Source of the DNA: an uncultured Desulfovibrionaceae bacterium | GTDB taxonomy: Bacteria > Bacillota > Dethiobacteria > DTU022 > UBA8154 | Assembly: GCA_964603615.1 (NCBI GenBank) | Contig: CAZRVU010000001.1 | Coordinates: 1,954 to 65,953 of the forward strand | DNA: 64,000 nt | Direction of reading: 5' to 3' | In this document: piece by piece, positions 1 to 64,000 of the stretch | Layout of the letters: every line of letters begins with the position of its first letter | Numbering within the stretch: the stretch's first letter is position 1 | Notes under the pieces: model-generated | What the model saw: only the letters and a program-made list of their open reading frames with translations | Told to the model about the DNA's origin: nothing | Database searches by the model: none | Translations under genes and position numbers: made by a program

Positions 1-78
1 TTAACAGCAGCTAATAAAAATTGATCATAGATGCGGCAGAGTAGTTGAACAAAAGTAGGAAGGAGGAGCGGTGAGGGA

Positions 79-636
79 ATGATCTCTACCAATGATTTTC
101 ATACGGGGCTAACCATTGAATTGGAGGGGGATATTTTTACAGTAGTAGATTTCCAGCATGTAAAACCAGGCAAAGGCTCTGCTTTTGTTCGTTCCCGGTT
201 AAAAAATATCCGCAGCGGGGCTGTTGTGGAAAAAACCTTCCGGGCAGGCGAAAAAGTGTCCAGGGCAATGATTGAACGTAAAGAAATGGAGTATTTATAT
301 AATAGTGGGGAAGAATATATTTTTATGGATACGGAAAGCTATGAACAGATTTCCCTGGGTTTGTCGCAAGTGGAGGAAAATATTAAGTATTTAAAGGAAA
401 ATGCACGGTTGCAGGTGCTTTTTTACCAGGAGGAGATAATCGGTGTGGATTTGCCTCATTTTGTGGAGCTAAAAGTTACGGAAACAGAACCTGGTTTCAA
501 GGGTGATACTGCTGCCGGCGGGAGCAAACCAGCCAAACTGGAAACGGGTCTGGTTGTCCAGGTACCTTTTTTTATTAACGAAGGGGATATTCTAAAAATT
601 GATACACGTAGTGGAACATATATGGAGCGGGTTTAG
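79..636 (+). CDS. efp: Elongation factor P
   Basis: 185 aa ORF with the EF-P hallmark loop KPGKGSAF and KOW/OB-like layout; strong RBS AGGAAGGAGGAG about 8 nt upstream of the ATG. Confidence 0.9.
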
Positions 637-685
637 TGCATGAAAGCAGGGTAAAATTTATTTTTACATTAAAGGAGAGTTAAAA

Positions 686-1252
686 ATGGAAAATCTTGAT
701 ACCAGAATGGGTTATTTAAAAGGATTGATCGATGGCTTGGAGCTAACTGGTGACACAAAGGAAGGTAAGGTTTTTAACCAGATTATAGCGGTGTTCGAGG
801 AAGTGGTTAACTCCATAAAGGAACTAAAAGAAGATTATGACGAACTTTTTTCTTATGTGGAGGCCATTGATGAAGATCTGACTGACTTGGAAGACGAATG
901 CTACGGGGATGACGATGAAGATTATGACTATGACGACGAAGATTATGACTTTGATGATGATGATGACGACGACGACGATGATGAAGATGATGATTATGAT
1001 TTTGATGATGACGGCGATGACTATGAACATGAATTTGCTAATGACGATGAATATGAGATCAGTTTTACGGTAGAATGCCCGGAATGCCACCAGGAAGTAC
1101 CCATTGATAATGATATTTTAGAAAATGACGAGTCCCTGGAGGTGCTCTGCCCCAATTGCGGGAAAGTGGTTTTTATCAATGATGAAGAGTGGGAAGAAGA
1201 ATTGGAAGAAAGCGGTGACGAAGGAGATGAAGATGCCCCTCCAGAAGGCTAA
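686..1252 (+). CDS. Acidic D/E-rich protein with C-terminal CxxC-(N44)-CxxC zinc ribbon (CD1247 N-terminal-domain-like); contains a run of >20 Asp/Glu including DDDDDDDDDDEDDD
   Basis: 188 aa ORF with RBS AGGAGAG upstream. Structured N-terminal ~60 aa is followed by a D/E/Y low-complexity tract, then ECPECHQ...CPNCGK. The antisense 88-aa ORF is an artefact of the GAT/GAC repeat. Confidence 0.6.
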   Translation: MENLDTRMGYLKGLIDGLELTGDTKEGKVFNQIIAVFEEVVNSIKELKEDYDELFSYVEAIDEDLTDLEDECYGDDDEDYDYDDEDYDFDDDDDDDDDDEDDDYDFDDDGDDYEHEFANDDEYEISFTVECPECHQEVPIDNDILENDESLEVLCPNCGKVVFINDEEWEEELEESGDEGDEDAPPEG

Positions 1253-1547
1253 GAATTGCTTCTGGAAGTCCAAAGGATAGGAGTTGCTGCTAGAAGTCTG
1301 AAGCCGCGTTTCATTTAGAGTTTTTTATTTTATGGGGATTGCTACGCAGGCAATATGGGGAATGTTGAAAATATAGATGCAGTAAAGGTCTGAAACCACT
1401 TAAAAGCTACAGTTTTAGCCCCTCTCATCTCGAAACAAAGTCGTGAAATTTTGAGGTTCAAGCGTTTAAGAGAGATCCTTTGCCTCGCGCAGGATGTCAA
1501 AAATGATCTTTTTCAACAGCTTTGAGCGTCCTTGTGGCGTCCTGTTT

Positions 1548-1579
1548 AACTCCTGGTATGTTTGCCAGGAGTTTTTTTG
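1548..1579 (+). terminator. Rho-independent terminator candidate (stem AACTCCTGG/CCAGGAGTT, loop TATGTTTG, then T7)
   Basis: 9-bp inverted repeat followed by TTTTTTT about 300 nt downstream of the acidic protein stop. Confidence 0.5.
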
Positions 1580-1707
1580 ATCAGGTGCTTTATTTCAAAA
1601 AAACAGGCTTGTCATTCATAAAAGGAACTTTGCTGCAATACTAATTGCTAAAGGGGAAGGAGCCCGGGGAACAAGAATATCCAAAGGGGTTTACCCGGAA
1701 ATGAAAG

Positions 1708-2736
1708 GTGAGCTGTGCGATGGCTGCAGCCGAAAATAATATAAAAAAACAAATTTGCCCCTTTTTAGCGCCAAAGATCCGCTCGCTGGTAGAAAAACTG
1801 CCGTTCGATTTTTTGAACAAAACGGAAGAAATACGTTTGAGGCATTCCCGGCCGCTGATTATTGGCTGGGCAGGGGGCGGCGAATCCTTTTTGGGGGAAG
1901 CGGGCCCCGTTTTGACAGCAAACGAGGCCTACCTAATTATGGGCGGGGACTTGGAAAAGACGTTGGAGCTGATTTGCAGTTATTCTCTTTATGCTTTTGA
2001 GGAAGAGTTGAAGCAAGGTTTTTTAACCCTGCCCGGCGGGCACCGGGTCGGATTGGCCGGGAGAGCAGTGCTTGAAAAAGGCAGGATAAAAATATTGCGG
2101 GATATTAGCTCGCTAAATTTCCGTGTGGCCCGCCAGATTAAGGGATCCGGGGAAAAAGTGCTTGGTTTTTTGTTTGATCGGCGCGGCAGCCGCATCTACC
2201 ATACTCTGGTTATCTCTCCGCCACAGGCCGGGAAAACCACGCTACTCCGGGATTTGGCCCGGTTGATTAGCGAAGGTGCCGGGATTATTGGCCAAACCGG
2301 GAGGAAGGTGGGTATTGTTGATGAACGTTCGGAGATTGCCGGTTGTTTCCAGGGAGTTCCTCAACTGGATGTTGGTACAAGGACAGATGTTTTGGATGCT
2401 TGCCCTAAGGCAGAGGGTATAATGCTCATGCTGCGTTCTCTTTCGCCGCAGGTGATTATTACAGATGAACTTGGTAGAGCAAAGGATGTACAGGCTATTG
2501 CAGAAGCTGTTTCTGCCGGAGTTTCAGTGATTGCTTCTGTGCATGGTTCTTCCTTGGAGGAGATCTGCCAACGCCCGGTTTTGGGGGAGTTGTTACAAAG
2601 GAATTACTTTGAACGCTTGATATTTCTAAGCAACAAACGAGGTCCGGGGACTTTGGAGATGATTGTCGAGGGTGAAAGAGGATTGCCCCTGTATTCTGCT
2701 CGTTATGGGGGCGGGGGGCAAATGGATGTACCTTAA
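1708..2736 (+). CDS. spoIIIAA: Stage III sporulation protein AA (ATPase)
   Basis: Walker A PPQAGKTTLLRDL; length and position at the head of the spoIIIA operon directly after efp as in Bacillus; the true start may be a few codons downstream (MAAAENN). Confidence 0.85.
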   Translation: MSCAMAAAENNIKKQICPFLAPKIRSLVEKLPFDFLNKTEEIRLRHSRPLIIGWAGGGESFLGEAGPVLTANEAYLIMGGDLEKTLELICSYSLYAFEEELKQGFLTLPGGHRVGLAGRAVLEKGRIKILRDISSLNFRVARQIKGSGEKVLGFLFDRRGSRIYHTLVISPPQAGKTTLLRDLARLISEGAGIIGQTGRKVGIVDERSEIAGCFQGVPQLDVGTRTDVLDACPKAEGIMLMLRSLSPQVIITDELGRAKDVQAIAEAVSAGVSVIASVHGSSLEEICQRPVLGELLQRNYFERLIFLSNKRGPGTLEMIVEGERGLPLYSARYGGGGQMDVP

Positions 2737-3247
2737 ATGCCTGGGGGCGGCTCTGATTATCGCCGCTGCTTATTTTTACGGGAGCAGCATCTCTGCTTTT
2801 TATCAGAACCGCGTCAGCCAGTTAGAAGAACTTTTGCTGGGGCTGGAGATGTTTTTTACGGAGGTTAATTATGGTCTTACCCCTTTGCCGCATGCTTTTG
2901 CAAATATTGGAGCGAAACTAAAAAAACCGGTTGGGGCCATTTTTTTGGATGCGGGCCAGGAAATGCAAAAAGGTGCAGGGCTAAGTGCCCGCGAATGCTG
3001 GCAAAAAGCCCTGGGTAATCATTCCGCGGTGCTTGTTCTTTCTTCCCGTGGCAGGAAGTTGTTGGATAGGCTGGGACTGGCCTGGGGAAAAGGTAATAAA
3101 AGTGATCAACTGCGGCAAATAGCATTAATCCAGGAATTGCTGAGACAGGTCCTGCACGAGGCACGGGAAGAGTTACAAAAAAACGATAAACTGTGGAGGT
3201 ACCTGGGGCTGCTAGGCGGCACGACCCTGGTAATTTTTCTTTTTTAA
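2726..3247 (+). CDS. spoIIIAB: Stage III sporulation protein AB
   Basis: 174 aa from ATG 2726, overlapping the spoIIIAA stop (typical translational coupling); N-terminal TM helix MYLKCLGAALIIAAAYFYG; operon position. Confidence 0.8.
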   Translation: MYLKCLGAALIIAAAYFYGSSISAFYQNRVSQLEELLLGLEMFFTEVNYGLTPLPHAFANIGAKLKKPVGAIFLDAGQEMQKGAGLSARECWQKALGNHSAVLVLSSRGRKLLDRLGLAWGKGNKSDQLRQIALIQELLRQVLHEAREELQKNDKLWRYLGLLGGTTLVIFLF

Positions 3248-3324
3248 TAAAGACTCATTTTAAGGAACGCTAAAAATCCCCGGTTTAGAACAAAAGGTGC
3301 TGGATTCGGGAGAGGGGTTTATAA

Positions 3325-3531
3325 ATGCATGTTTTAAGAGTTGACCTCCTTTTTCAGATCGCCGGAATTGGCATTTTTATCTCTGTTATCAATATTGTCC
3401 TTAAGCAGGCAGGCAAGGAGGAACAAGCCCAAATGCTGACCCTGGTAGGGGTGGTGATCGTTCTTTTGTTGGTTTTACAATTGTTGGGGGAGCTTTTCAG
3501 CAGCATCCGTGAACTTTTCTATTTATATTAA
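3325..3531 (+). CDS. spoIIIAC: Stage III sporulation protein AC
   Basis: 68-aa two-TM protein MHVLRVDLLFQIAGIGIF... with typical SpoIIIAC size and sequence. Confidence 0.85.
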   Translation: MHVLRVDLLFQIAGIGIFISVINIVLKQAGKEEQAQMLTLVGVVIVLLLVLQLLGELFSSIRELFYLY

Positions 3532-3538
3532 CTATCTT

Positions 3539-3764
3539 GATTCTACTGCATAAATTCTATTTGCAAGGCGTTCGCTGGAATCAGCATCCCTTCGACTGGC
3601 AATTTTTCGACCGGGCCCATTGAACGTCCTCTTCAAAAGGCCCTAAAAATGGCGTCCTGCCATTTTTGCTTCAAAATTGTGGCGTCTTCATGGGCTGAAT
3701 TTTACAGCTCCCGCCCCAGCAAATTTTGTTTTATGCAACAGAATGTAATTTTTGCAGTGGAATC
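3539..3764. mobile_element. MITE-like 226-bp element, copy 1 (12-bp terminal inverted repeats GATTCTACTGCA ... TGCAGTGGAATC), inserted between spoIIIAC and spoIIIAD
   Basis: Reverse complement recurs at 60208..60432 with about 12 differences including one 1-bp indel (manual alignment, ~95% identity); contains an internal palindrome AAAAATGGCGTCCTGCCATTTTT and a 42-codon ORF. Confidence 0.6.
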
Positions 3765-3782
3765 ATATTATGCCTAATTTAA

Positions 3783-4181
3783 GTGGTGTTTGCTATGGAG
3801 ATTGCTCAGGTGATGGCTTTTGGGGTTATTGCTACCATACTTATTCTCTTTATCCGTCAGAACAGGCCCGATCTGGCTCAACTGCTTTCCATCGGCGTGG
3901 GGCTAGTGATCGTCACCTATGTACTGGGTTACCTAAAAATGGTTATTGATATCATCACCGATTTGGCTTTGGAAGCCGAGATCGACACCGTTTTTTTAAG
4001 AATTCTGCTACGCGTGATTGGTGTTGCTTATTTGGCGGAATTTGGTGCCCAGGTCTGCCGGGACGCAGGAGAGGGTAATATTGCCATTAAAATTGAATTT
4101 GCCGGGAAAATTCTGATTTTAGTGATGGCTGTGCCTGTTTTAGTGGCAGTTTTGGAGGGCATTGTTAATTTTATACCTTGA
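3783..4181 (+). CDS. spoIIIAD: Stage III sporulation protein AD
   Basis: 132-aa multi-TM protein; operon order; start may be the internal MEIAQV (3795). Confidence 0.85.
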   Translation: MVFAMEIAQVMAFGVIATILILFIRQNRPDLAQLLSIGVGLVIVTYVLGYLKMVIDIITDLALEAEIDTVFLRILLRVIGVAYLAEFGAQVCRDAGEGNIAIKIEFAGKILILVMAVPVLVAVLEGIVNFIP

Positions 4182-4361
4182 ACCGGCCTTGTCAAGATCA
4201 AAGAACCAGCCTTGTTAAGATCAAAAATTGGGTTAAAAAGTATTTTATCAGTTACCTTGAAAAGGTTTTGTTTACACGATCGTTTACGGGAACTTGGCCA
4301 AACGGACACAAGCCTTATTTAAAAAGAGTTCTAGCCAAAGGCGAAGGCAAAGTGAGGTAAG

Positions 4362-5573
4362 ATGGGTCTTTTGAAATGTTTTCTGAAAAAAGTTTTTCCG
4401 ATCCTATGTACCGGTATGTTGATTTGGGCATACCCCGGGGGGGGGCAGGCCCTGGCAGAGATGCAGGGCTTTTCTAGTTATGTTGCCGGCGAAAACGAAA
4501 GCATAGAGAACATGTTGCCTCCAGAATGGGAGTGGGTTGAAAAATATTGGTCTGAACTGCAAGTTGAAATGGATGAGTATTTGCCGGCCTGGCAGATCGG
4601 GGATATTTGGAAGGAAGGGGGGAGCGGGCTTCTTCCTTACCGGGAGTTTTGTACAGGCCTGGGGCGGTTTTTTTTAGCCGAAGTAATTGCTAATTTGGGG
4701 CTACTGGGGCAGCTTCTTTTTCTGGCTGTAGTTGCCGCCCTGCTGAAAAGCTTGCAAGGGGCTTTTGGCCAGGAAGAAGTTGCCAGGCTGACGGAAGCCG
4801 TTGTCTTTTTTGTTTTATTGGGATTGGCTTTAAAAAGTTTTACCTTAATTATGGAGACAGGAAGAAATACGGTGGAAAGCATGGTTAATTTTATGCTGGC
4901 TCTCCTGCCTGTTTTACTTACTTTATTAGCCTCGCTTGGCCATATTACTCTGGTTACTCTTTTTCACCCTTTCATTATCTTTGCTGTTCATTTTATTGCT
5001 TCTTCGGTCAACAACGTCATCTTTCCGCTGATTCTCTTTGCTACTATTCTTTACCTGGTAAGCCATTTTTCAGCGCATTTCAAAATAAACCGGCTGGCCG
5101 ATTTTTTCCGGGATTGTGGCATTTTGGGGTTGGGGCTTTTGTTAACGGTTTTTATCGGATTAATAACAATGCAAGGGGTGGCCGGGGGGATTGGCGATGC
5201 CATAACTTTAAGGACGGCCAAATTTTTGACGGGTGCCATTATCCCCGTGGTAGGCGGTATATTGACCGATACGGTGGAAACTGTAATCAGTTATTCTTTG
5301 TTAATAAAAAACAGCGCGACTATTGCCGGATTGGTAATCTTAGCTTTGGTGGTAGTTTTTCCCCTGGTGAAAATTTTGACGCTGGTCGCGGTTTATAAAT
5401 TTTGTGGTGCGATTATTCAACCTTTGGGGGAAACCATTTTGGGAGAAGCATTGCAGACAATGGGTAAAAGCCTCACCTTGATTTTTGCTGCCGTAGCTAC
5501 AGTAGCTTTAGTTTTTTTTATTGGGATTGCCATGCTGATTGGTGCCAGCAATGCCACGGTCATGCTGCGCTGA
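4362..5573 (+). CDS. spoIIIAE: Stage III sporulation protein AE
   Basis: 403-aa polytopic membrane protein with N-terminal signal/TM and multiple TM segments, typical SpoIIIAE size and position. Confidence 0.85.
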   Translation: MGLLKCFLKKVFPILCTGMLIWAYPGGGQALAEMQGFSSYVAGENESIENMLPPEWEWVEKYWSELQVEMDEYLPAWQIGDIWKEGGSGLLPYREFCTGLGRFFLAEVIANLGLLGQLLFLAVVAALLKSLQGAFGQEEVARLTEAVVFFVLLGLALKSFTLIMETGRNTVESMVNFMLALLPVLLTLLASLGHITLVTLFHPFIIFAVHFIASSVNNVIFPLILFATILYLVSHFSAHFKINRLADFFRDCGILGLGLLLTVFIGLITMQGVAGGIGDAITLRTAKFLTGAIIPVVGGILTDTVETVISYSLLIKNSATIAGLVILALVVVFPLVKILTLVAVYKFCGAIIQPLGETILGEALQTMGKSLTLIFAAVATVALVFFIGIAMLIGASNATVMLR

Positions 5574-5619
5574 AGCGGCATTGTTTACATGATGCTACTT
5601 TGAGGGAGGGTAAAATAAA

Positions 5620-6369
5620 TTGCTGGATACTATCAGCAATCTGATCCGCTATCTCGTGATTCTTATTTTTATCAGCACCCTTTTGGAGATGATTTTGCCG
5701 CAGGGGGTTTTCCGTCGCTACCTGCGGATGCTGGTTGGGATCTTGCTGATTTTTGCGCTGATTACGCCGCTACAAAAGATAATGCATCTAGCGCCCTATT
5801 GGGAAATGCCATCTTTGATAGAAAGCCGGGATAGTGAAGGTGCCGGCGAATTGGAGGTGATTCTTAGCCGTGGCGAACAACTTTACCGGGATAAAATGGA
5901 AACGGCCCTGGAAGATTATCAAAAACAAGTTTTTCATTTGTTGGAGGGTGAACTCTGCCGGGAATTTAACTACAAGCTCCTTCAACTCCGCCTCGAAAAC
6001 GAAGATGATCCGGGTAGCAAGGATTTTGGCATGACGGAAAATATTTACGCAGTGGTTCGGGTGCAGGAACCTATTTCCCGGGTAGAGCCTTCCAGTGGTC
6101 CTGAAAAGATCCGGGTTTCTGTAAATGTTGCCCCTCCCGGCCTGCAGGTTTCTACGGAAAAAAGCGGGGTAGGGGGAATGGAAGGGGCAAAAAATTTGGA
6201 TAGAACAATAGAGGCGGAAAAGGTAGAAAAGGCCGGGGGGGCTGCAGATTCTGGAAACAGTTTAATTCTCGTGGCTCCTCCTGGGGATCCAATAAAAGAG
6301 ATTGCCCAGTATATTGCATCGTTTTTCCGTCTTTCTCCGGAGCATGTTCATGTTGAAATTTTGCCTTGA
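5620..6369 (+). CDS. spoIIIAF: Stage III sporulation protein AF
   Basis: N-terminal double TM (LIRYLVILIFISTLLEMILP) followed by a soluble domain; operon position. Confidence 0.75.
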   Translation: MLDTISNLIRYLVILIFISTLLEMILPQGVFRRYLRMLVGILLIFALITPLQKIMHLAPYWEMPSLIESRDSEGAGELEVILSRGEQLYRDKMETALEDYQKQVFHLLEGELCREFNYKLLQLRLENEDDPGSKDFGMTENIYAVVRVQEPISRVEPSSGPEKIRVSVNVAPPGLQVSTEKSGVGGMEGAKNLDRTIEAEKVEKAGGAADSGNSLILVAPPGDPIKEIAQYIASFFRLSPEHVHVEILP

Positions 6370-7016
6370 GAGGTGAAAAGATGCCCGATAAAAAACAAAA
6401 TAATATGTGGCACGCTTTAAGACAGGCTCTTTTTTTAAATAAGAGCCTGGAAGGCAGGAAAAGGAGCTATTTACTATTAGCTTTGCTTTTTCTGGGAATA
6501 ATATTGATGCTGGCTGGCTCTATTTTTTCGCCATCAAAAAAAATACCGGCCACCGATTACCGGAAAACCGGGGATGACGCAGGGGATTTTGTGGCAGTAG
6601 TTAATTTATACGAAAAAGATTTGAGCCAATCTTTGCAGCAGGTATTAGAACATATTGATGGGATCAGCCGGGTAGAGGTATTTATAAATTTTGCCGGTAC
6701 CAAGGAATCAATTTTTGGTCTCACCCATGAAGAAAGCAGCAAGCAAACGGCAGAAAGCGATCGGGAGGGGGGGCAGCGGGAGGTCCTGGAAAAAAACTGC
6801 AAAGAGGATTATGTTTTGCTGCGGGAGGCGGGGGGCGGGGAGAGGCCTTTACTGTTAAGCGAAAATATGCCCCGGATTACCGGCATACTGGTTGTGGCAG
6901 AAGGGGCGGAAAACAGTTTCTTGCGTCTAGAGGTGGTCCGTGCTATTCAGGGTGCCCTGCACCTGCCTGTGCACCGCATAGCTGTTTTGCCCCGCGGCGG
7001 TAATCCAAAAAAATGA
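6366..7016 (+). CDS. spoIIIAG: Stage III sporulation protein AG
   Basis: Single N-terminal TM then a soluble domain; overlaps the spoIIIAF stop by 4 nt; operon position. Confidence 0.7.
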   Translation: MRGEKMPDKKQNNMWHALRQALFLNKSLEGRKRSYLLLALLFLGIILMLAGSIFSPSKKIPATDYRKTGDDAGDFVAVVNLYEKDLSQSLQQVLEHIDGISRVEVFINFAGTKESIFGLTHEESSKQTAESDREGGQREVLEKNCKEDYVLLREAGGGERPLLLSENMPRITGILVVAEGAENSFLRLEVVRAIQGALHLPVHRIAVLPRGGNPKK

Positions 7017-7038
7017 GGGGGAGGGGGGCTGGCAGGTC

Positions 7039-7575
7039 ATGAATAGGAGAGCAATTTGGGTCGTAAGTTTACTGTTAATTGCAGTTGTGGTTTATCTATT
7101 TTTAAGCGGTGTGGAGAAAGAAATGAGCAGGATTGAAATAATCCCTGATGAAGAAATGTTTCAGCCTTTGATGTCCGGGGATCTTTCCGATGACCCGGCA
7201 CAGTGGAAGTTTGATGATGCCACAGCTTTTTTTGTGGAATACCGCCTCGAAAGAGACCGGGTGCGAAGCCAGGAGATAGAAATGCTCAATGAAATGATCG
7301 ATAATCCCCGGGTAGGGCCGGAAGCGCGGCTGGAAGCGGAGCAGCAGCTATTGCAAGCGGTGGAACAGATGGAAAAAGAACTGATTGTAGAGAGTATGCT
7401 CAAAGCACAGGGGTATAAGGATGCTCTTTTGTTTTCATTGCGCCGGGGAACTACGGTTATGATCGAGGCAGAAAAGTTGGCTGCTGACGATTATTTAAGC
7501 ATAGCAGAAATGGTTGCCGCTTCGTTGGAGGTGCCCAGGGAGGAAGTACGCATCATTCAACATAGTCACTTTTAA
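7039..7575 (+). CDS. spoIIIAH: Stage III sporulation protein AH
   Basis: N-terminal TM (IWVVSLLLIAVVVYLF) then a coiled/YscJ-like soluble domain; last gene of the operon as in B. subtilis. Confidence 0.7.
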   Translation: MNRRAIWVVSLLLIAVVVYLFLSGVEKEMSRIEIIPDEEMFQPLMSGDLSDDPAQWKFDDATAFFVEYRLERDRVRSQEIEMLNEMIDNPRVGPEARLEAEQQLLQAVEQMEKELIVESMLKAQGYKDALLFSLRRGTTVMIEAEKLAADDYLSIAEMVAASLEVPREEVRIIQHSHF

Positions 7576-7581
7576 ATTTAT

Positions 7582-7611
7582 TTGTAAAGCCGTGGTAACA
7601 TCTGGTATAAT
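7582..7611 (+). promoter_or_regulatory. SigA-type promoter candidate (TTGTAA - 18 nt - TGgTATAAT) upstream of asp23
   Basis: -35 TTGTAA at 7582-7587 and extended -10 TGGTATAAT at 7603-7611; about 60 nt upstream of the asp23 RBS. Confidence 0.4.
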
Positions 7612-7672
7612 AAGCACATATTTAATGTTATTTAAAAAGATTGAAGAATTAAATAATTAAGGAGGAGAAATA

Positions 7673-8059
7673 ATGAGCGAGGTCCGCAATCTTCCCTCTG
7701 AATTGGGTACAATTCGTATTGCAGATGAGGTTGTTTCGATCATTTCCGGTTTGGCTGCTACGGAAGTTGAGGGTGTGGCCAGTATGAGTGGCGGCATCGC
7801 TGGCGGTATTGCCGAAGCACTGGGACGTAAAAATTTGTCCAAGGGAGTAAAGGTGGAAGTTGGCGAGGAAGAGGCTGCAGTCGATTTATTTATGATCGTT
7901 AGCTATGGTTCACGAATTCCTGATGTAGCCTGGCAGGTTCAAGAAAATGTAAAAAAAGCGGTTGAAAGTATGACTGGTTTAAGGGTAATTAAGGTCAATG
8001 TACATGTCCAGGGGGTTAGTTTTCCGCAGCAAAAATCAGAAGAAGAAGAAAACAAGTAG
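7673..8059 (+). CDS. asp23: Asp23/Gls24 family alkaline shock protein
   Basis: 128 aa; DUF322-type sequence LGTIRIADEVVSIISGLAATEVEGV; strong RBS AAGGAGGAG. Confidence 0.8.
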   Translation: MSEVRNLPSELGTIRIADEVVSIISGLAATEVEGVASMSGGIAGGIAEALGRKNLSKGVKVEVGEEEAAVDLFMIVSYGSRIPDVAWQVQENVKKAVESMTGLRVIKVNVHVQGVSFPQQKSEEEENK

Positions 8060-8064
8060 CCGGG

Positions 8065-8110
8065 GAAGAGCTAACCTCCTGTTTCAATCCGTACAGGAGG
8101 TTAGCTCTTC
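8065..8110 (+). promoter_or_regulatory. Perfect 17-bp stem-loop (GAAGAGCTAACCTCCTG / CAGGAGGTTAGCTCTTC, 12-nt loop) between asp23 and amaP
   Basis: Seen directly in sequence; not followed by a U-tract, so more likely an RNA processing/stability or attenuator element than an intrinsic terminator. Confidence 0.5.
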
Positions 8111-8136
8111 TGGCTGGGAAGGGGGTAAAATAACCT

Positions 8137-8688
8137 ATGGGAACGGGAAGCCGCATCATACTGGCTATCCTGGGAGTTTGCGGTCTTTTGTGCGGTATTT
8201 TTCTGATACTGGTCACGCTAGGGCTTATTGTTCCGGTTGGGTTTCCTTTTACCGACCGGCTTGCCGGTGATTTAAGTATTACTCTTTTTGGCGTGCTGAT
8301 TTTTGTTATTGGGATCATCTTGCTGTTTTTTTCTGCAAGAAGCAGCAAGAAGGAGGGAGGGGGCGGTGCCGGTGCTACTATCGTCAGCTTTACAGAAACC
8401 GGTGAGATACGCATCTCTTTCCGGGCGGTTGAAAATATGGTTCTAAATGCCTCCCGTAAGGTTAAGGGCGTTCGTGAAATCAATACACGCCTTAATTTTA
8501 CCGAGCAGGGTCTCGTTATCTACCTGCGCATTAAGGTCATACCCGATCTGCCTATTCCTGCCTTGGTAAATGAGCTACAGAATACGGTCCGTGAGTATGT
8601 GCAGGAGATTAGCGGGACCAATGTAGCCGAAGTTAAGGTTTTGGTGGAAAATATCGCCCAGGAAACAATTGAAAAAAAAGTTCGTTGA
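8137..8688 (+). CDS. amaP: Alkaline shock response membrane anchor protein AmaP
   Basis: N-terminal TM helices followed by an Asp23-like domain; conserved asp23-amaP-DUF2273 gene order. Confidence 0.7.
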   Translation: MGTGSRIILAILGVCGLLCGIFLILVTLGLIVPVGFPFTDRLAGDLSITLFGVLIFVIGIILLFFSARSSKKEGGGGAGATIVSFTETGEIRISFRAVENMVLNASRKVKGVREINTRLNFTEQGLVIYLRIKVIPDLPIPALVNELQNTVREYVQEISGTNVAEVKVLVENIAQETIEKKVR

Positions 8689-8929
8689 GGGTGTGAGCAC
8701 TTTGGGTGAGCATAATTATTTAAGGTTTATTAGCGAAAACCCCGGTAAAATATTGGGCGGCCTGCTGGGTTTGCTAGTGGCTGTTATCATAGTATTTTTT
8801 GGTTTTTGGCGGGGTCTTTTTATTCTTCTCTGTGTTTCTGTTGGCATCTACCTGGGTGCCCGGGCAGAAAAAGATGAAGGGTTAAGTGTCCTACTGGAAA
8901 GATTCCGTTTTGGGCGGGACCGTTTTTAA
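8669..8929 (+). CDS. DUF2273 small membrane protein
   Basis: Two-TM small protein immediately after amaP; the true start is probably the internal M that removes the overlap. Confidence 0.55.
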   Translation: MKKKFVEGVSTLGEHNYLRFISENPGKILGGLLGLLVAVIIVFFGFWRGLFILLCVSVGIYLGARAEKDEGLSVLLERFRFGRDRF

Positions 8930-9050
8930 AATTTTACCGGCAACGGTTTTATCGTACATGAAAATTTGATGCTTATTTAAATAAGATAGATTCCGTGGTT
9001 TTAAGGGATGCTGCAGAACAAACTGGCGGTTAGGGAAAGGGGTACAGGCT

Positions 9051-9467
9051 TTGAAAAGAAAATTGCCCCGCGAGTATGCTTTCAAAATACTATTTATGAT
9101 CGATGTCGGCGGGAACGATGCTGAAGCAGCGCTCCATCATCTGCTTGATGACACCGCTTTTTCTGTCAATGAAAAATCTTTTTGTACAGCGTTGGTGGAG
9201 GGTGTCTTGGCAAAAAAAAATGAACTGGATCAAATATTGTCCCGCCACCTCGTTAAATGGCAATTAAGCCGCCTGGCAGCAACGGTCCGCAATATTTTAC
9301 GTCTTGCTCTCTATGAGTTGCTTTATGCCCGGGATATTCCCCCGGTTGTTTCCATCAATGAGGCCATAGAGCTGGCTAAAGCCTACCAGGATGAAGAAGC
9401 AGCACGTTTTGTGAACGGTATCCTCGACGCTATACATAAAGAGCATCAAGAAACTATTACGAACTGA
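9051..9467 (+). CDS. nusB: Transcription antitermination factor NusB
   Basis: 138 aa; NusB fold motifs (AFKILFMIDVGG..., RNILRLALYELLY). Confidence 0.85.
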   Translation: MKRKLPREYAFKILFMIDVGGNDAEAALHHLLDDTAFSVNEKSFCTALVEGVLAKKNELDQILSRHLVKWQLSRLAATVRNILRLALYELLYARDIPPVVSINEAIELAKAYQDEEAARFVNGILDAIHKEHQETITN

Positions 9468-9544
9468 ACCCCTGCTTGCTAGACGCTAGCGTTGAATTTT
9501 ACTGTGCCTGAATATTCTGTATTGATAAACATTGTTTTGATTTT

Positions 9545-9566
9545 GTCTTTCGAAAGGACTTTTTTG
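9545..9566 (+). terminator. Terminator candidate (palindrome GTCTTTCGAAAGGAC + T6)
   Basis: Near-perfect palindrome followed by TTTTTT downstream of nusB. Confidence 0.45.
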
Positions 9567-9628
9567 TTATTATGGCGAACTTAGATCCTTAAAAAAGGAC
9601 ATAAAAGTAAAGGAGGTTTAGGTAATTT

Positions 9629-10477
9629 ATGTTCAAAATAGTTAAAAAAAGAGTATTAGCAGATGTATCCAAATTAATGGAAGTGGAAGCGCCGCTCGTG
9701 GCACGTAAGGCGCAACCCGGACAGTTTATTATTTTGCGTGTCAGCGATAACGGGGAAAGAATTCCTTTAACTATCGCTGACAGCGACAAAGAAAAAGGGA
9801 CAATCACCATTATTTACCAGGAGGTTGGTAAAACAACAAAGGAACTGGGGGCCCTTGAAGAGGGGGATTTTTTAAATGACTTTGTTGGGCCGCTGGGTCG
9901 GGCCATGGAGTTGCCGACCTCGGGACGAGTTATTGCTGTGGGCGGCGGGGTAGGTATTGCCCCGATCTACCCGAAGGTGAAGGCCTTTCATGAGGCAGGT
10001 ATGGAAGTTATCTCTATCATTGGGGCGCGGACAGCCGATCTCCTCATTTTAGAAGATGAAATGAGGGCTGTTAGCAAGGAGCTTCACATTTGTACTGATG
10101 ACGGGACAAAAGGGCATCACGGTTTTGTGTCCGATATCCTGCAGGGCATGCTCGATGATAAAAGCAAAAAGATAGATGAAATTATTGCTGTAGGTCCGCT
10201 GCCGATGATGCGTGTCATTGCCAATCAAACGAAACCCTATGGTATTAAAACAGTGGTTAGCTTAAACCCCATTATGGTTGATGGGACGGGGATGTGCGGG
10301 TGTTGCCGCGTGACTGTTGGCGGGGAAACAAAGTTTACTTGTGTCGACGGCCCTGTTTTTGATGCACACCAGGTTGATTTTGCGGAGCTGACCCGTCGTA
10401 GTCAGATGTATTTGCCGGAAGAAAAAATAGCCTTGGAAAAATATGAGAAGGAAAGCGGATCTGGAGGTGGGCGCTAG
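9629..10477 (+). CDS. nfnA: NfnA/SudB-type FAD/NAD(P)-binding [2Fe-2S] oxidoreductase subunit
   Basis: PyrK/FNR-like fold with C-terminal cysteine cluster GMCGCCRV...FTCVDGP; immediately upstream of a GltD-like partner. Confidence 0.7.
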   Translation: MFKIVKKRVLADVSKLMEVEAPLVARKAQPGQFIILRVSDNGERIPLTIADSDKEKGTITIIYQEVGKTTKELGALEEGDFLNDFVGPLGRAMELPTSGRVIAVGGGVGIAPIYPKVKAFHEAGMEVISIIGARTADLLILEDEMRAVSKELHICTDDGTKGHHGFVSDILQGMLDDKSKKIDEIIAVGPLPMMRVIANQTKPYGIKTVVSLNPIMVDGTGMCGCCRVTVGGETKFTCVDGPVFDAHQVDFAELTRRSQMYLPEEKIALEKYEKESGSGGGR

Positions 10478-10479
10478 TT

Positions 10480-11901
10480 ATGTTGGAAAAAGATGAGATC
10501 AAAAAGCTGCGCAAATTAAAAGAAAAGCATCCGATGCCGGAACAGACTCCGCAGGAGCGCATCAAAAATTTTAACGAGGTGCCCTTTGGTTATGATGCCG
10601 AAACGGCAATGAGAGAGGCTGCCCGTTGCCTGCAGTGCAAGGATCCCAAATGTGTAGAGGGTTGCCCGGTAGAGGTGGATATTCCTGCTTTTATCCAATT
10701 AATTGTTGAGGGAAAATTTGATGAAGGTATTAAAAAGCTGAAAGAAAAGAACAGCCTGCCGGCGGTTTGCGGGCGCGTTTGCCCTCAGGAGAGCCAGTGT
10801 GAAGCACTATGCTTGCGCGGCAAAAAAGGTGAACCGGTGGCTATTGGGCGCCTGGAACGTTTTCTTGCCGACTATGAACTGGCCAAGGGAGTGGAAACAC
10901 CTCCTAGGCCGGAACAGACTGGAAAGCGCGTTGCTGTCGTCGGTGCTGGCCCGGCCGGGTTGACTGCTGCCGGTGATCTGGCCAAAATGGGGCATGAGGT
11001 TGTTCTTTTTGAAGCATTTCATGCCACGGGGGGAGTTCTCCGCTATGGGATCCCTGAGTTTCGTTTGCCCAAGGAAAAAGTTTTGCAACGCGAGGTAGAT
11101 TATATTGCCAGCCTGGGCGTTGAGATTAAAACAAACGTGGTTGTGGGGAAAACTATAACGATCGATGAACTTTTTAATGAAGAAGGTTTTCAGGCTATCT
11201 TCATCGGTACGGGGGCGGGGTTGCCCCAATTTCTCCATATCCCGGGGGAAAACTTGAACGGTGTTTTTTCAGCAAATGAGTTTTTGACGAGAGCCAACCT
11301 GATGAAAGCCTATCTGTTCCCTAAGCATGATACGCCAATCAAACTGGGTAGAAAAGTTGCTGTGGTCGGTGCGGGGAACGTGGCGATGGATAGTGCCCGT
11401 ACATCGCTGCGCCTGGGTGCCGAAGAGGTTCATATTGTTTATCGTCGTTCGGATAAAGAGATGCCGGCCCGTGCCGAAGAAATTGAACACGCTAAGGAAG
11501 AAGGCGTTGTCTTTAATTTGCTGACCAATCCTGTAAGGATCATCGAGGATGAAAATGGTTGGGTTAAAGGGATGGAATGTATTAAGATGGAGCTGGGCGA
11601 ACCGGACGATTCCGGACGGGCGCGTCCCATTCCCATCGAGGGTTCCGAGTTTGTTTTTGATGTGGATACTATCGTTATTGCAATAGGTCAAAGCCCCAAC
11701 CCGCTTATTCCACAGACTACGCCTGATTTGGAGATTGGACGCCGGGGAACAATTACGGCGAACGAAGAAGGGGCAACCTCCCGCGCAGGAATATATGCCG
11801 GAGGGGACATCGTTACAGGGGCTGCCACGGTTATTTTAGCCATGGGTGCCGGTAAGGTGGCTGCACGGGCAATAGATAGCTATCTAAAAACATTATCTTA
11901 A
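10480..11901 (+). CDS. nfnB: NfnB/GltD-type glutamate synthase small-subunit-like NADPH oxidoreductase
   Basis: Cys motifs CLQCKDPKC...CP, CGRVCPQE; two dinucleotide-binding sites VAVVGAGPAGL and VAVVGAGNVAMD. Confidence 0.75.
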   Translation: MLEKDEIKKLRKLKEKHPMPEQTPQERIKNFNEVPFGYDAETAMREAARCLQCKDPKCVEGCPVEVDIPAFIQLIVEGKFDEGIKKLKEKNSLPAVCGRVCPQESQCEALCLRGKKGEPVAIGRLERFLADYELAKGVETPPRPEQTGKRVAVVGAGPAGLTAAGDLAKMGHEVVLFEAFHATGGVLRYGIPEFRLPKEKVLQREVDYIASLGVEIKTNVVVGKTITIDELFNEEGFQAIFIGTGAGLPQFLHIPGENLNGVFSANEFLTRANLMKAYLFPKHDTPIKLGRKVAVVGAGNVAMDSARTSLRLGAEEVHIVYRRSDKEMPARAEEIEHAKEEGVVFNLLTNPVRIIEDENGWVKGMECIKMELGEPDDSGRARPIPIEGSEFVFDVDTIVIAIGQSPNPLIPQTTPDLEIGRRGTITANEEGATSRAGIYAGGDIVTGAATVILAMGAGKVAARAIDSYLKTLS

Positions 11902-11926
11902 TATTTAATGAGGAGGTTTTACTGGC

Positions 11927-12808
11927 ATGGCAGCAAAAATTATTTCTGGAAATGAAGTGGCCAAAGAGATCCGGGCCGAACTTAAGGAAAAGGTAGCAGG
12001 ATTAAAAGAGAAAGGTATTGTACCCGGTCTTGGTGTAGTGCTGGTGGGCGAAGATCCCGCCTCTGTTTCTTATGTTACCAGTAAGGCCAAGGGTTGTCAG
12101 GAAATTGGGATGTATGAGGAAACGATCCGTCTCCCGGCGGATGTGCCTGAAGAAGAGGTGCTCAAAGTTATCGATGGTTTAAACAAGGATCCAAAATTTA
12201 GCGGAATTTTGGTGCAGCTTCCTCTGCCGGATCATATCAGTGTCGATAAAATTATCGGCTATATCTCCCCGGAGAAAGACGTCGATGGTTTTCACCCGGT
12301 CAACGTGGGCAAACTACTGCGGGGCGAGCCCTGCCCGCTGCCTTGTACCCCCCACGGTGTCCAGCAGCTTTTATTCCGTTCCGGCAATGATCCGGCGGGT
12401 AAACACGTCGTGGTTTGTGGCCGCAGCAATATCGTAGGCAAACCCTTGGCAGCGATTTTAATGCAGAAGAAAAAAGGGGCCAATGCTGTGGTAACTGTTG
12501 TGCATACGGGCGCCAAGGATATTTCTTATTTTACAAAGCAGGCTGATATTCTCATTGCTGCCATGGGCAGGCCCCAGGCGATTACTGCCGATATGGTGAA
12601 GGAAGGTACAGTTGTAATTGATGTGGGTGTCAACAGGATTCCGGATGCTTCCAAAAAGAGTGGTTTCCGCCTGGCGGGCGATGTGGATTTTGAACCCGTT
12701 GCTGCTAAAGCGTCATTTATTACACCAGTTCCCGGCGGTGTAGGGCCCATGACCGTAACCATGCTTCTTTATAACACTGTCGAAGCGGCAGCTACGCTCA
12801 ATCAGTAA
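11927..12808 (+). CDS. folD: Bifunctional 5,10-methylene-tetrahydrofolate dehydrogenase/cyclohydrolase FolD (canonical copy)
   Basis: Canonical motifs SVSYVTSK (Tyr/Lys), DVDGFHP, GRSNIVGKP, PVPGGVGPMTV. Confidence 0.9.
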   Translation: MAAKIISGNEVAKEIRAELKEKVAGLKEKGIVPGLGVVLVGEDPASVSYVTSKAKGCQEIGMYEETIRLPADVPEEEVLKVIDGLNKDPKFSGILVQLPLPDHISVDKIIGYISPEKDVDGFHPVNVGKLLRGEPCPLPCTPHGVQQLLFRSGNDPAGKHVVVCGRSNIVGKPLAAILMQKKKGANAVVTVVHTGAKDISYFTKQADILIAAMGRPQAITADMVKEGTVVIDVGVNRIPDASKKSGFRLAGDVDFEPVAAKASFITPVPGGVGPMTVTMLLYNTVEAAATLNQ

Positions 12809-12824
12809 TTCAAGGCGCAGATCT

Positions 12825-13679
12825 ATGCCTGCAAAAATATTTAGCGAGGAAGAGGTGGGGGATAAAGTCCAACTCGAAATCCTGGCGGAATTTGGGAACC
12901 TGTGTAAAAAAACAAAAAATGTTCCCGGTTTGGCCGTGATCGTTGTTGGTGAAGACCCCGCCTCTCTTTCTGCTGCTCAGAAAAAAGAAGAAGTGGGTAA
13001 GGAACTGGGTTTTCGTGTTGGGTTACATCGTTTGCCTGCAACTGTTTCTACAGAGGAAGTTTGTAAGGTAATCCGCCGTCTGAACAGTGAAGAACAGCTC
13101 CATGGTTTGTTTTGTCAACTGCCTTTGCCCCGTCATTTGCCGGAAAAAGACATTATAGCAGCCATCGATCCCGGGAAGGACGTTGGCGGTACGCACCCGC
13201 TGAATGCGGGGAGGCTTTGGGGCGGGATGGATTGCTACCTGCCTTGCAGTGCTGATGGTTGTTTGCAGGCTCTGAACTTGACCGGACAATCGCTTCAGGG
13301 TAAAACAGCGGTACTGCTTGGACACAGCAATATTGTTACTAAACCGCTTGCTCTTGTGTTGTTACAAAAAAATGCTACGGTTACTGTATGTCCAACCATA
13401 ACCGGGGAGCTGCCGGGGATCTGCCGCAGTGCTGATATTCTCATTACAGAGATGGGAAAGCCCGGGCTAGTCAAGGGCGATTGGGTCAAGCCCGGAGCAG
13501 TGGTAATTGGTGCTGCTGCAACCCGGTCAGCGGAAGTTTCGATGGGAGATGTGGTCTCCGGGGAGGTTGTTCAGGTTGCGGGGTGGTTTTTTCATTTACC
13601 GGCCAGGGAAACAGGTGTGCTCATGCCGCTCATGTTGATGAAAAACACGCTGAAAGCATTCCAGAAAATAATAATTTAG
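12825..13679 (+). CDS. FolD-like paralog 2 (divergent; Tyr of YxxxK replaced, DVDGF->DVGGT, C-terminal PVPGGVGP motif lost)
   Basis: Clear global alignment to the upstream FolD but with substitutions at conserved positions (SLSAAQKK; DVGGTHP; GHSNIVTKP; C-terminus HLPARETGV). Confidence 0.7.
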   Translation: MPAKIFSEEEVGDKVQLEILAEFGNLCKKTKNVPGLAVIVVGEDPASLSAAQKKEEVGKELGFRVGLHRLPATVSTEEVCKVIRRLNSEEQLHGLFCQLPLPRHLPEKDIIAAIDPGKDVGGTHPLNAGRLWGGMDCYLPCSADGCLQALNLTGQSLQGKTAVLLGHSNIVTKPLALVLLQKNATVTVCPTITGELPGICRSADILITEMGKPGLVKGDWVKPGAVVIGAAATRSAEVSMGDVVSGEVVQVAGWFFHLPARETGVLMPLMLMKNTLKAFQKIII

Positions 13680-13813
13680 TAGTTGCTTCTGGGAAAGGTC
13701 AAAAAGTCTGCGTCGCGGATGTAGGTCTTTGAACTTTTCCCTTCTTTATTCTAGTTGCAGTCAACAAGATGCTAGTTATAGCAAACAATGGATTGAGCAA
13801 CAGGAGGAAATAA

Positions 13814-14653
13814 ATGAGTGCAAAAACGATTAACGGGGAACAGATTGCCAGAGAAGTGCGTGAGCAACTAAAATCGGCTACGGTTACTTTAAAGAAAAAG
13901 GGTGTAATGCCCGGCCTGGCCATTGTGGTACTCGCCAGCCCTGTAGCCCGCATTCATGTTGCCCGCTTAAAAGAACGAGCTTGCCGGCAACTCGGTATTT
14001 ATTGCCGGGCCTGTTACTTGCCGGAGAATACTACAGAGGATGAACTGGAAAAACTGCTAGCCCGTCTGAATACCGCACCGGAGATCCATGGAATAAACAT
14101 TCACCCCCTGCCGCCGTCTTTTAACCATATGTGTTTTTCTCAATTGGTAGCCCCGCACAAGGATATTGAAGGCCTTCATTTTTTGAATATGGGTGATTTT
14201 TTTAAGGGCGAATACCTGCTGACTCCCTATGTGGCCAAGGGTATTATGAAGCTAATCGGTGCAACTGGAGAAAATTTGGCGGGGAAAAGAGCTGTAATTG
14301 TCGGGCGCAGCCAGCTTGTTGGAAAACCGGTAGCCTTTTTACTGATGGAAAAAGGCGTAGCTGTAAGTATCTGCCATACCCGGACAGTGGATTTGGCTTC
14401 TTTTACGAGGGAGGCGGATCTACTCATCGTTGCTGCTGGCAAACCTCGTTTGATCACTGCCGGGATGGTCAAAGCAGGGGCGATTGTCATCGATGTTGGT
14501 GACAATCTTATCGGTACGCACCTTACGGGCGATGTGGATTACTGGAATGTGAAAAAAATTGCCGGTTGGATAACACCTGTACCGGGAGGTGCCGGCCCGG
14601 TAACGATCACCATGTTGTTTGAAAATCTACTGGAGGCGGCACAGGCTCAATGA
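13814..14653 (+). CDS. FolD-like paralog 3 (divergent; Tyr replaced, DIEGLHF, SQLVGKP, C-terminal PVPGGAGPVT retained)
   Basis: Alignable to FolD along its full length; catalytic Lys retained (HVARLKERAC) but Tyr and NADP-pocket residues altered. Confidence 0.7.
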   Translation: MSAKTINGEQIAREVREQLKSATVTLKKKGVMPGLAIVVLASPVARIHVARLKERACRQLGIYCRACYLPENTTEDELEKLLARLNTAPEIHGINIHPLPPSFNHMCFSQLVAPHKDIEGLHFLNMGDFFKGEYLLTPYVAKGIMKLIGATGENLAGKRAVIVGRSQLVGKPVAFLLMEKGVAVSICHTRTVDLASFTREADLLIVAAGKPRLITAGMVKAGAIVIDVGDNLIGTHLTGDVDYWNVKKIAGWITPVPGGAGPVTITMLFENLLEAAQAQ

Positions 14654-15864
14654 AAGAACAAAGCGTTTATACAGTATCCCAAGTAAACTTTTACCTAAAA
14701 GGCCTGCTGTTGCAGGATAATTTACTTCAGTCTATCTCCATCCTTGGCGAAATTTCCAACTATAAGCTCCACAAACCCTCGGGTCATATCTATTTTACCC
14801 TGAAAGACAAAGATAGTATTATCCGTTGTGTTTTTTTCTTGAGCAAAAACAGGAGGCTGCTATTTGTGCCGGCAGATGGGATGAAAGTCATTGCCAGCGG
14901 CAGTATCTCCCTTTATGATAAGAGTGGTTATTACCAGCTTTACGTTGAAGATTTAAAACCGGAAGGAATTGGTGCTCTTTACCTGGCCTTCGAGCAACTG
15001 AAGGCCAAACTCAAAAGCGAAGGGCTTTTTGATGCCGCCAGGAAGAAGCCTTTGCCGCGCCTGCCGGGTAAGGTGGGGTTGGTTACTTCGCCGACGGGGG
15101 CAGCTATCCAGGATTTTTTAACAACTTTGGAAAGAAGGTTTCCTTGTGTTAGCGTCCTGCTTTATCCCGTGGCCGTTCAGGGCGGGGAGGCTGCCGGTCA
15201 GATAATTAATGCCCTTCAGACGCTGGATAGCCTGGGTGATATCGATGTTTTGGTGCTAACCAGGGGTGGCGGCTCTCTCGAGGAGTTATGGCCTTTTAAC
15301 GACGAAAGGCTGGCCCGGGTTATTGCAGAGTTAAATACACCCGTCATTAGTGCAGTAGGGCACGAAACAGATTTTACCATTGCCGACTTTGTTGCAGATC
15401 TTAGAGCTTCAACGCCTACGGCTGCTGCAGAGCTGATGGCCCCGGAACAAAAGGAACTCTTGCGATATTTAAGTATGCAAGAACAACGTCTGCTGAATAT
15501 CTGGCATGGTTTTAAACGAGAAAAAAGAATGATTTTAAAGACATTTTCCGGCGCTGTTTCGCTAAAGTACCCCCGTGAAAAAATTAACCAAGGTTATCAG
15601 CGGGTTGATGAGTTGGGACAACGGCTTGCACAAAACATACAATATCATTTAAAATTCAAAAAGACTGCCCTTAGCCACATCGAGGAAAAAATACAAGCTT
15701 TAAATCCCAGGCATATTATGGAGCGGGGGTTTGCGTTGATCAGCGACGGGCAGAATATGCCGGTTAGCAGTATCAACTCTCTGCAAGAGGGCCAGGATAT
15801 ACACGTTACCTTCCATGACGGGGAGGCCGGTTGTCAGGTGCAAAAGGTAAAAAGGAAAAATTAG
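14650..15864 (+). CDS. xseA: Exodeoxyribonuclease VII large subunit
   Basis: 404 aa; OB-fold N-terminus and XseA core; conserved folD-xseA-xseB order. Confidence 0.9.
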   Translation: MKEQSVYTVSQVNFYLKGLLLQDNLLQSISILGEISNYKLHKPSGHIYFTLKDKDSIIRCVFFLSKNRRLLFVPADGMKVIASGSISLYDKSGYYQLYVEDLKPEGIGALYLAFEQLKAKLKSEGLFDAARKKPLPRLPGKVGLVTSPTGAAIQDFLTTLERRFPCVSVLLYPVAVQGGEAAGQIINALQTLDSLGDIDVLVLTRGGGSLEELWPFNDERLARVIAELNTPVISAVGHETDFTIADFVADLRASTPTAAAELMAPEQKELLRYLSMQEQRLLNIWHGFKREKRMILKTFSGAVSLKYPREKINQGYQRVDELGQRLAQNIQYHLKFKKTALSHIEEKIQALNPRHIMERGFALISDGQNMPVSSINSLQEGQDIHVTFHDGEAGCQVQKVKRKN

Positions 15865-15889
15865 ACAAGCAACTGAAAGAGGGTTTGAG

Positions 15890-16126
15890 GTGTCTCCAAA
15901 AGAAAAAAAGAAATTAAATTTTGAAGATGCTTTACAAAAACTGGAATCAATTGTAGAGCAAATGGAAAAAGAGGAACTTCCCCTGGAAAAATTGCTGCAG
16001 CATTTGGAAAAAGGGATGGGGCTGATACAACATTGCCGCCAGATGCTCTCTGAAGCCGAATTTAAGGTAGAAGCGCTGCTGCAAAACAACGAACAGGTTG
16101 CCCGGGACGATCTTGAAGAAGAATAA
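15890..16126 (+). CDS. xseB: Exodeoxyribonuclease VII small subunit
   Basis: 78-aa coiled-coil protein directly after xseA. Confidence 0.85.
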   Translation: MSPKEKKKLNFEDALQKLESIVEQMEKEELPLEKLLQHLEKGMGLIQHCRQMLSEAEFKVEALLQNNEQVARDDLEEE

Positions 16127-16167
16127 CGCCCAAAGGCGCTTTTTCCATGCGTTTATTAAAACAGGTA

Positions 16168-16357
16168 GTTGTGGATTAGCGACCTGTGAAGCGAGGTAAA
16201 GAGTTCACGGTTTAGCGCAGGCCTTGAGGCGTTCCTGCCGACAGGACGTTGGCAGCCGGCCATGTGCCCACGGAGGGGCACTTGGCCGGGCAGGACGACT
16301 GGGGCCGGAGCTAAACCGTAGAAACTCTCCGAGCTGAACTTGGAGCTAATCCACAAC
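16168..16357 (+). ncRNA. Candidate structured ncRNA: ~190-nt long imperfect hairpin (6S-RNA-like architecture) closed by a perfect 13-bp stem GTTGTGGATTAGC/GCTAATCCACAAC
   Basis: Arms pair imperfectly over their whole length with internal loops and an apical GTGCCC-ACGGAG-GGGCAC hairpin; GC-rich unlike typical intergenic DNA; sits between xseB and ispA. Confidence 0.3.
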
Positions 16358-16380
16358 CCACGCCACCTGGGGGGGTTACA

Positions 16381-17298
16381 ATGAACTTTGAACATTTAAT
16401 GGAAACTAGAAAAGCTTTACTCGATAGGGCTATGGATTATTTCCTGCCCGCTGAAAAAGAATACCCCCGGGAGATTCACCGGGCGATGCGCTATAGTGTT
16501 TTTGCCGGCGGCAAGCGCCTCAGGCCGCTTTTGGTTTTATTTTCAGCGGAACTATTTACCGCTGATTGGCAAAGGGCGCTTCCGGCGGCTTGTGCGCTGG
16601 AATTAATACATACCTATTCCCTCATTCATGATGATTTGCCGGCAATGGACGATGATGACTACAGAAGGGGGCGCCTTACTTCTCATAAGGTATTTGGAGA
16701 AGGCGCAGCCATCTTGGCCGGGGATGCCTTGTTAACCCTGGCTTTTGAAATATTAGCCGGCTGCTGGGAACAGAAAAACGAATTGTATCATGCCTATTGG
16801 GCAAATGTCCGGCCGGAGGTTAAGCTCAAAGCTATTTGGGAATTGGCTCGCGCGGCAGGAGTTGGAGGGATGGTCGGAGGACAGGCAGTAGATCTTGCTT
16901 CGGAAGGAAAAGCGGTTGACGCAGGCACTATGGAATATATTGATACTCATAAAACGGGGGCGCTGCTTTTGGCTTCTGTACGTTTAGGGGCTCTTTTGGC
17001 TGGTGCTGAGGCTAATGAGCTGGACAGGCTCTCTGCTTTTGCCCGCTTGTTGGGAAGGGCTTTTCAGATTGTCGATGATCTTCTGGATATAGAAGGTGAC
17101 GAACAAAAAATGGGGAAGGCCAAAGGGAAAGATGTGCAAAGAGAAAAAGCCAACCTGGTTTCTTTTTATGGTGTGGATGCTGCCAAAAAAAACAGGGATC
17201 AATTATTTACGCAAGCCATGCAGGAGCTGTCTTTTTTTGGCGAAGAAGCTTTCCCCCTGCGGGAGATTACCCGCCTGGCCTTTTACCGGGATTATTAA
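16381..17298 (+). CDS. ispA: Farnesyl diphosphate synthase (geranyltranstransferase)
   Basis: Two aspartate-rich motifs LIHDDLPAMDDDDYRRG and FQIVDDLLD. Confidence 0.9.
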   Translation: MNFEHLMETRKALLDRAMDYFLPAEKEYPREIHRAMRYSVFAGGKRLRPLLVLFSAELFTADWQRALPAACALELIHTYSLIHDDLPAMDDDDYRRGRLTSHKVFGEGAAILAGDALLTLAFEILAGCWEQKNELYHAYWANVRPEVKLKAIWELARAAGVGGMVGGQAVDLASEGKAVDAGTMEYIDTHKTGALLLASVRLGALLAGAEANELDRLSAFARLLGRAFQIVDDLLDIEGDEQKMGKAKGKDVQREKANLVSFYGVDAAKKNRDQLFTQAMQELSFFGEEAFPLREITRLAFYRDY

Positions 17299-17898
17299 TG
17301 CATGAGCGGTTTACCATGGAAACGAAAGGTAACCCCTAATTTTATTTGAAATAGATATTTAATTCGAGTATAATAATAATTAGTTAGTAGTTAATTGATT
17401 GGACATAGCGTGGCGCAGTATCCTAGTTGTCACCAGCGTTTTCGAAGCGGGTGAAAAAACCGCTTTGGGCACAACGATGAAGTTCCTGGTGTTGGCTGCC
17501 GAAGCCCAGTCGGGGGTTAATACTGGGAGTTAAGGGGGACGGGGCGATCTACAAAGGCATGTAGGCGTTGACCCTGCCCCCGTGGAGACCCAAGTGCGTG
17601 GCGTATTACCATAAGGGTAAAGGGTTAGGGCTTGGGCCAGAACCTGTGTGTGGTCAAAACTGTGCACAGCGTAGCCGGCCTTGCGCGGCTTTGGGGGAGG
17701 AAGGCTTGGTCCTTAGGAAACCAAAACCGCAAAAAAGGATAGAAAACGTTATGGAGGCATCGGGGAAAACTCCTAGGCTGTTCCCTCTACCCGGGGGAGG
17801 CTTTATGGGGATTAAAGTGTGGTCTAAGTGGTAATCCAGCCCTGTTAGTGGCAACATGGCAGAAATGTTCTGAAAAGGAAACTGCCCCCTGGTAACAG
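17299..17898. other. ~600-bp GC-rich apparently non-coding block between ispA and the next gene (possible structured RNA or leader)
   Basis: No ORF >90 codons with protein-like composition; many G-runs and local hairpins (e.g. AAGCGG-GTGAAAAAA-CCGCTT); extends to ~18141 if the downstream gene starts at MRSYLIS. Confidence 0.3.
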
Positions 17899-18594
17899 GT
17901 GGTGAACATTTGGGAAATCCTGCTGGACCTCAAGCCGCAAAGTTTACTCATAAAGTTGCCACCTATGTCCATAAACAAAAAATTATTTTTGAGAGTGCAA
18001 AGAATCTTGGGGGATAACAAAAAAAGGCAAAGACAACAGAGCAAAAGAAAGAAAACTAGACATTGGGTAATCCTGATAAGTATTTGGACTTTTTTCTTCG
18101 CTGTGACTTTAACCTGGGTAACGCGTTTTTTATTACAAAATATGCGTTCATATCTGATTTCTTTTGTTCTTTTAATCTTGATTATTGCCCTGGGTATTTT
18201 TTTTGATTTAATTGGCACGGCGGCTACTGCTGCCGAGGAGACGCCTTTTCATGCCAAGGCTGCCAAAAAAATCTATGGGGCAAAGAAGGGTATATTTCTG
18301 GTACGCCATGCCGATCTGGTGGCAAATTTTTGTAATGATGTGGTTGGAGATATCAGTGGCATTGTGAGCGGAATTATCGGGGCCATAATCGTAGTCAATC
18401 TCGTTCAAAGAAATGCGGGTTTGAATGAAATATTTTTAAGTGTTCTTTTGGCGGGGATTGTATCTGCTTTAACGGTGGGCGGCAAAGCTTTTGGTAAGTC
18501 TTTGGCGATTAACAGGCCAACGGAGCTAGTGTTGTTTGTGGCTCGTTTTTTGACGACCTTTGAGCGGATTTTTATGAAAAAAAGAAGTTCATAG
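17899..18594 (+). CDS. DUF21 (CNNM-type transmembrane domain) membrane protein without CBS/CorC domains; start uncertain (GTG 17899, or ATG 18142)
   Basis: C-terminal ~150 aa resemble the DUF21 TM domain (LIGTAATAAEETPF..., LVANFCNDVVGDISGIVSGIIGA); the N-terminal 80 aa are lysine/arginine-rich with no SD before any candidate start. Confidence 0.4.
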   Translation: MVNIWEILLDLKPQSLLIKLPPMSINKKLFLRVQRILGDNKKRQRQQSKRKKTRHWVILISIWTFFFAVTLTWVTRFLLQNMRSYLISFVLLILIIALGIFFDLIGTAATAAEETPFHAKAAKKIYGAKKGIFLVRHADLVANFCNDVVGDISGIVSGIIGAIIVVNLVQRNAGLNEIFLSVLLAGIVSALTVGGKAFGKSLAINRPTELVLFVARFLTTFERIFMKKRSS

Positions 18595-18638
18595 CATATG
18601 GTTTACTTTTATAGATTATTTTTGGAAGCGGTGGTTTT

Positions 18639-20543
18639 TTGAATGTTATTCTTAAGAAGATTAACAGCCCTGCGGATTTAAAGAAATTATCATTCGCGGA
18701 GCTGCAGCAGTTGGCCGGCGAAATTAGGGAGCTGATGATTGAAGTTATATCCCAAAAAGGTGGGCATCTTGCCTCCAGCCTGGGGGTTGTGGAGTTGACT
18801 ATTGCACTTCACTTTGTTTTTAATGCTCCTTTTGATAAGATTATTTGGGATGTGGGGCACCAATGTTATGCTCACAAAATATTGACCGGGCGCGGGGAAA
18901 GTTTTAAAACAATTCGCTGCTACAAAGGTTTAAGTGGCTTTCCCAAAAGAGAGGAAAGCCTTTATGATGTTTTTAGCGTAGGGCACAGCAGTACTTCCCT
19001 TTCGGCTGCATTGGGTATGGCACGTGGCAGGGATCTACGGAAAGAAAAGTTTTTTGTGGTCAACGTGATCGGTGATGGTGCTCTCACAGGCGGTATTGCC
19101 CTGGAGGCACTCAATAATGCCGGGGAAAAGAAGACGGATCTAATCGTTATTTTAAATGATAATGAGATGTCGATCAGCGAAAATATTGGCGGCTTGCCTT
19201 CCTATCTGGCTAGATTGCGCACAGATCCCAAATATTACCGCCTGAAAGAAGATCTGGAACAAGTTCTTGAACGCATACCGGCTATTGGTAAAACTGTACT
19301 TCGTTCAGCGGAACGGTTGAAGGACAGTTTGAAATATCTGCTAGTGCCGGGGATGCTTTTTGAAGAGTTGGGCTTTACATATTTGGGGCCGGTTGATGGC
19401 CACTCTATCCCCAAGCTCGTGAATTTTTTACGCGAGATTAAAGATGTGCGCGGGCCTGTTTTGCTACATGTTGTGACTAAAAAAGGTAAAGGTTACCTTC
19501 CTGCGGAGAAGAAGCCCCTTCTTTTTCACGGTGTAGGCCCTTTTGATAAGAAGACAGGCGCCCCCTTTTCTGCGGGCAAGGATAAACCAACTTATAGCAG
19601 GGTATTTAGCTCTGCTTTAGAAAAAATTGCCGAAGAGGATTCTTCCATTGTGGCTATTACGGCGGCGATGGCTACGGGGACCGGTTTAGAAAATTTTGCG
19701 CAGCGCTGGCCAAAACGTTTTTTTGATGTAGGAATTGCCGAACAACATGCTGTAACTATGGCTGCGGGGCTGGCCGTAGAGGGCTTAAAGCCTGTTGTTG
19801 CCATTTATAGCACTTTTCTGCAAAGGGCTTACGACCAAATCCTGCACGATGTATGCCTGCAAAATCTGCCGGTTGTCTTTGCTGTGGACCGGGCAGGCCT
19901 GGTGGGTGAGGATGGAGATACGCACAACGGCCTCTACGATCTAGCTTATTTGCGAAATATGCCCAACCTCATTCTCATGGCTCCTGCTAGCGCTGAAGAG
20001 TTGACAGCGATGCTCAAAATGGCGTTGAAGATGAAACGCCCGGCGGCAATCAGGTACCCGCGTGGTTTTGCAGCAGATTCCTTAACAAAGAAAAATGATG
20101 AATTAGCGTTCGGCAAAGCCCGGCTTTTAACGGAAGGCCGTGATCTACTTATTCTTGCGGTTGGCTCCATGGTTGCACCGGCCCTTAAGGCGCAGGAGCT
20201 GCTGTTAAAATTGCAGATTAGAAGTAGCGTGATCAATTCCCGGTTTATTCAACCACTGGACAAGGAATTAATTTGTCATTGGGCTAAAAAATGTGGGCGG
20301 GTTATTACTGTGGAAGAGCATATCGTTAACGGCGGTTTTGGCAGTGCAGTTCTGGAAATATTAGCAGATGAGGGCATCCAAGGGGTACACTTGAAACGTT
20401 TAGGGTTGCCAGGCCCGTATGCCGGACAGGGAAATAGGGAATTTTTATTGGACTTGCATGGCCTTTCGGCAGAGGGGATTGCCCGTGAGGCCGTGAGGCT
20501 CTACCGGGTTCAAGAAAAGGTGTACCGGGGGATGCCCCGTTGA
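18639..20543 (+). CDS. dxs: 1-deoxy-D-xylulose-5-phosphate synthase
   Basis: 634 aa; TPP-binding GDGALTGG and transketolase-like domains. Confidence 0.9.
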   Translation: MNVILKKINSPADLKKLSFAELQQLAGEIRELMIEVISQKGGHLASSLGVVELTIALHFVFNAPFDKIIWDVGHQCYAHKILTGRGESFKTIRCYKGLSGFPKREESLYDVFSVGHSSTSLSAALGMARGRDLRKEKFFVVNVIGDGALTGGIALEALNNAGEKKTDLIVILNDNEMSISENIGGLPSYLARLRTDPKYYRLKEDLEQVLERIPAIGKTVLRSAERLKDSLKYLLVPGMLFEELGFTYLGPVDGHSIPKLVNFLREIKDVRGPVLLHVVTKKGKGYLPAEKKPLLFHGVGPFDKKTGAPFSAGKDKPTYSRVFSSALEKIAEEDSSIVAITAAMATGTGLENFAQRWPKRFFDVGIAEQHAVTMAAGLAVEGLKPVVAIYSTFLQRAYDQILHDVCLQNLPVVFAVDRAGLVGEDGDTHNGLYDLAYLRNMPNLILMAPASAEELTAMLKMALKMKRPAAIRYPRGFAADSLTKKNDELAFGKARLLTEGRDLLILAVGSMVAPALKAQELLLKLQIRSSVINSRFIQPLDKELICHWAKKCGRVITVEEHIVNGGFGSAVLEILADEGIQGVHLKRLGLPGPYAGQGNREFLLDLHGLSAEGIAREAVRLYRVQEKVYRGMPR

Positions 20544-21373
20544 CAGGCAAAAAAGATAAAAAAAGGCTGGATCTGCTGCTTGTCGAAAAAAACCTCATGG
20601 AAACACGCAGCAGGGCCAGGGCAGAAATTATGTCCGGGAACATTTTTGTAAATGGGGTAAAAAGGGATAAACCCGGTGAAGCTGTTTCCACCCTGGCAAA
20701 AATTGAAGTGCGTAAAACTGTAAATCCTTATGTCAGCAGGGGGGGGCTGAAGCTAGAAAAACCCCTGCATATTTTCAATATAGATCTTACGGGTAAAATC
20801 GTTTTAGATATTGGTGCCTCTACAGGTGGTTTTACGCACTGCGCACTTAAACACGGGGCCCCTAAGGTTTATGCCCTTGATGTGGGCTATGGCCAGCTAG
20901 CCTGGAAGCTACGCCAGGAGCCGCGGGTTGTCAATATGGAGCGCTTTAATGTGCGTCATCTAAAAAGGGAGGATCTGCCGGAACTTCCTCATCTGGTGAC
21001 CATAGATGTTTCTTTTATTTCCCTAAAATTGGTTTTACCTGTGGTGGCAGCGTTAAATATTCCGGAAATAATATGCCTTGTTAAACCCCAGTTCGAAACA
21101 AAGCCGGCCCAAGTTGGGAAAAAAGGTGTTGTCAAAGACGTTGCTCTTCACCGTGCTGTTTTAAATAGTATTACAGCAAAGGCAGAAGGGCTGGCTTATC
21201 AAACGGCCGGGCTCACTTTTTCACCATTAAAAGGCCCGCGCGGCAATTTAGAATTTTTTCTCTACCTGCGGCGCGCAGTGGCTGTAAAACCGGGGGGCAA
21301 CGGGGCCGGGGTTAAAAATTTACCTATTTTAATTCAAGAGGTAGTTTCGCAGGCGCATTCTATTTTGGGATAA
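20540..21373 (+). CDS. tlyA: TlyA family rRNA (cytidine-2'-O)-methyltransferase
   Basis: S4 domain N-terminus and FtsJ-like MTase (LDIGASTGGFT). Confidence 0.85.
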   Translation: MTGKKDKKRLDLLLVEKNLMETRSRARAEIMSGNIFVNGVKRDKPGEAVSTLAKIEVRKTVNPYVSRGGLKLEKPLHIFNIDLTGKIVLDIGASTGGFTHCALKHGAPKVYALDVGYGQLAWKLRQEPRVVNMERFNVRHLKREDLPELPHLVTIDVSFISLKLVLPVVAALNIPEIICLVKPQFETKPAQVGKKGVVKDVALHRAVLNSITAKAEGLAYQTAGLTFSPLKGPRGNLEFFLYLRRAVAVKPGGNGAGVKNLPILIQEVVSQAHSILG

Positions 21374-21413
21374 GGCCTTGGCCCGGGATAATGATAGTAA
21401 AGGGGATTAGTAA

Positions 21414-22262
21414 ATGCTTAAAGGTATCGGCGTGGTTCCCAACTGGCAAAAAGAAAGTATGCAAGAGATTATCGAACAAATTAAAAAGTTTTTCAAAAAA
21501 TATAGCGTGCCTGTATACATTGCTCCGGGGAAGGATCCCCTTTTGCATCTGGCCTCGCCAATCAAGGAAATACAGGAATGGCCCCAAAAGACAGATTTAG
21601 TGATCGTCTTGGGTGGTGATGGTACTTTTTTAAGGGTTGCCCGGGAGCTGGCTAATACCGATCTTCCCATGCTGGGTATTAATCTGGGACATAAAGGTTT
21701 TTTGGCCGAAATAGAGGTGGAGAAGCTGTCTTTTTCTCTTCAACAACTGGTCGACGGTAACTACCGGCTGGAAGAAAGGATGATGTTACAGACTGAAATA
21801 ATCAGGGAGGGGAAAATGTTTGCTGCCGCGATCTGTTTAAATGATGTGATTATCTCCAGAGGCCCTTTTTCCAGAATCGTAGAACTGGAAACATATATTA
21901 ACAACGATTTTTTGGAATGTTACCCCGGTGATGGAGTTATTATTGCCAGTCCCACTGGTTCTACAGGTTATTCTTTATCTGCCGGCGGGCCTGTTGTCCA
22001 TCCGGCTTTGAGCGTTCTGGTGGTCACGCCAATTTGTCCCCACCTGCTTTACCAGCGTTCGGTAATTGTGAATAAAGATGATCTGGTGACAGTAATTATT
22101 GCTACAGAAAATGCAGATATATTTTTAACCCTGGATGGGCAGGAGGGTTTTGCTTTAAATTATAATGATTGTGTCAGGGTTAAAAAGGCCGAATATGCAG
22201 CAAAAGTAATCACTTTTGCCGATAGCAACTTTTATAAACTACTGCATGATAAACTTATTTAA
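21414..22262 (+). CDS. nadK: NAD kinase
   Basis: GGDGTFL motif and NAD kinase core (NDVII, DGQ). Confidence 0.85.
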   Translation: MLKGIGVVPNWQKESMQEIIEQIKKFFKKYSVPVYIAPGKDPLLHLASPIKEIQEWPQKTDLVIVLGGDGTFLRVARELANTDLPMLGINLGHKGFLAEIEVEKLSFSLQQLVDGNYRLEERMMLQTEIIREGKMFAAAICLNDVIISRGPFSRIVELETYINNDFLECYPGDGVIIASPTGSTGYSLSAGGPVVHPALSVLVVTPICPHLLYQRSVIVNKDDLVTVIIATENADIFLTLDGQEGFALNYNDCVRVKKAEYAAKVITFADSNFYKLLHDKLI

Positions 22263-22416
22263 TTGGTAGGAAATTTAGCGAAGGATCCATTATTTACTGC
22301 GCCGGAATGGCAAATTTCCTCCTGTGATATTTTTATTACTAGACGTTTGTTTTTCCTTATGACACGTTTATTATATTCCCTGTAGGTAGTTATGTTGGGT
22401 TTGGGGGGGTGCTGCG

Positions 22417-24105
22417 ATGCTCGTTTATTTACGCATGCAAAATTTTGCGCTGATCGATGATTTGTCCCTGGATTTTTTTCCAGGCATGAACGTTTTAACG
22501 GGGGAAACCGGCGCGGGAAAATCCATACTGGTTGGTGCCATTAACCTCATTTTAGGCGAGAGGGCCTCCAGTGAGCAGGTAAGGACAGGCACAGAGCAGG
22601 CTGTGATTGAGGCTGTCTTCAATGTATCACCGGATTATGAACAATTAAGGGCAATTTTGGAAGATAACGGTTTGCCCTGGGAAGATGATTTAATTATTTT
22701 GCGGGAGATAGCGCTCAGCGGGCGAAACATCTGCCGTGTTAATGGAAAAATCGTTCCTCTTTCCCTTTTAAAAGAACTGGGTAGCACGCTCGTTGACTTT
22801 CACGGGCAACATAGCCAACAATCTCTTTTAAAACCAGAAAAGCATTTGTTTCTTTTGGATGAATTCGGGGATGCAGAGCTCCTTGAAGTTAAACACCATT
22901 TGCAAGAGGTTTTCCGCCGCCGGCAAAGTGTAAAACAGAAGCTTAGGGCCAAGGGTGGAACTTCCGCTGAAAGAGAAAAACAATTGGAGCTGCTTGCTTA
23001 TCAAAGAGATGAAATTCTCAGTGCTTCTCTTTGCCCGGAGGAAGAAGATGAACTAAAACAAAAGCTTTTCAGGCTTGACAACCTTGAAAAATTATCGGCA
23101 ACGGTCAGCAAAGCCTATCATGAAATCTATGGCGGCGAAAATGCGCTGCAGGCGGCTATTCTCGATCAGATTAACAATATCGAAAAAGAATTATCCTCCC
23201 TGTTGACCATTGATCCCCAATTATCTCCTTTTGTAGATCTTCTTCTGGAAACTAGCACTAGCTTGACAGAGTTGGGACGCGAACTCTATGATTATTGGGA
23301 CGGCTTGACCTTTTCATCTGACGAAAAAGAAGAAATTGAACATCGCTTGGAACTTTACCGGCGATTAAAGGCAAAGTATGGCAAAGATGTGGCCGGGGTT
23401 CTTTCTTTTGCGGAAGAATGTGCACAAAAGATTGTTGCAATAGAAAATAGCGCTACAGAAATTATAGAATGGGAAAAAGAAGAAAAGGCTCTCTGGCAAG
23501 AAATTGAACAACTGTCTGCCTTGTTAACGGCAAAAAGGAAAGAAACTGCACTGAAGCTAGAACCGTTGGTCGTTGAAGCCCTAAAAGATCTAGGCATGGA
23601 AAAGGCGTGTTTTAGTATACAGTTTTTAGAGCGAAAAGCTACGGGTCTAGAGGGACGCGAAGAATTGGAATTCCTCTTTTCTGCTAATCCCGGGGAACCT
23701 CTAAAGCCACTGGCGCGTATTATTTCTGCCGGAGAGATGGCCCGGGTAATGCTGGCCTTAAAGAGCATTTTAGCAGAGCAGGATCGGGTTCCTTCTATGG
23801 TTTTTGACGAAATTGATAGCGGTATCGGTGGCATCACGATTCAAAAAGTGTCGGAAAAAATGGCCGGGTTAAGTAAAAAGCATCAAGTCGTATGTGTGAC
23901 TCACAGTCCCCAGATTGCCAGCGCTGCAGATCACCAGTACAATATTTTTAAGGAAGAAGTTAAAGGGCGTGCTGTTACCTCTGTTGTCTATTTGCAGGGG
24001 GAAAAGAGAATGTTGGAGATAGCCCGCCTTTTAAACGGTGGTAATATGACTGAAATTACCAGGCAGCATGCCGCGGAACTTTTAAAAAAAGGGAAAAAAC
24101 TATAA
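22417..24105 (+). CDS. recN: DNA repair protein RecN
   Basis: N-terminal Walker A GETGAGKSIL, long coiled-coil, C-terminal signature/Walker B. Confidence 0.9.
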   Translation: MLVYLRMQNFALIDDLSLDFFPGMNVLTGETGAGKSILVGAINLILGERASSEQVRTGTEQAVIEAVFNVSPDYEQLRAILEDNGLPWEDDLIILREIALSGRNICRVNGKIVPLSLLKELGSTLVDFHGQHSQQSLLKPEKHLFLLDEFGDAELLEVKHHLQEVFRRRQSVKQKLRAKGGTSAEREKQLELLAYQRDEILSASLCPEEEDELKQKLFRLDNLEKLSATVSKAYHEIYGGENALQAAILDQINNIEKELSSLLTIDPQLSPFVDLLLETSTSLTELGRELYDYWDGLTFSSDEKEEIEHRLELYRRLKAKYGKDVAGVLSFAEECAQKIVAIENSATEIIEWEKEEKALWQEIEQLSALLTAKRKETALKLEPLVVEALKDLGMEKACFSIQFLERKATGLEGREELEFLFSANPGEPLKPLARIISAGEMARVMLALKSILAEQDRVPSMVFDEIDSGIGGITIQKVSEKMAGLSKKHQVVCVTHSPQIASAADHQYNIFKEEVKGRAVTSVVYLQGEKRMLEIARLLNGGNMTEITRQHAAELLKKGKKL

Positions 24106-24276
24106 CGTTTTAATATTTAACGTCAGGGCATTCAAACTCTTCAAATTCCCCGTATCCCATAAAGTGGGTCAAGGGAATTTTTTAATATAATGCCAAATAT
24201 ATCTTGACGCAAGGGCAAGCAAAAAGGGATAAAAAATCTTCTCAGAGACAATTTAAAGCTATACCCTAATTCTTAA

Positions 24277-25608
24277 TTGGCTCTGAGGAGGGTTTTAATG
24301 TCTTTTTTTAGGAAAAGAAAGTATATCCTAATTTCGCTAGTTTGTATTTTCATTTTTTCATTTTTTCTCTCCTTAGCAGTTAAAAGTAATTTAACCGATA
24401 ACCTGCAGCTATTTGAAGGCCAGGAATATTCTTACCAGCTTAGATTTCCTTTGCAACTTTATATTAAAGCAGATAAATCCGGTATATTAGACATTAACAG
24501 CAACATTGCCCACAGCAATGTATTGAAACATTTGGGGCTAAATAAAGGTTTTTCTTTGCGTGGTTTAAATAGTGGCATTGTCAATCTCGAGCTCAGCTTG
24601 TTTAGGGGCAGGCTTCCTATCCGGCAGCTTACGGTGAGTGTTTTACCGGAGATACGGTTAAATCCCGGGGGGCATTCGATAGGCATTAAGATCCACGAAA
24701 AGGGTGTAATAGTTGTCGGTTACTATTATGTGGAAAATGAAGGCAATAGTTTTTCACCGGCAAAGGATGGCGGTATATTGATCGGTGATCTTATCTTAGC
24801 GGTTAATGGTATAAATATTCAAGATTTAGACATAGCTGCAGAAAAAATTAAAAAAGAAGCAGGAAAAGGCGAGCTCGTCCTACTGGTTAAAAGAAAAGGA
24901 GAAAATATTAATATAAAAATAACCCCTTATCAATGTCCATCCAGTGGCGAACCCCTTATTGGGCTTTATATCCGTGATACTGCGGCCGGGGTGGGTACCT
25001 TAACCTTTTATGATGCAGATAAACATTATTATGGGGCGCTAGGCCATATTATTACGGATAGCGATACGCAGGCTATCTTAGACATTGACGATGGGTTGAT
25101 TGTAAGAGCAGATATTGTAAATATAAAAATGGCTCAAAGGGGTCAGCCGGGAGAGAAAGCCGGGGTTTTCCGGGAAGAAAAGGATATTTTAGGCGATATT
25201 GCTAAAAACACGCATTTTGGTATTTATGGTAAATTAAAAAACATAGAGGAATGTGCAACTCCTTATCCGGAACCAATTCCGCTAGGGCTTTCTTTTGAAA
25301 TTAAACCCGGCCCGGCAGAGATGCTCACCGTCGTGGATGGTAATAAAATAAATAGTTTTCAATTAGAAATCGAAAAAGTGCTGACCCAAAGCAGGCCTGT
25401 AGATAAAGGGATCGTGATCAGGGTTGTTGATGAAAACTTATTATCTAAAACGGGCGGCATCGTGCAGGGTATGAGCGGTAGTCCTATTATTCAAAACGGA
25501 AAACTGGTGGGGGCGGTAACCCATGTTTTTATTAATGATCCAGCCAGGGGATACGGGATCTTTGCTGAATGGATGGTCAAAGAAATGGTACTTTTGCCAG
25601 TTTCATAA
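24277..25608 (+). CDS. spoIVB: SpoIVB peptidase (S55) with PDZ domain
   Basis: N-terminal TM, PDZ, catalytic region GHIITD ... GMSGSPI; spoIVB-spo0A adjacency as in Bacillus. Confidence 0.85.
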   Translation: MALRRVLMSFFRKRKYILISLVCIFIFSFFLSLAVKSNLTDNLQLFEGQEYSYQLRFPLQLYIKADKSGILDINSNIAHSNVLKHLGLNKGFSLRGLNSGIVNLELSLFRGRLPIRQLTVSVLPEIRLNPGGHSIGIKIHEKGVIVVGYYYVENEGNSFSPAKDGGILIGDLILAVNGINIQDLDIAAEKIKKEAGKGELVLLVKRKGENINIKITPYQCPSSGEPLIGLYIRDTAAGVGTLTFYDADKHYYGALGHIITDSDTQAILDIDDGLIVRADIVNIKMAQRGQPGEKAGVFREEKDILGDIAKNTHFGIYGKLKNIEECATPYPEPIPLGLSFEIKPGPAEMLTVVDGNKINSFQLEIEKVLTQSRPVDKGIVIRVVDENLLSKTGGIVQGMSGSPIIQNGKLVGAVTHVFINDPARGYGIFAEWMVKEMVLLPVS

Positions 25609-25665
25609 AAAGTTTTGTTATGTTTTATGAAATATTCTAAAATATTCCTCCTTTAAGCAGGAATG

Positions 25666-25695
25666 ACCTTCCATTTGTCGAATAATATATTGAAA
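25666..25695 (+). promoter_or_regulatory. Spo0A-box-like TGTCGAA followed by palindrome ATATATTGA-AAG-TCAATATAT immediately upstream of spo0A
   Basis: TTTGTCGAATA matches the 0A-box consensus TGNCGAA; 9-bp inverted repeat arms with a 3-nt spacer end ~35 nt before the spo0A start. Confidence 0.4.
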
Positions 25696-25736
25696 GTCAA
25701 TATATTAAAAATAATCTTAAAGGGGGCACTTTAAGT

Positions 25737-26531
25737 ATGCTAAAAGTATTGATTGCCGATGATAACAGGGAATTCAATGAGCTATTAACGGAATATATAA
25801 ACAAAGAACCGGATATCGAGGTGGTTGGCAACGCCTACAATGGCAAGGAGGTTTTGGCGTTATTGCGGGAAAAACGTCCCGATATTGTTCTGTTAGATAT
25901 TATCATGCCACACTTGGATGGTATCGGAGTGTTGGAGGAATTGGAAAAGATGGATTTATCCCCCAAGCCCAAGGTGATTATGCTGACGGCTTTTGGCCAT
26001 GAAAACATTACACAAAGGGCGGTAGAGCTGGGGGCAGCATATTATATTTTGAAGCCTTTTAATCTTGAAGTTCTGGCGGAAAGGGTTCGCCAACTCGGTG
26101 ATAACCAGCTTAGTATCCAAGAAGCCCCTGTCAATACGCCATCTGTACTTAAGAAAGAAAAGGATAATTACATAGATGAAATTACGCAAATCATTCATGA
26201 AATAGGTGTTCCTGCTCATATTAAGGGCTATCTCTACCTACGTGATGCCATCTCCATGGTTGTGGAAGAGATCGAGTTGCTTGGTTCGGTGACTAAAATT
26301 CTTTATCCCCGTATCGCCCAAAAATTTGAAACTACGCCTAGTAGGGTGGAGCGTGCTATTCGCCATGCTATTGAGGTGGCCTGGTCAAGAAATAGTCTGG
26401 ATACAATTAAGAAATTTTTTGGTTATACTATCAATACAGAAAAAGGTAAACCAACTAATTCAGAATTTATTGCGCTTGTTGCGGACCGGATTCGTTTGAA
26501 AAACAGGAAATATGAATATAAAGTGCTTTAG
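25737..26531 (+). CDS. spo0A: Sporulation master regulator Spo0A
   Basis: REC domain (ADDNREF..., DIIMPHLDG) and Spo0A-specific C-terminal DNA-binding domain ([11 protein letters not shown]..., [13 protein letters not shown]). Confidence 0.9.
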
Positions 26532-26624
26532 GATAGGTGGAGGAGGTTAAGGTAAATTTAAACTGCTACTGGCGCTAACTAGTGTTTTTATCGAAATTAT
26601 TTAGGTTTGATATCAAAAGAGGAT

Positions 26625-26641
26625 ACATGCATAATGCATGT
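26625..26641 (+). promoter_or_regulatory. 17-bp palindrome ACATGCAT-A-ATGCATGT overlapping the first in-frame ATG of the steA-like ORF
   Basis: Perfect 8-bp arms around a central A; candidate operator; suggests the real start codon lies downstream. Confidence 0.3.
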
Positions 26642-27876
26642 TCCTTTTTTTTATCATAAAGTTGTTCATAATGATCCATACTAAAAATGCAAGAGGAATG
26701 AAAAATAATGTGGTAGGCCCAAAAGTGTGTTTTTATAAAGAAAGCGGGGCTTTTGAAACGAAACGAACGATGCAGGGTGTGCTTAAAAAGGATCGTAAGA
26801 CAAAAATGCTTTGCAAAAGGTTGCAACCAGGAGATATTGCCCTCATTGCCCATCGCGATCTCGATGCTTTGGCCGCCCAGGAGCTTGTTGAAAAAGAAAT
26901 TAAAGCGGTAATAAATGCCCATGATATTTTTTCCGGGGAGTACCCTGCGCAAGGGGCAAAATATTTGTTAAACAAAGGGATCTTTGTTTTAGACAATGTT
27001 GGAGAGAATATCTTTTCACGTGTAACGGAAGGAGAAACAATAGTTATTAACGGGGATTCTGTTTATTATCGCAGGCAAAAATTGGGGCAGGGCAGGATCC
27101 TCCAGAAAGAAATACTACAACAAAAATCGGCCTTAGCTGAAAAAAATCTTAACCGACAATTAAACTTATTTGTCCAAAATACTTTGGACTATCTGCATCA
27201 AGAAAAAAATATAATTTTAGACGATTTTTTCATGCCTGAATTAAAAACAAAATTGGCGGGAAGGCATGTCCTCATTGTAATTCGAGGTAAAAATTATAAA
27301 AAAGATTTACAAATGATCCGTTCATATATCAAGGATGTTAAGCCAGTGCTGATTGGAGTCGATGGCGGGGGTGACGCCCTTTGTGCTCTGGGCCTGAGAC
27401 CCCACCTCATTATTGGTGATATGGATAGCGTGGAAGATGCTACTTTAAAAAAGGCCGGTGAGATAGTGGTTCATGCCTACCCTAACGGGTTGGCCCCGGG
27501 AATGGCACGCATTTCCCGGTTGGGGTTAAAGGCTAAAGTAATAGCCATGACCGGCACAAGCGAGGATTTGGCTTTGATGCTGGCTTATGAAAAAAAGGCC
27601 GAATTAATTGTAGCCGTTGGTTCGCATTCTCATATGCTCGATTTTTTGGAAAAAGGTCGTAAAGGAATGGCCTCTACTTTCCTGGTGCGGCTAAAGGTCG
27701 GGCCTAAACTTGTCGACGCCCGCGGTCTAGCCCATTTATATCAAGGGGGTGCCAAGTGGCAATATCTATCAGCTTTACTGGTTGCTGCTCTTTTTCCGAT
27801 TGTTCTTCTGGCCGCCTTTTCACCTTTGGTGCGTCATTTTTTTTATCTCCTGGGCTGGAAGTTCGGCTTGCATTAA
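26638..27876 (+). CDS. SteA-like putative cytokinetic ring protein (start uncertain)
   Basis: ~400-aa soluble protein with a C-terminal TM anchor, followed by a DUF3186 'copper transporter'-family gene, mirroring the actinobacterial steA-steB pair. Confidence 0.5.
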   Translation: MFLFFIIKLFIMIHTKNARGMKNNVVGPKVCFYKESGAFETKRTMQGVLKKDRKTKMLCKRLQPGDIALIAHRDLDALAAQELVEKEIKAVINAHDIFSGEYPAQGAKYLLNKGIFVLDNVGENIFSRVTEGETIVINGDSVYYRRQKLGQGRILQKEILQQKSALAEKNLNRQLNLFVQNTLDYLHQEKNIILDDFFMPELKTKLAGRHVLIVIRGKNYKKDLQMIRSYIKDVKPVLIGVDGGGDALCALGLRPHLIIGDMDSVEDATLKKAGEIVVHAYPNGLAPGMARISRLGLKAKVIAMTGTSEDLALMLAYEKKAELIVAVGSHSHMLDFLEKGRKGMASTFLVRLKVGPKLVDARGLAHLYQGGAKWQYLSALLVAALFPIVLLAAFSPLVRHFFYLLGWKFGLH

Positions 27877-27890
27877 TAATATAAAAGGTT

Positions 27891-28730
27891 GTGACTGTTA
27901 TGGACCAACAACAAAGCTACATTATTTCTTTAATTGCCGTGTTCCTTGCCCTGGGCATCGGTATTTTAATTGGCGCGGCTATGGGTGAAAATACTCTCGT
28001 CACTAATCAAATAGCTGTAATTGAAGAGCTAAATAAAGAAATACGACGCCACAAGGAAGAAATGAAGGCCCAATTTCTTTCTGCTGTTCAGTTTAAAGAG
28101 GAGCTCCTGGCCTGGGATGCTTTGGAAAAAGAATACCTTAATCCCTTGCTGGTAAAGGATAAATTAAAAAATGTAACAATTAAAATAATTGTGCAGGGAG
28201 ATCTTCCGACGGATCTAGTGGATTTTTTGGAATTAAGCGGGTGCAGTTACCAAGCATTTGTTTTTACAGGGATGGAGGCCTGGCCAGAGCATTTGGGGGG
28301 GGGAGATGAAGATGTAGATGTGTCTTTGTTGGAAGCGGGCCCTTCCTTACTAGTCGCCGATGCCTTAGAACAAGTTTTGTTAGGGGAAGATGATTCTTTT
28401 GTGCAAGATATTATAAATAATTTAGTGGCAATGAATTTGCTGTGGATCCAAAAAAAACATGCTGTTAGTTCTTTATCCTCCCCTGTAGGCAACAAAGAAA
28501 ATAATGAAAGGGAGTTTTTTTTGGCTTGCGGGCAGTTAGATCCGCTTTATGTTAGGCTTCTTCATAAAGTTGCCCAGAAAGGCAAAGCTGTTCTTAGGGT
28601 TGATGTTCAAGAAAAGCAAGATGGTATTACTGCAGAGCCGGAGCCCCCGGAATCTGTCGTTTGGGAGAAGTTCACCTTATCTAGCTTTTACGATAAATAT
28701 AAACTTCTGGACTTTTTACAGGCTGCCTAA
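27891..28730 (+). CDS. SteB-like / DUF3186 ('copper transporter' family) membrane-anchored protein
   Basis: N-terminal TM (IISLIAVFLALGIGILIGAA) then a coiled-coil and soluble domain; partner position next to the steA-like gene. Confidence 0.45.
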   Translation: MTVMDQQQSYIISLIAVFLALGIGILIGAAMGENTLVTNQIAVIEELNKEIRRHKEEMKAQFLSAVQFKEELLAWDALEKEYLNPLLVKDKLKNVTIKIIVQGDLPTDLVDFLELSGCSYQAFVFTGMEAWPEHLGGGDEDVDVSLLEAGPSLLVADALEQVLLGEDDSFVQDIINNLVAMNLLWIQKKHAVSSLSSPVGNKENNEREFFLACGQLDPLYVRLLHKVAQKGKAVLRVDVQEKQDGITAEPEPPESVVWEKFTLSSFYDKYKLLDFLQAA

Positions 28731-28978
28731 CCGGCCTGACCGCAACCAAAAAGTTGGATTTGAGTATGATTTTCACGAGAGCCCGTGTAGCCTAAAAAGA
28801 TATTAAACAATATGCGAAGCAGCGTGCTGTCCTTAAAACAAAAGGTGTTCGGCTTACGACAAGGAATGTTTTCGTTCTCCCGGGGGAGCTGCAAAAAAAG
28901 GCGGCAGGGTGCATAGCGGGAGAAATACGGCTGGTAAACAAGAAAGACAAATATATTGTACAAGGGAGTATATCTGGG

Positions 28979-29779
28979 ATGCCTTACGGATTCAGATCGG
29001 ATTACAGCAGATTGGCTATGCTAAAAAAAGACGCGGGTGTCAAGCCCTATGCCTGGCTTAAGCCAGACTTTAGCATAATGGCTGCAGATAGGGAGGTGCG
29101 GGTATCGGCGATCATACCTGCCTATAATGAAGAAGGTTTGGTGTGGAAAACGGTGCTGGCCCTGCGGGAATTGGCAGAGGTGGATGAAATTATTGTGATC
29201 GATGATGGTTCGACGGATGAAACATCTCTGGAGGCCCGGGAAGCGGGAGCGTTAGTATATCGCTTCGACCAAAACAAAGGGAAAAGCCGGGCTTTGCGGG
29301 AAGGAGTTCGCATAGCCCGGGGAGAAATACTGGTTTTTGTAGACGCCGATCTGGGGGAGACGGCATCTGAGTTCTGGCGGTTAATAGCTCCCGTATTAGC
29401 TGATGAAGTGGATATGGCCATTGGCTATTTTCGGGCCTCGCGGCAGGCGGGGCTGGGTTTGGTAAAAACGCTTGCTTATTGGGGGATCCGTTACCACACG
29501 GGGCAAAGCATGGTTGCCCCCCTTTCCGGGCAGCGTGTACTTAAACGTTGTTTATGGGAGGCCCTCCTTTTTGATGCTGAGGGTTTTGCCGCAGAGGTTG
29601 CGCTGACAATTGAAAGTATAAACAAAGGATTCCGGATAAAAGAGATCCCGGTGCAGATGAAACATCGCTACTGGGGAAATAATTACCGTGGTTTCTTACA
29701 CCGGGGTACACAGTTTTATGCAGTCCTAAAGCATCTTTTAGCTATTTGTAGTCAAGTCAAAAACCGTCCCCAAACTTGA
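28979..29779 (+). CDS. Family 2 glycosyltransferase (DPM1/GtrB-like)
   Basis: SAIIPAYNEE, VIDDGSTDET and DAD motifs of GT-A fold GT2. Confidence 0.75.
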   Translation: MPYGFRSDYSRLAMLKKDAGVKPYAWLKPDFSIMAADREVRVSAIIPAYNEEGLVWKTVLALRELAEVDEIIVIDDGSTDETSLEAREAGALVYRFDQNKGKSRALREGVRIARGEILVFVDADLGETASEFWRLIAPVLADEVDMAIGYFRASRQAGLGLVKTLAYWGIRYHTGQSMVAPLSGQRVLKRCLWEALLFDAEGFAAEVALTIESINKGFRIKEIPVQMKHRYWGNNYRGFLHRGTQFYAVLKHLLAICSQVKNRPQT

Positions 29780-29799
29780 ATTTGAAAGGGTTATTTTAA

Positions 29800-30630
29800 A
29801 TGCAAGTAAGCCAAATTATAAGGTGTGCTGCATTTTGTTTACCGGTTTGTACCGTTTATTTATTGGCTCCTTATCATTTTCGTCTGCAGAAATATAAAAA
29901 AATGACTGTGATGAATTTTCAAGGTATAAAGGTTGTTACAGCAGGCGGCCTGCTTCTTTTTGTTGCTTTAATGGCCTTACACTTTTTTAATTATTTATTC
30001 CTGCAGGAAGGCTTTCTAGTAGCCTGGCCGCTGCTTTTATATTGGGGGGGCCTTACTTTTTTGGGTGTAATCGATGATCTGCAGGGTGAAAAAAATTGTA
30101 AAGGTTTTCGTGGACACCTCCTTTGGTGTTGGCAGGGAAAAGGTATTTCCACCGGATTTTATAAGGCAGCCGGCGGTCTGATATGCGGTGTTTTAGTTTC
30201 TGCCTGGCTTGGAGTGGGAACATGGCCGGAGTGGTTTTGCAAGGGAGCTTTTCTAGCTCTTTTTTCCAACTTTTTTAATCTTTTGGATACGCGTCCAGCC
30301 CGTGCAATAAAACTTTTTTTCTTCTTATCTTTGGCCTTTATGTTGGTTTACCGGGATTATATTTTGCCGTTATTCTCTTTTTGGGGTGCTCTTTATATTT
30401 ATCTATTCTGGGAATTAGAACAGAAAATTATGCTAGGTGATGCCGGGGCCTATCTTTTGGGGGGATTTTTAGGTTTTTATCTTATTCTTTGCTTATCCCT
30501 GAAAGGGTTGTTAATTATAATGGCAGCACTGCTTATTTTACATTATTTAGGTGAAAAATTTTCGTGGAGTGAATTATTAGAAAATAAAAAGTCGCTTTTG
30601 TTCGGGCATTTTCCAGGAAGGAGAAATTAA
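29800..30630 (+). CDS. MraY/WecA-like (GT4 polyprenyl-phosphate sugar-1-P transferase family) short membrane protein
   Basis: Polytopic; VIDDLQGEK and MLGDAGAYLLG resemble MraY/WecA motifs, but the protein is only 276 aa. Confidence 0.45.
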   Translation: MQVSQIIRCAAFCLPVCTVYLLAPYHFRLQKYKKMTVMNFQGIKVVTAGGLLLFVALMALHFFNYLFLQEGFLVAWPLLLYWGGLTFLGVIDDLQGEKNCKGFRGHLLWCWQGKGISTGFYKAAGGLICGVLVSAWLGVGTWPEWFCKGAFLALFSNFFNLLDTRPARAIKLFFFLSLAFMLVYRDYILPLFSFWGALYIYLFWELEQKIMLGDAGAYLLGGFLGFYLILCLSLKGLLIIMAALLILHYLGEKFSWSELLENKKSLLFGHFPGRRN

Positions 30631-30632
30631 AA

Positions 30633-31742
30633 GTGCTTAGTACCGCTAACGGGGTTGTGGAAAAAATTATCTGGGCCAGGCCAGGTTTGCAATGTTTAGA
30701 AGTTAAGCTCAACGGGGAAATAGAAAGGGCCCTAAATTATACGAGCCTTACCGCTACAGCTTTACCAGGGCACCGGGTGGTGTTGAACACAACGGCAGTA
30801 AGGTTGGGCTTAGGGAGCGGCGGATATCACTTTGTTGCAGCCAATCATGATGTTTCCTGTCTATCTTTTGTCCCCCGGGGGCATATTATCAAATTGCGCT
30901 ATACGCCTTTGCAGCTCAAAGTTGAAACTTTTGAGGAAACTATAAGCCGTGGTAGTCCCGCTAATTTATCCTGGAGAAAATACCGGGGGCTGAAAAATGT
31001 TCCGGTGGTCATCGGTGAACTGCACAGTATGGTTGCCCCTTTCGTTTTAACTCTTAAAAAAATAAATCCATCCAGAAAAATAGTTTACATCATGACTGAC
31101 AGCGCTGCTTTACCTCTTTCTTTTAGTAATGTGGTAGATCGCCTTAGGAGTGAACGATTGTTGGAGGGAACGGTGACCTGCGGCCATGCCTTTGGCGGAG
31201 ATTTGGAAACGGTTAATATTTATACGGCTTTAATTGCAGCCAGGGAAGCTTTTAATGCTGATGTTATCCTGCTTGTTCCGGGGCCCGGCGTTGTTGGGAC
31301 CTCTACACGCTATGGTTATAGCGGTATCGAACAAGGGGAACACGTTGACCGGGTACATAAGTTTCAAGGGCTGCCGGTAGTAATCCCCCGTATCAGTTTT
31401 GCTGAAAAAAGAAGACGCCATTATGGTTTGAGCCATCACACGCGGACGGCCCTGGGTGAAATTGCTAACAATAATGTGTATTTGCCATTGCCGCGGCTTT
31501 CCAAGGAAAAGATGCTTTTTCTTTACCGGCAGTTGAAGATTTCCGGTTTGCCCTTCAAGCATAAAATAGTCATAATCAGTCAATTTCCTAAACTTGACCG
31601 GTTGTTGGAAAATGATTACAATTTGGAATCGATGGGACGTGGCCTTGCTGATGATCCGGCTTTTTTTGCGTCTGTTGCTGCCACGGCTTCTTTTACAGAA
31701 AAAATACTAGGCAAAATAGAGGCGGGTGAGTATGTAACTTAA
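30633..31742 (+). CDS. DUF3866-like hypothetical protein
   Basis: 369-aa soluble protein with no recognised catalytic motif; apparently co-oriented with the two transferase genes (2-nt gap). Confidence 0.35.
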   Translation: MLSTANGVVEKIIWARPGLQCLEVKLNGEIERALNYTSLTATALPGHRVVLNTTAVRLGLGSGGYHFVAANHDVSCLSFVPRGHIIKLRYTPLQLKVETFEETISRGSPANLSWRKYRGLKNVPVVIGELHSMVAPFVLTLKKINPSRKIVYIMTDSAALPLSFSNVVDRLRSERLLEGTVTCGHAFGGDLETVNIYTALIAAREAFNADVILLVPGPGVVGTSTRYGYSGIEQGEHVDRVHKFQGLPVVIPRISFAEKRRRHYGLSHHTRTALGEIANNNVYLPLPRLSKEKMLFLYRQLKISGLPFKHKIVIISQFPKLDRLLENDYNLESMGRGLADDPAFFASVAATASFTEKILGKIEAGEYVT

Positions 31743-31812
31743 AAACATATTCCCTGACCCGGGATCATATTAATTTAACAACAAAAGGACAACCCGGGAA
31801 AGCAGGGGTAGT

Positions 31813-32451
31813 ATGTTGCAGAGGCTGCACCGGAATTTGTTGATATATATAAAAGAAAATTTAGGTATTTATACGCTTATAACTGCATTTTTTTGTGCAG
31901 GTATTATTGCAGGCGCACTTCTGCTTCGCTTTTTGGGGGAGGAGCAGTTAGTAGAGTTGAATACAGCGCTGACATATTTTTTTGAAAGCCTGAAGAATGA
32001 AACTTTTACATCGCTACAGCCCAGGGCGTTGTTGAGCGCTTCCTATTATAAAAATGTCCTTTTTTTGTTAGTTGTTTGGTTACTGGGGTTGTTCTGGTTT
32101 GGATTCCCCTTGATATTATTTTATTTGATGTTCAAAGGTTTTGCGCTTGGTTTTACCGTTGCCTTTTTGGTGCGCCATATTGCTTTAAAGGGAGTAATTT
32201 TCGGTTTGGCAGCTCTTTTACCGCACAATCTTTTCTTTGTCCCTGCTTTTATAGCAGCCGCTACTACGGCAACAACTTTTTCCCTTTTGAAGTTAAATGA
32301 CCGCCTGACTAAAAGAAGGACTGGCCGCAGCCATTATTTGCAACAATATTGTTACTTTATGTTTTTGGTTCTGATTTTGATGTTGGCTGGCGGGTTGGTA
32401 GAAGCATACATCACACCAATGTTTATGCAGTTGGCTGTGTCTGTTATTTAG
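31813..32451 (+). CDS. spoIIM: Stage II sporulation protein M
   Basis: 212-aa polytopic membrane protein; position immediately upstream of xerD as in B. subtilis spoIIM-(fur)-ripX. Confidence 0.65.
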   Translation: MLQRLHRNLLIYIKENLGIYTLITAFFCAGIIAGALLLRFLGEEQLVELNTALTYFFESLKNETFTSLQPRALLSASYYKNVLFLLVVWLLGLFWFGFPLILFYLMFKGFALGFTVAFLVRHIALKGVIFGLAALLPHNLFFVPAFIAAATTATTFSLLKLNDRLTKRRTGRSHYLQQYCYFMFLVLILMLAGGLVEAYITPMFMQLAVSVI

Positions 32452-32541
32452 GGCGGCGATAATATTAAAAAAGGGTTTTGGGCGGGGATGTGGAATAACT
32501 TATTAAAAATGCTGGATTTTAGCTTAAGGGGATAGTATTGG

Positions 32542-33429
32542 ATGAAAAGGGTATTAAAGGATTTTATAAGCTATCTTTCTGTAGAAAGAGGCCTGGCTAC
32601 TAATACGCTGGAATCATATCAAAGAGATTTAATAAAATATTTAAATTTTTTAAGGCAGCAGCAGCTAGAACGCCTCGAAGATGCATCCCGTAAGACAATA
32701 ACTCAATTTTTAATGGAGGAAAAAGAAAGAGGGCTATCCCCGGCGACATTAACTAGAAATTTGGCTTCCATACGTTCATTTTACAATTTTTTATTATTGG
32801 AGCAGGTGGTGCAAAGGAATCCTGCAGCAGAAACAGAAACCCCCCGCCAAGAAAAAAAATTGCCGCACGTTCTCTCTTTTCAAGATGTTGAACTTTTGCT
32901 GGAACAGCCAAAAACAAAAGATGCCATTGGCTTAAGGGATAAAGCAATGTTGGAACTTTTATATGCCACGGGCATCCGGGTTTCGGAATTGGTATCCCTA
33001 GGTATAAATAGCATCAATTTGAAAACGGGTTTTTTACGTTGTGAAGGTAAAGGAAGTAAGGAAAGAATGATCCCGCTTGGTTCCATGGCTTTGTTTAGTT
33101 TACAGGAATATCTTCAGTCGGGCCGGCCTAAATTGTTGAAAGTTAGAAACGAAAAAGCATTTTTTTTGAACCAACACGGTAGACGGCTAACGCGACAAGG
33201 TTTCTGGAAAATTTTTAAAAAATATACGATGCAGGCAAAGATTAGTAAAGAAGTAACCCCTCATTCCATGCGCCATTCTTTTGCCACACATTTATTGGAA
33301 AACGGGGCAGATTTGCGTTCTGTTCAGGAAATGCTCGGCCACGCAGATATCTCGACCACACAAATATACACGCAAATAACCAAAAGAAAAATAAAGGAGA
33401 TTTATAATCAAACACACCCGCGAGCTTGA
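32542..33429 (+). CDS. xerD: Site-specific tyrosine recombinase XerD
   Basis: R..HxxR..Y catalytic residues (HSMRHSFATHLL, LGHADISTTQIYT); housekeeping chromosome dimer resolution context. Confidence 0.85.
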   Translation: MKRVLKDFISYLSVERGLATNTLESYQRDLIKYLNFLRQQQLERLEDASRKTITQFLMEEKERGLSPATLTRNLASIRSFYNFLLLEQVVQRNPAAETETPRQEKKLPHVLSFQDVELLLEQPKTKDAIGLRDKAMLELLYATGIRVSELVSLGINSINLKTGFLRCEGKGSKERMIPLGSMALFSLQEYLQSGRPKLLKVRNEKAFFLNQHGRRLTRQGFWKIFKKYTMQAKISKEVTPHSMRHSFATHLLENGADLRSVQEMLGHADISTTQIYTQITKRKIKEIYNQTHPRA

Positions 33430-33447
33430 CTAAAGGGGGCAGTCTTT

Positions 33448-34659
33448 TTGATTAAAAGAGTGTTTGTGCTAGTTTTGGATGGCGCAGGGGTGGGGTCATT
33501 ACCGGATGCGGAAAAATATGGAGATGTGGGTAGCAATACACTGGGCCATGTTCTTGCAGTAAATGAAGGGTTGAAGATCCCACATCTTTATGCACTGGGT
33601 TTAGGAGAAATTTTACGGAACAGCAGCGCTACTTGGCAGGAAACAGGACAAAGAACGGCATCAACCCGGCCCCGTGGGGCTTATGGGAAAATGGCTGAAC
33701 GTTCTCCGGGTAAAGATACTATTACGGGGCACTGGGAGTTGGCCGGCCTGGTTTTGAACGATCCTTTTCCCCTTTACCCGGAAGGTTTCCCTTCGGAGAT
33801 TATTTCTTCCTTTGAAAAGATGATCGGACGCCAAACGCTGGGTAACATCTCTTTTTCCGGCACGGAGATCCTAAAAAAATATGGTAAAGATCATTTACAG
33901 ACCGGTTTCCCCATTGTTTACACCTCTGCTGATAGTGTTTTCCAAATTGCTGCTCATGAAGAAATTGTTCCTTTGGATACTCTCTATACCTGGTGTTTAA
34001 AAGCGCGGCAGGAAATATTTGTTGACAAACATGCTGTTGGCAGAATTATTGCCAGGCCCTTTCTTGGCACTTCCGGAAAATTTGTGCGAACAGCGGGACG
34101 AAAAGATTTTTCTCTGCCCCCGCCGGGACTGACGCTCTTAGACCTACTCAAAGACGCCGGTTATCAGGTATGGGTGGTGGGTAAGATTATGGATATTTTT
34201 AGTGGCAGGGGCGTCACACGGTTTTTACCGGCAGCAGGCAACCAGGAGACCATGAGGGTAATCAGGAGTGTTCTTCAAGAAGATTTTACGGGCTTTTTTT
34301 GGGCTAACCTGGGAGACTTTGATACACTCTATGGTCATCGCAATGACCCGGCAGGTTTTGGACGGGCTCTCGCTGAGTTTGACCTTTTCTTGAAGGAGGC
34401 GCTGGAACTTCTCAAAAAGGATGATATGCTGGTGATTACAGCAGACCACGGCTGCGATCCCACTTTTAGGGGCACGGATCATACCAGGGAATATATACCT
34501 CTTTTGATCTATGGTCAATCCATCAAAGCCGTAGACCTGGGGACCAGGGATTCCTTTGCCGATCTAGGGGCTACGGTGGCAGAACTGCTACAGTGTAAGC
34601 CTACTCCCGCCGGTAAAAGTTTTGCAACAGAGCTATGGCGAGGAGGAAAGGCAAATTGA
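33448..34659 (+). CDS. deoB: Phosphopentomutase
   Basis: N-terminal VLDGAGVG metal-binding motif; typical size. Confidence 0.9.
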   Translation: MIKRVFVLVLDGAGVGSLPDAEKYGDVGSNTLGHVLAVNEGLKIPHLYALGLGEILRNSSATWQETGQRTASTRPRGAYGKMAERSPGKDTITGHWELAGLVLNDPFPLYPEGFPSEIISSFEKMIGRQTLGNISFSGTEILKKYGKDHLQTGFPIVYTSADSVFQIAAHEEIVPLDTLYTWCLKARQEIFVDKHAVGRIIARPFLGTSGKFVRTAGRKDFSLPPPGLTLLDLLKDAGYQVWVVGKIMDIFSGRGVTRFLPAAGNQETMRVIRSVLQEDFTGFFWANLGDFDTLYGHRNDPAGFGRALAEFDLFLKEALELLKKDDMLVITADHGCDPTFRGTDHTREYIPLLIYGQSIKAVDLGTRDSFADLGATVAELLQCKPTPAGKSFATELWRGGKAN

Positions 34660-35975
34660 GGCGTGCACTGGATTTTATTAGAAAAAAAAGGGATGGAGAA
34701 ATCCTTTCTGCAGAGGAAATTAATTTTTTAATTAGTGAATTTAACCGGGGAAATGTACCGGATTACCAGATGTCTGCTCTCTTAATGGCTATCTTTTTTC
34801 AGGGGCTTAATACCAGGGAATTGACAGCCTTAACGGCGGCTCTTGCCACTTCGGGGGAGGTACTGGATTTTTCATCTTTAGGGACAATGGTTGCCGATAA
34901 ACATAGCACAGGGGGTATTGGAGATAAAATTACTTTGATCATGGCTCCTTTGGTAGCTGCAGCCGGTGTGCCCGTAGCAAAGATTTCAGGCAGGGGGCTG
35001 GGTTTTACAGGGGGGACTATTGACAAGCTGGAAAGTATTCCCGGTTTTGAAACAAATTTACCGCTAGAAAAATTTGTGGAACTTGTTAAAGAAAATAATA
35101 TTGCAATTATGGCTCAAACGGAAAGGATTACCCCGGCAGAAGGAAAACTCTATGCTTTAAGGGACGTTACCGGCACAGTTGAAAATCTATCTTTAATTGC
35201 CTCTTCTATTATGAGCAAAAAAATTGCTGCCGGGGCAGGTGCTATTTTGTTAGATGTAAAACTGGGGAAGGGGGCTTTTATTCAAGAAAGGGAAGTAGCC
35301 TTTCAGTTAGCGGAGACAATGTTCCGTATTGGTAAAGAGATGGGTAAACAGGTTGTTTCCGTGGTGACGAATATGAACCAGCCCCTGGGTTTTGCCGTGG
35401 GCAACAGCCTGGAAATAAAGGAAGTATTAGCTGTGCTGAAGGGAAAGGGACCGGCAGATTTGGAGCAGCTCAGCATTATACTGGGCGGTTACCTGCTTAC
35501 CTTGGCAGGAAAAGTAAGAAACCCGGGGGAGGGGAAAGAGGTGCTGTCCCGGTTGATAAAAAATGGTGCCGGGTTGGCCAAATTTAAAGAGTTGATCGTG
35601 GCACAAGGCGGAAATAGTGCCTACCTGGAAGATCCCACCCTGTTTCCCACGGCTAAATTCGAGCAGAAAGTAGTTGCGCCAAAATCCGGCTACCTGCAGG
35701 AAATTCACGCCGGGAAAATTGGACGTGCGGCCTCATTACTGGGGGCAGGACGTTTTTATAAGGAGCAACAGATTGATCCCGCCGTGGGGATCGTATTGAA
35801 CCATAAGGTGGGGGAAGTAGTGGAAAAGGAAGCAAAGCTGGCCGCTGTTTATGCTAATGATGAAAACACTCTTAAGCTAGCAGTAAAAGAATTAAATAAT
35901 GCTTTTATAATTGGTACAGAGCAAGAGGAGGAGTTACCACTTGTTTATGGTATAGTTCCACCTTTTCCCTGTTAA
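34635..35975 (+). CDS. pdp: Pyrimidine-nucleoside phosphorylase
   Basis: HSTGGIGDK and SGRGLGFTGGTIDKLE motifs. Confidence 0.85.
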   Translation: MARRKGKLRRALDFIRKKRDGEILSAEEINFLISEFNRGNVPDYQMSALLMAIFFQGLNTRELTALTAALATSGEVLDFSSLGTMVADKHSTGGIGDKITLIMAPLVAAAGVPVAKISGRGLGFTGGTIDKLESIPGFETNLPLEKFVELVKENNIAIMAQTERITPAEGKLYALRDVTGTVENLSLIASSIMSKKIAAGAGAILLDVKLGKGAFIQEREVAFQLAETMFRIGKEMGKQVVSVVTNMNQPLGFAVGNSLEIKEVLAVLKGKGPADLEQLSIILGGYLLTLAGKVRNPGEGKEVLSRLIKNGAGLAKFKELIVAQGGNSAYLEDPTLFPTAKFEQKVVAPKSGYLQEIHAGKIGRAASLLGAGRFYKEQQIDPAVGIVLNHKVGEVVEKEAKLAAVYANDENTLKLAVKELNNAFIIGTEQEEELPLVYGIVPPFPC

Positions 35976-36063
35976 ACACTTAGACAATAAACCGTTTTCC
36001 CTTCTGCTTAATAGTATCATTTTGTCAATCAGGGAGAAAATAAAGGCAGGAGGGATCTAGACG

Positions 36064-37251
36064 ATGAATTATAAACGGCAAAGCGGAACACCCTGCATTA
36101 TTTTTTTATTAGTCCTCTTTATTTTATCGCTATTGACACCCGCGACACAAACTGCACATGCTTTTAATCTTCCGCTGCAATCCAAAGCTGTTTTATTAGT
36201 CGAGCCACAGACGGGAGAGGTACTATATGCTAGCAATGCAAATGAACGGCTTTATCCAGCCAGTATTACCAAAATAATGACTTTGTTGTTGGCCTTGGAA
36301 AATTTGGATAAGGGCGCGATCAAGCTGGAAGATCAGGTTTTTATTTCTGCAAAAGCATCCTCCCTGGGTGGTTCAGAGCTATTTTTGAGCAGTGGTGATG
36401 TGGTCGATTTGGAATCCTTATTAATAGGGGTTACCGTAGGCTCAGCCAACGATGCTGCAGTTGCTGTTGCAGAGCATATAGCCGGTAGCGAAGAAGCCTT
36501 TGTGGAACGCATGAACAGGCGGGCAGTAGAGTTGGGAATGAAGGATACAAATTTTACAAATTGCACTGGTTTGCATGCAGAACAACATGCCACTACAGCA
36601 CACGATATTGTCTTGATGAGCAGGGAGATTCTTCAGTATCCCCTGTTTTTCAATTGGAGTAAAATATGGATGGATGAAAATTTTTTAGAGGGCAAGATCA
36701 AAAGCGGCAAGGTTTATCTCAGCAACACCAACCGCCTTATCCACGATTATCCTTATTGTGATGGCTTGAAAACGGGGTTTACAAGGCAATCCGGGTTTTG
36801 TATTTCTGCCACGGCGCAAAAAAACGGGACACGTTTTCTGGCGATTGTACTTCATGCTCCTTCCAGTGAAATTCTTTATCAAGAGGCTGTGCATTTGCTC
36901 GACTTTGCTTTTGCTAATTTTGAATATACCCCGCTAGTGTCAAAAAAGGAAAAATTAGCAAGGCTCCCCGTGGATAAGGGTAATGTAACAGAGGTCGATA
37001 TTCTTGCTAGTGAAAATTTGAGCTTATTGCTCAAAAAAGGCGATGAGTTGCAATATGTTACTGATATCGTCTTGCCTAAAAAGTTGGAGGCACCCTTACC
37101 CGCTAACAGCATAGTTGGGAAAATAATGGTAGTTGCCGATGGTAAAACATTGAAAGAAGTTGACCTGGAGGTTGCCGCAGAGGTCCAAAGAGCTTCCCTA
37201 CCGCAGCTATTTCTGCGTTACTTTAAAATGTGGATAAAATTTGGCCGTTAA
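36064..37251 (+). CDS. dacF: Sporulation D-alanyl-D-alanine carboxypeptidase (DacF-like)
   Basis: Signal peptide; SxxK SITKIMT; SGN and KTG motifs; directly upstream of spoIIAA as in Bacillus. Confidence 0.75.
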   Translation: MNYKRQSGTPCIIFLLVLFILSLLTPATQTAHAFNLPLQSKAVLLVEPQTGEVLYASNANERLYPASITKIMTLLLALENLDKGAIKLEDQVFISAKASSLGGSELFLSSGDVVDLESLLIGVTVGSANDAAVAVAEHIAGSEEAFVERMNRRAVELGMKDTNFTNCTGLHAEQHATTAHDIVLMSREILQYPLFFNWSKIWMDENFLEGKIKSGKVYLSNTNRLIHDYPYCDGLKTGFTRQSGFCISATAQKNGTRFLAIVLHAPSSEILYQEAVHLLDFAFANFEYTPLVSKKEKLARLPVDKGNVTEVDILASENLSLLLKKGDELQYVTDIVLPKKLEAPLPANSIVGKIMVVADGKTLKEVDLEVAAEVQRASLPQLFLRYFKMWIKFGR

Positions 37252-37345
37252 GCAAATAAAAAGCCCGTACAGTTTTTCTTGCAGGAAATTTAAGAAAAAC
37301 GTAGAATTTATTTCCAGAAGAAGGCAACAAAGGGGGTTTTTTAAT

Positions 37346-37684
37346 TTGCAAGTACAGCTCATCAGAAGAAAAAAAAATCTGATTGTCAGGCTAAAAGGGG
37401 AATTAGATCATCATACAGCGGATATATTTCGTAAGTCTGTGGGGAAGGAACTTGAAAAAGAAAGCAATCAAAACTTGATATTAAATGTAACTAATTTGAC
37501 CTTTATGGACAGCTCGGGCATAGGGGTAATCCTGGGGCGTTATAAACAGGTCAAGGACAAAGGCGGCCAAATTGTGATCTGTGGCCTGGACAAACATCAC
37601 CAGAGGATTATGCAGTTAGGCGGCCTATTAAAAATCATTCCAGTTTGTAGTGATGAAAATAAAGCTTTGGCCAGTTTAAGATAA
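37346..37684 (+). CDS. spoIIAA: Anti-sigma-F factor antagonist SpoIIAA
   Basis: TTG start with RBS AAGGGGG; STAS domain with the phosphorylatable-serine motif DSSGIG. Confidence 0.8.
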   Translation: MQVQLIRRKKNLIVRLKGELDHHTADIFRKSVGKELEKESNQNLILNVTNLTFMDSSGIGVILGRYKQVKDKGGQIVICGLDKHHQRIMQLGGLLKIIPVCSDENKALASLR

Positions 37685-37831
37685 TTTTCTTTAGCTGCTG
37701 GTTTGGTTTTAGGATTGGGCCGGGAAAACCCCAACTAGCACGGAATCTTCAGAATTTTATTGCTCCGGCAGGAACGGTTTTATTGCAAAGAGGAGGTGCA
37801 AACTGGTTTGGAAAAGTACAAGCTGGAAAAA

Positions 37832-38269
37832 ATGCCGAACTACATGCGCTTGGAAGTACCGGCAAGATCGGAAAATGAAAGTTTTGTCAGGGTTGTTGTT
37901 TCTGCTTTTGCTGCGCGCCTTGATCCTACCCTGGAAGAAATTAACGAACTTAGAACTGCGGTATCCGAAGCGGTAACCAATAGTATTTTACACGCCTATG
38001 AATATGCAAGTGGCGTGATCAAGATCTGTGTTTCAATCGAAGACCAACAACTACTGGTGGAGATCCAGGATTCCGGGAAAGGTATCGAAGATATTGCCCG
38101 GGCGCGGGAACCGCTTTATACAGATAAACCTGAACTGGAAAGATCAGGGATGGGGTTTACGATTATGGAAAACTTTATGGATAAACTTACGGTTGAATCT
38201 GTGCCCGGTAAGGGAACAGTAGTAAAAATGCTTAAAAAATTTGGTAGAATTGCAGAAATAAATCATTGA
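37832..38269 (+). CDS. spoIIAB: Anti-sigma-F factor SpoIIAB (serine kinase)
   Basis: N-terminus MPNYMRLEVPARSENESF aligns with B. subtilis MKNEMHLEFSALSQNESF; GHKL ATPase motifs. Confidence 0.8.
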   Translation: MPNYMRLEVPARSENESFVRVVVSAFAARLDPTLEEINELRTAVSEAVTNSILHAYEYASGVIKICVSIEDQQLLVEIQDSGKGIEDIARAREPLYTDKPELERSGMGFTIMENFMDKLTVESVPGKGTVVKMLKKFGRIAEINH

Positions 38270-38997
38270 AAGGGATAAGGATGGCAAGCTTTTCTGAAAG
38301 AGAGCTGGCAGAACTTTATAATAAAAATAAGCAGGGTGATAAGCAGGCCAGGGAAAAGTTAGTTTTTCATAACCTGCCCTTGGTTCATGCTATCTGTCGC
38401 CGCTATCCGCCGGAAACGGTTGAATATGATGATATCTTTCAAGAAGGCTGTATTGGGTTACTGCAAGCATTGCAGGGGTACGATCCCGGCAAAGGAGCAA
38501 AGTTTTCTACTTATGCCGTTCCTTTTATTTTGGGTATGATCAGGTCATATTTACGACGGAACGGGCATCTCCTGAAGGTGCCGCGTTCTTATCATGCACA
38601 TTTTTGCCAGCTTCTCGAGGAAAGGAACAACCTGGAACAGGCGCTCCAACGCCAGCCCCGCTTGGAGGAAATATCAAAAAAAACAGGGCTATCCAAAGAG
38701 GAGATAGTTTGGCTGTTAGACTTGCAATATCCGGTCCTTCCTTTAATTGCGGTGGATAATGCAACCGGGGGTTTTACCGGCGCGGAGAGCCGTACTTTTG
38801 AGGAAGAAAAATATTTTGATACTTTGATTTTACAAGAAAGTTTAAACATATTGCCGCGACGGGAAAAACAGGTGATCGTTTTACGCTATCTTTTAGAAAA
38901 AAGCCAGGTTGAGGTTGCGCAGATCCTAGGCTTATCACAGAAACATATTTCCCGGTTGGAAAAGAAGGCTCTAAATATGTTAAAAGAAAACAACTGA
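38266..38997 (+). CDS. sigF: RNA polymerase sporulation sigma factor SigF
   Basis: Sigma-70 regions 2-4; overlaps the spoIIAB stop by 4 nt (operon). Confidence 0.85.
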   Translation: MKGIRMASFSERELAELYNKNKQGDKQAREKLVFHNLPLVHAICRRYPPETVEYDDIFQEGCIGLLQALQGYDPGKGAKFSTYAVPFILGMIRSYLRRNGHLLKVPRSYHAHFCQLLEERNNLEQALQRQPRLEEISKKTGLSKEEIVWLLDLQYPVLPLIAVDNATGGFTGAESRTFEEEKYFDTLILQESLNILPRREKQVIVLRYLLEKSQVEVAQILGLSQKHISRLEKKALNMLKENN

Positions 38998-39093
38998 TCT
39001 TTTCTCGTGCTCGTCCGCTATAAACAGGCGTTTACGGGGAGATAACAGCGAACACATAGCTATTGCCTAAAATGTATAGAGCATCTAAATGCA

Positions 39094-39123
39094 CCGCCTT
39101 TTAAAAAAAGAGGCGGTTTTTTT
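39094..39123 (+). terminator. Rho-independent terminator (CCGCCT / AGGCGG + T7) after sigF
   Basis: 6-bp GC stem, 11-nt loop and TTTTTTT about 100 nt downstream of the sigF stop. Confidence 0.55.
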
Positions 39124-39212
39124 GATAAAAATATTCAGGGAGAGAATAATAAGGAAAGGGTATTGTAGCTAAAGCAAAAGTGTAAAAAATTAAATGGAGG
39201 GAGAATGAACAG

Positions 39213-39374
39213 GTGCTTAAAAGCCAACATTTAGTTTTACTAGTGATGATGATTATATTAGCAATTGCTTTTTTGACTTTTTTCTGGACCTATTCACTGG
39301 TACCTCCTAAAGAAAAAACTCCCCACCGCGCCAGGGTTGTAGTGACAAAGCTAAAAACGCCTACTCCTGTTTAA
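39213..39374 (+). CDS. Candidate 53-aa small membrane protein (GTG start, RBS GGAGGGAG 9 nt upstream)
   Basis: Single hydrophobic helix LVLLVMMIILAIAFLTFFWTY followed by a basic tail; below the 60-aa ORF-track cutoff. Confidence 0.3.
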   Translation: MLKSQHLVLLVMMIILAIAFLTFFWTYSLVPPKEKTPHRARVVVTKLKTPTPV

Positions 39375-39485
39375 GCTGTTGCTGTTAAACGTTTTTATGA
39401 GGAAAAAAAGGAATAAAAAAGGGTGTGGGTGGCAAACTACGGTAGATCGTAAAATTGCCAATACAAAAAAATTAACTGCAAAGGA

Positions 39486-39704
39486 GTGATGGTGATGGGT
39501 GGTGTAGCCAAAATAATTGAGTTGATTGGAGAATCGGATATAGGATGGGAAGATGCAGTAAAAGATGCTGTTTACAGGGCTTCGCAAACGGTGGAGGATA
39601 TTACGGGAATCGAGGTGCTCAATTTTACGGCCCATGTGGAGGAAGGTGAGGTTGTAGAGTACAAAGCTAATGTGAAATTAGCCTTTGGGGTTAGGGATCG
39701 TTAA
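39486..39704 (+). CDS. Dodecin family protein
   Basis: 72 aa; matches the dodecin pattern (KIIELIGESD..W.DAV..AV..A..TV..I.G.EV..F). Confidence 0.65.
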   Translation: MMVMGGVAKIIELIGESDIGWEDAVKDAVYRASQTVEDITGIEVLNFTAHVEEGEVVEYKANVKLAFGVRDR

Positions 39705-39719
39705 ATATATTTAAAGCGG

Positions 39720-40190
39720 GTGGGATACATCGATTCCCATAAAAAGAACGAAGATATTCTTGTAGATCCAAAATGGATTAAAAGCTGGGGCCGCTTACAT
39801 CAGCCGAAACCCCCCTTAGTAAAAAATGTTTTACACGCTTTTTTTTGGGGGGGCGCTGTTTGCTTATTAGGGCAGTTTATATTAAATCTTTATATTTACT
39901 GGGGCGTCCCTGTGGAACAAGCCGGGAACCCCACGGTAGCTACTGTTATTTTTATTGCCGCGCTGCTGACAGGTCTTGGTGTTTTTGATAGTATCGCGCA
40001 GTTGGCAGGTGCGGGCCTGGCTGTGCCGGTAACTGGTTTTGCTAATTCTGTAGTATCCATGGCTATTGAATATAAAAGGGAAGGTTTGGTTTTGGGAACC
40101 GGTGCTAGGATGTTTGGATTGGCCGGTGCGGTTATTTTGTTCGGCGTAGTTACCGCTTTTATTGTCGGGGTTATTTCAGCTCTGATCTGA
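39720..40190 (+). CDS. spoVAC: Stage V sporulation protein AC
   Basis: 156-aa four-TM protein (AGNPTVATVIFIAALLTG...) typical of SpoVAC. Confidence 0.85.
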   Translation: MGYIDSHKKNEDILVDPKWIKSWGRLHQPKPPLVKNVLHAFFWGGAVCLLGQFILNLYIYWGVPVEQAGNPTVATVIFIAALLTGLGVFDSIAQLAGAGLAVPVTGFANSVVSMAIEYKREGLVLGTGARMFGLAGAVILFGVVTAFIVGVISALI

Positions 40191-40538
40191 AAGTTTACGG
40201 GGTAGCGATGATTGTGGCGGGCTTCAAGGTAGTGAAAATGTGTGGCGAACTCCAAGTTTAGCCCGGAGGGTTCTACGGTTTGGCTCCGGCCCCGGTGGCT
40301 TCCCGGCCAAGCAAGCCCATCCCAGGCACACGGTCGGCCGCCTAAAGGCCTGCTTTTCGCCGTGAACCCTTTGCTTTGCTTCACAAGTTGCTACACCACA
40401 ATTTTTCGCTAACTTAGTTGGGGCAGGGAGCCGTCCGAAACCACCAGAATGACAGGGCCCGGGACTTTTTCAATTGTTTCTGACTGTTCTCTGTTTTATG
40501 TTTCAAGGAATGGGGTGGGATTTTTGCAAGCTTATGCT

Positions 40539-41549
40539 GTGCGAAGAAAAATTGGTCAACAAAGTATTCTTTTGGAAAAATGTGTTGCGTTGCTTTCCGT
40601 GGCAACGGTGTCTGGTCCCAAAGAAAGTGCAGGGCCTTTGTCCAGTTATTTTGATCGCCATTATACTGGTATTTTTGGGCAAGAGAAAAGTTTTGAGAAA
40701 GCGGAACTACATATGTTGGAGGAAGCTTGTTATTTGGCTCTGGGTAAGGCTGGCTTGTCCCCGGAAGATATGGATTATTTCATTGGCGGGGATCTTCTCA
40801 ATCAGGTTATTACCTCCAATTTCTGTGCCAGGAGCCTGGCTTTGCCCTATTTGGGCATTTATGGAGCCTGTTCAACTTTGGTCCAGGGTTTGGCTTTGGG
40901 GGCCATGCTGATACAAGGAGGTTTTGCCCAACACATTTTAGTAGGCACTTCCAGCCACAATTGTGCCGCAGAAAGGCAGTACCGCTACCCCACGGAATAC
41001 GGTTTTCAACGGCCCGGGTATGCCCAGTGGACAGCGACGGGAGCCGGGGCGGTTGTTTTGGGGCCGCCAGGGAAGGATGGCGGCCCGCTTGCCGAAGCAA
41101 TTACCATTGGCAAGGTTGTTGATGCCGGCCTAAAGGATCCTTTTGCTCTTGGGATGGCTATGGCCCCGGCGGCAGCCGATACAATTTATCGTCATTTCCT
41201 AGATTTGGGGCGACAGCCTGCCGATTATCAACTTATTTTAAGCGGTGATTTGGGAGGGGTGGGGAAGAAGCTCAATGAGGATCTTTTGGCTGCCCGGGGT
41301 TTTGATATTGCCCCCCTTTATAGCGATTGCGGGGTACTCTTATATTACCCGCATCAAAAAGTGAATGCCGGGGGCAGTGGTTGCGCTTGTGTTGCCTTGA
41401 CCTTTCTTAGTTATTTTTATCCCAAAATGCTGGCCAAAGAGTTGCGCAGGGTTTTGTTAGTGGCAACCGGTGCCCTGCATAGCCCTACTTCTTATATGCA
41501 AAAAGAAAATATTCCTGCCGTTGCGCATGCCCTTTCCTTGGAAGTATAG
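40539..41549 (+). CDS. spoVAD: Stage V sporulation protein AD
   Basis: GTG start; thiolase-like fold; aligns to B. subtilis SpoVAD from VRRKIGQQSILLEKCVALLSVATVSGPKE onward. Confidence 0.8.
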   Translation: MRRKIGQQSILLEKCVALLSVATVSGPKESAGPLSSYFDRHYTGIFGQEKSFEKAELHMLEEACYLALGKAGLSPEDMDYFIGGDLLNQVITSNFCARSLALPYLGIYGACSTLVQGLALGAMLIQGGFAQHILVGTSSHNCAAERQYRYPTEYGFQRPGYAQWTATGAGAVVLGPPGKDGGPLAEAITIGKVVDAGLKDPFALGMAMAPAAADTIYRHFLDLGRQPADYQLILSGDLGGVGKKLNEDLLAARGFDIAPLYSDCGVLLYYPHQKVNAGGSGCACVALTFLSYFYPKMLAKELRRVLLVATGALHSPTSYMQKENIPAVAHALSLEV

Positions 41550-41576
41550 GCTGGATAGTTAAAGGAGCATTAATAT

Positions 41577-41930
41577 TTGGGAAATTATTTTACAGCGTTT
41601 TTAATAGGCGGCGTTTTTTGTGTGATTGGCCAGTTATTGTTTGATTTAACCCCCTTTACCCCCGGTCATATTTTATCTGGTTTTACTGTTGCCGGGGGCG
41701 TTTTGGGAGGGTTGGGTCTTTACGATAAACTAATCGATTTTGCCGGAGCCGGGGCTCTTTTACCTATTTCAAGCTTTGGCAATTCCCTGGCCAAAGGGGC
41801 TATCTCCGAGGCGGCTCGCTCGGGTGCCCTGGGCATTTTGACGGGGATGTTCGAGCTGACCTCTACTGGAATAACGGCGGCAATCCTTTTTGGCTTTCTC
41901 ATGGCCTTACTATTCAAGCCCAACGGTTAA
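41577..41930 (+). CDS. spoVAEB: Stage V sporulation protein AE (SpoVAEb)
   Basis: 117-aa membrane protein paralogous to SpoVAC; TTG start after RBS AAGGAG. Confidence 0.8.
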   Translation: MGNYFTAFLIGGVFCVIGQLLFDLTPFTPGHILSGFTVAGGVLGGLGLYDKLIDFAGAGALLPISSFGNSLAKGAISEAARSGALGILTGMFELTSTGITAAILFGFLMALLFKPNG

Positions 41931-42028
41931 TGCCAGGAATATTTATGGCAGGATCAGATTGTTGTACTTTGATGCCGTAAATATATTCGCCAGGCAAAGG
42001 CGCCCTGATATAAAATCCATTGCTGACA

Positions 42029-42089
42029 TAAATTCCCTGGAAATTGTCACAAATTCCCTGGGAATTTCCAATATATCCCTGGAAATTGC
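42029..42089. repeat. Three phased copies (~21-22 bp spacing) of the near-palindromic site (A)TTCCCTGG(G)AA(A)TT
   Basis: AAATTCCCTGGAAATTG / AAATTCCCTGGGAATTTCC / ATATCCCTGGAAATTGC seen directly, about 200 bp upstream of the CCA/PAP-family gene. Confidence 0.5.
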
Positions 42090-42245
42090 ATCCCCAAAAT
42101 TCTTAGAACTACGACCTGCCGGCTAATCTGCTTCTGTGACACTGGCACCTTAACACTTTGCCTTTTAAAGGCGATATTTTACCACGCTAATTAACAAGAT
42201 GACATTATCACAGCATAACTACAAACTAGATCCCTTTGGTTCGTC

Positions 42246-42269
42246 TTGAAAACTATTTTATGGTATAAT
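42246..42269 (+). promoter_or_regulatory. Extended -10 promoter candidate (TGGTATAAT) with weak/short-spaced -35 TTGAAA
   Basis: TATAAT 35 nt upstream of the 42304 start with TG extension. Confidence 0.3.
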
Positions 42270-42303
42270 CAGTTGAAAATAAGTTATATAAGGATTCCAA
42301 CTG

Positions 42304-43371
42304 ATGGCTAATCTTATCCCCCTGATCAATACGGTGCTTTCTAAAGAATTGCAGGCCTTAATTTACTTTTTGGGGTACTGGTCGCAAAAAAACAGGTTTA
42401 AAATTTATGGTATGGGCGGTTTTGTCCGGGATTTGGTTTTAGGCCGGGAAAATCGTGTTATCGATTTACTTGTTGATAATTCTGCGGTAGATTTTGCCCG
42501 CAGCTTAAAAGAAATATTACCTGCGGGAAGGCTACGGTTTGATGAAAGATTGGGTGCGGCTACACTGTTTTTGCCCCGTGGAATAGTATTTAATATGGTT
42601 ACCGCAAAGAGAGAATTAAACTATTTAACAGACACAGATACTGACTTGAATGAAACGATGTTAAAAAATGAGCTTTACAAGAAAAATTTTACGATTAACA
42701 CTATGGCCTGTGCCTTTAATCCGCAAGAATTTGGTTGGTTGTACGATTATTTTGGCGGAAGAAGCGATTTAGAAGAGGGTATGATCCGTGTGTTGTATGG
42801 ACTTAGTTTTGTGGACGACCCTTGCCGCATTTTGCAGGCGATACGTTTTGAGCAAAGATTTGGTTTTACTTTAGAAGAAAACACCATAACATTATTATTT
42901 AAAGCGCTGCATAGTAACTTATTGCAAAAAATAAGCAAAGAAAAACTTTACAATGAAGTCCGGCTGATTTTTTTAGAACCTTCACCTCTAAAAATTTTAA
43001 TGAGGCTAGAAGAGTTAAATTTGTTCGGTTTTCTCTTTCCCCGCTTGCTGTTAAATGAAAAGGCCAAAATAAAATTACAGCGGCTTGAACAAATTTTTGC
43101 AGGGCTAAAGGAAAAAAAGTTGCCTGTTAAAGAATCAGATTATTTTATCCTTTTCTTAAATATACTTTTTGACGAACTAGGCGAACATGACATGCGGTAT
43201 CTTTGTTATTTTTTACGTTTGAAACGAAAAGAACGCTTGAAGATTATTTTTATCAGGGAAAACCTTAAGTCATTTATGAATGCCATAATGGAAGATCAAG
43301 AAGTGGGAAGGGAAAAGAGCGTGGTTTTGATCAATTCTTGGCTAGAAAAAATTAGTAGCTTACAGCATTAG
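42304..43371 (+). CDS. tRNA nucleotidyltransferase/poly(A) polymerase family protein with atypical catalytic motif
   Basis: N-terminal GGFVRDLVLGR head-domain motif; the expected DxD carboxylates read DLLVD, so spacing is non-canonical. Confidence 0.55.
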   Translation: MANLIPLINTVLSKELQALIYFLGYWSQKNRFKIYGMGGFVRDLVLGRENRVIDLLVDNSAVDFARSLKEILPAGRLRFDERLGAATLFLPRGIVFNMVTAKRELNYLTDTDTDLNETMLKNELYKKNFTINTMACAFNPQEFGWLYDYFGGRSDLEEGMIRVLYGLSFVDDPCRILQAIRFEQRFGFTLEENTITLLFKALHSNLLQKISKEKLYNEVRLIFLEPSPLKILMRLEELNLFGFLFPRLLLNEKAKIKLQRLEQIFAGLKEKKLPVKESDYFILFLNILFDELGEHDMRYLCYFLRLKRKERLKIIFIRENLKSFMNAIMEDQEVGREKSVVLINSWLEKISSLQH

Positions 43372-43376
43372 GAAAG

Positions 43377-44018
43377 GTGGAGAATATGAATATATTTCCC
43401 GCGGATATGCTGGCGCGCCTGCCAGCCCTGTTAATTGCCTTATCCTTCCATGAATATGCCCATGCCCGCATGGCTTATGCCTGGGGTGATCCCACAGCAA
43501 AAAACGAGGGAAGATTAACCCTTAACCCCCTGGTCCACCTTGATCCCCTTGGCCTGTTGATGATGCTGTTTGTGCGTTTTGGTTGGGCCCGGCCGGTGCC
43601 GATCAATCCTTTTTATTTTAGGGATCGCCGCAAAGGCCTTTTTTGGGTTTCGTTGGCCGGGCCGGGGATGAACTTGTTGCTTGGTTTTGCAGCAACTTTC
43701 CTTTGGGTTTTAGGAAGAGGCCGGGGATGGGGTTTCTTTGTAGAAAGCATTTTATCTTACCTGGTTATCTATAATGTTTTTTTAGCTATTTTTAACATTA
43801 TACCTTTGCCGCCTTTGGATGGATCGAAGATTCTTTCTTCGCTTTTACCCCCGCGCCAATTGTCTTATTATCAAACTATAGAACCGTACGGCCCATTTTT
43901 ATTAATTGCCTTGTTGGTTTTTGGTAGATTGCCAGCCTTGCTCGTCCCTGTGGCTAATGTGATTATAAAGTACTATACTACATTTGCTTTGCTGCTTTTT
44001 AAACCTTTTTTATTTTAA
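43377..44018 (+). CDS. Site-2 protease (M50) family metallopeptidase
   Basis: HEYAHA zinc-binding motif and downstream LPLPPLDG motif in a polytopic membrane protein. Confidence 0.75.
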   Translation: MENMNIFPADMLARLPALLIALSFHEYAHARMAYAWGDPTAKNEGRLTLNPLVHLDPLGLLMMLFVRFGWARPVPINPFYFRDRRKGLFWVSLAGPGMNLLLGFAATFLWVLGRGRGWGFFVESILSYLVIYNVFLAIFNIIPLPPLDGSKILSSLLPPRQLSYYQTIEPYGPFLLIALLVFGRLPALLVPVANVIIKYYTTFALLLFKPFLF

Positions 44019-44067
44019 TATTTTCTTACTGCTATAAAATTTTAAATTATTATTTCCCGAAAGGATT

Positions 44068-45069
44068 GTGAAAACGGTGCCGGCAAAAAAGGGCATTATC
44101 TTCAGCGGAATGAGACCAACAGGTAAATTACATCTTGGAAATTTATTTGGTGCATTGGAAAATTGGGTTAGCCTGCAAGATGAATACCATTGTTATTTTT
44201 GTATCGTAGACTGGCATGCTATGACCACGGCTTATGAGGATCCGGCTACCATCCAGCAAAATAACATGGATTTACTGCTAGATTGGCTTAGTAGTGGGAT
44301 AGATCCGCAAAAATCGATAGTTTTTCGCCAATCTGATGTCAAAGAGCATGCGGAATTACACCTACTTTTTTCTATGATTACACCCTTGTCCTGGTTGGAG
44401 AGGGTTCCCACCTACAAAGAACAGATGCAGCAGATTACGGGGCGCAATCTGGCGACCTATGGGTTTTTGGGTTACCCGCTTTTGCAAGCGGCGGACATCC
44501 TGCTTTATAAGGCCAATGCCGTCCCTGTAGGTGAAGATCAAGCTCCGCATATCGAATTTTCCCGGGAGGTAGCCCGTCGCTTTAATTATCTTTATGACAA
44601 AAAAATATTTCCGGAACCGGCTACTCTTTTAAATGAATATAAAGTAGTACCGGGACTCGACAATCGCAAGATGAGCAAGAGCTATGATAATGTGATCGAA
44701 ATGTCCATTCCGCCCCAAGAAATCCCTGCCCGGGTAAAAGCGATGATTACTGATCCGGGACGTATCAGAAAAGATGATCCCGGTAACCCGCAAATCTGCA
44801 GTATTTATGCTTTTCACCGTATTATCAACCCGTCGGGGATGGAAGAAATTGCTATGGCCTGCCGGAGGGGGGAAATAGGGTGTGTGGAATGTAAAAAAAT
44901 TCTGGCAACAGCCTTGCAGCAATATCTGGACCCCTATTACCAACGGCGGCAAGCCCTGACAAAAGAGCCACAAATATTGCAGGATATTTTGGAGGACGGC
45001 CGCAAAAAAGCGTGGGAGGTTGCCTGCAAGACGATGGAAGAAGTCCGTTCTGCTATGGGGCTGACTTGA
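44068..45069 (+). CDS. trpS: Tryptophan--tRNA ligase
   Basis: Class I HIGH-like (TGKLHLGN) and KMSKS motifs. Confidence 0.9.
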   Translation: MKTVPAKKGIIFSGMRPTGKLHLGNLFGALENWVSLQDEYHCYFCIVDWHAMTTAYEDPATIQQNNMDLLLDWLSSGIDPQKSIVFRQSDVKEHAELHLLFSMITPLSWLERVPTYKEQMQQITGRNLATYGFLGYPLLQAADILLYKANAVPVGEDQAPHIEFSREVARRFNYLYDKKIFPEPATLLNEYKVVPGLDNRKMSKSYDNVIEMSIPPQEIPARVKAMITDPGRIRKDDPGNPQICSIYAFHRIINPSGMEEIAMACRRGEIGCVECKKILATALQQYLDPYYQRRQALTKEPQILQDILEDGRKKAWEVACKTMEEVRSAMGLT

Positions 45070-45120
45070 AAATAAGTTGAAGTTTAATCTCGATCAGGTG
45101 GTCGCACCTGCCGGCCTGCC

Positions 45121-45238
45121 GGTATTTGCCGGTGCAGGTGCAGGGCGCGTTCAATCGTCAGCACCCTGCCGTCAGCACCCTTCTTTCCATTTTGGGCGGC
45201 GGCGGGTATCTGCCGGTGCAGTTGCAGGGCGCGTTCAA
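45121..45238. repeat. GC-rich direct repeats: 34-bp unit GGTAT(T/C)TGCCGGTGCAG(G/T)TGCAGGGCGCGTTCAA at 45121-45154 and 45205-45238, plus 2x CGTCAGCACCC in between
   Basis: Seen directly; between the trpS stop and scpA start; the overlapping minus-strand ORF looks like an artefact. Confidence 0.5.
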
Positions 45239-45289
45239 CCTGCAGAGTGACTTTATCCTTTTAACAGGAAGATAACCGGAGGAAAAAGA

Positions 45290-46150
45290 TTGCAGGATGT
45301 GCAGGATGTAGCCGGGCAAAAAGAAGGCAAAATAAAAGGGCATTGTTATGTTAAGCTGCCTGTTTTTGAAGGCCCCTTTGATCTTCTGTTTCATTTAGTC
45401 CACAAAGAAGAGCTGGATATACACGATATCCCCCTGGCTAAAATTACACGGCAGTACTTGCATTATTTACAATCGATGCAGGAGGTACAAGTTGAGATCG
45501 CCGGGGAATTTTTAGTCATGGCCGCTTCTTTGCTTCAACTTAAGTCGCGTCTCCTACTGCCGCAGCGCCCTTCTTTCTTAGATGCAATTGAAGAAGAGGG
45601 GATACTTTATTTTGGTTCCAAGGAGGCCCTTGTCCAGCGTCTTTTGGAATACAAGCATTTTAAAGCGGCTGCCGCCGTTTTACGGGAACGTAAAAACAGG
45701 CAGGAAAGAATATATATACGTTCTGTCGTGCCGAAACGTTATTTTTCCTTAAATCATCAAAGCAGAGTCGATTCTTCGGGTTTGGAGAACCTAAAAAAGG
45801 CCTGGCTGAAATTAGTTGAAAAAAACGAACAAAAAGATCGAAGGCCGGAGATGATTTTTTTTACGCCGAAAGTTTCTTTTGTGCGTGTTTTAAGGTGGGT
45901 TGTGACCTCTTTGCGGAAAAACACTTTTTTTAACAGCCATTTGGATGATTTTGGTGTGGCGGGTTCAACAGAAGAGCGGGTTACTGTTTTTACATTATTC
46001 CTGGAGTTAGCCCGGCGCGGCCGGCTTTCTTTGGAGCAAGCCGGGGTTTTTGGCAGGATCCGGATTTTAAAACCCGGCCATAAAAGGGGGACGAATTTAC
46101 GTGATGCCCAACGAAACAAAAGAGCATCCATCCCTGAAAGCCATCATTGA
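45290..46150 (+). CDS. scpA: Segregation and condensation protein A
   Basis: N-terminal FEGPFDLLFHLV motif; TTG start with RBS GGAGGAAAAAG. Confidence 0.85.
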   Translation: MQDVQDVAGQKEGKIKGHCYVKLPVFEGPFDLLFHLVHKEELDIHDIPLAKITRQYLHYLQSMQEVQVEIAGEFLVMAASLLQLKSRLLLPQRPSFLDAIEEEGILYFGSKEALVQRLLEYKHFKAAAAVLRERKNRQERIYIRSVVPKRYFSLNHQSRVDSSGLENLKKAWLKLVEKNEQKDRRPEMIFFTPKVSFVRVLRWVVTSLRKNTFFNSHLDDFGVAGSTEERVTVFTLFLELARRGRLSLEQAGVFGRIRILKPGHKRGTNLRDAQRNKRASIPESHH

Positions 46151-46643
46151 AGCGGCACTATTTTTAAGCCAGGAGGCCTTATCTTTGGAACAACTGGCCA
46201 AGATTTGTGCAGTAACCAGGGGAAAGATCAAAGAATCCCTGAAAGAGTTAAGCGGTGAGCTGGAACAAAGCAACCGCGGGCTGGTTCTTTTAAAGACAAC
46301 CCGGGGTTACCGGTTGGCTACAAAACCAGAACTGGCAGTATACCTGGAAAAAGCTTGGGAAGAGGACAGTCTGGAGATGCCTTTATCCCAGGCTGCTTTG
46401 GAAACACTGGCGGTTGTCGCTTTAAAACAACCTGTAACCAGAATAGAAATCGAAAAAATTCGCGGTGTGCAAGCAGGCGGTGTTTTGGAAAATCTCCTTA
46501 AAAGAGAGTTAATCAAAATAACAGGGCGGCAAGAAGGGCTAGGAAGGCCCCTGCTTTATAGCGTTACAGAAAAATTTTTGCATTATTTTGGATTAAAGGA
46601 GCTAAAAGAATTGGAAGAAGAATTGAAGAGTATTCATTCTTAG
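46101..46643 (+). CDS. scpB: Segregation and condensation protein B
   Basis: Winged-helix tandem repeats; overlaps the scpA end. Confidence 0.85.
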   Translation: MMPNETKEHPSLKAIIEAALFLSQEALSLEQLAKICAVTRGKIKESLKELSGELEQSNRGLVLLKTTRGYRLATKPELAVYLEKAWEEDSLEMPLSQAALETLAVVALKQPVTRIEIEKIRGVQAGGVLENLLKRELIKITGRQEGLGRPLLYSVTEKFLHYFGLKELKELEEELKSIHS

Positions 46644-46675
46644 CCGGGATGCCAGCGTTATTTATTTCCTAAAAA

Positions 46676-47344
46676 ATGGGGAAACTAAAAAAGAAAGACT
46701 TACTGGGAAGCAGGTGTTTTTGTATGAATAGCTATTCTGCTCCTGTCGTTCTTTTAGGGTTTCTTTTTTTATTAACGGCTTTGTTTTTGTTCATACCATT
46801 GGAGATACGTATAACGATCGATAATTTACGGCATGATAAAAGTATCTCTGGACAACTGGTTTTTTTTTGGGGAGGAAAGGTTAAATTCGGGCAGGCAAAG
46901 ATAGCGTTTCCGGCTATTTTGGGCCCCGGCCCTTTTTCAAAAAAGAGTATCGCCTTCTTTGTAAGAGAAGATGGGCGCTATAAAAGGGGTAAAACATATC
47001 TACAGGGAATAGCCGGTGCGCTTAACCGTTTATTAATACATGCTTGCGTTTGGGAAAGACTTGACTTACAGGTAAGGCTGGGCGTTGGTGATCCGGCCCG
47101 GACGGCTCTTTTGATAGGTTTTTTGCGTTTTCTTTCGGGGTGGGGTTTGCCCTACACTCAACGCCTGCTAGTTTTTAAAAATGGTAGCAGGCCGCGTTTT
47201 CTATTTTATCCTTACTTTCCAGGAAATGAATGTATTTTTTTATTGTCGGCTGTATTTAAAATAAATAGCTTAAAGTTTATCTATCATCGTATCAGGATAC
47301 TAAACAGTATAAAAATGTTAAATAGGGCTGCTTCAGTGTTGTAA
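46676..47344 (+). CDS. DUF2953 (YtfI-like) membrane-anchored protein
   Basis: N-terminal TM then soluble domain; immediately upstream of ytfJ as in B. subtilis ytfI-ytfJ. Confidence 0.4.
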   Translation: MGKLKKKDLLGSRCFCMNSYSAPVVLLGFLFLLTALFLFIPLEIRITIDNLRHDKSISGQLVFFWGGKVKFGQAKIAFPAILGPGPFSKKSIAFFVREDGRYKRGKTYLQGIAGALNRLLIHACVWERLDLQVRLGVGDPARTALLIGFLRFLSGWGLPYTQRLLVFKNGSRPRFLFYPYFPGNECIFLLSAVFKINSLKFIYHRIRILNSIKMLNRAASVL

Positions 47345-47355
47345 GGATTATAAAT

Positions 47356-47778
47356 TTGGAGGTGGTCAAGAAAATGGTTGAGCATCCAATTCAAGGACTA
47401 ATGGTTACCGCTATGGAGAATCTCAAAGAAATGGCCGATGTGACGAAAGTGGTTGGCGATGCAGTGGAGACCCCGGATGGCCATGTGATCATTCCTGTAT
47501 CCAGGGTAACGCTTGGTTTTGTGACCGGGGGATCGGAATTTGAGGATGGTGAAACAGAAAGGCATAAGCTTCCCCCTGAACAACGCAATATTTTCCCTTT
47601 TGGTGGGGGTAGTGGCGGAGGGGTGACGATCCATCCGGTAGCTTTTTTAGTTGTGAGTGCTACAGAAGTAAGGCTTTTGCCGGTGGACCGCAATGCTATT
47701 TTTGATCGCTTAATCGATCTTGCTCCTCAGGTTTTACAGCATATTCAAGAGTTCCTCCAGCCGGAAAGCATAAAATAA
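47356..47778 (+). CDS. ytfJ: GerW/YtfJ family sporulation protein
   Basis: 140 aa with the GGGSGGGV glycine-rich loop typical of the family. Confidence 0.7.
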   Translation: MEVVKKMVEHPIQGLMVTAMENLKEMADVTKVVGDAVETPDGHVIIPVSRVTLGFVTGGSEFEDGETERHKLPPEQRNIFPFGGGSGGGVTIHPVAFLVVSATEVRLLPVDRNAIFDRLIDLAPQVLQHIQEFLQPESIK

Positions 47779-47868
47779 TATTTTGACGAATAAATATCGT
47801 AATAAAAGTTATTGCAGAGGCTGTGTTTTCAATAGAAAAAAATCATTATCAGCTCCGGCGGAGGATTA

Positions 47869-49020
47869 ATGCGAAAACTTATCCTTGTTCGCAGTAAAAG
47901 CACCCTTTTTTTTATTTGCTTGTGCGCGTTTCAGCTCATTTATTTATTTCATCCAGGGATCATCTTTGGTGCGGAGCCGGTGGATATATCAGCTAAAGCA
48001 GCTCTGGTTTTGGACTGGAACAGCGGTAGAATTCTTTATGCCAGGGAGCCTCACTTACCTCTTCCCATGGCCAGCACAACTAAAATAATGACTGCCCTGC
48101 TTGCCCTGGAAGAAGGATCACTACAAGATGTTGTCACAGTTAGTGCACTTGCTGCACAGACCGGTGGTTCTTCTATCTGGTTGGAAGAAGGAGAAAGCAA
48201 AACCTTGGAAGAGCTGCTTTACGGCTTAATGTTGCGTTCGGGCAACGATGCTGCAGTTGCTATTGCTGAATATATCTCTGGCAGTGTGGATTCTTTTGCG
48301 CAGCTAATGACATGCAGGGCAAAAGAACTAGGTGCCCAAAATACTGTTTTTAGAAACCCCCATGGTTTACACCATTCCCAGCATTATAGCACTGCCTATG
48401 ATCTGGCCCTTTTTTCTGCCCGGGCTATGGGAATGGAAGAATTTCGCCGCATCATTGCCACGCCCAGTATTTTAATTTCCTGGCCCGGTCAGCCCTGGGA
48501 TCGTTGTTTATATAACCAAAACAAATTACTTGAACTTTATCAGGGAGCAGAAGGAATTAAAACCGGTTGGACAACACCTGCCGGACGCTGTTTTATCGGT
48601 GCAGCCTGCCGGGGCAAACGCCGGCTTATCTCCGTTGTTTTGAATGCACCACAGATGTGGGAAGATACTGTATCGTTACTTGATTTTGGTTTTCAAAATT
48701 TTTGCTATACTTGCCTTATTCGTCAAGGGCAGTATTTAAAATCGGCTGCGGTATCCGGGGGCACGTGCGAAAAAATAAAAGTAACGGCGGCCGACAGTTT
48801 TTACTATCCCTTATTGGAAAACGAAGAGGAAAAGGTCACCTACCGCCATCTTTTAAAGGGGCCTTATAGGGCTCCCCTTAAGCAGGGGGAGAAAATAGGG
48901 GAGTTAGAAATCTACTTGAACGAAGAAAAAATCGGGACCATTAATTTATTGGCTGGCCAGGCTATAGAAAAAATTAGTTTTTGGCAGCGGTTGCAAAAGA
49001 AGCTAAAAAGGGGAGGATGA
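47869..49020 (+). CDS. dacB: D-alanyl-D-alanine carboxypeptidase DacB (sporulation)
   Basis: Signal peptide; SxxK MASTTKIMT; SGN; KTG; followed by spmA-spmB as in Bacillus. Confidence 0.8.
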   Translation: MRKLILVRSKSTLFFICLCAFQLIYLFHPGIIFGAEPVDISAKAALVLDWNSGRILYAREPHLPLPMASTTKIMTALLALEEGSLQDVVTVSALAAQTGGSSIWLEEGESKTLEELLYGLMLRSGNDAAVAIAEYISGSVDSFAQLMTCRAKELGAQNTVFRNPHGLHHSQHYSTAYDLALFSARAMGMEEFRRIIATPSILISWPGQPWDRCLYNQNKLLELYQGAEGIKTGWTTPAGRCFIGAACRGKRRLISVVLNAPQMWEDTVSLLDFGFQNFCYTCLIRQGQYLKSAAVSGGTCEKIKVTAADSFYYPLLENEEEKVTYRHLLKGPYRAPLKQGEKIGELEIYLNEEKIGTINLLAGQAIEKISFWQRLQKKLKRGG

Positions 49021-49021
49021 T

Positions 49022-49663
49022 GTGGTCAATTTACTATGGGCCGGCATGATTGTCGTATCGATCCTCATTGCTGCCCTGAATGGTAGGATGGAGATTATTA
49101 CCCCTTCGATCTTTGCTTCTGCGGAAAAGGGTGTAAATATTGTTTTTGGTTTGATCAGTGTTCTTGTTTTCTGGCTAGGGATGATGAAGATCATTGAAAG
49201 ATCAGGCTTGATCCGCATTGTAGTTTTCCTCCTTAAACCGCTGGCGCATTGGTTATTGCCAGGGGTTCCCCGTAATCACCGGGCAATGAGCGCCATACTG
49301 ATGAACATGGGCGCCAATCTTTTGGGCATGGGCAATGCTGCAACGCCTTTTGGCATTAAAGCCATGAAGGAGCTGCAAAGCCTAAACAGCAGCCCGGATA
49401 CGGCAACAGATGATATGTGTACTTTTCTGGCCCTGAATACCGCCAGCTTTACCCTTGTTCCTACTTCAATTATTGCCATCCGGGCTGCGGCTGGAGCACA
49501 AAATCCGGCGGATGTGATCGGAACCACAATAGTTGCCACCTTTTGCTCGGCAGCGGTGGCCATCTTAAGCGATCGCTTTTTTCGCTATTATGGGCGTTAT
49601 AAAAAACGCAGGCAAGTGTTCAGCAGTATGGTGAAAAAAAACGGATCTATCCCCAGAGAATGA
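49022..49663 (+). CDS. spmA: Spore maturation protein A
   Basis: Nucleoside-transporter-like membrane protein in the dacB-spmA-spmB arrangement. Confidence 0.8.
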   Translation: MVNLLWAGMIVVSILIAALNGRMEIITPSIFASAEKGVNIVFGLISVLVFWLGMMKIIERSGLIRIVVFLLKPLAHWLLPGVPRNHRAMSAILMNMGANLLGMGNAATPFGIKAMKELQSLNSSPDTATDDMCTFLALNTASFTLVPTSIIAIRAAAGAQNPADVIGTTIVATFCSAAVAILSDRFFRYYGRYKKRRQVFSSMVKKNGSIPRE

Positions 49664-50199
49664 ACTTGCTTTTGATTTTTAATACCATTTCCAACTGGAT
49701 AGTGCCGGTTTTGATCCTGCTGGTGTTATTATTTGGTTATCTGCGGGGAGTGAAGGTATTTGAAGCTTTTGTAGAGGGAGCCAAAGAAGGTTTGGGCATG
49801 TCGGTCCGTTTGCTTCCTTTTCTTGTGGGTATGATGGTGGCTATCGGTTTATTCCGGGAAAGCGGTGCCCTGGAAGCATTGACTTTGGTTTTTAACCCAA
49901 TTTTACGTTTTACCGGTATTCCTGTTGATGTGCTTCCTCTGGCACTGATGCGTCCCCTTTCTGGTAGTGGTGCCCTGGCCATTGCTGTAGAGATGATGAA
50001 TACTTTTGGACCCGATTCCCTTCTGGGGCGTATGGCGGCAACGATGCAAGGCAGCACGGATACCACCCTTTTTGTGCTAACAGTTTATTTTGGTTCTGTT
50101 GGCATCCAAAAGACGCGTCATGCCCTGGTTGCAGGCCTCTTGGGTGATCTGGCCGGCCTGTTGGCGGCCATTTTTATCTGCCGGATGGTTTTTACTTAA
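49660..50199 (+). CDS. spmB: Spore maturation protein B
   Basis: Paralogous membrane protein overlapping the spmA stop. Confidence 0.8.
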   Translation: MNLLLIFNTISNWIVPVLILLVLLFGYLRGVKVFEAFVEGAKEGLGMSVRLLPFLVGMMVAIGLFRESGALEALTLVFNPILRFTGIPVDVLPLALMRPLSGSGALAIAVEMMNTFGPDSLLGRMAATMQGSTDTTLFVLTVYFGSVGIQKTRHALVAGLLGDLAGLLAAIFICRMVFT

Positions 50200-50202
50200 A
50201 TT

Positions 50203-50958
50203 ATGTATTATAATCTAAATACCATGAACTCTTTGATCAGGTTGCAAAAATATTTAGCAGAGGCAGGTCTTGCCTCACGGCGTGGTGCAGAAAAAATGAT
50301 TGTAGCCGGCCGGGTAAAAGTAAACGGTCAACTGGTAAAAAAATTAGGAACGAAAATAAATTCTGCCAGGGATAGCGTGGAAGTTGATTCTTTACCCGTG
50401 TTGTCATTACCGGAAAAAAAATATTACTTGTTGCATAAGCCGGCCGGTTTCCTAACGACTGTGCAAGATCCCCGGGGGCGACCCACGATCATGGACTTGT
50501 TGCCGGAAAAGGTTAAAAAAGGACTATTCCCCGTGGGCAGGCTGGATCGGGATACCGGGGGCTTGCTTCTTCTGACCAATGATGGCCAACTGGCTTTTCG
50601 TCTTACACACCCCAGCTTTGAAGTGGAAAAAAGGTACCTGGCCCTCGTTCGCGGGATCCCTTCTGCGGAGGACTTGCAAAAATTTGCGCAAGGAATAGTG
50701 TTGGCCGGGATACGGACCTCCCCGGCACAAGCAAAAATAACCTCTGTCAGGGGTGGGAACGCTTTACTTTCCATCACCTTGCACGAGGGTAAAAAACGGC
50801 AGGTAAAACGCATGTGCTCAGCTTTGGGATACCCCGTTCTTACTTTGAAGAGGGTTTCTTTTGCCTTTTTGAATTTACAAGGGCTACCTCCTCATGCCCT
50901 TAGGGCTTTAACGGTAAAAGAAGTCGATGGGCTCTACTCTTTGGTAGGACTAAGCTAA
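50203..50958 (+). CDS. rluB: rRNA pseudouridine synthase (RluB/RsuA family)
   Basis: S4 domain N-terminus and catalytic region GRLDRDTGGLLLLTNDG. Confidence 0.85.
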   Translation: MYYNLNTMNSLIRLQKYLAEAGLASRRGAEKMIVAGRVKVNGQLVKKLGTKINSARDSVEVDSLPVLSLPEKKYYLLHKPAGFLTTVQDPRGRPTIMDLLPEKVKKGLFPVGRLDRDTGGLLLLTNDGQLAFRLTHPSFEVEKRYLALVRGIPSAEDLQKFAQGIVLAGIRTSPAQAKITSVRGGNALLSITLHEGKKRQVKRMCSALGYPVLTLKRVSFAFLNLQGLPPHALRALTVKEVDGLYSLVGLS

Positions 50959-50990
50959 AAGGAGGATTTAAGATCAATCAACAGAAACTT

Positions 50991-51599
50991 ATGCAAAGGA
51001 TATTTTTGGTACGACATGGTGAAACGGATTGGAATCGGCAGTTGCGTATTCAGGGAAAGGAAAACATCCCTTTAAATAAAAAAGGCCGTGAACAGGCGCA
51101 AAAAATTTCCCGTTATCTCAGCCCCACGAATTTTTCGGCAATCTTCTCCAGTCCGCTGGCCAGGGCCTGGGAAACATCCCAAATTATTGCTGCTGAACAT
51201 AGTTTAATCCCCGCCGCCGTTGATGATTTGGCTGAAGTTGACTTTGGCAATTTGGAAGGAAAAACGTACGGGGAGATGAATGAGCCAGAGCGTGCCAAAA
51301 TGGAACAATGGTTGTCAAATCCCGGTTTAAATGCTATTCCCGGCGGAGAATCGTTGGAAGAATTCCGGCAAAGAGCGGAGAGTTGCTATAAAAAAATTTT
51401 GGACAACCATTCGGATGGAAACCTTGTCATCGTTACTCATGCAGGAACGATCAGGGTATTGGTAGCCGGTATGCTGGGGGTTCCTCTAGCTAATATTACC
51501 CGTCTAAAATTGGAACCGACTTCTTTGACGATTATTCTTTATGATGATTGGAAAAACCCTTATTTAGAGTTATTCAATGGTGCCTACCACCTGGCTTAA
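50991..51599 (+). CDS. Histidine phosphatase (PGM/CobC-like) family protein
   Basis: RHGETDWN catalytic motif at the N-terminus. Confidence 0.7.
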   Translation: MQRIFLVRHGETDWNRQLRIQGKENIPLNKKGREQAQKISRYLSPTNFSAIFSSPLARAWETSQIIAAEHSLIPAAVDDLAEVDFGNLEGKTYGEMNEPERAKMEQWLSNPGLNAIPGGESLEEFRQRAESCYKKILDNHSDGNLVIVTHAGTIRVLVAGMLGVPLANITRLKLEPTSLTIILYDDWKNPYLELFNGAYHLA

Positions 51600-51773
51600 A
51601 AAATGAATTTTTAAGGAGCAGGAAAAGGTGCTGTTTTAGCGAATTAAATTAACAATATTAGGTAAAATAAAGATGCTTTTTATGTGGTTGTTCAGTTTTA
51701 TGTAATTTTATGGCCATCTTGGACGTTAGCAGCAGGGGATCTTTACAATATTAACAGGGGGGAGGAGCGTTTG

Positions 51774-52268
51774 ATGTTTAGGTCCGGGTTTGATTCCCGT
51801 GAGAAAGAAGTGAAAGAAACGCTGGCGGAAACAATGGAACCCCGGAAGAGGATAAAAATTAAAGTGAGGTTCGATTATAAAGGGAAACCAAAACCGGCAC
51901 GGTTTTTTTTCGGTGGTAAAAAAACAGAAGATGTCGCCCAGGAATACCGGGAACAACAGATTGCCCGCTGGAGGAATATTCCTTTCCAGGGTATTGTTGT
52001 GGAAAAGATTGATCCTGGAGAGATATACAATGTCTATGATGAAGAGATGGCTGAAGAAGTAGCCTATGCCCCCCTGGAGTTATTGATTTTTGCGGATTCC
52101 TTGGAAGATTTGCTGCGTTTAGTTTTTAAGGAGGAGTTCAGGCGCATTGAAATTTTAGAACCGGACAGTATCTTGCTCTTGAATAAAGAAATTGAAAAGC
52201 TGTTTTTTAGAATGAATGAATTTTTAAAAACCAAACTTTTGTTTATTTCCAAGGATTTAAACCGTTAA
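51774..52268 (+). CDS. Hypothetical protein (164 aa, charged, no recognised domain)
   Basis: ATG after strong RBS AGGGGGGAGGAG; the upstream extension in the ORF track lacks an RBS. Confidence 0.45.
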   Translation: MFRSGFDSREKEVKETLAETMEPRKRIKIKVRFDYKGKPKPARFFFGGKKTEDVAQEYREQQIARWRNIPFQGIVVEKIDPGEIYNVYDEEMAEEVAYAPLELLIFADSLEDLLRLVFKEEFRRIEILEPDSILLLNKEIEKLFFRMNEFLKTKLLFISKDLNR

Positions 52269-52291
52269 ATTAATGTTTTGAAAAGAGTATT

Positions 52292-52337
52292 AAAGCCCCC
52301 CTATTGCATAAAAATATAGGTAAAGGGGGCTTTTTTA
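52292..52337 (+). terminator. Terminator candidate (AAAGCCCCC ... GGGGGCTTT + T6)
   Basis: 9-bp stem with a long loop that can pair further, followed by TTTTTT. Confidence 0.5.
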
Positions 52338-52338
52338 G

Positions 52339-52860
52339 ATGGGTTTCGATAAATGGTTGCAACGTTTTGTAACCAATATGGAAAAAATCATTTTCAGGAC
52401 AACTTTAATTTTTGTTGTTTTACTTTTTATAGTGCAGGCTATGCTTTTAAATGGAGACCTGCGTACAATTTTTAGCAAAACCGATCAATTGGAGGGGAAA
52501 CCCCTGGGGAGCACACAAGATGTGTTCAGCAGAAAAGTAATTGAGAAGGAACAGGCAGCACTTTCCCCCAGGGGAAAAGAAGAAGCCAGCCTGGAGTTGG
52601 CCTTGATCCCCCCGCCCGATATTTTTCCGGAGCTGTTTTTATTGCTGAATAATGAAATAGTCGGATCTTGGCAAAAAAACAACAATTTACGGGTAAACGT
52701 AAGGCCTGGCGACCTACTGGAGATAGCGGGAGAAGTGCCCGGGGGGATACCCGCGACGATAGAAGTGGTAGAGGTTTACGGAAATTTAAAGGCACCCAAA
52801 AAGGGGTATGCGATCCAAACTTTTGGGGAAAGGGAGTTTTTAGCCTGGATTATTCCTTAA
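52339..52860 (+). CDS. Hypothetical membrane-anchored protein (173 aa)
   Basis: One N-terminal TM (TLIFVVLLFIVQAMLL) then a soluble domain; start uncertain because it abuts the terminator. Confidence 0.4.
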   Translation: MGFDKWLQRFVTNMEKIIFRTTLIFVVLLFIVQAMLLNGDLRTIFSKTDQLEGKPLGSTQDVFSRKVIEKEQAALSPRGKEEASLELALIPPPDIFPELFLLLNNEIVGSWQKNNNLRVNVRPGDLLEIAGEVPGGIPATIEVVEVYGNLKAPKKGYAIQTFGEREFLAWIIP

Positions 52861-53208
52861 ATAGATAAAAATTTAATCTAAGGGTTGTCAAATGGAACCT
52901 AATAGTATATTATTGCTTACAGAAGGTCTTTTCTTTGGGGTGGTAAAAAGGTGTTCGGTGGAAGGTTGGGGTTTTGAAGGTGGTTGTCGATTCATCTTTA
53001 AGCCGGAAAAAATATTTGAGTCATAAAAAATGTTTGCCTACAGGGGGTAGATATTGTCTTTCCTTGCAGGTGAAAAATGTCATTATATACCCGGCCGGGT
53101 TCTTCTCTGGTTGTCTTTGTGCAAACGGAATACCAGGGAGCATCCGGCGTATTTGTTTTGAAAAGATAATTGGTTAAAACAAATACAGGAGCAGCGGGGT
53201 GATTTTTT

Positions 53209-53883
53209 ATGCAGATTGCTATTGACGGTCCTGCAGGGGCCGGCAAGAGCAGCGTGGCCAAGGAAGTGGCGCGCCGGTTAGGTTTAAAATGCTTGGATAC
53301 AGGAGCTATGTACCGGGCTATTACTTTACAAGCTTTAAAAGAGGGCGTAGATCTTAATGATGATCAACTGCTGGGCGAGCTGACCCGCCGTTGCCGGCTG
53401 GAGATAAAAATTGATGAAGAAATGAATACACTTATTTACCTGGAGGGCGAGGATGTTACGGAGGCAATCCGGAACACAAAGATTAACCAACATGTTTCTC
53501 TCGTTGCTTGCTCCTCCGAACTGAGAAAAGAACTGGTTTTGCTCCAAAGGGAAATAGCTGAAAAAAGCAAAGGAATAATTATGGAAGGTAGGGATATCGG
53601 CTCAAATGTTTTGCTAGATGCCGATTATAAGTTTTTTTTGGATGCTAGCCCGGAAGAACGGGCCCGGCGGCGCTGGCTAGAAATGAAAGAAAAAGGGCTG
53701 GTAGTTAGTTTTAACAATGTCTTAAAAGAAATTACCAACCGGGATCGCCTTGATCGCGGTAGAAAAGAGGCACCGCTAGAGATAGCCTCTGGCGCTGAAG
53801 TGATCGACACGACTGTTTATAGTTTACCAGAGGTTATTGAAAAAGTGCTTGCCTCGGTACAGGGTTTAGATTGTAGGGATTAG
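53209..53883 (+). CDS. cmk: Cytidylate kinase
   Basis: P-loop IAIDGPAGAGKSS. Confidence 0.9.
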   Translation: MQIAIDGPAGAGKSSVAKEVARRLGLKCLDTGAMYRAITLQALKEGVDLNDDQLLGELTRRCRLEIKIDEEMNTLIYLEGEDVTEAIRNTKINQHVSLVACSSELRKELVLLQREIAEKSKGIIMEGRDIGSNVLLDADYKFFLDASPEERARRRWLEMKEKGLVVSFNNVLKEITNRDRLDRGRKEAPLEIASGAEVIDTTVYSLPEVIEKVLASVQGLDCRD

Positions 53884-53884
53884 A

Positions 53885-54460
53885 ATGTTCTATCATTTTG
53901 TGCGGTCTATTTTCTACGTTTACTTTAAACTGTTTTATAAATTGAAATTTGAGGGACTCCAAAATTTACCTCCACAGGGGCCATATATTATCTGTGCTAA
54001 TCATACTAGCTGGTTTGATCCCCCCCTGGTCGGGTGTTTACCTCTAAAAGGCCAGAAAATTAAATTCATGGCAAAGGAAGAACTTTTCAAGCTTTTTCTG
54101 ATCGGTCCTCTTTTTCATAAGCTGGAAGCCTTTCCGGTAAAAAGGAATAAGGCTGATCGAAGGGCGATCAGGCGTGCCTTACAGGTACTGGAAGAAGGGG
54201 GAGTTTTGGGGCTTTTCCCGGAAGGAACGAGGATACACTCTGAAGAGTTGGGAAAGCCGTATCACGGCGCAGCCCTGATTGCCTTAAAAGGCAAACAGCC
54301 TGTTTTGCCTGTCGCTATCTCTTGGCCGCCGAAGCTATTCCAACCCATTAAAATAAGTGTTGGCACTTTAATATATTTCACAGAAGGAGGTAAAATAAAG
54401 GGGGATGTCTTAGAGAAAACAAGTGCACAGATCATGGAGGGAATAAGAAAGTTACTATAA
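53885..54460 (+). CDS. plsC: 1-acyl-sn-glycerol-3-phosphate acyltransferase
   Basis: HxxxxD motif NHTSWFD and FPEGTR. Confidence 0.8.
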   Translation: MFYHFVRSIFYVYFKLFYKLKFEGLQNLPPQGPYIICANHTSWFDPPLVGCLPLKGQKIKFMAKEELFKLFLIGPLFHKLEAFPVKRNKADRRAIRRALQVLEEGGVLGLFPEGTRIHSEELGKPYHGAALIALKGKQPVLPVAISWPPKLFQPIKISVGTLIYFTEGGKIKGDVLEKTSAQIMEGIRKLL

Positions 54461-54475
54461 TGATGGGGGCATATT

Positions 54476-56527
54476 TTGTTGCAAGTTTATCTAGCGGAGT
54501 ACGCCGGTTTTTGTCAGGGAGTAAAAAATGCCCTAAAACTTACTCTTGCCGCAGTATCACAGGGAAAAAGGGTTTGTACGTTAGGCCCTTTGGTGCATAA
54601 CGACCAGGTTATAAGGTATTTGTCCGACCGGGGAGTTCAAATTGCTACCGATCCCCAGAAAATAGGAAGCGATCTTTCTGTCGTGATACGGGCACACGGC
54701 GTTTTGCCTGAAATCTACAGGTGCTTGCAGGGCCGCAAAGATATCACTATTGTTGATGCCACCTGTCCTTTTGTAAAAAGGTTACAGGAGATTGCCTGCC
54801 AATATGCCCAAAAAGATTTTAATATTTTTATTTACGGGGATCGCTCTCATCCGGAAGTACAAGCTTTATTGGGGTGGGCCGCAGGGAAAGCCAATGTAAT
54901 TGACCCGCTACAAAGCGTACTACCGGAAAAGGTTTCATTTTCCAAAGCTATTTTAATATCACAAACAACACAAAGAGAAGATGGCTTTTGGAATTTAGCT
55001 GAAAAGTTAAAGGTATTTTATCCTGAACTGGAAGTAAAAAATACTATTTGCCGGGCAACAATGCATAGGCAAAATGCAGCCGCCAAACTTGCTCCAACGG
55101 TTGATTTAATGCTCGTTGTTGGGGATCCCCGCAGTGCGAATACAAACAAATTAACTCAAGTTTGCCGCGAACTAGTAAAAACCTATCAGATTACAGAGGC
55201 CCGGGAAATCTCTGCAGAATGGCTGGTAGAAGTAAAAAGGGTAGGGGTGACTGCCGGGGCGTCAACCCCCTCCTGGACGATAAAGGAGGTTATGGCGATG
55301 ATGGAAGACGGAAAATTGGACAACTTGGAAAATACTGGAACAGAAGAGGAGTTTTCTTATCAGGAAATAAGGGATTACCGGCCTGGTGACACGGTTAAAG
55401 GAAAAGCTGTTCTAGTGGAAGAAGAGCAGATATTGGTGGATATAGGCTATAAATCTGAAGCTGTACTACCCCGCAGTGAAATAATTCTCGAAGAAGGGAT
55501 TGCACTAAAAGATAAATTTGCCGAAGGAGACGAAATTGATCTTTTGGTTCTCAGGGTTAATCAGCAAGAAGATACAATTATAGTTTCACAAAAGCGTTTG
55601 GAACGGGAAAAGCGCTGGAAGGAAATAGAAGACGCCGCTGAAACGGGAGATACGATGCAAGGTTTGGTTAAAGAAGTGGTTCCAGCGGGAATTATTGTTA
55701 ATTTAGGCAGCGGGATCGAGGGCTTTATGCCTGGCTCGCTGGTGGATGTTCGTTATATTCCTGATTTTACGCAATTTATGGGCCAGGAATTTTCTTTTAA
55801 GGTTATTGAATTAAACCGGGAAAGAGATAAAATCATTCTCTCCAGAAAACTACTATTGGAAGAAGAGGCAGAGAAACAAAAAAAAGAGGTATTAAGCAAT
55901 TTAAAAGAAGACGAAATAATTACGGGGACTGTCAAAAGGTTGACAGACTTTGGTGCCTTTGTTGACGTTGGAGGTATAGATGGACTGGTGCATATCTCCG
56001 AAGTATCCTGGCAAAGGGTTGGACATCCCCAGGAGGTGCTAAAGGTAGGAGAAGAGGTCCAGGTTAAGGTATTAGAAGTGATCCCGGAAAGGGAGCGGAT
56101 CAGTTTGAGTATCCGAAGGACCCAGTTGGATCCCTGGACGAGGATCGATAAAGAATACCAGGTGGGGGAAATTATCAGTGGCCGGGTCACCAGGATCGTT
56201 AATTTTGGTGCTTTCGTGGAGCTAATCCCCGGAGCAGAGGGGCTGGTCCACATTTCCCAGATGGCTGACTTTCATGTGACACATCCGTCCGAAATTATCC
56301 GGGAAGGGGAAGAAGTAGAAGCCAAAATCCTGGATATCAATATAGAAAATAAAAGAATTAGCCTGAGCATGAAAAAAGCGCGTCCCGCCACCCGCGATTT
56401 TTCGCCACCTGTTGAACAGGAAAGTGAAAATCAAAATGTAACTTTAGGGGATGTTTTCGGGGATTTATTTAATAACAATAATATTGGTAAAGTTGAAGAT
56501 AAAGAGGAGGAGCCAACAGAGGAATAA
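54476..56527 (+). CDS. ispH: Fusion protein: 4-hydroxy-3-methylbut-2-enyl diphosphate reductase (IspH/LytB) + four S1 RNA-binding repeats (ribosomal protein S1-like)
   Basis: N-terminal ~280 aa IspH with three conserved Cys regions; C-terminal ~400 aa with repeated S1 motifs (GxV..I..FGAFV.. G..GLVHISE). Confidence 0.85.
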   Translation: MLQVYLAEYAGFCQGVKNALKLTLAAVSQGKRVCTLGPLVHNDQVIRYLSDRGVQIATDPQKIGSDLSVVIRAHGVLPEIYRCLQGRKDITIVDATCPFVKRLQEIACQYAQKDFNIFIYGDRSHPEVQALLGWAAGKANVIDPLQSVLPEKVSFSKAILISQTTQREDGFWNLAEKLKVFYPELEVKNTICRATMHRQNAAAKLAPTVDLMLVVGDPRSANTNKLTQVCRELVKTYQITEAREISAEWLVEVKRVGVTAGASTPSWTIKEVMAMMEDGKLDNLENTGTEEEFSYQEIRDYRPGDTVKGKAVLVEEEQILVDIGYKSEAVLPRSEIILEEGIALKDKFAEGDEIDLLVLRVNQQEDTIIVSQKRLEREKRWKEIEDAAETGDTMQGLVKEVVPAGIIVNLGSGIEGFMPGSLVDVRYIPDFTQFMGQEFSFKVIELNRERDKIILSRKLLLEEEAEKQKKEVLSNLKEDEIITGTVKRLTDFGAFVDVGGIDGLVHISEVSWQRVGHPQEVLKVGEEVQVKVLEVIPERERISLSIRRTQLDPWTRIDKEYQVGEIISGRVTRIVNFGAFVELIPGAEGLVHISQMADFHVTHPSEIIREGEEVEAKILDINIENKRISLSMKKARPATRDFSPPVEQESENQNVTLGDVFGDLFNNNNIGKVEDKEEEPTEE

Positions 56528-56651
56528 ATAGACTTAGTTGCAATCTACTAATAAAATCAGGGCAGCGTTTTAAATATATTTTGTAAATATGTAATTGCTT
56601 AGTCTTTATAATCCTGAACGCTAGCGCAGGATTTAGCGAAGGATTCCTTGG

Positions 56652-56677
56652 CCGGGCTCACAATGAGCCCGGTTTTT
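56652..56677 (+). terminator. Rho-independent terminator (CCGGGCTCA-CAA-TGAGCCCGG + T5)
   Basis: Perfect 9-bp GC-rich stem, 3-nt loop, TTTTT. Confidence 0.6.
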
Positions 56678-56844
56678 ATATCTGCGCCCGCAAAGGTTTT
56701 ACCAATTCTTTTTTTGCGGGGAATATTTTGGGTAAAGGGAGCTTATATCCCCTCTGAATAACAATATCCATACGGGTTATTCTAGGGGGGTAAAAAGTCT
56801 TTTTAGGAGGGCTTTAAAATTAAAAAACAGGAGGACAAAAATAC

Positions 56845-57741
56845 GTGCCCGGTGCCCCTTTTGCACAGGCTATGTTTAATGGAGTGGCAATCGGTGTTTT
56901 AATCCGCTATTATGTTTTAAAAAGGGATTATCGCCAGTACCCCAGCTATCCCCATGGGGTGCTCACCCACCTTTCCTTAGGTTTTATAGCCGCAGTAATC
57001 GGTTCTATTGCTATTCCGGCTTTGATGGAAAAAGAATTTACCGCGGTTACTTTCTTAGCTTTGGCTGCAACCCAATTCCGGGAAGTCCGGGACATGGAAA
57101 GGGTTATGTTAATAAATCTGGATCAAACCAGTTTGGTTTCCCGGGGGGTTGACTATATTGAGGGGATTGCCAGAATTTTTGAGGCACGCAATTATATTGT
57201 GATGTTTGCCTCACTTTTGGTTGGTGGGGCTACTTATTGGGGGAATATATTTTATGGCTGGCTAGCTGGTTTTCTTGCTTTTTTACTTTCTAGAAAACTG
57301 ATGGGGGGAAAAAGCATCGGGCAGATTGCCAGGGTACGCGAGGGCAAGGTACATTTTCAGGGAGCCAGTTTGTTCGTTGATCATATTCAGCTCATGAATC
57401 TGGGTACTGCCAGAGTCAAGGAAATATTTTTGCAAAGAGCACTGGGGGTAATTATTGAGCCCCTGGATGATAACGGACGGGCAACCTTGGCCAATAATGG
57501 GCAACGGCTGGCTATTGCCTATGATACGGCTGCACTGTTGGGCATTTATAAGGATATAGATACCGGCGAATTCACGCCGGTTCTCCGCAGGGACTTGGAT
57601 ACGGGCAGGGTTGGTATGGTCATCATTCCCCAGGAAAAAGATATAGAGTTTTTGCTGGAGGCTGTGAAAAGAACCCCTGTCTTGGAAAGTGCCTATGTTA
57701 CCCCTTTGCGCACTTTTGTTGGAAGGAAGGTCGCCGACTGA
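56845..57741 (+). CDS. YIEGIA family sporulation membrane protein
   Basis: Contains the literal YIEGIA motif (VDYIEGIARIF); polytopic N-terminus; upstream of der as B. subtilis yphB-yphC. Confidence 0.75.
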   Translation: MPGAPFAQAMFNGVAIGVLIRYYVLKRDYRQYPSYPHGVLTHLSLGFIAAVIGSIAIPALMEKEFTAVTFLALAATQFREVRDMERVMLINLDQTSLVSRGVDYIEGIARIFEARNYIVMFASLLVGGATYWGNIFYGWLAGFLAFLLSRKLMGGKSIGQIARVREGKVHFQGASLFVDHIQLMNLGTARVKEIFLQRALGVIIEPLDDNGRATLANNGQRLAIAYDTAALLGIYKDIDTGEFTPVLRRDLDTGRVGMVIIPQEKDIEFLLEAVKRTPVLESAYVTPLRTFVGRKVAD

Positions 57742-57814
57742 AGGGTTAGGGCCGTAACCGACAAAGGAAGGATAGAGTACAATAGAAATTAATAAATATA
57801 TACTGGCCATTGTG

Positions 57815-57976
57815 ATGCAGGAACAAGTACGGGAAAAGGTGGGTGCGTATGGCGCCCCTGTTTTTTATGCTGAAAGCCAAGCAGAGCAGGATAAAATCGC
57901 CACTTATCTTGCCCGGATTACTTCCGGTGTTGTCCATGATCTGGAAAACGGGATCTTTATTATTGTCCGTCATTAA
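57815..57976 (+). CDS. Candidate 53-aa small protein downstream of the YIEGIA gene
   Basis: ORF MQEQVREKVGAYGAPVFYAESQAEQDKIATYLARITSGVVHDLENGIFIIVRH with protein-like composition; weak RBS; below the ORF-track cutoff. Confidence 0.25.
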   Translation: MQEQVREKVGAYGAPVFYAESQAEQDKIATYLARITSGVVHDLENGIFIIVRH

Positions 57977-58259
57977 ATTATTTTTTATACCCAATTTTTC
58001 ATATGGTGGTTGTAGCAAGGTGAAATGATCATTAAATTAAGCTGGTAACAGCGTTGCTGTCTTGACAGGACGCCCAGTAAAGAGGATAATGAGGAAGAAA
58101 TAATTTCTTCCTTTTTATATTAAAGGAATATTGACAGTTGTCTTATAAAATATTACTAGGTTGAAATATACAGGCTTGCGCCGGACAATAGGCAAAAGGT
58201 GTATCTTGACCCTATTTTCATCATGTTTGTTGCTGCACTGGCCGAGGGAGTGATGATCA

Positions 58260-59594
58260 TTGCCTGTACCGCTGATAGCTTTGGTTGGTCGGCCTAATGT
58301 GGGAAAGTCCACTCTTTTTAACCGCCTTGTTGGTAAAAGAAAGGCGATCGAGGAAAAAATACCCGGGATCACCAGGGATCGCCTTTATGGTCGTTCTAAT
58401 TGGCTAAACAGAGACTTTATCGTTGTCGATACCGGCGGCTTGACTTTTCCCACCGGGGGGAAATTGGAAGCACAGGTCCAAAAACAAGCCTTGCTTGCCC
58501 TGGAAGAAGCTACATTGGTTATTTTTTTAGTGGACGGGCGGGAGGGGCTAACGCCTTTAGATGAGGAAATTGCTGATTTGCTGCGTCGCCAAAAGAAGCC
58601 GGTAATCCTGACTGTGAATAAAATTGAAACAAAAGAGCAAAGCGTTGCTGATTTTTATGGGCTGGGTTTAGATGAGCCTTTGCCTATTTCGGCTGCACAC
58701 GGATTAAATATTGGGGATCTTTTAGATAAAGCGCTTTCCTTTTTCCCGCCCGCCCGGGATCTGGAATTACCACCGGAAGAGGCAATTCGCATTGCCGTGG
58801 TGGGACGCCCCAATGTAGGGAAATCTTCTTTGATCAATGCTTTGCTCGGTGAAGAAAGGGTGATTGTCAGTCAAGAACCAGGGACAACCAGGGACGCGAT
58901 CGATACTTTGGTAGAACATAATGGTAGTAAATACATATTTATTGATACAGCCGGTATCCGGCGCAAAAGTAGAGTTAGTGAAAATATAGAGTATTATAGT
59001 GTTTTACGTTCATTAAAAGCCATAGATGATGCCCACCTTGCTCTTCTTTTGCTGGAGGCCCCAGAGGGTGTTACGGAACAAGATCAAAAAATTGCCGGCT
59101 ATATTTTGGAAAGTGGCAAGGCTTTAATTATTGCCTTACATAAATGGGATTTGATTCAACAGCAGGGTCCGGCAGATCTTAGTCGGGAGATAATTCAAAA
59201 TACCCGGGAAACGCTAAAATTTGTATCTTTTGCCCCGCTGATTTTTACATCCGTTTATGCTCTGCGACAGATAAAAAAAATGTATGAACTTTTCCCCAGG
59301 GTGTATGCCAACTACAGCCGGCGTGTACCAACAGCCTTGCTCAACCATCTTCTCCTCGAAGCCCAGGGTATGAATCCTATTCCCGCGGTAAAAGGAAAAA
59401 AAGGGCGTATCTATTATTGGACGCAATCTTCTGTTATGCCGCCTACTTTTGTTCTTTTTGTCAATAATGCTGCCTTAATACATTTTTCCTACCTACGTTA
59501 TCTGGAAAACCGTTTACGCGAAGCCTTTGATTTTGAGGGAACTTCGTTGAGATTACTGCTAAGAGCCCGCCGCAGGAAAAAGGGGGAAAGGTAA
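58260..59594 (+). CDS. der: Ribosome biogenesis GTPase Der (EngA)
   Basis: Two tandem G domains (GRPNVGKSTL, GRPNVGKSSL) and a KH-like C-terminus. Confidence 0.9.
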   Translation: MPVPLIALVGRPNVGKSTLFNRLVGKRKAIEEKIPGITRDRLYGRSNWLNRDFIVVDTGGLTFPTGGKLEAQVQKQALLALEEATLVIFLVDGREGLTPLDEEIADLLRRQKKPVILTVNKIETKEQSVADFYGLGLDEPLPISAAHGLNIGDLLDKALSFFPPARDLELPPEEAIRIAVVGRPNVGKSSLINALLGEERVIVSQEPGTTRDAIDTLVEHNGSKYIFIDTAGIRRKSRVSENIEYYSVLRSLKAIDDAHLALLLLEAPEGVTEQDQKIAGYILESGKALIIALHKWDLIQQQGPADLSREIIQNTRETLKFVSFAPLIFTSVYALRQIKKMYELFPRVYANYSRRVPTALLNHLLLEAQGMNPIPAVKGKKGRIYYWTQSSVMPPTFVLFVNNAALIHFSYLRYLENRLREAFDFEGTSLRLLLRARRRKKGER

Positions 59595-59596
59595 GA

Positions 59597-60184
59597 TTGG
59601 TATTGTTGATGATAGTTTTTGCTTATCTGCTGGGATCGGTTTCTTTTGGCTACATCATTGCTAAAAAAACAAAGGGGATTGACATCAGAAAAATTGGTAG
59701 TGGCAGTACAGGTGCGACTAACACCTCCAGAGTGCTAGGATTTAATTTTTTTGCCATAGTTTTAGCTCTAGATGCTTTGAAGGGACTCCTTGTGATTCTG
59801 ATTGCTTCTTACCTGTTTACGGAAGACTGGGCCATATTGCTTAGTGGCGCAGCAGTAATCATCGGGCATAACTGGCCGGTTTTTTTTAATTTTCAGGGTG
59901 GAAGGGGTGCTGCTACAACACTGGGTGTTTTTCTGGGAATAACACCCCTGCCTACGCTGGTTGTCTTTGGTATCTTTATCTTGATCGTTCTGCTCACGCG
60001 TTATGTTTCTTTAGGTTCGATGCTGGGTGCCCTTGCCATACCTGTTGCGATTATCATTCTAGGTTATCCCTGGGAATACCTTGTTTTTGGTTTGGCGGTT
60101 TGTCTGCTGCTATTGTGGAGGCATAAACCAAATATCGAAAGGTTGTTAAAAGGGAAAGAACCCCGGTTGGGCGAAAAAACCTAA
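59597..60184 (+). CDS. plsY: Glycerol-3-phosphate acyltransferase PlsY
   Basis: Conserved G3P-binding SGSTGATN motif in a multi-TM protein. Confidence 0.85.
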   Translation: MVLLMIVFAYLLGSVSFGYIIAKKTKGIDIRKIGSGSTGATNTSRVLGFNFFAIVLALDALKGLLVILIASYLFTEDWAILLSGAAVIIGHNWPVFFNFQGGRGAATTLGVFLGITPLPTLVVFGIFILIVLLTRYVSLGSMLGALAIPVAIIILGYPWEYLVFGLAVCLLLLWRHKPNIERLLKGKEPRLGEKT

Positions 60185-60207
60185 AAATGTGACAAATTTT
60201 ATAATAT

Positions 60208-60432
60208 GATTCCACTGCAAAAATTACATTTTGCGGCATAAAACGAAATTTGCTGGGGCGGGAGCTGTAAAAATCAGCCCATGAAGACGCCACAATTTTG
60301 AAGCAAAAATGGCAGGACGCCATTTTTAGGGCCTTTTGAAGAGGACGTTCAATTGGCCGGGCGAAAAATTGTCAGTCGAAGGGATGCTGATTCCAGCGAA
60401 CGCCTTGCAAATAGGGTTTATGTAGTAGAATC
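60208..60432. mobile_element. MITE-like 225-bp element, copy 2 (inverted relative to copy 1), between plsY and gpsA
   Basis: Reverse complement of 3539..3764 with about 12 differences; same TIRs (GATTCCACTGCA ... TGTAGTAGAATC on the + strand); the internal ORF is on the minus strand here and runs on into plsY antisense. Confidence 0.6.
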
Positions 60433-60520
60433 ATTATATCTTTTACTCAAATATTTGCACGAAAGGAGGTGGGGCGGCTTTTTCCCCTGAAAGTCCGGGA
60501 ATCTCCGTCGCCTTGTTTTT

Positions 60521-61528
60521 ATGGATATTGGTCTGATTGGAGCAGGAAGTTGGGGAACAGCCCTGGCAATTCTATTAGGCCGGAAAGGTTTGCCGATCAC
60601 CCTTTGGGTCAGGAGGGCTAGCTTACTGGAGGAGATTACTAGGACGCGCCTTAATAGTATTTACCTGCCAGATGTCTACATACCGGATAATATAGTTTTA
60701 ACCAACGATTTGGAAAAAACTGTGCGCCGGAAAAATTTTATTATTATGTCTGTTCCTTCGCATGCGCTGGCTGGTTTGGTGCACGAGATCAAGGATTTTC
60801 TCGATGAACGTGCTATTATTGTTAATACGGCCAAAGGGTTGGCTGAAGGCCCGGGTATGCGCCTTTCCCAGGTCATAGACAAGCTTGTTCCACGTAACCG
60901 GGTTGCCGTTCTCTCCGGGCCCAATCATGCGGAGGAAGTAAGCCGTTTGTTGCCTACAGCTTCGGTCGTGGCCTCTACAGAACAGGCAGTAGCGGAAAAA
61001 GTGCAGGATATTTTTATGGCTCCTACTTTCCGGGTTTATACCAATCCTGATATTGTCGGAGTAGAGCTGGGTGGAGCCTTAAAAAATATTATTGCTATTG
61101 GTGCGGGTGTCTGTGACGGGTTAGATTATGGAGATAATACCAAGGCGGCTTTGCTTACCAGGGGATTGGTGGAAATTACTCGCTTAGGCTTGGCCCTGGG
61201 GGCACAAAAGGGGACTTTTAGTGGCTTAACAGGAATGGGGGATCTTTTTGTGACCTGTACCAGCCGGTATAGTCGCAACCGTTATGTAGGGATGATGCTG
61301 GGTAAAAATCAATCTTTAAAAGAAATATCTTCTACCATGAAAATGGTTGCTGAGGGAATTAGAACGACCCGCATTGCCTATGAATTGTCCCAAAGTTATG
61401 ATATAAAAATGCCTATTACCAAGGAAATATATGAATTATTATTTTTGGGAAAAGATTCCCGGGAAGCAGTCAAAAATTTAATGCAGCGGCAAAAAACACA
61501 TGAGATCGAGGAGATTGCTTTCGATTAA
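60521..61528 (+). CDS. gpsA: NAD(P)H-dependent glycerol-3-phosphate dehydrogenase
   Basis: N-terminal GAGSWGTA Rossmann motif; size. Confidence 0.9.
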   Translation: MDIGLIGAGSWGTALAILLGRKGLPITLWVRRASLLEEITRTRLNSIYLPDVYIPDNIVLTNDLEKTVRRKNFIIMSVPSHALAGLVHEIKDFLDERAIIVNTAKGLAEGPGMRLSQVIDKLVPRNRVAVLSGPNHAEEVSRLLPTASVVASTEQAVAEKVQDIFMAPTFRVYTNPDIVGVELGGALKNIIAIGAGVCDGLDYGDNTKAALLTRGLVEITRLGLALGAQKGTFSGLTGMGDLFVTCTSRYSRNRYVGMMLGKNQSLKEISSTMKMVAEGIRTTRIAYELSQSYDIKMPITKEIYELLFLGKDSREAVKNLMQRQKTHEIEEIAFD

Positions 61529-61575
61529 GCCTGCAGTACCCCGCAATGAAGAACAGATTTCTTTTTGCTCAGGAT

Positions 61576-61669
61576 GATAAACTGCATTAGTGAATGACAG
61601 TCTGGGATAAACTGCATTTGTGAATGATGGTCTGGGATGAACTATATTTGTGCTTAATTAATAGTCTGG
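61576..61669. repeat. Three tandem ~30-bp direct repeats GAT(A/G)AACT(G/A)(C/T)AT(T)TGTGAATGA(C/T)(A/G)GTCTGG in the gpsA 3' region
   Basis: Units at 61576-61605, 61606-61635 and 61636-61669 (third unit degenerate with an insertion). Confidence 0.5.
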
Positions 61670-61727
61670 TTTGATTAAAAACAAAACGGCAAGGGGCTTT
61701 TCCCTGCCAAAATATAATTTACGGGAT

Positions 61728-61762
61728 GCCTGTCTAAAAAAGAAGACAGGTATTTCTTTGTT
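61728..61762 (+). terminator. Terminator candidate (CCTGTCT-AAAAAAGA-AGACAGG + T-rich tail)
   Basis: 7-bp stem followed by TATTTCTTTGTTT between gpsA and spoIVA. Confidence 0.45.
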
Positions 61763-61766
61763 TATT

Positions 61767-61795
61767 GTAATATTGTCTCTTTATCTTCATATAAA
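61767..61795 (+). promoter_or_regulatory. SigE-type promoter candidate for spoIVA (AATATT - 13 nt - CATATAAAT)
   Basis: Resembles the B. subtilis sigma-E consensus (ATATT ... CATACA-T); spoIVA is sigma-E dependent in Bacillus. Confidence 0.3.
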
Positions 61796-61854
61796 TATAA
61801 CGTTAGTACCTTTCATTGAAGCAATATGCCTGGATAATAAGGAGGGGAGAAGGT

Positions 61855-63330
61855 GTGAAGTCCGATCTTTTTAAAGAAATAATCGAACGAACTGGAGGTG
61901 ATATTTATTTAGGGGTTGTTGGCCCGGTCAGGACGGGAAAATCAACTTTTATACGAAAATTTATGGAAAAACTTGTTCTCCCCAATATTGACGACCCTTT
62001 ACTTCTGGAGAGGACTAAAGATGAACTGCCCCAGGGCAGCGCCGGCAAAACCATCATGACAACTGAACCTAAATTTATTCCGGATGAAGCGATCTCCATT
62101 CAACTGGCAGAAAATATTCAGATGAACGTTAGGTTAGTGGATTGTGTGGGTTATATGGTGCCTGGTGCAATCGGTTACGATGACGAGGGCAAGCAGCGCA
62201 TGGTTTTTACGCCCTGGTTTGAAGATCCCATTCCCTTTGAAGAAGCTGCAGAGACAGGTACCCGTAAGGTGATTCAGGACCACTCCACGGTTGGAATTGT
62301 GGTGACAACTGACGGGACAATAACAGAGATTCCCCGGGAACAATATATTAACGCCGAAACGCAGGTAATTGCTGAACTTAAAGAAATTGGCAAACCGTTT
62401 GTTATCATTCTAAATTCTATCAACCCTTCTTCTACATTTACACTGCAGTTAAAAGAGGAATTAGGCCAAAAATATGAAGTGCCGGTTGTTCCCCTAAATT
62501 GTCTGGAATTAAATGAAGATGATATTAACCTTCTTTTCAAAAAAATTCTTTATGAATTTCCTGTGCAGGAGATCAGCATCAGTTTGCCTTCCTGGGTGGA
62601 GGTGCTAGAAAAAACCCACTGGGTTGTGGAGGAATATACCAAAATTGTCCGGGAACATCTTCTTAGTATCGAACGACTAAGAGACATTGAACCATCCCTG
62701 GAAGAAATAAGGCAACATGAATTGATTGAGGAAGTGTTTGTCCGCAACATAGAACTGGGCCGCGGACTGGCTTCTATTGAAATAACTGCGCCGCAAGGGA
62801 TATATGAAAGGATCCTCTCTGAAATTTGCGGTATAGAAATTGAAGATCAAGCTGATCTTTTAAAAATGATCAAAGATTTTTCTTTTGCCTGGCTGGAATA
62901 CAACAAAATTGCACGGGCGCTTAAAGATGCTGAAACCGTGGGCTATGGCATCGTGCCTCCTCTTTTAGAGGAGATTTATCTAGAAGAACCGGAGATTATC
63001 CGGCAAGGAGGACGTTTCGGTGTCCGTCTACAGGCCAGCGCTCCCTCCTTACACATTATTCGCGTACCGATTAAATCTGAATTTACACCCGTTGTCGGCA
63101 GTGAAAAACAAAGTGAAGAGTTAGTCAATTATCTTATGGATGAATTTGCAGAGAACCCGGAAAAGCTTTGGGAGTCAAATTTATTTGGCAAATCTCTTTA
63201 CGAATTGGTCAAAGACGGTATAAGCAGTAAATTAGAAAACATACCGCCTCATGCCCAGCAAAAATTTCAAGAGACCCTCGGCAGGGTAATTAATGAAGGT
63301 GGTGGTGGGTTAATCGTTGTCATTTTATAA
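61855..63330 (+). CDS. spoIVA: Stage IV sporulation protein A (coat-basement ATPase)
   Basis: GTG start after RBS AAGGAGGGG; N-terminus VKSDLFKEIIERTGGDIYLGVVGPVRTGKSTFI aligns with B. subtilis SpoIVA (Walker A GPVRTGKST). Confidence 0.85.
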   Translation: MKSDLFKEIIERTGGDIYLGVVGPVRTGKSTFIRKFMEKLVLPNIDDPLLLERTKDELPQGSAGKTIMTTEPKFIPDEAISIQLAENIQMNVRLVDCVGYMVPGAIGYDDEGKQRMVFTPWFEDPIPFEEAAETGTRKVIQDHSTVGIVVTTDGTITEIPREQYINAETQVIAELKEIGKPFVIILNSINPSSTFTLQLKEELGQKYEVPVVPLNCLELNEDDINLLFKKILYEFPVQEISISLPSWVEVLEKTHWVVEEYTKIVREHLLSIERLRDIEPSLEEIRQHELIEEVFVRNIELGRGLASIEITAPQGIYERILSEICGIEIEDQADLLKMIKDFSFAWLEYNKIARALKDAETVGYGIVPPLLEEIYLEEPEIIRQGGRFGVRLQASAPSLHIIRVPIKSEFTPVVGSEKQSEELVNYLMDEFAENPEKLWESNLFGKSLYELVKDGISSKLENIPPHAQQKFQETLGRVINEGGGGLIVVIL

Positions 63331-63708
63331 AACCTACAGGAGATGAAGATGCAGTCAGCTTTAAAGAGTACAAGATAATCTCTTTGGCAGGTAATTGTCC
63401 TGTTAGCATCACTTTATTTTTACGCATTTGTCTTTCTTAAGATCATGTTTGTGTTTTGCCCTGATTAGTAGCTTTAGAAGTAAAGAAGCACTTCTTCTAG
63501 CATGGAGGTGCTTTTTTATTCATTTTTTCCTGGTCGGGACAAACTTTGAAACTTGGCTTTTAGCCAAGGATTTTTGTATAATTGTAGAGGATATTGCTTT
63601 TATTAATCTTTAATGTTAAGGTTAAAAACAACAAACAGTTTAAACCGTCTATATAAAGTAAGGGATGATAATAAATGGCCAGGATAATTTTAGAGGAGGT
63701 AATAAACA

Positions 63709-64000
63709 ATGAATGGTAATATGAAAAAAATATGGGTTTTCTTTCTACTTTTGGGCCTAGTTTTGATAACAGGTAGCTGCAGGCCTCCCGATAACCCTGT
63801 CAAACCGGAACAAATGGAAGAAAAACAGGGGGCTTTACCCGACTATGAAATTATTACGGATACAGAGCGGTTGCCGGCAGAAGTAAAAAGTATGGCTGAC
63901 TTTTTAAAAAGTGAACGGGGGTATTTTGTTTTTACTCCCAGTAAGTATGCTACCGGGGAAGATAGCTATCTTTTCATTTCCTCCGGGGAGAAACCCACTG
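63709..64000 (+). CDS. Lipoprotein (5' partial in window; continues beyond the window end)
   Basis: RBS AGAGGAGG; signal peptide with lipobox LITGSC (MKKIWVFFLLLGLVLITGSC); no stop before the window end. Confidence 0.5.
   Translation, partial: MNGNMKKIWVFFLLLGLVLITGSCRPPDNPVKPEQMEEKQGALPDYEIITDTERLPAEVKSMADFLKSERGYFVFTPSKYATGEDSYLFISSGEKPT

Follow-up and report, generated by a model that had tools for sequence, protein, structure and literature searches.

An uncultured Dethiobacteria bacterium probably harbours a family of palindromic mobile repeats that is small, restricted to its lineage, non-autonomous and MITE-like in kind; one full copy stands in its spoIIIA operon. We analysed a 64-kb stretch of its DNA (the window, to which all coordinates refer) and found the repeat unit to be ~234 nt long, non-coding and hairpin-forming, with inverted ends; copy 1 occupies 3536-3769, and a second full copy lies in inverse orientation between two other genes (Table 1). 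A first-pass annotation had proposed a MITE-like non-coding element with terminal inverted repeats (TIRs) inserted in the spoIIIA operon, and that proposal is upheld by empty sites in relatives, by a third copy and by the points at which short-read contigs break.

Table 1. Positions of the repeat and its parts, of neighbouring features and of the contig breaks inside the repeat; predicted breaks assume the two window copies alone
Feature	Position	Strand	Remarks
spoIIIAC	3325..3531	+	PF06686 and synteny; stop codon 4 nt upstream of copy 1
Copy 1, full length	3536..3769	+	Between spoIIIAC and spoIIIAD; from alignment with copy 2
Left TIR, copy 1	3538..3556	+	TGATTCTACTGCATAAATT; 17/19 complementary to 3747-3765
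TTTGCA direct repeats, 6 nt	3560..3565 and 3751-3756	+	Junction of the mini copy falls in TTTGCA
Central hairpin	3645..3667		AAAAATGGC-GTCCT-GCCATTTTT; symmetry centre of the palindrome
42-codon ORF	3649..3777	+	Not a gene; extends past the end of copy 1
Right TIR, copy 1	3747..3765	+	AATTTTTGCAGTGGAATCA; identical in copy 2
spoIIIAD	3795..4181	+	Ribosome-binding region AAGTGGTG (3781-3788) intact, 12 nt past copy 1
Full-length OLE (ornate large extremophilic) RNA	17394-17978	+	418.9 bits, E = 1e-119
plsY	59597..60184	+	PF02660; upstream neighbour of copy 2
Copy 2, inverted relative to copy 1	60203..60435	-	Between plsY and gpsA; 94.3% identity
gpsA	60521..61528	+	NAD_Gly3P_dh domains; downstream neighbour of copy 2
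Break left of copy 1	3565		Contigs L007, L008, L009 end (3 samples); predicted 3586
Break right of copy 1	3740		Contig L012 starts (1 sample); predicted 3669
Break left of copy 2	60265		Contigs L011, L022, L023 end (3 samples); predicted 60303
Break right of copy 2	60385		Contigs L020, L021 start (2 samples); predicted 60385
Break in third copy			Contig L033 (1 sample) starts exactly 30 nt in from an end of this copy

The extent of the unit follows from two kinds of evidence. Similarity between the two full copies spans TGATTC (3538) to GAATCATATTAT (3771), and because contigs assembled with k = 31 break at 3565 and 3740, the boundaries of the repeat fall at ~3536 and ~3769. The element is present as first described, but its length is therefore ~234 nt rather than 226 bp. 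Likewise, the imperfect TIR of 12 nt reported earlier is real (11/12 positions match) but was drawn too short: the TIR runs to ~19 nt, with TGATTCTACTGCATAAATT matching the reverse complement TGATTCCACTGCAAAAATT at 17/19 positions. The left TIR forms the outer stem in both the RNA fold and the DNA fold of copy 1. The two ends are kept in copy 2 and in a 39-nt mini copy described below, so that the TIRs hold up wherever the element was seen.

The entire unit is a degenerate palindrome centred on an A5-TGGC...GCCA-T5 hairpin, and the internal palindrome AAAAATGGCGTCCTGCCATTTTT that had been pointed out is indeed present, at 3645-3667. Measured as the alignment score of the unit against its own reverse complement, self-complementarity reached 24, compared with -6 +/- 7.7 (maximum 14) in 200 shuffles. 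Either strand folds into a single long imperfect rod or hairpin, with predicted RNA folding energies of -77.3 kcal/mol for the plus strand (z = -5.3) and -79.2 kcal/mol for the minus strand (z = -4.7), and as single-stranded DNA the full unit folds to -44 kcal/mol (z = -5.3).

The second copy had been placed at 60208..60432 with ~95% identity and ~12 differences. It exists, but as the reverse complement of copy 1 and at 60203-60435; a global alignment from TGATTC to GAATCA contains 13 differences in 229 columns (94.3% identity). Given this 229-nt match at 94%, a palindrome score above that of the shuffles and the strongly negative z of the RNA folds, neither the recurrence nor the palindrome is due to chance. 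The central hairpin and a 79-nt core are invariant between the two copies. Most of the differences weaken base pairs and are uncompensated, as with a G to A change in the TIR and a change of TT to CC. As an inverted pair with 94% identity, the two copies are separated by 56.4 kb, and homologous recombination between them could invert a 56-kb segment that includes the OLE RNA. The OLE RNA itself would fit a host among the anaerobic or extremophilic Bacillota.

Both full copies sit between an upstream stop codon and a downstream ribosome-binding region and damage neither. At copy 1, the stop codon of spoIIIAC (TAA, 3529-3531) and the start codon of spoIIIAD (ATG, 3795) are separated by a spacer of 263 nt. 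Pfam labels on matching contigs bear out the gene assignments, namely spoIIIAA, AB, AC, AD and AE as well as plsY, gpsA, der and spoIVA. All eight spoIIIA ORFs are intact, and across the window housekeeping and sporulation genes form one co-linear block, almost all of them on the plus strand. Near copy 2, a Shine-Dalgarno-like AAAGGAGGTG lies ~50 nt 5' of the gpsA ATG (60463-60520); the 48 nt between them are GC-rich with hairpin potential and have no counterpart in relatives, where the spacer measures 24-31 nt. Farther upstream, YIEGIA_cap is present at 57782-57973, though without a call on the Logan contig, and the DUF3189 gene that relatives carry between YIEGIA_cap and der is absent from 57974-58259.

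The evidence for insertion comes from relatives that lack the element. Searches with SpoIIIAD and PlsY assign the window to the Dethiobacter/Dethiobacteria group of the Bacillota, in which named relatives are at most ~80% (SpoIIIAD) or ~77% (PlsY) identical; among public read sets, some Logan assemblies contain the exact PlsY. We compared both junctions with those on contigs of relatives at 77-89% protein identity. The spoIIIAC-spoIIIAD spacer measures 17-27 nt in these relatives against 263 nt here: 27 nt in the relative with an 89% identical SpoIIIAD (L013), and 17 nt in six contigs of an 83% relative (L014-L019). Similarly, the plsY-gpsA spacer, 336 nt here, measures 24-31 nt, with 31 nt in an 84% relative (eight contigs, several samples) and 24 nt in a 77% relative. 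Gene order at both junctions is otherwise conserved, as is the ribosome-binding motif AAGTGGTG before spoIIIAD in L013 and L014, and a search of ~130 kb of the relatives' DNA for fragments of the element found none. A spacer conserved at the syntenic position in relatives would have spoken for an ancestral sequence in place of a mobile insertion; the relatives' spacers, at 17-31 nt, are element-free, and thus the insertion reading stands. Judged from these comparisons, both sites are insertions, and the occupied and empty sites typical of the MITE class are found at both junctions.

Other spacers of the spoIIIA operon also vary between lineages. The spoIIIAD-spoIIIAE spacer (4182-4361) is 180 nt long here and 7-28 nt in relatives. 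At its start a 23-nt direct repeat stands in tandem (AACCGGCCTTGTCAAGATCAAAG / AACCAGCCTTGTTAAGATCAAAA), and it holds a strong sigma-70-like site on the minus strand (4195..4168, TTGACA-16-TAAAAT). Its sequence is single-copy in the DNA examined, and it represents a second lineage-specific expansion in the operon. On L013 (4645-5014), the spoIIIAE-spoIIIAF spacer is ~370 nt long, compared with 46 nt in the window; within it lies a hairpin of 19 bp without mismatches (GGTGGTGAAAGGTTGTAGC..GCTACAACCTTTCACCACC), so that the spoIIIA operon of a sister lineage carries an insertion of another kind. Elsewhere in the window, a 44-nt direct repeat (45118-45161 / 45202-45245; 86% identity, 84-nt period) occupies a 220-nt spacer flanked by two plus-strand ORFs and has no Rfam hit.

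A third copy was found outside the window. It is 39 nt long and lies at positions 15-53 of contig L007 (SRR8925753), ~2 kb upstream of window position 1 and upstream of a pilin-like (N_methyl) gene. Its sequence, ATGATTCCATTGCAAATAGAGTTTAGGCAGTAGAATCAT, consists of the two element ends joined, with the ~190-nt interior missing; in the orientation of copy 1 it reads ...CTATTTGCA followed directly by ATGGAATCAT. From the TTTGCA at its junction, the mini copy would be a deletion derivative that arose by recombination between the TTTGCA repeats of a full element; long palindromes readily give such derivatives. The mini copy carries a single G/T difference between SRR8925753 and SRR20950113 (contigs L007 and L033), and alone it folds as a clean hairpin (-10.6 kcal/mol, z = -3.4). 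Two full copies and the mini copy are therefore seen directly at three loci within ~66 kb.

The contig breaks point to still more copies. Logan assemblies are built with k = 31, and each 31-mer is unique within an accession (PMC12424806), so that a contig must stop where the next 31-mer is common to another context. All short-read contigs that reach a copy stop inside that copy, and contigs from as many as three independent samples break at the same bases. Of the four breaks for which the two window copies alone make a prediction, the one at 60385 agrees exactly, which validates the k = 31 break model. The breaks at 3565, 3740 and 60265 are unexplained by the two window copies and thus indicate copies beyond those seen directly. 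Such copies would share 3536-3566, 3739-3769 and 60236-60266, respectively; strain variants could contribute to these breaks, and strain variation could partly mimic them. The dispersed multiple copies that characterize the MITE class thus comprise three loci seen directly and, from the contig breaks, presumably more. Two other accounts of the breaks were rejected. Full-length and collapsed alleles at one locus, proposed as the cause of the break at 3565, predict a contig start at 3751, but the start observed is at 3740, so population heterogeneity alone is not sufficient to cause that break. A node model that lets a break arise from 30 shared bases conflicts with contigs L012 and L022, both of which run through a 30-nt stretch common to copies 1 and 2; a model with 31 shared bases fits all contig breaks and matches the Logan methods. 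The first-pass reading of a mobile repeat, for which a total of only two copies would have been awkward, is thus strengthened by the third copy and by the breaks that imply others.

These data also bear on a simpler account, in which the element is a two-copy segmental duplication, that is, an inverted repeat pair 56 kb apart which may drive inversion and which belongs to no dispersed family. The window does hold only two full copies, and the public collections that we scanned yielded no other member: in the species-representative genomes of GTDB, a 21-mer from the invariant core gave no family member (six hits lay in unrelated phyla with no match beyond the 21-mer and were rejected as chance); in JGI metagenomes, an interior 20-mer and a left-end pattern fitting all three copies gave 0 hits; and a scan of viral contigs gave 0 hits as well. 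Against this account stand the third copy, which occupies a locus of its own, and the contig breaks, three of which (out of four) are impossible from two copies; in addition, the ends are sharp and bounded by TIRs, and the copies sit precisely in operon spacers. We regard the account as most improbable. Plasmid and phage collections, searched by blastn in distant mode, likewise contained no match to the element. As far as these data reach, the family of mobile repeats that we favour is confined to the close lineage of this organism.

The element contains no gene. A 42-codon ORF had been reported, and the frame is present at 3649-3777, but it is spurious: copy 2 lacks its stop codon, the same frame staying open there to 89 codons, and three of the four codon changes between the copies alter the amino acid. 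The 42-aa product had no relative and no shared words among 5.8 billion protein clusters and no match in Pfam. An exhaustive phmmer search of 1.84 billion representatives returned a single chance hit, a repetitive 400-aa protein with the short motif FYSSRPS in common. We therefore rejected the coding hypothesis on the grounds of missing homologs, an unconserved stop codon and mostly amino-acid-changing differences. With ~234 nt and ORFs of at most 42 aa that lack homologs, the element is short and non-coding, as MITEs are, which measure less than ~500 bp and encode neither a transposase nor another protein.

We further considered whether the element is a functional structured RNA or a cis-regulatory module, such as an sRNA, an RNase processing site or an internal terminator or insulator, which copying would have brought to two loci and which would be retained because it affects the expression of spoIIIA and gpsA-spoIVA. 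Such a module would accord with the very stable fold of either strand, with the terminator-like A5-stem-T5 hairpin within the invariant 79-nt core, and with the location of both copies in operons linked to sporulation or envelope genes. A comparison with Rfam, which the first-pass annotation had suggested, yielded no family: at gathering thresholds the only hit in the whole window is the OLE RNA, which lies elsewhere, and at E <= 10 the element gives noise hits of 12-17 bits. In its predicted fold the central hairpin looks like a weak bidirectional terminator. By itself it reaches -10.5 kcal/mol on the plus strand and -10.0 kcal/mol on the minus strand, with mostly A-U pairs and four G-C pairs; its T-run pairs with its A-run, so that there is no free U-tract, and the GC-rich stem and free U-tract of an intrinsic (rho-independent) terminator are not found. 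Terminator scans of both copies and scans around them for sigma-70 consensus promoters called nothing inside the element. Candidate outward promoters at the element ends (TTGCAA-15 nt-TAGAAT, and TATTAT with a poor -35) were unconvincing by eye and were set aside. Against an RNA module we further count the absence of the element from both junctions in all relatives sampled, and the opposite orientation of the copies to transcription, which would place complementary RNAs in the two operon transcripts. Because both strands fold alike, the RNAs would be complementary and pairing is mostly weakened, with no compensating change, where the copies differ, a DNA palindrome fits better than a selected RNA. 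An RNA module thus seems to us distinctly unlikely.

The target site offers a candidate signature of transposition. The dinucleotide AT flanks both full copies (3534-3535 / 3770-3771 and 60201-60202 / 60436-60437) and is lacking at the mini copy, which makes a 2-bp AT target-site duplication a candidate at two of three copies; the AT...AT flanks may just as well prolong the inverted repeat. Three sites are available, and the relatives are too diverged to supply the pre-insertion sequence. Target-site duplications of 3-9 bp, sought by eye at all three copies with several choices of boundary, gave none that fits. A search of the window for the TIR with up to three mismatches returned only the four element termini and no insertion sequence (IS) with matching ends.

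The scarcity of target-site evidence raises the question of whether mobilisation could proceed through a single-stranded hairpin instead. An HUH/Y1 transposase would recognise the folded single-stranded hairpin rather than double-stranded ends and would make no target duplication, so that the element would be REP/RAYT-like or a palindrome derived from IS200/IS605. Like REP/BIME (RAYT) and IS200/IS605 palindromes, the element forms hairpins and has no obvious target duplication, which none of its three sites shows convincingly. The clean hairpin of the 39-nt mini copy resembles a REP unit, and the stable single-stranded DNA fold of the full unit would suit such an enzyme. In addition, GTAG/GTGG occurs in the arms, and TTGAT or ATGAT stands at the left junctions; these motifs are reminiscent of the REP head motif and the ISDra2 target and serve here as a lead only. 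A WTGAT left junction with no clear duplication is compatible with the IS200/IS605 type, albeit at few sites. The anatomy of the unit is otherwise at odds with both types. REP units are GC-rich imperfect palindromes of 20-40 nt with GTAG at the head, and genomes hold tens to hundreds of them, whereas the element is AT-rich, has true inverted ends, measures 234 nt and carries GTAG inside the stem, so that only the 39-nt form is REP-like; and IS200/IS605 elements have two distinct subterminal hairpins and no TIR, insert 3' of a fixed short motif and duplicate no target, whereas the two ends here are inverted repeats of each other. Moreover, genes for TnpA, RAYT or TnpB were found neither in the 64-kb window nor in ~9.5 kb of same-organism contigs beyond it (L007, L020). 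On balance, hairpin-based mobilisation is unlikely.

For a MITE-like element, we propose the following course of events. A transposase encoded elsewhere in the genome would recognise the inverted ends and move the element in trans, and insertion may duplicate 2 bp (AT) at the target. At spoIIIAC/AD and at plsY/gpsA the element has come to lie, once in each orientation, among the few bases that can be spared between a stop codon and the ribosome-binding site that follows, and at least one further copy would have collapsed through the TTTGCA deletion to the 39-nt form that retains only the ends. Since the neighbouring genes all lie on the plus strand and none of the eight spoIIIA genes is disrupted, co-transcription of the element is probable; it would be carried as a long hairpin on the spoIIIA and der-plsY-gpsA transcripts, and the operon mRNA would probably bear a stable hairpin with a predicted energy of ~-77 kcal/mol. 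By analogy with ERIC and Correia elements, for which such effects are documented (PMC3184786), the hairpin would be tolerated, with at most a modest modulation of mRNA processing, stability or read-through. A more eventful version, in which a duplication-free, hairpin-mobilised element colonises the spacers between stop codon and RBS in operons and its RNA hairpin (~-77 kcal/mol) has been co-opted so as to split spoIIIA, strikes us as highly unlikely. If true, it would give this lineage a processing or insulating site and separately tuned sub-transcripts for the spoIIIA feeding tube.

The first-pass annotation had called a mobile or structured element in a sporulation operon unexpected. This is less so than it seemed, in that Correia, ERIC and RUP elements behave likewise (PMC3184786); the spoIIIA position is a tidy example of a harmless landing site and is unsurprising in itself. 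It does offer a natural test of the amount of structured RNA that may stand between cistrons of an essential sporulation operon without harm, and a group of alkaliphilic spore-formers on which little work exists thereby gains a family of mobile repeats. There is a practical consequence as well: in at least four public samples, short-read assemblies of this Dethiobacteria lineage break apart at exactly these sites because of the repeat, and knowledge of it helps to finish genomes and to avoid mis-joins. Among the papers searched, none joins Dethiobacter with miniature inverted-repeat elements and none mentions SRR8925753. We conclude that the family has not been described before, while the kind of element, MITE-like, is ordinary and calls for no new category.

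Comparison with known systems places the element among the short palindromic repeats of bacteria, although it has no sequence relation to Correia, ERIC, RUP or any Rfam family. The ends bear some resemblance to the inverted repeat of the IS6 family (GGTTCTGTTGCAAAGTTT), which matches GATTCYACTGCAWAAATT at 12/18 positions, the TGCAAA core included. IS6 insertion typically gives an 8-bp duplication, whereas none is found here (3531-3538, ACTATCTT, versus 3765-3772, ATATTATG), and the element had no blastn match (E <= 0.01) in a plasmid collection. Correia elements of Neisseria (CREE/NEMIS) are likewise TIR-bounded palindromes between genes, 100-160 nt long and co-transcribed, and their family also includes internally deleted short forms. 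Correia elements duplicate TA on insertion. They differ from the element in sequence and have 26-bp TIRs, functional promoters and IHF sites (PMC3184786). Like ERIC of Enterobacteriaceae and RUP of Streptococcus pneumoniae, which are ~107-127 nt long, the element is an imperfect intergenic palindrome; it is about twice as long, unrelated in sequence, from a different phylum and without a partner IS found. A transposase of the IS630 type probably moves RUP in trans. ERIC, when transcribed, alters mRNA stability (PMC3184786). In relation to the bacterial MITE class as defined by Delihas 2011 (PMC3184786), the target-site duplication here is only a candidate AT, and a cognate IS was not found in the window. 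In other respects the likeness is close: the element is small and lacks a transposase, has TIRs, forms a long hairpin, lies between genes in both orientations, has empty sites in relatives, and occupies operon spacers where co-transcription would occur. Four defining MITE features are thus present in it, namely a small non-coding unit, TIRs, dispersed copies, and occupied sites opposite empty ones.

Follow-up and report, generated by a model that had tools for sequence, protein, structure and literature searches.

Introduction

The folD gene of one-carbon metabolism is usually present in a single copy. Roles for the residues of its substrate and NADP sites have been described for the human enzyme (PMC3368264); we number them as in E. 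coli FolD, where Tyr50, Lys54, Gln98, Leu99, Asp121, Gly261 and Gly264 are equivalent to human Y52, K56, Q100, L101, D125, G273 and G276. Binding of carolacton depends on Y50, K54 and G261. The E. coli Q98H substitution, which confers resistance, leaves 8% of the dehydrogenase and about 1% of the cyclohydrolase activity, and K54N leaves 19% of the dehydrogenase and zero cyclohydrolase activity (PMC5688156). FolD-fold paralogs that lack one or both activities after duplication are represented by the N-terminal domain of MTHFD1L and by the yeast NAD-dependent MTD1 (PMC11064299). With respect to gene order, the closest described system is that of Moorella thermoacetica, in which nfnAB lies immediately upstream of an NADPH-dependent folD, an arrangement that has been read as functionally supplying the Wood-Ljungdahl pathway with NADPH (PMC6405883); the pairing of nfnAB with folD is therefore already known.

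Results

Gene order and transcription units

We analysed a 64,000-nt stretch of DNA (the window) that contains three consecutive FolD-family open reading frames, all on the plus strand: FolD1 at 11927-12808 (293 aa), FolD2 at 12825-13679 (284 aa) and FolD3 at 13814-14653 (279 aa). The first-pass annotation had described three full-length FolD homologs, and each one indeed carries PF00763 and PF02882 at full length (E 2e-21 to 8e-64, above the Pfam gathering thresholds; 214 and 139 bits in FolD1) and matches solved FolD structures in the PDB from end to end (E 1e-52 to 1e-85). All three share the two-domain fold of E. coli FolD and the human MTHFD1 dehydrogenase/cyclohydrolase domain, with yeast MTD1 (1edz) as a weak match to each, and their pairwise identities are 42%, 42% and 33%. 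The arrangement is uncommon compared with metagenome FolD loci: as a background control, 80 out of 80 loci had a single FolD within ±6 kb. These loci were drawn from a metagenome scan with the FolD3-clade alignment, for which the patterns picked were generic (TPVPGGVGP), and that scan returned no further FolD3 loci, solely canonical FolDs at no more than 45% identity.

The surrounding genes belong to the conserved Firmicute block nusB-(folD)-xseA-xseB-ispA-dxs. Its left anchor, nusB (9051-9467, plus strand), is an open reading frame for which the identical contigs L023 and L024 both show PF01029 (NusB) at this position. On the other side lie xseA for the exonuclease VII large subunit (14650-15864, plus strand; PF13742, PF01336 and PF02601 at this position in L023) and xseB for the small subunit (15890-16126, plus strand; 78 aa, with PF02609 at the equivalent L023 position). 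The stop of FolD3 overlaps the start of xseA by 4 nt, and this junction is identical across all related loci. An earlier statement that each FolD gene has its own ribosome-binding site holds for FolD1 (GGAGG) and FolD3 (AGGAGG), both strong, and not for FolD2, which has a weak AAGG.

The 140-nt spacer between FolD2 and FolD3 (13677-13816) folds with an RNAfold minimum free energy of -39.8 kcal/mol (z = -2.9 versus mononucleotide shuffles) and contains a terminator-like element on the plus strand at 13691-13752, made up of a long imperfect hairpin (13691-13741) and a U-rich tract (13742-13752). A simple promoter/terminator scan of the spacer gave nothing convincing; the hairpin surfaced through folding of the spacers, and its assessment rests on that folding and on visual inspection. 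Relatives L036, L037, L001, L002, L029, L031 and L017 have an analogous hairpin and U-tract, of different sequence, in the corresponding spacer. The search for a good promoter 3′ of the hairpin found none, and the hairpin had no Rfam match. Since this terminator-like element is conserved between folD2 and FolD3, the three FolD genes may not form one operon; the hairpin suggests that FolD3 is transcribed with xseAB, apart from an nfnAB-folD1-folD2 unit. Across 8500-16500, Rfam at E ≤ 1 identified no riboswitch or leader RNA, with one chance lncRNA match.

A transhydrogenase pair upstream of a canonical FolD1

Upstream of FolD1, nfnA (9629-10477, plus strand) has a strong AGGAGG ribosome-binding site and encodes the FAD/NAD-binding, 2Fe-2S small subunit (NF004862, 423.8 bits against a cut-off of 220; 332 bits to NfnI beta, 5jca_S, and 257 bits to 4ylf_A). 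It is adjacent to nfnB (10480-11901, plus strand; dN/dS 0.035), which encodes the large NADPH/FAD subunit with Fer4_20 and Pyr_redox_2 domains (TIGR01316, 590 bits against 471.75; 604 bits to 4ylf_B and 535 bits to Pyrococcus furiosus NfnI alpha, 5jca_L); 4YLF is the Thermotoga maritima NfnAB (PMC6405883). With both subunit types side by side, the two genes are a true NfnAB pair with predicted bifurcating activity, and the placement of the FolD genes directly after an NfnAB-type transhydrogenase stands. The order matches that of M. thermoacetica as far as folD, up to which the two were compared; in the window, two additional FolD paralogs come next. Relatives L025, L031 and L035 also differ in that Nfn is swapped at the same position for counterparts of StnABC (the Sporomusa-type Nfn, PDB 8OH5), with NuoE-like, NuoF-like and 1240-aa GltD+NuoG/FdhF-like genes, the last scoring 1031 bits against StnC (8oh5_C). 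The window has no such module, and in the relatives its activity is predicted. Both the Moorella order and the presence of Stn in the same slot make the proposed link between FolD and Nfn credible.

FolD1 has every listed substrate and NADP residue of the bifunctional E. coli and human MTHFD1 enzymes. Its signature is S47/Y50/K54/Q98/D121 with GRSNIVGKP and PVPGGVGP; Tyr50, Lys54, Gln98, Leu99, Asp121, Gly261 and Gly264 are all present and 100% conserved within its clade, and the triad that contacts the NADP 2′-phosphate is kept as R/H/T. It is 92-96% identical to its relatives and under very strong constraint (dN/dS 0.02). Among the NCBIfam FolD equivalog models, its best model gave 367 against a cut-off of 530 and its closest miss was 328.2 against 333, shortfalls that carry little weight because the models are narrow and lineage-specific.

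Phylogeny and comparison of related loci

A neighbor-joining tree (276 columns, 100 bootstraps) separates FolD1, FolD2 and FolD3 into three clades with bootstraps of 98-100. The FolD1 clade (bootstrap 100) belongs to a long-type subfamily and takes in the thyX-folD-fhs type from other taxa; FolD2 nests (98-100) among FolDs of relatives that are still canonical, here FolD2′, and is a descendant of the lineage's own Firmicute-type FolD; FolD3 forms a clade of its own (100). The deep branches of the tree have support of 25-43, and the placement of the FolD3 and FolD1 clades relative to other FolDs has support of 25-69; because of this the origin of FolD3 by tandem duplication of FolD2′, like the arrival of FolD1 by transfer, is proposed tentatively.

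We then compared the genes lying between nusB and xseA in the relatives. L027 has FolD2′-FolD3; L025 and L031 have Stn-FolD2′-FolD3; L035 has Stn-FolD1-FolD2′-FolD3; and L029 has Nfn-FolD1-FolD2′-FolD3. The window, L001, L002 and L036 share Nfn-FolD1-degenerate FolD2-FolD3, of which the short contig L037 holds the FolD2-FolD3 part alone, and L017-L022 have Nfn-FolD1-FolD3, with FolD2 missing. FolD3 is constant throughout the series, and degenerate or missing FolD2 was found only at loci that also have FolD1. Lys54 is replaced by Ile or Ala in the upstream FolD2′ copy of L025, L035 and P0016, a loss that the copies of L025 and L035 share with the E. coli K54N mutant.

Degeneration of FolD2

Compared with bifunctional FolD from E. 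coli and human MTHFD1, FolD2 is without Tyr50, Asp121, the Arg/His of the NADP triad and the PGGVGP loop. The changes are G8 to E, Y50 to A, D121 to G, GRS to GHS, His190 to Pro, Ala209 to Glu, Gly261 to Ala and PGGVGP to PARETGV, so that the triad of the window copy reads His/Pro/Thr; the clade has also lost Gly166 and Gly172. The window copy retains Lys54 and Gln98, for which clade members P0005 and P0008 have Glu and Arg, and the altered motifs are variable even inside the clade. FolD2 thus does not carry the substrate and catalytic residue set of a bifunctional FolD and scores 239.9 against a cut-off of 396 for the NCBIfam equivalog; its AF2 model retains the FolD fold (pLDDT 91.8).

The gene evolves fast (dN/dS 0.18-0.29, with XseA at 0.10-0.11 and NusB at 0.105 as reference genes). 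This is nonetheless well below 1, so FolD2 is not merely decaying, and its open reading frame is intact in all relatives where it was found. We considered whether FolD2 and FolD3 might be pseudogenes, which is ruled out by the intact frames in relatives together with dN/dS of 0.18-0.29 and 0.10, respectively, at dS of 0.6-1.1. On the residues just described, FolD2 is probably without catalysis.

FolD3: a conserved clade with a remodelled folate pocket

FolD3 combines an intact NADP site with a remodelled folate pocket. It retains GRSxLVGKP, CHS and PVPGGVGP along with Gly261 and Gly264, and its 2′-phosphate triad Arg167/His190/Ser191 (human R173/H196/S197) is R/H/S at 1.00/1.00/0.90 in the clade. 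In contrast to E. coli and human MTHFD1 FolD, it has lost Tyr50 (to Val or His), Gln98 (to His), Leu99 (by deletion) and Asp121 (to Glu), and so departs from the bifunctional residue set; at position 50 the register differs between MAFFT and HMMER, and neither puts an aromatic residue there. For both FolD2 and FolD3, the catalytic residues still differ from the canonical ones after profile alignment, a check on which their divergence had been made to depend. K54, H98 and E121 are 100% conserved in the FolD3 clade, with neighbouring Arg and His conserved too, and further switches occur at 96-97 (LV to NI), 123 (F to L), 125 (P to F), 131 (L to F) and 141-143 (CTP to FVA). The AF2 model (pLDDT 94.4) returned FolD structures in Foldseek (TM 0.92-0.95), with PDB 5o2a, the E. 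coli Q98H mutant that shares the Gln98-to-His change, among them. That mutation and K54N are single laboratory carolacton-resistance mutations with a fitness cost, whereas FolD3 represents a natural clade in which about 15 pocket changes are coordinated and conserved.

The clade is narrow and stable. FolD3 scores 274.5 against 421 for the NCBIfam equivalog; of the 1.84 billion representatives in the library searched, a single one belonged to the clade (372 bits) before scores dropped to 259 bits and canonical FolDs. Among the sequences found, it is limited to Dethiobacteria-like relatives, and in all of them it lies directly 5′ of xseA with another FolD upstream. Its dN/dS is 0.10, the same as in neighbouring housekeeping genes. 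Our literature search turned up neither this set of paralogs nor the K/H/E signature. Eukaryotic inactive or mono-functional domains such as MTHFD1L and MTD1 provide a precedent for loss of activity in FolD, but from unrelated lineages and events, and the K/H/E signature is presumably not theirs.

Our best guess from these residues is that FolD3 would be an NADP-linked dehydrogenase that is a poor cyclohydrolase and/or acts on an altered substrate. Two observations complicate it. Thr142, among the NADP-site residues (human Thr148), is Val and Cys141 is Phe, changes that could impair hydride transfer, so the term dehydrogenase is not secure. K54 is missing from the upstream copy of L025-type relatives, so that both copies at that locus fall short of a complete cyclohydrolase site; this fits poorly with a FolD3 lacking cyclohydrolase unless another gene elsewhere supplies the activity. 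A bolder proposal, which we regard as rather unlikely, is that the clade may represent a new activity of the FolD fold: an oxidoreductase dependent on NADP(H) that either uses a substrate different from methylene/methenyl-H4F or catalyses another reaction on it, and that is fixed in Dethiobacteria-like bacteria beside a canonical FolD and a transhydrogenase of the Nfn or Stn type.

FolD enzymes are dimers, and FolD3 might instead bind NADP(H) without catalysis and serve as a partner with a regulatory or structural role, for instance in a heterodimer with FolD1 that senses NADPH/NADP. Four of the seven substrate-site residues on the human-enzyme list are changed, as is Thr142, and the adenine/2′-phosphate part is the best-kept part of the NADP site. 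The replacement residues, however, are polar and clade-invariant (K54, H98, E121), as is typical of a working site; a dead site would look like the variable decay of FolD2, and constraint equals that of the housekeeping neighbours, so we consider this unlikely. Still less probable is a division of labour in which FolD3, with Lys54 and with His98 for Gln98, would be the cyclohydrolase and the upstream copy the dehydrogenase. Lys54 is essential for cyclohydrolase activity (PMC5688156) and invariant in FolD3, and the Lys54-less FolD2′ of L025, L035 and P0016 should keep dehydrogenase alone by analogy with E. coli K54N. Against it, the Q98H enzyme of E. coli has a cyclohydrolase of about 1% (PMC5688156), a hydrolase does not obviously need the strictly kept 2′-phosphate triad, and FolD1 in the window is fully bifunctional by sequence, so there is no need for a separate cyclohydrolase.

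Discussion

The reading that we consider fairly probable is that of a mosaic locus, whose three FolD genes have separate histories and did not arise by triplication. This account is built on the observed anatomy, clades, selection regimes, motif states and synteny, from which we infer the activity of FolD3. The nfnA-nfnB-folD1 genes would constitute a redox/C1 module, in which FolD1 would be the working bifunctional enzyme, a methylene-H4F dehydrogenase/cyclohydrolase dependent on NADP(H), and the adjoining electron-bifurcating NfnAB would keep NADP(H) in balance with NADH and ferredoxin, as has been suggested in Moorella. FolD2 would be the older Firmicute-type FolD, made redundant once FolD1 was present; loss of folate- and NADP-site residues, weak translation, fast evolution and deletion in sister lineages would then have followed, leaving a protein catalytically dead or nearly so whose residual, probably structural, role keeps the frame open. 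FolD3, in the ancestral folD slot and translationally coupled to xseA, would do a job beyond the reach of FolD1 and of the canonical forerunner of FolD2. Of the special roles suggested in the first-pass annotation, FolD2 may fit that of a non-catalytic partner, if it is not a relic, and FolD3 that of a specialised, possibly mono-functional enzyme.

The mosaic account replaces the earlier view of a lineage-specific tandem triplication, here taken as yielding three isoforms, all active and distinguished mainly by their preference for NAD or NADP. Three full-length FolD-fold proteins do stand in tandem beside a transhydrogenase, and FolD2 and FolD3 are both under purifying selection. At 33-42% identity, however, triplication was an interpretation rather than an observation, and the well-separated clades, with FolD1 in a different subfamily, largely refute it; nor does the expected cofactor split find support, since the Arg/His/Ser(Thr) triad is kept in both FolD1 and FolD3 and destroyed in FolD2, whose active site varies within its own clade. 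We therefore hold this reading very unlikely. Finally, that FolD3 is a back-up FolD insensitive to carolacton-type natural inhibitors or antifolates is highly improbable: it has exactly Q98H, is without Tyr50 and has 5o2a among its structural matches, but the window, made up of housekeeping and sporulation genes, has no nearby gene for the biosynthesis of an inhibitor or for resistance to one, many pocket changes are unrelated to carolacton contacts, and a gene fixed in the housekeeping operon of all relatives found does not behave as an accessory one.

A Wood-Ljungdahl setting, also suggested earlier, draws no support from the window, where such genes are absent; it rests on papers about metagenome-assembled Dethiobacteria genomes. 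Pfam annotation of 20 genes at 20540-43368 identified no C1 genes. That region holds sporulation and housekeeping genes (rrmJ-like, nadK, recN, spoIVB, spo0A, the sigF operon and spoVAD).

The exchange of Nfn and Stn directly upstream of FolD genes offers independent genomic support for the view that electron bifurcation is tightly coupled, through NADP(H), to the oxidation or reduction of methylene-H4F. The FolD2 copies provide a natural series, from canonical through Lys54-less and fully degenerate to deleted, that can serve as a model of redundant-enzyme decay. Automatic annotation would name all three proteins bifunctional FolD, a label that fits one of them, FolD1. Some Dethiobacteria-type bacteria have been proposed to carry out syntrophic acetate oxidation in biogas reactors, and if the activity of FolD3 is distinct, metabolic reconstructions of bacteria of this type would mis-count their C1 enzymes.

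Three FolD clades downstream of nfnAB

The window carries three consecutive forward-strand FolD-family genes, FolD1 (11927-12808, 293 aa), FolD2 (12825-13679, 284 aa) and FolD3 (13814-14653, 279 aa), each with both FolD Pfam domains and each aligned over its full length by solved FolD structures, which confirms the first-pass annotation's placement of three such genes after nfnAB. The order is spoIIIA genes, asp23, nusB, nfnA, nfnB, the three folD genes, xseA, xseB, ispA and dxs, then an rrmJ-like gene, nadK, recN, spoIVB and spo0A, which we take to be the classical Firmicute nusB-folD-xseAB-ispA-dxs block carrying inserted extra genes. Pfam annotation of twenty genes between 20540 and 43368 gave sporulation and housekeeping functions and added no C1 genes to the FolDs beside nfnAB. 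Further along, in a sporulation/housekeeping region, two proteins (26638-27876, 412 aa; 29800-30630, 276 aa) had no Pfam match at E <= 1e-6, and a DUF3866 protein lies at 30633-31742. Both genes 5′ of FolD1 score above NCBIfam cut-offs as a true NfnAB pair, a predicted electron-bifurcating transhydrogenase, and structure-database matches gave as nearest solved relatives PDB 4YLF, an entry published as NfnAB (PMC6405883), and P. furiosus NfnI.

FolDs in tandem are an unusual arrangement: none of 80 FolD loci sampled from metagenomes showed a second FolD within +-6 kb, 78 of them having the canonical residue signature, and a published survey describes one FolD copy in most bacteria (PMC11064299). 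Non-canonical signatures at positions 47/50/54/98/121 (E. coli FolD numbering throughout) were also seen in library FolDs P0369 (SYKEE), P0375 (SYVMD), P0376 (GYQQE), P0393 (SYLLE) and P0398 (AYQQE), so divergent FolD paralogs occur in other lineages as well. The proposed tandem triplication is contradicted by the pairwise identities (42%, 42% and 33%) and by a neighbour-joining tree (76 FolDs, 276 columns, 100 bootstraps), in which the three proteins fall into separate clades. The FolD3 clade has a bootstrap of 100; FolD2 joins its still-canonical counterparts in relatives (FolD2′) with support of 98-100; and the FolD1 clade (support 100) takes in thyX-folD-fhs-linked FolDs of other taxa and groups weakly with long-type FolDs from Syntrophorhabdus, Treponema and Melioribacter, the tree's deeper nodes being without resolution. 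In one such thyX-folD-fhs arrangement, from another lineage (L033/L034, 6165-9722), the FolD shares about 79% identity with FolD1, so that the highly conserved FolD1 type is tied elsewhere to formate-H4F ligase.

Gene order and transcription units

Named close relatives are metagenome-assembled genomes titled 'Dethiobacteria bacterium' and 'Bacillota bacterium'. Across the related loci and the window, the nusB to xseA interval takes six states: FolD2′-FolD3 (L027); an StnABC-like module, FolD2′ and FolD3 (L025, L031); Stn, FolD1, FolD2′ and FolD3 (L035); NfnAB, FolD1, FolD2′ and FolD3 (L029); NfnAB, FolD1, a degenerate FolD2 and FolD3 (the window, L001, L002 and L036, with the short contig L037 showing the FolD2-FolD3 part only); and NfnAB, FolD1 and FolD3 (L017-L022). 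FolD3 is present in all six, each time immediately 5′ of xseA, whose start its end overlaps in the window and most relatives, and another FolD always adjoins it upstream, a copy lacking Lys54 in L025 and L035. Degenerate or missing FolD2 was found only at loci also having FolD1. In L027 (5875-6798) and L031 (705-1652), a TsaD-family (PF00814) gene lies between nusB and the FolDs; the window has none.

At the position of the window's nfnAB, L025 (930-7025), L031 (1893-7978) and L035 (865-6955) carry an StnABC-like module made up of a NuoE-like protein, a NuoF-like protein and one 1240-aa GltD + NuoG/FdhF-like protein. This last, the large subunit, hits StnC (8oh5_C) at 1031 bits, from the solved structure of the Sporomusa-type (Stn) transhydrogenase, and the module's architecture agrees with the published Stn description. 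Two analogous NADPH-linked bifurcating modules have been exchanged at one locus, and their sharing of a slot argues for a functional tie with the adjacent FolD.

Between FolD2 and FolD3, the 134-nt spacer can fold into a long imperfect hairpin (13691-13741), behind which a U-rich tract runs to 13752. Folding and inspection showed a hairpin and U-tract in the equivalent spacer of seven other loci (L036, L037, L001, L002, L029, L031 and L017), after FolD2 or FolD1, conserved in structure and not in sequence. The element looks like a candidate intrinsic terminator or attenuator; a simple terminator scan did not report the hairpin at 13691-13752, and no clear promoter was found between it and FolD3. 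Its conservation suggests that the nfnAB-folD1-folD2 unit may stop there, with FolD3 grouped with xseAB. An RBS had been assigned to each FolD gene; FolD1 and FolD3 have strong Shine-Dalgarno sequences, and FolD2 has AAGG only.

Selection and active-site residues

By Nei-Gojobori dN/dS against relatives at dS 0.6-1.1, FolD1 (0.02) and NfnAB (0.03-0.055) gave the lowest values, FolD3 (0.10) is under ordinary purifying selection beside XseA (0.10-0.11) and NusB (0.105), and constraint on FolD2 (0.18-0.29) is relaxed yet real. The values for FolD2 and FolD3 rule out a pseudogene reading of either. On L024 (3039-3905), an ENA scaffold from the window's strain, FolD1 differs from the window by about 19 non-synonymous and 7 synonymous changes, its neighbours being identical or nearly so; the gene call there is 288 aa without a Pfam match. 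These differences are probably artefactual, through local misassembly or a frameshift.

FolD1 has the full set of substrate- and NADP-site residues, whose roles are known from a Leishmania/human comparison (PMC3368264). FolD2 has lost G8, Y50 and D121 of the substrate site and, of the NADP site, G166/R167, G172 and the PGGVGP loop, with His190 replaced by Pro and Ala209 by Glu; several positions differ from one FolD2 sequence to another. Judging by its residues, FolD2 is probably non-catalytic, its ORF still kept open by something. In E. coli FolD, G8S, at a position likewise substituted in FolD2, brings dehydrogenase activity down to 21% and cyclohydrolase activity to about 1%, and K54N leaves 19% dehydrogenase and no cyclohydrolase activity (PMC5688156). 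Lys54 is Ile or Ala in the otherwise canonical upstream FolD (FolD2′) of L025 (7077-7934) and L035 (7898-8758) and in protein P0016; by analogy these proteins should be without cyclohydrolase activity, which would leave neither of the two L025 FolDs with a standard cyclohydrolase site.

The FolD3 clade (about 60 clusters) retains K54 and the NADP-site GRSxLVGKP, His190/Ser191 and PVPGGVGP, with H98, Leu99 lost, E121, no Tyr at position 50, and further conserved switches at 65, 96-97, 123, 125, 131 and 141-143 (CTP to FVA). Among the 1.84 billion representatives of a sequence library the clade comes down to one, at 372 bits, with canonical FolDs following at <=259 bits. AlphaFold models keep the FolD fold (pLDDT 94.4 for FolD3, 91.8 for FolD2). 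Because its polar pocket is invariant and its NADP site intact, FolD3 looks like a working protein, and we favour an NADP-linked dehydrogenase with low cyclohydrolase activity or a changed substrate; in the E. coli enzyme Q98H, the same change as in FolD3, leaves dehydrogenase activity at 8% and cyclohydrolase activity at about 1% (PMC5688156). A non-catalytic NADP sensor or partner, which the kept NADP site and altered substrate site would fit, is an unlikely alternative. A dedicated cyclohydrolase, K54 being kept alongside H98, is somewhat less probable still, and a back-up FolD insensitive to inhibitors seems very improbable.

Proposed roles

The earlier interpretation, of specialised or non-catalytic isoforms linked to Wood-Ljungdahl metabolism, is as a whole borne out in part; for the Wood-Ljungdahl or syntrophic acetate oxidation setting, the source is published work on metagenome-assembled Dethiobacteria genomes and not the genes of the window. 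The nfnAB-folD pairing is already known, having been documented in Moorella (PMC6405883). A literature search found no description of the FolD3 clade or the FolD2 decay series, and both appear to be new. In the model we propose, FolD1 and NfnAB would form an NADP-linked C1 module, FolD2 would be the older FolD, displaced, and FolD3 may be a neofunctionalised paralog occupying the ancestral folD slot.

What the first reader, a model, noticed from the sequence alone, without database searches (positions are those of the whole stretch)
12825..13679. FolD paralog 2 has lost hallmark catalytic/cofactor motifs: candidate pseudo-enzyme or neofunctionalised protein
Relative to the adjacent canonical copy, the Tyr of the S-x-x-Y-x-x-x-K motif is Ala (SLSAAQKK), DVDGFHP becomes DVGGTHP, GRSNIVGKP becomes GHSNIVTKP, and the C-terminal PVPGGVGPMTV motif is replaced by HLPARETGVLMP. 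The Lys is retained. An intact ORF with eroded active-site signatures suggests a regulatory or scaffolding subunit, or altered chemistry.
Basis: seen in the sequence. Interest (0 to 1): 0.6.

Follow-up and report, generated by a model that had tools for sequence, protein, structure and literature searches.

The report
Catalytically dead FolD paralog, kept by selection
The middle gene of three tandem FolD (folate C1 enzyme) copies has lost the residues that bind folate and NADP. It has nonetheless stayed intact under purifying selection across a small group of uncultured anaerobic Bacillota, so it is most likely a non-catalytic "pseudoenzyme" and not a working enzyme or a dying gene.

Summary
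ORF 12825-13679 is a full-length FolD homolog with both Pfam domains. It lacks the stacking Tyr, the pterin-binding Asp, the Gly-rich NADP loop, the His/Ser/Arg 2'-phosphate site and the PGGVGP loop. All of these are invariant or nearly so in 103 canonical homologs.

- **Not an artefact or a pseudogene.** The same eroded protein occurs in at least 11 sequence clusters (49-70% identity). It always sits in nusB-nfnA-nfnB-folD1-folD2-folD3-xseA. dN/dS is 0.15-0.29, against 0.02-0.03 for copy 1 and 0.07-0.12 for copy 3.
- **Where constraint remains.** Conservation has vanished from the former ligand positions. It persists on the dimer-interface elements, and several replacements are fixed (C97, P190, E209, A260, E262).
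- **Fold.** The AlphaFold model is confident and matches FolD structures at TM about 0.9.
There is a third paralog (13814-14653) with a sharply conserved, remodelled folate pocket and an intact NADP site. The R-to-H change is not diagnostic. A conserved hairpin plus U-tract after copy 2 ties it to the nfnAB-folD1 unit. A second, independent erosion of the same ortholog exists in another lineage.

The protein's actual non-catalytic role (partner, regulator or scaffold) remains inferred. I rate it a new variant of a known kind, of moderate interest.

The parts
9629..10477 (+). nfnA-like gene (FAD/NAD-binding, DHOD-B Fe-S subunit type); first gene of the transhydrogenase-FolD unit
   Evidence: NCBIfam NF004862 at 423.8 bits against a cutoff of 220; Pfam PF10418, PF00175. 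Same position in related loci.
10480..11901 (+). nfnB-like gene (GltD-type NADPH-binding Fe-S flavoprotein)
   Evidence: TIGR01316 at 590 bits against a cutoff of 472; PF14691, PF07992. nfn upstream of folD is known in Moorella (PMC6405883).
11927..12808 (+). FolD copy 1 (F1): canonical, very strongly conserved, strong Shine-Dalgarno sequence
   Evidence: All 20 published ligand and catalytic positions are canonical or conservative. 82-98% identity among related genomes. dN/dS 0.02-0.03. GAGGAGG upstream of the ATG.
12825..13679 (+). FolD copy 2 (F2): the finding. FolD-fold protein with the folate and NADP sites dismantled
   Evidence: motifs; fold; selection; where the constraint lies.
13689..13751 (+). 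Long hairpin (13689-13741) followed by a U-rich tract (13742-13751). Terminator- or attenuator-like element that closes the nfnAB-F1-F2 unit
   Evidence: MFE -25.7 kcal/mol, z = -3.85. Equivalent hairpin plus U-tract in 9 of the 10 such spacers folded (W, L010, L001, L004, L006, L008, L016, L095, L096), absent only in L093. It also follows F1 in L090, which has no F2. Stem sequences differ between loci. The simple terminator scan did not flag it.
13814..14653 (+). FolD copy 3 (F3): divergent FolD-like paralog with a remodelled folate pocket and an intact NADP site. Its stop overlaps the xseA start
   Evidence: 54 of 54 clade members have Tyr to V/I, Gln to His, a Leu101 deletion and Asp to Glu; 51 of 54 have Ser49 to Arg. 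R173, H196 and G237 are 54/54; S174, S197 and A215 are kept in 51, 48 and 52 of 54. dN/dS 0.07-0.12.

Best explanation
F2 is a FolD-derived pseudoenzyme. It keeps the two-domain FolD fold and the elements that form the FolD dimer interface. It can no longer bind folate or NADP(H), so it catalyses neither the dehydrogenase nor the cyclohydrolase reaction.

It descends from the ancestral canonical FolD of this lineage. That gene probably became redundant once the highly conserved F1 sat next to nfnAB. The gene is not decaying freely: it is the last gene of the nfnAB-folD1-folD2 unit and is maintained by purifying selection. The most likely role is therefore non-catalytic, as a dimer-forming partner, regulator or scaffold within the NADPH-linked C1 module.

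Shown: motif loss, fold retention, clade conservation, selection, operon position. Inferred: catalytic inactivity (from mutagenesis of homologs), dimerisation, and any partner or regulatory role.
For: - **Folate-site residues.** Of the 7 published substrate and catalysis residues, the window protein lacks Y52, D125 and G273 (list from PMC3368264).
- **NADP-site residues.** Of the 13 published NADP residues it lacks or alters T148, R173, H196, A215, C/V236, G237, plus G178 and the R/K198 equivalent.
- **Mutagenesis of homologs.** Y-to-A and D-to-A mutants of a homolog have negligible kcat/Km. An E. coli D121 mutant falls to 0.17%, and Y50 mutants are unmeasurable (PMC6443876).
- **Fold.** AF2 pLDDT 92.7, pTM 0.90. 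Foldseek top hits are all FolD/MTHFD at TM 0.88-0.93.
- **Clade.** The eroded clade is monophyletic (bootstrap 99) and nested in an F2 clade (bootstrap 100). Its sister (bootstrap 90) is a fully canonical FolD.
- **Selection.** dN/dS is 0.15-0.29 in eight comparisons between eroded orthologs, including one with unsaturated dS of 0.42. A neutral simulation at 0.4 substitutions per site keeps the ORF open in 0.06% of replicates.
- **Location of constraint.** Mean pairwise identity in the eroded clade is 0.77 on the alpha5/alpha7/beta6/alpha8 interface elements, 0.57 on former ligand positions and 0.58 elsewhere (0 of 5000 permutations reached the observed interface value). In F1 the ligand positions are the most conserved, at 0.99. 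Interface elements are taken from PMC3338484 and PMC3368264.
- **Lys not required.** One subclade replaced K54 and Q98 together by E and R, so the catalytic Lys is not needed for the clade's function.
- **Repeated erosion.** A second, independent erosion of the same ortholog exists (P0258 in L093), with the ORF again intact.
- **Operon position.** Conserved gene order, a 12-27 nt gap to F1, and a hairpin plus U-tract after F2.
Against: - No activity, binding or interaction data exist. Inactivity is inferred from homolog mutagenesis.
- dN/dS is 2-4 times higher than in non-eroded F2 orthologs (about 0.07), and the Shine-Dalgarno sequence is weak. F2 is absent from one related genome (L090). All three fit low importance.
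- The interface elements are also core Rossmann-fold elements. Their conservation may therefore reflect folding and not dimerisation.
- F1's interface elements are invariant whether F2 is present, eroded or absent, and F1 carries a 4-residue insertion between alpha7 and beta6 that F2 lacks. This does not favour an obligate F1-F2 heterodimer.
- Several replaced cleft positions are fixed to specific new residues. This could mean a new ligand site and not mere loss.
Confidence: 0.6

Rival explanations
1. Neofunctionalised protein. The remodelled cleft is a new binding or catalytic site for a ligand other than folate and NADP, so F2 is a new enzyme or sensor and not a dead one.
For: A subset of former cleft positions is fixed to specific new residues across the eroded clade: C97 11/11, P190 11/11, E209 10/11, A260 10/11, E262 10/11, L192 10/11, G121 9/11. 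Two new acidic side chains sit in the former NADP site. K54 and Q98 are kept in 9 of 11.
Against: - As a class, the former ligand positions are no more conserved than background (0.57 vs 0.58).
- The Gly-rich loop, position 50 and positions 123/142/167/263 vary freely.
- The window copy has further lost D229 and G231 (VIGAA).
- One subclade swapped K54/Q98 for E/R.
- The independently eroded P0258 shows a different pattern.
- The fixed Glu residues could simply fill and stabilise an empty cofactor pocket.
Confidence: 0.2
2. A redundant copy decaying slowly towards loss. It has no function of its own, and the apparent constraint reflects weak selection against toxic misfolding or polar effects on the operon.
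For: dN/dS is raised 2-4 fold over non-eroded orthologs and about 10-fold over F1. Weak Shine-Dalgarno sequence. F2 missing in L090. Erosion happened twice. Erosion continues in the window copy.
Against: dN/dS is 0.15-0.29, far below 1, in every pair. The ORF is intact with no frameshift in all eroded-clade clusters seen (the one short entry, 193-aa P0259, was not examined) plus P0258, at dS from 0.4 to above 1, whereas neutral drift would close it. There is localised strong conservation (58 invariant columns in 11 sequences; interface 0.77).
Confidence: 0.15
3. A still-active FolD isozyme whose motifs merely look shifted because of misalignment or unusual but tolerated substitutions.
For: Overall homology is strong (E 4.9e-52 to T. 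thermophilus MTHFD). K54, Q98 and L99 are kept. R-to-H in GRS is tolerated in principle, since P. aeruginosa FolD has Ala there.
Against: Alignments are gap-free through all motifs except one insertion. The lost residues are 103/103 in canonical homologs. Single mutations of the Tyr or Asp alone nearly abolish activity.
Confidence: 0.03

Closest known systems
Canonical bacterial FolD (bifunctional 5,10-methylene-THF dehydrogenase / 5,10-methenyl-THF cyclohydrolase; e.g. E. coli 1B0A, P. aeruginosa 4A5O, T. thermophilus 6V6Y)
   Same: Same two Pfam domains, same length, and same predicted fold (TM about 0.9). Same secondary-structure elements that form the dimer interface. Same genomic neighbourhood as Bacillota folD (nusB ... 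xseA-xseB-ispA).
   Different: Lacks the Tyr of YxxxK, the pterin-binding Asp, the GxSxxxGxP glycine, the His/Ser/Arg 2'-phosphate site and the PGGVGP loop. Evolves about 10 times faster at non-synonymous sites than the canonical copy next to it.
N-terminal FolD-like domain of vertebrate MTHFD1L (inactive dehydrogenase/cyclohydrolase domain)
   Same: A FolD-homologous module that has accumulated disabling substitutions yet is retained, alongside active paralogs (PMC11064299).
   Different: MTHFD1L's dead domain is fused to an active formyl-THF synthetase in a eukaryotic mitochondrial protein. F2 is a free-standing bacterial protein in an nfnAB-folD operon. I found no bacterial counterpart in the literature searched.
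Prozyme-type dead paralogs that partner their active paralog (e.g. trypanosomatid AdoMetDC prozyme; HisZ with HisG). Recalled from general knowledge, not checked here
   Same: A catalytically disabled paralog, encoded with its active paralog, kept under selection with oligomerisation elements conserved.
   Different: No evidence here for a heteromer or for activation. This is a resemblance in logic only.
nfnAB-folD linkage of acetogens (Moorella thermoacetica)
   Same: The transhydrogenase genes lie directly upstream of an NADPH-dependent methylene-THF dehydrogenase gene (PMC6405883). One related genome has Stn-type genes instead (architecture as in PMC7483475).
   Different: Here the operon carries two FolD genes, the second of them dead, and a third divergent paralog follows a terminator-like hairpin.

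Membership tests
FolD / THF_DHG_CYH superfamily (homology) | N-terminal PF00763 and C-terminal PF02882 domains over the full length | tested here: met
   PF00763 at 91.9 bits (cutoff 32.8) and PF02882 at 134.5 bits (cutoff 27). Foldseek TM 0.88-0.93 to FolD/MTHFD structures.
Functional bifunctional FolD (EC 1.5.1.5 / 3.5.4.9) | YxxxK motif: Tyr stacks on the pABA ring; Lys is the cyclohydrolase acid/base | tested here: not met
   Tyr to Ala50 (S/A/V/T across the clade). Lys54 is kept in the window copy but is Glu in 2 of 11 clade members.
Functional bifunctional FolD (EC 1.5.1.5 / 3.5.4.9) | Asp (human D125, E. coli D121) that anchors the pterin ring | tested here: not met
   Gly121 in the window; G9/C1/S1 in the clade against D 103/103 in canonical homologs. 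Mutant data.
Functional bifunctional FolD (EC 1.5.1.5 / 3.5.4.9) | Gln (human Q100) that positions the Lys | tested here: met
   Q98 is present in the window copy (Q in 9 of 11 clade members, R in 2).
Functional bifunctional FolD (EC 1.5.1.5 / 3.5.4.9) | NADP site: GxSxxxGxP loop; Arg/His/Ser 2'-phosphate triad; A215; C/V236-G237 | tested here: not met
   G178 to T172, R173 to H, H196 to P190 (11/11), A215 to E209 (10/11), VIDVG to VIGAA.
Functional bifunctional FolD (EC 1.5.1.5 / 3.5.4.9) | PGGVGP loop (G273, G276) lining the substrate and nicotinamide site | tested here: not met
   LPARETGV with a one-residue insertion; G273 to A260, G274 to E262.
Functional bifunctional FolD (EC 1.5.1.5 / 3.5.4.9) | Measured dehydrogenase and cyclohydrolase activity | not testable with these tools
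   Needs purified protein.
Functional bifunctional FolD (EC 1.5.1.5 / 3.5.4.9) | NCBIfam equivalog score above the curated cutoff | tested here: inconclusive
   F2's best hit is 239.9 bits against a cutoff of 396. The canonical F1 also falls below every cutoff among the 25 models shown (closest 328.2 vs 333), so these lineage-specific cutoffs do not discriminate.
Pseudoenzyme (dead paralog retained by selection) | Homologous to an active enzyme but lacking residues required for catalysis or cofactor binding | tested here: met
Pseudoenzyme (dead paralog retained by selection) | Maintained under purifying selection across species | tested here: met
   dN/dS 0.15-0.29. At least 11 clusters with intact ORFs. 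Neutral simulation.
Pseudoenzyme (dead paralog retained by selection) | Demonstrated lack of activity and a demonstrated non-catalytic function | not testable with these tools
   Requires biochemistry or genetics.
Prozyme-like heteromeric partner of an active paralog | Physical heteromer with F1 (or F3) through the FolD dimer interface | tested here: inconclusive
   Interface elements are conserved in F2 (0.77 vs 0.58). However, F1's interface is invariant regardless of F2's state, and F1 has a 4-residue insertion there. No multimer prediction was possible.

The most novel reading that the evidence does not exclude
The three-FolD module is a functional unit specific to these putative Wood-Ljungdahl / syntrophic acetate-oxidising Bacillota. 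Dead F2 would act as a prozyme-like regulatory or scaffolding subunit that docks the catalytic FolD (F1) to the NfnAB transhydrogenase, or tunes it allosterically, to control NADPH-coupled C1 flux or its direction. F3 would be a new NADP-dependent enzyme with a re-engineered pocket.
Probability: 0.15. Interest if true: 0.7.

Novelty: new variant of a known kind. Interest (0 to 1): 0.45.

Why it matters
FolD is a central, normally single-copy enzyme of bacterial C1 metabolism (PMC11064299). It is also a step of the Wood-Ljungdahl pathway, which the relatives of this organism (Dethiobacteria-type MAGs from digesters and alkaline sites) are proposed to use for syntrophic acetate oxidation.

These genomes carry three FolD genes, and databases name all of them 'bifunctional FolD'. 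Only one looks able to do the reaction. Pathway reconstructions and gene-copy counts are therefore misleading.

A free-standing bacterial FolD pseudoenzyme retained under selection, eroded twice independently, would be a clean system for studying how a redundant core enzyme becomes a non-catalytic protein. The neighbouring F3 subfamily may be an undescribed enzyme.

Tried and rejected
- **RNA elements.** An Rfam scan of the whole window for a riboswitch (ZTP/THF) near the FolD genes found only OLE RNA further downstream.
- **Terminator scan.** The simple scan did not flag the F2-F3 hairpin because its stem is long and imperfect. Folding was needed.
- **NCBIfam cutoffs.** They turned out not to discriminate, because the canonical F1 fails them too.
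- **Literature.** Searches for multi-copy or dead bacterial FolD found nothing relevant; 'fold' is too generic a word.
- **Organism.** The exact copies found sit on an 8.7-kb metagenome scaffold and, per the cluster tables, a 206.6-kb NCBI/Logan contig whose record I did not retrieve. Placement therefore rests on the titles of related MAGs.
- **Heterodimer prediction.** F1:F2 or F2:F3 could not be run. The structure tool takes one chain, and the genes are not in frame.
- **Frameshift origin of the new C-terminal loop.** I checked by hand whether a frameshifted PVPGGVGP codon string could give LPAxE. It cannot, and an in-frame 3-nt insertion fits.
- **First bootstrap tree.** It timed out and was redone with faster distance code.

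Full report
**What is at the coordinates.** The ORF at 12825-13679 (+, 284 aa) is real and is a full-length FolD homolog. It matches both FolD Pfam domains: PF00763 at 91.9 bits and PF02882 at 134.5 bits. Its best solved relative is T. thermophilus MTHFD, E = 4.9e-52. It is the middle of three tandem FolD paralogs on the + strand: F1 at 11927-12808, F2 at 12825-13679 and F3 at 13814-14653. They lie in the order nusB, nfnA-like, nfnB-like, F1, F2, F3, xseA, xseB, ispA. F2 and F3 are each 42% identical to F1.

**Checking the observation.** Each survives alignment to F1, to 23 and 119 homologs and to solved FolD sequences.

I mapped the protein onto the published contact lists for the human enzyme. 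These are seven substrate and catalysis residues (Y52, K56, Q100, L101, D125, G273, G276) and thirteen NADP residues (PMC3368264). All 20 named human residues fell on the expected letters, which validates the human numbering; the E. coli numbering agrees with the P. aeruginosa residue numbers.

- **Kept in the window F2:** K54, Q98, L99, G264.
- **Lost from the folate site:** the Tyr (A50), the Asp (G121), G273 (A260).
- **Altered in the NADP site:** T148 to S, R173 to H, G178 to T172, H196 to P190, the R/K198 equivalent to I192, A215 to E209, VIDVG to VIGAA, N239 to T233, G274 to E262, plus a one-residue insertion in the loop.

In 103 canonical homologs the Tyr, Lys, Gln, Asp, G178, H196 and G274 equivalents are 103/103. 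One item was over-read: Arg to His in 'GRS' is not diagnostic, because active P. aeruginosa FolD has Ala there.

**Consequence for catalysis (inferred).** In P. aeruginosa and human FolD the Tyr stacks on the substrate and the Asp binds the pterin (PMC3338484 and PMC3368264). Y-to-A and D-to-A mutants of a homologous MTHFD have negligible catalytic efficiency. An E. coli D121 mutant retains 0.17% of kcat/Km, and Y50 mutants were too inactive to measure (PMC6443876). The Arg/His/Ser 2'-phosphate site and the glycine loop are also dismantled, and two Glu side chains are introduced into the cofactor site. F2 is therefore very unlikely to carry out either FolD reaction.

**The fold is intact.** An AlphaFold2 model built on a 120-sequence alignment has mean pLDDT 92.7 and pTM 0.90. 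Only loop 234-237 is unconfident. The 50 best Foldseek PDB matches listed are all FolD/MTHFD structures, at TM 0.88-0.93.

**It is a conserved clade, not an accident of this assembly.**
- A search of 5.8 billion proteins found the exact sequence plus ten further clusters at 49-70% identity with the same derived state.
- An exhaustive profile search of 1.84 billion representatives shows a sharp gap: 525 bits for the clade, then 291 bits or less.
- In every case where flanking DNA was available the gene sits in the same order, nusB-nfnA-nfnB-F1-F2-F3-xseA.
- Record titles place the relatives in Bacillota MAGs from anaerobic digesters and a 'Dethiobacteria bacterium' MAG. Dethiobacteria are discussed as Wood-Ljungdahl / syntrophic acetate-oxidising candidates.
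- A neighbour-joining tree gives F1 (bootstrap 100), all F2 (100) and F3 (100) as separate clades. The eroded F2s form a monophyletic group (99) nested among less derived F2s. Those keep Tyr/Phe, Lys (5 of 6), Gln (5 of 6), GRSNIVGKP, CHS and PVPGGVGP and differ mainly by Asp to Glu.
- The sister of the whole F2 clade (bootstrap 90) is a fully canonical FolD sitting just before an F3 in a genome without nfnAB or F1.

F2 is therefore the descendant of the ancestral canonical FolD. My inference is that it became redundant once F1 with nfnAB occupied the locus. Some genomes have lost it (L090 has nfnAB-F1-F3). Some keep it nearly canonical. The window's lineage keeps it in eroded form.

**Selection.** Nei-Gojobori estimates on orthologous pairs are as follows.

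| Paralog | dN/dS |
|---|---|
| F1 | 0.02-0.03 |
| F3 | 0.07-0.12 |
| Non-eroded F2 | about 0.07 |
| Eroded F2 | 0.15-0.29 |

The eroded-F2 range includes 0.19 for a pair with unsaturated dS of 0.42. Constraint is relaxed but far from neutral. In a substitution-only neutral simulation, only 0.06% of replicates keep the ORF open at 0.4 substitutions per site. Every eroded-clade cluster seen is intact, apart from one 193-aa entry (P0259) that I did not examine.

**Where the constraint lies.** In the eroded clade the elements that form the FolD dimer interface are alpha5, alpha7, beta6 and alpha8. They have mean pairwise identity 0.77. Former ligand positions score 0.57 and the rest 0.58 (0 of 5000 permutations reached the interface value). 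In F1 the ligand positions are the most conserved class, at 0.99. Catalytic constraint has been lost as a class while the dimerisation and core elements are still protected. The caveat is that these elements are also core Rossmann-fold pieces.

Erosion is not purely random. C97 and P190 are 11/11. E209, A260, E262 and L192 are 10/11, and G121 is 9/11. One subclade changed K54 and Q98 together to E and R. That looks like a structural pair being preserved, not a catalytic Lys.

**Independent recurrence.** A further F2 ortholog from an anaerobic-digester assembly (P0258, locus L093, again nfnAB-F1-F2-F3-xseA) is eroded in a different pattern: K54 to D, Q98 to H, GDSDLLTKS, SIPEGITSL, with H196 and A215 kept. 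It groups with a non-eroded F2 and not with the window's clade. Its dN/dS against that relative is 0.20. The same ortholog has therefore lost its catalytic apparatus at least twice while staying open.

**Operon structure.**
- F1 has a consensus Shine-Dalgarno sequence (GAGGAGG / AAGGAGG). Eroded F2 copies have only AAGG/AGGG cores. F1-F2 gaps are 12-27 nt.
- Directly after the F2 stop there is a long hairpin (window 13689-13741; -25.7 kcal/mol, z = -3.85) followed by a U-rich tract (13742-13751).
- An equivalent hairpin plus U-tract, with different stem sequences, occurs in 9 of the 10 such spacers folded (absent only in L093). It also follows F1 in the genome that has no F2.
- This suggests nfnAB-F1-F2 is one transcription unit and F3-xseA-xseB another.
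- In one relative, NfnAB and F1 are replaced upstream of F2 by genes with the Stn-type transhydrogenase architecture (NuoE-like, NuoF-like and a 1241-aa GltD/NuoG-type fusion) (PMC7483475). An nfn-folD linkage is known from Moorella (PMC6405883). F2's lineage has thus always been tied to an NADPH-generating transhydrogenase.

**Most likely mechanism.** F2 is a pseudoenzyme: a FolD-fold, probably dimer-forming protein with a dead cleft, expressed at a low level as the last gene of the nfnAB-folD1 operon and retained for a non-catalytic role.
- **Shown:** motif loss, fold, clade conservation, selection, location of constraint, operon position.
- **Inferred:** inactivity, dimerisation, and any partner or regulatory function.
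- **On a heterodimer with F1:** I do not favour an obligate one. F1's interface elements are invariant whether F2 is present, eroded or absent, and F1 carries a 4-residue insertion between alpha7 and beta6.
- **Rivals:** a remodelled ligand site (supported by the fixed Cys/Pro/Glu substitutions, weakened by background-level conservation of the cleft as a whole); slow decay of a redundant gene (supported by relaxed dN/dS, weak Shine-Dalgarno sequence and loss in L090, contradicted by dN/dS far below 1 and intact ORFs); a still-active FolD (effectively excluded).

**Comparison with what is known.** F2 is a member of the FolD homology family but fails four of the defining functional features of the enzyme. 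The closest precedent for a dead FolD module is the N-terminal domain of vertebrate MTHFD1L (PMC11064299), which is fused to an active synthetase. I found no report of a free-standing bacterial FolD pseudoenzyme or of this three-paralog cluster. A recent survey states that most bacteria have a single FolD. Public annotations call these proteins 'bifunctional FolD'.

**Verdict.** I classify the finding as a new variant of a known kind (a pseudoenzyme derived from FolD), of moderate interest (0.45). The neighbouring F3 subfamily, with a sharply conserved re-engineered pocket and an intact NADP site, may deserve separate attention.

Noticed in passing
window 13814-14653 (+): The third FolD paralog (F3) defines a sharply conserved subfamily of about 60 clusters. 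The core 54 share (K/R)SPxAR(V/I)H(V/I)ARLKE, NIH-PL and KD(V/I)EGLH. In human numbering this is Tyr52 to V/I, Gln100 to His, Leu101 deleted and Asp125 to Glu in 54/54, and Ser49 to Arg in 51/54. The NADP-site residues are kept. It always accompanies another FolD and sits in the ancestral folD slot, overlapping xseA. E. coli Q98H keeps 8% dehydrogenase and about 1% cyclohydrolase activity (PMC5688156). F3 is possibly a monofunctional or novel NADP-dependent enzyme.
   Followed up: partly
window 13689-13751 (+): A long hairpin plus U-rich tract sits directly after the F2 stop. It is conserved as a structure, not as sequence, in 9 of the 10 related F2-F3 spacers folded. It also follows F1 in a genome lacking F2. 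It is likely a terminator or attenuator splitting nfnAB-F1-F2 from F3-xseAB. A weak sigma-70-like TTGCAG-16-TATAGC lies at 13755-13782.
   Followed up: partly
L093:5001-5861 (protein P0258): A second, independently eroded F2 ortholog in an anaerobic-digester assembly. It shows a different loss pattern (K54 to D, Q98 to H, GDSDLLTKS, SIPEGITSL) in the same nfnAB-F1-F2-F3-xseA order.
   Followed up: partly
window 17394-17978 (+), with ORF 17899-18594: A full-length OLE RNA (Rfam RF01071, 418.9 bits) lies between ispA and dxs. It is followed by a membrane-protein-like ORF that overlaps its 3' end. From memory this is the known ispA-OLE-oapA-dxs arrangement of anaerobic and extremophilic Bacillota.
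   Followed up: no
L008/L015:1-5978: In one relative (MAG JAUSPO01) the NfnAB genes and F1 are absent. F2 is instead preceded by NuoE-like, NuoF-like and 1241-aa GltD/NuoG-fusion genes, the architecture of the Stn transhydrogenase. Two different NADPH-generating bifurcating systems therefore occupy the same slot upstream of this FolD lineage.
   Followed up: no
window 11927-12808 (+): F1 is unusually conserved: 95% identity to a relative whose F3 is 78% and F2 60% identical, with dN/dS 0.02. It carries a 4-residue insertion (KKGA) between the interface helix and strand and a 7-residue insertion in the 231-243 loop. This may mark a highly expressed catabolic FolD of separate origin.
   Followed up: partly
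proteins P0280, P0294, P0310, P0363, P0400; P0281, P0305, P0350, P0352, P0374: Among the best 149 representatives of the exhaustive search, 32 deviate at one or more of five key positions. They include recurrent types with Lys54 to Gln plus Asp121 to Glu, and with Lys54 to Ile. Non-canonical FolD-like paralogs seem more widespread than the 'bifunctional FolD' annotation suggests.
   Followed up: no
L010, L095, L096 F2 genes: One subclade of the eroded F2 changed Lys54 to Glu and Gln98 to Arg together. This charge swap at two positions that contact each other in canonical FolD suggests a structural, not catalytic, constraint.
   Followed up: no

Follow-up and report, generated by a model that had tools for sequence, protein, structure and literature searches.

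A probable MITE-like palindromic repeat in two operon spacers of an uncultured Dethiobacteria-related bacterium

The long spacer between plsY and gpsA in an uncultured bacterium raises the question of what kind of sequence fills it, since much of the spacer recurs in inverted orientation between two sporulation genes of an unrelated operon. Such a sequence might be a regulatory site, a small gene, or a mobile element that has landed twice. We considered these readings for a window of 64 kb, by which we mean the whole stretch of DNA that was analyzed (positions 1-64000). The host can be described as a Dethiobacteria-related member of the Bacillota, as judged from the names on the closest PlsY and SpoIIIAD matches, which belong to uncultured Bacillota near Dethiobacter and Dethiobacteria. 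The window has a G+C content of 44% and carries the efp-spoIIIA, der-plsY-gpsA and spoIVA regions. All of its gene-like long open reading frames are on the plus strand, and the few long frames on the minus strand overlap those on the plus strand.

Copy 1 of the repeat (3538-3765, plus strand, 228 nt), whose orientation is used as the reference, occupies the spacer between spoIIIAC (3325-3531, plus strand; PF06686) and spoIIIAD (3795-4181, plus strand; PF06686, with 128-aa homologues named stage III sporulation protein AD). Copy 2 (60207-60433, minus strand, 227 nt) lies 56 kb away in inverted orientation, between plsY (59597-60184, plus strand; PF02660, G3P_acyltransf, E 1.4e-54) and gpsA (60521-61528, plus strand; PF01210 and PF07479). 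These Pfam matches bear out the preliminary description, which had placed the element between plsY and gpsA with both flanking genes on the plus strand. It had also described copy 2 as the reverse complement of copy 1. Indeed, blastn aligns the two copies on opposite strands over 234 nt with 94.9% identity (E 1.3e-103), and a repeat scan of the window recovers the same relationship as two pairs of inverted segments, 3604-3771/60201-60368 (168 nt, 94%) and 3533-3614/60357-60438 (82 nt, 91%). The bounds originally given for copy 2, 60208-60432, were correct as to place and become 60207-60433 once the outer edges of the two terminal repeats are taken as its limits.

Between the copies there are 11 substitutions and a single indel of 1 nt. 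Their identity ends at or just past the inverted termini TGATTCYACTRC...GCAGTRGAATCA, and six flanking bases beside one end, TATTAT, are also common to both. No further copy, including diverged ones, was found in the 64-kb window by blastn, by a search with the terminus pattern, or with an nhmmer profile.

A common pattern, TGATTCYACTRCAWAAA, is present at all four ends of the two copies, and the terminal inverted repeats of each copy are therefore about 19 nt long. These repeats are imperfect. In copy 2 they are located at 60207-60225 on the plsY side (TGATTCCACTGCAAAAATT) and at 60415-60433 on the gpsA side (the reverse complement of TGATTCTACTACATAAACC), and both were recognized from the pattern match and from their participation in helix 1. 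This terminal helix comprises 18 pairs and joins columns 1-19 with columns 210-228.

The palindromic character is not confined to the AT-rich termini. The entire element is an imperfect palindrome that is predicted to form one long hairpin on either strand (-80.8 and -74.9 kcal/mol, with z scores of -5.2 and -6.1 relative to dinucleotide shuffles), and its minimum-energy structure has 81 pairs overall. At the center are two small hairpins, one of which is an A5-stem-T5 arrangement that reads the same on both strands. The two include the perfect hairpin AAAAATGGC-AGGAC-GCCATTTTT (60305-60327; 3644-3668 in copy 1), which constitutes helix 7 with 10 pairs, is invariant between the copies, and contains the start codon of a short open reading frame (sORF) that is considered below. 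By eye, one end of the element also carries an outward-facing promoter-like site, TTGCAA-15 nt-TAGAAT, which was dropped because its spacing is poor.

The same two spacers in related species provide the most direct indication of how the copies arose. In this bacterium the plsY-gpsA spacer is 336 nt long, compared with 31 nt in a relative whose PlsY is 84% identical and 24 nt in another with 77% identity. Likewise, the spoIIIAC-spoIIIAD spacer measures 263 nt here versus 27 nt and 17 nt in relatives whose SpoIIIAD proteins are 89% and 83% identical, respectively. Because the orthologous spacers are just 17-31 nt long, both copies must be regarded as insertions. When the element, three extra bases and one pentamer are removed by hand from the copy 1 locus, a spacer of 27 nt is left, which is the length found in the closest relative. 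No trace of the element was detected in approximately 110 kb of loci from related species.

The timing of these events can be bracketed. At the plsY site, the element is also present in strains of the same species from two other samples (98.7-98.8% identity). Thus, the insertions are older than the split between these strains and younger than the separation from species whose DNA is about 80% identical, because the strains share the plsY-site copy and the corresponding loci of related species are without the element. The 5% divergence between the copies fits this order of events.

The remainder of the plsY-gpsA spacer, of which 87 nt lie at 60434-60520 (about 100 nt in all), is lineage-specific and is repeated nowhere else. 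No Shine-Dalgarno sequence is found near the gpsA start codon at 60521. A strong one, GAAAGGAGGTG, is located 47 nt upstream (60463-60473), and a hairpin is predicted between it and the start codon (-22.4 kcal/mol for the folded 80-nt stretch 60456-60535). In relatives, the ribosome-binding site of gpsA directly precedes the start.

Additional evidence comes from a third locus outside the window. A 37-nt sequence, TGATTCCATTGCAAATAGAGTTTAGGCAGTAGAATCA, is present at positions 16-52 of contig L012, roughly 2.0 kb upstream of window position 1; this contig is 100% identical to the window over their overlap. The sequence consists of the left 29 nt and the right 8 nt of the element, joined at TGCAA[A/T], a motif common to both arms. 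Both termini are kept and the sORF is absent. The 37-nt sequence is an internal-deletion derivative of the element. A contig from another sample (L013) begins inside it.

The copies seen directly therefore amount to two full elements and one remnant, and the way in which public assemblies are fragmented suggests that this census is incomplete. In each of four samples (SRR8925753, SRR20950113, DRR835046 and ERZ28614712), short-read contigs of the same species end inside the element. We compared these ends with the break points predicted from the known copies by an edge-centric de Bruijn graph, on the assumption that the public contigs follow an edge-centric graph with k=31. For copy 2, the predicted and observed breaks coincide at 60385 on the gpsA side, and on the plsY side a break predicted at 60303 is observed at 60265. 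For copy 1, the corresponding values are 3586 and 3565 on the spoIIIAC side and 3669 and 3740 on the spoIIIAD side, and an ENA contig assembled with k=55 breaks at 3673, compared with a prediction of 3672. The model thus places one of the four k=31 breaks exactly and the k=55 break within 1 nt, and the other three k=31 breaks are nearer to the termini than predicted. Breaks so close to the termini are not expected from two copies and imply that more sequences share the terminal 31-mers. Additional copies would be the simplest source of such sequences, and strain variants could contribute as well. A node-centric graph model with k=31 left the contig ends unfitted and was rejected.

Searches of wider collections yielded no credible relatives of the element. 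Its central 19-mer gave nine matches in the GTDB species-representative genomes, a collection that evidently lacks the source genome, and all nine are chance matches of 19-27 nt in unrelated phyla; this 19-mer is a poor probe for fragmented assemblies, from which collapsed repeats are usually dropped. The terminal 21-mer had a single chance match, from seawater, among JGI and ENA metagenome contigs. Neither pattern matched IMG/VR, and blastn of the element against plasmid and phage collections returned no match. Low-stringency blastn and a profile built from the two copies (nhmmer) revealed no diverged copies in the window together with about 236 kb of loci. In the literature, the element termini matched unrelated primers only.

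Considered together, these observations lead us to conclude that the element is probably a lineage-specific, non-autonomous, MITE-like repeat that is moved in trans, by a transposase recognizing its termini, into AT-rich spacers in random orientation. The preliminary description had already favored transposition over a gene-specific regulatory site, and that preference has held up well. It agrees with the presence of the same inverted termini in unrelated operons and in opposite orientations, and it gains further support from the short orthologous spacers (24-31 and 17-27 nt), the 37-nt derivative, and the break points that imply more copies.

Bacterial MITEs are already known as a kind, and the element has most of their defining features. 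It is small (227-228 bp) and includes no transposase gene, its sole conserved open reading frame being 42 codons long. It is bounded by terminal inverted repeats of about 19 nt that form an 18-pair terminal helix. It is dispersed, with full copies in both orientations and a shortened derivative, and its two sites are empty in relatives. The element appears to represent a MITE-like family that has not been described before, and it was seen in a single uncultured Dethiobacteria-related species only.

According to this proposal, a transposase encoded elsewhere in the genome would bind the inverted termini and move the element into short AT-rich intergenic spacers, perhaps duplicating 5 bp of the target. 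The orientation of insertion would be random, so that copy 1 is in the sense direction and copy 2 in the antisense direction relative to operons that are all on the plus strand. Once inserted, the element would be co-transcribed with its operon, and in either orientation two genes that had formerly been tightly linked would then be separated by a long hairpin in the RNA, with a fold energy of about -75 to -81 kcal/mol.

A candidate target-site duplication in copy 2 is formed by TTATA at 60199-60203 and TTATA at 60434-60438. The right-hand pentamer directly follows the GAATCA end, and the bases ATA (60204-60206) are found between the left-hand pentamer and the TGATTCC end. The best common register is 5 bp, with the pairs TTATA/TTATA, GCATA/AGATA and TTTAT/TTGAT matching at 5/5, 3/5 and 4/5 positions (12/15), and it requires an asymmetric 3-nt extension at one end. 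In a shuffle test that allows for the 64 registers and the AT-rich flanks, this register has a P value of about 0.08 and is not significant. Within the 64-kb window there is no autonomous element with matching termini; a single match to the termini with two mismatches is attributable to chance.

Given that no target-site duplication is statistically supported, a palindromic repeat of this type might instead be mobilized by another route, either by a single-strand Y1 transposase that acts on hairpins, as in REPIN/RAYT systems or elements derived from IS200/IS605, or by site-specific recombination at AT-rich pentanucleotides. The hairpin spans the whole element and not its ends alone, as would suit such a route. 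Furthermore, the bcr repeats of the Bacillus cereus group, which have been proposed to move by recombination at an AT-rich pentanucleotide, have a TTTAT motif associated with their mobility (PMC6542083), and the pentamers beside the element (TTATA and TTTAT/TTGAT) are similar to it. However, REP doublets are far shorter than the 228 nt of the element, whose arms are also not assembled from short GC-rich REP units. The 19-nt termini have the appearance of ordinary transposon ends of the TG...CA type, and no RAYT or Y1 transposase was noticed within the 64-kb window. We therefore regard these other routes, the main rival reading, as unlikely and movement by a transposase acting on the termini as the better account.

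A functional reading would treat the element as a domesticated RNA module that operates in either orientation, with the long hairpin and the two invariant central hairpins acting in the operon transcript. It might, for example, be processed by RNase III or attenuate transcription weakly in both directions, and so uncouple spoIIIAD and gpsA from their upstream genes. Both insertions are within operons and leave the downstream ribosome-binding region intact, and the fold is strong on either strand. There is also precedent among small repeats, since the inverted repeats of Correia elements are sites of RNase III cleavage and mRNA decay is altered by ERIC elements (PMC10969869); a comparable side effect of the hairpin on the transcript is therefore plausible by analogy. 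The central 80 nt, which include the perfect hairpin, are identical in the two copies, as might be expected of a conserved functional core. However, an identical run of this length is not unusual when 12 differences are placed at random (P 0.06-0.13). The differences at paired positions likewise do not favor a maintained fold, as seven break a pair, three produce a wobble and none are double, compensatory changes, a count to which two sequences lend little power. Scans for promoter and terminator consensus sequences found nothing within the element, and the central hairpin was not called as a terminator. No Rfam family matches the element at the gathering level, the best permissive matches (E 3.9 and 9.1) being far below threshold. 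Moreover, related species manage without the element. A domesticated module of this sort is thus quite improbable, and we have even greater reservations about the more specific proposal that the invariant 80-nt core has been co-opted as an orientation-independent processing or attenuation module that splits the spoIIIA and der-plsY-gpsA transcripts.

Alternatively, the sORF might be a genuine small-protein gene carried by the element. This frame is open in both copies, starts with ATG, and has a weak AAGG 8 nt upstream of the start. In copy 1 it runs in the sense direction of the operon for 42 codons (3649-3777, plus strand), ending with a TAA at 3775-3777 that is outside the element. In copy 2 it runs antisense to the operon for 89 codons (60054-60323, minus strand), exits the element, and overlaps the 3' end of plsY by 131 nt, as the preliminary description had anticipated in noting that the frame continues into plsY in antisense. 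Because the stop codon is in the flank of both copies, the site of insertion would decide whether the product has 42 or 89 residues. A genuine gene would not be expected to have its carboxyl terminus set in this way, to lie antisense to plsY, or to have its start codon buried in the stem of the central hairpin. In addition, the 37-nt derivative has no frame at all.

The differences between the copies tell the same story. The frame has accumulated three nonsynonymous and two synonymous changes, an exact count that matches the one proposed earlier (three, and about two): E17D, C27R, and Q30P accompanied by one silent change, and, at Q31, a further silent change. This agrees with the neutral expectation for a synonymous-site fraction of 0.19, and such a count has no power, in keeping with the original caution that it was too small to show selection. 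The half of the element that contains the frame has five differences and the other half has seven.

Database comparisons were similarly unproductive. The sORF has no match in Pfam, and among 5.8 billion protein clusters none shares even three 5-residue words with it, which means that no pipeline called this frame, in the source genome included. When 1.84 billion representatives were searched exhaustively with HMMER, only one spurious match of 34.6 bits, to a repetitive 400-aa protein, was returned. It is therefore extremely unlikely that the element carries a genuine small-protein gene. The sORF is almost certainly incidental, a by-product of the sequence of the element, and the earlier suspicion that it is not a real gene is upheld by the neutral changes, the stop codon in the flank, and the absence of a Pfam match or a credible homologue.

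With a MITE-like mobile repeat as the preferred reading, the element can be compared with repeat families that are already known. It has no sequence similarity to the described MITE families, as judged from the lack of an Rfam match and of a literature match for its termini. Its length of 228 bp exceeds that of Correia, RUP and ERIC elements (about 100-160 bp), and a clean duplication, of TA or otherwise, was not seen at its ends. In other respects the resemblance is close. As described in two accounts (PMC10969869; PMC2759123), the Correia elements of Neisseria, the RUP elements of Streptococcus pneumoniae and the ERIC elements of enterobacteria are, like the present element, small, devoid of a transposase, bounded by terminal inverted repeats and able to form a hairpin over their whole length. 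The same accounts also describe their occurrence between genes and within operons in either orientation, co-transcription with neighboring genes and occasional fortuitous open reading frames, all of which have counterparts here.

The bcr1-bcr3 repeats share a different set of features with the element, being repeats of at most a few hundred base pairs in spore-forming Bacillota, with features of mobile elements and AT-rich pentanucleotides at their junctions (PMC6542083). However, bcr repeats are confined to the B. cereus group, whereas the element resides in a Dethiobacteria-related host and so falls outside the bcr family. The element has no sequence match among PLSDB plasmids, whose bcr content was uncounted, and its own pentamer pattern is without statistical support.

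REP and REPIN sequences are less similar. They are built from short GC-rich palindromic units of about 20-40 nt, arranged as inverted doublets near a RAYT gene, whereas the element is a single imperfect palindrome of 228 nt with AT-rich termini and no short REP unit. Insertion sequences of the IS3 family have ends of the form 5'-TG...CA-3' and generate duplications of 3-5 bp. The termini of the element start with TGA and end with TCA, and a 5-bp duplication is possible, which recalls this family. However, in the best register three additional bases lie beyond the TG of one end, unlike the ends of IS3-type elements, and neither an IS3-type transposase nor a full-length parent was found in the window.

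Recognition of this repeat has practical consequences. Gene annotations should omit the 42- and 89-codon frames, and the long plsY-gpsA and spoIIIAC-spoIIIAD spacers should be read as insertions rather than as regulatory regions. Short-read assemblies of this species break at both sites because of the repeat. The two sites also constitute a natural case in which a hairpin of about -80 kcal/mol is present inside two essential operons, and they could serve to examine how insertions of this type are tolerated.

Several other features of the window deserve brief mention. A full-length OLE (ornate large extremophilic) RNA is located at 17394-17978 on the plus strand (Rfam RF01071, 418.9 bits, E 1e-119). 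A polyprenyl synthetase gene (16381-17298) lies upstream of it. On the downstream side are a membrane protein reading frame that matches CNNM weakly (17899-18594) and dxs (18639-20543), an arrangement that we take to be the usual OLE neighborhood.

Between efp and spoIIIAA, the region at 686-1252 (plus strand) encodes a protein of 188 aa in which a very long tract is rich in Asp and Glu and the C terminus bears a zinc-ribbon-like CxxC...CxxC motif. This protein has weak Pfam matches to DUF7560 and Zn_ribbon_4, and a syntenic open reading frame of similar size is present in two relatives (L029 and L030). Between gpsA and spoIVA, a 30-nt unit, GATAAACTGCATTWGTGAATGAYRGTCTGG, occurs in tandem at 61576-61668 in two to three copies, which are absent from related species. 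The approximately 100 nt upstream of spoIVA (about 61730-61815) are nearly identical across relatives and include the hairpin GCCTGTCT-AAAAAAG-AAGACAGGT.
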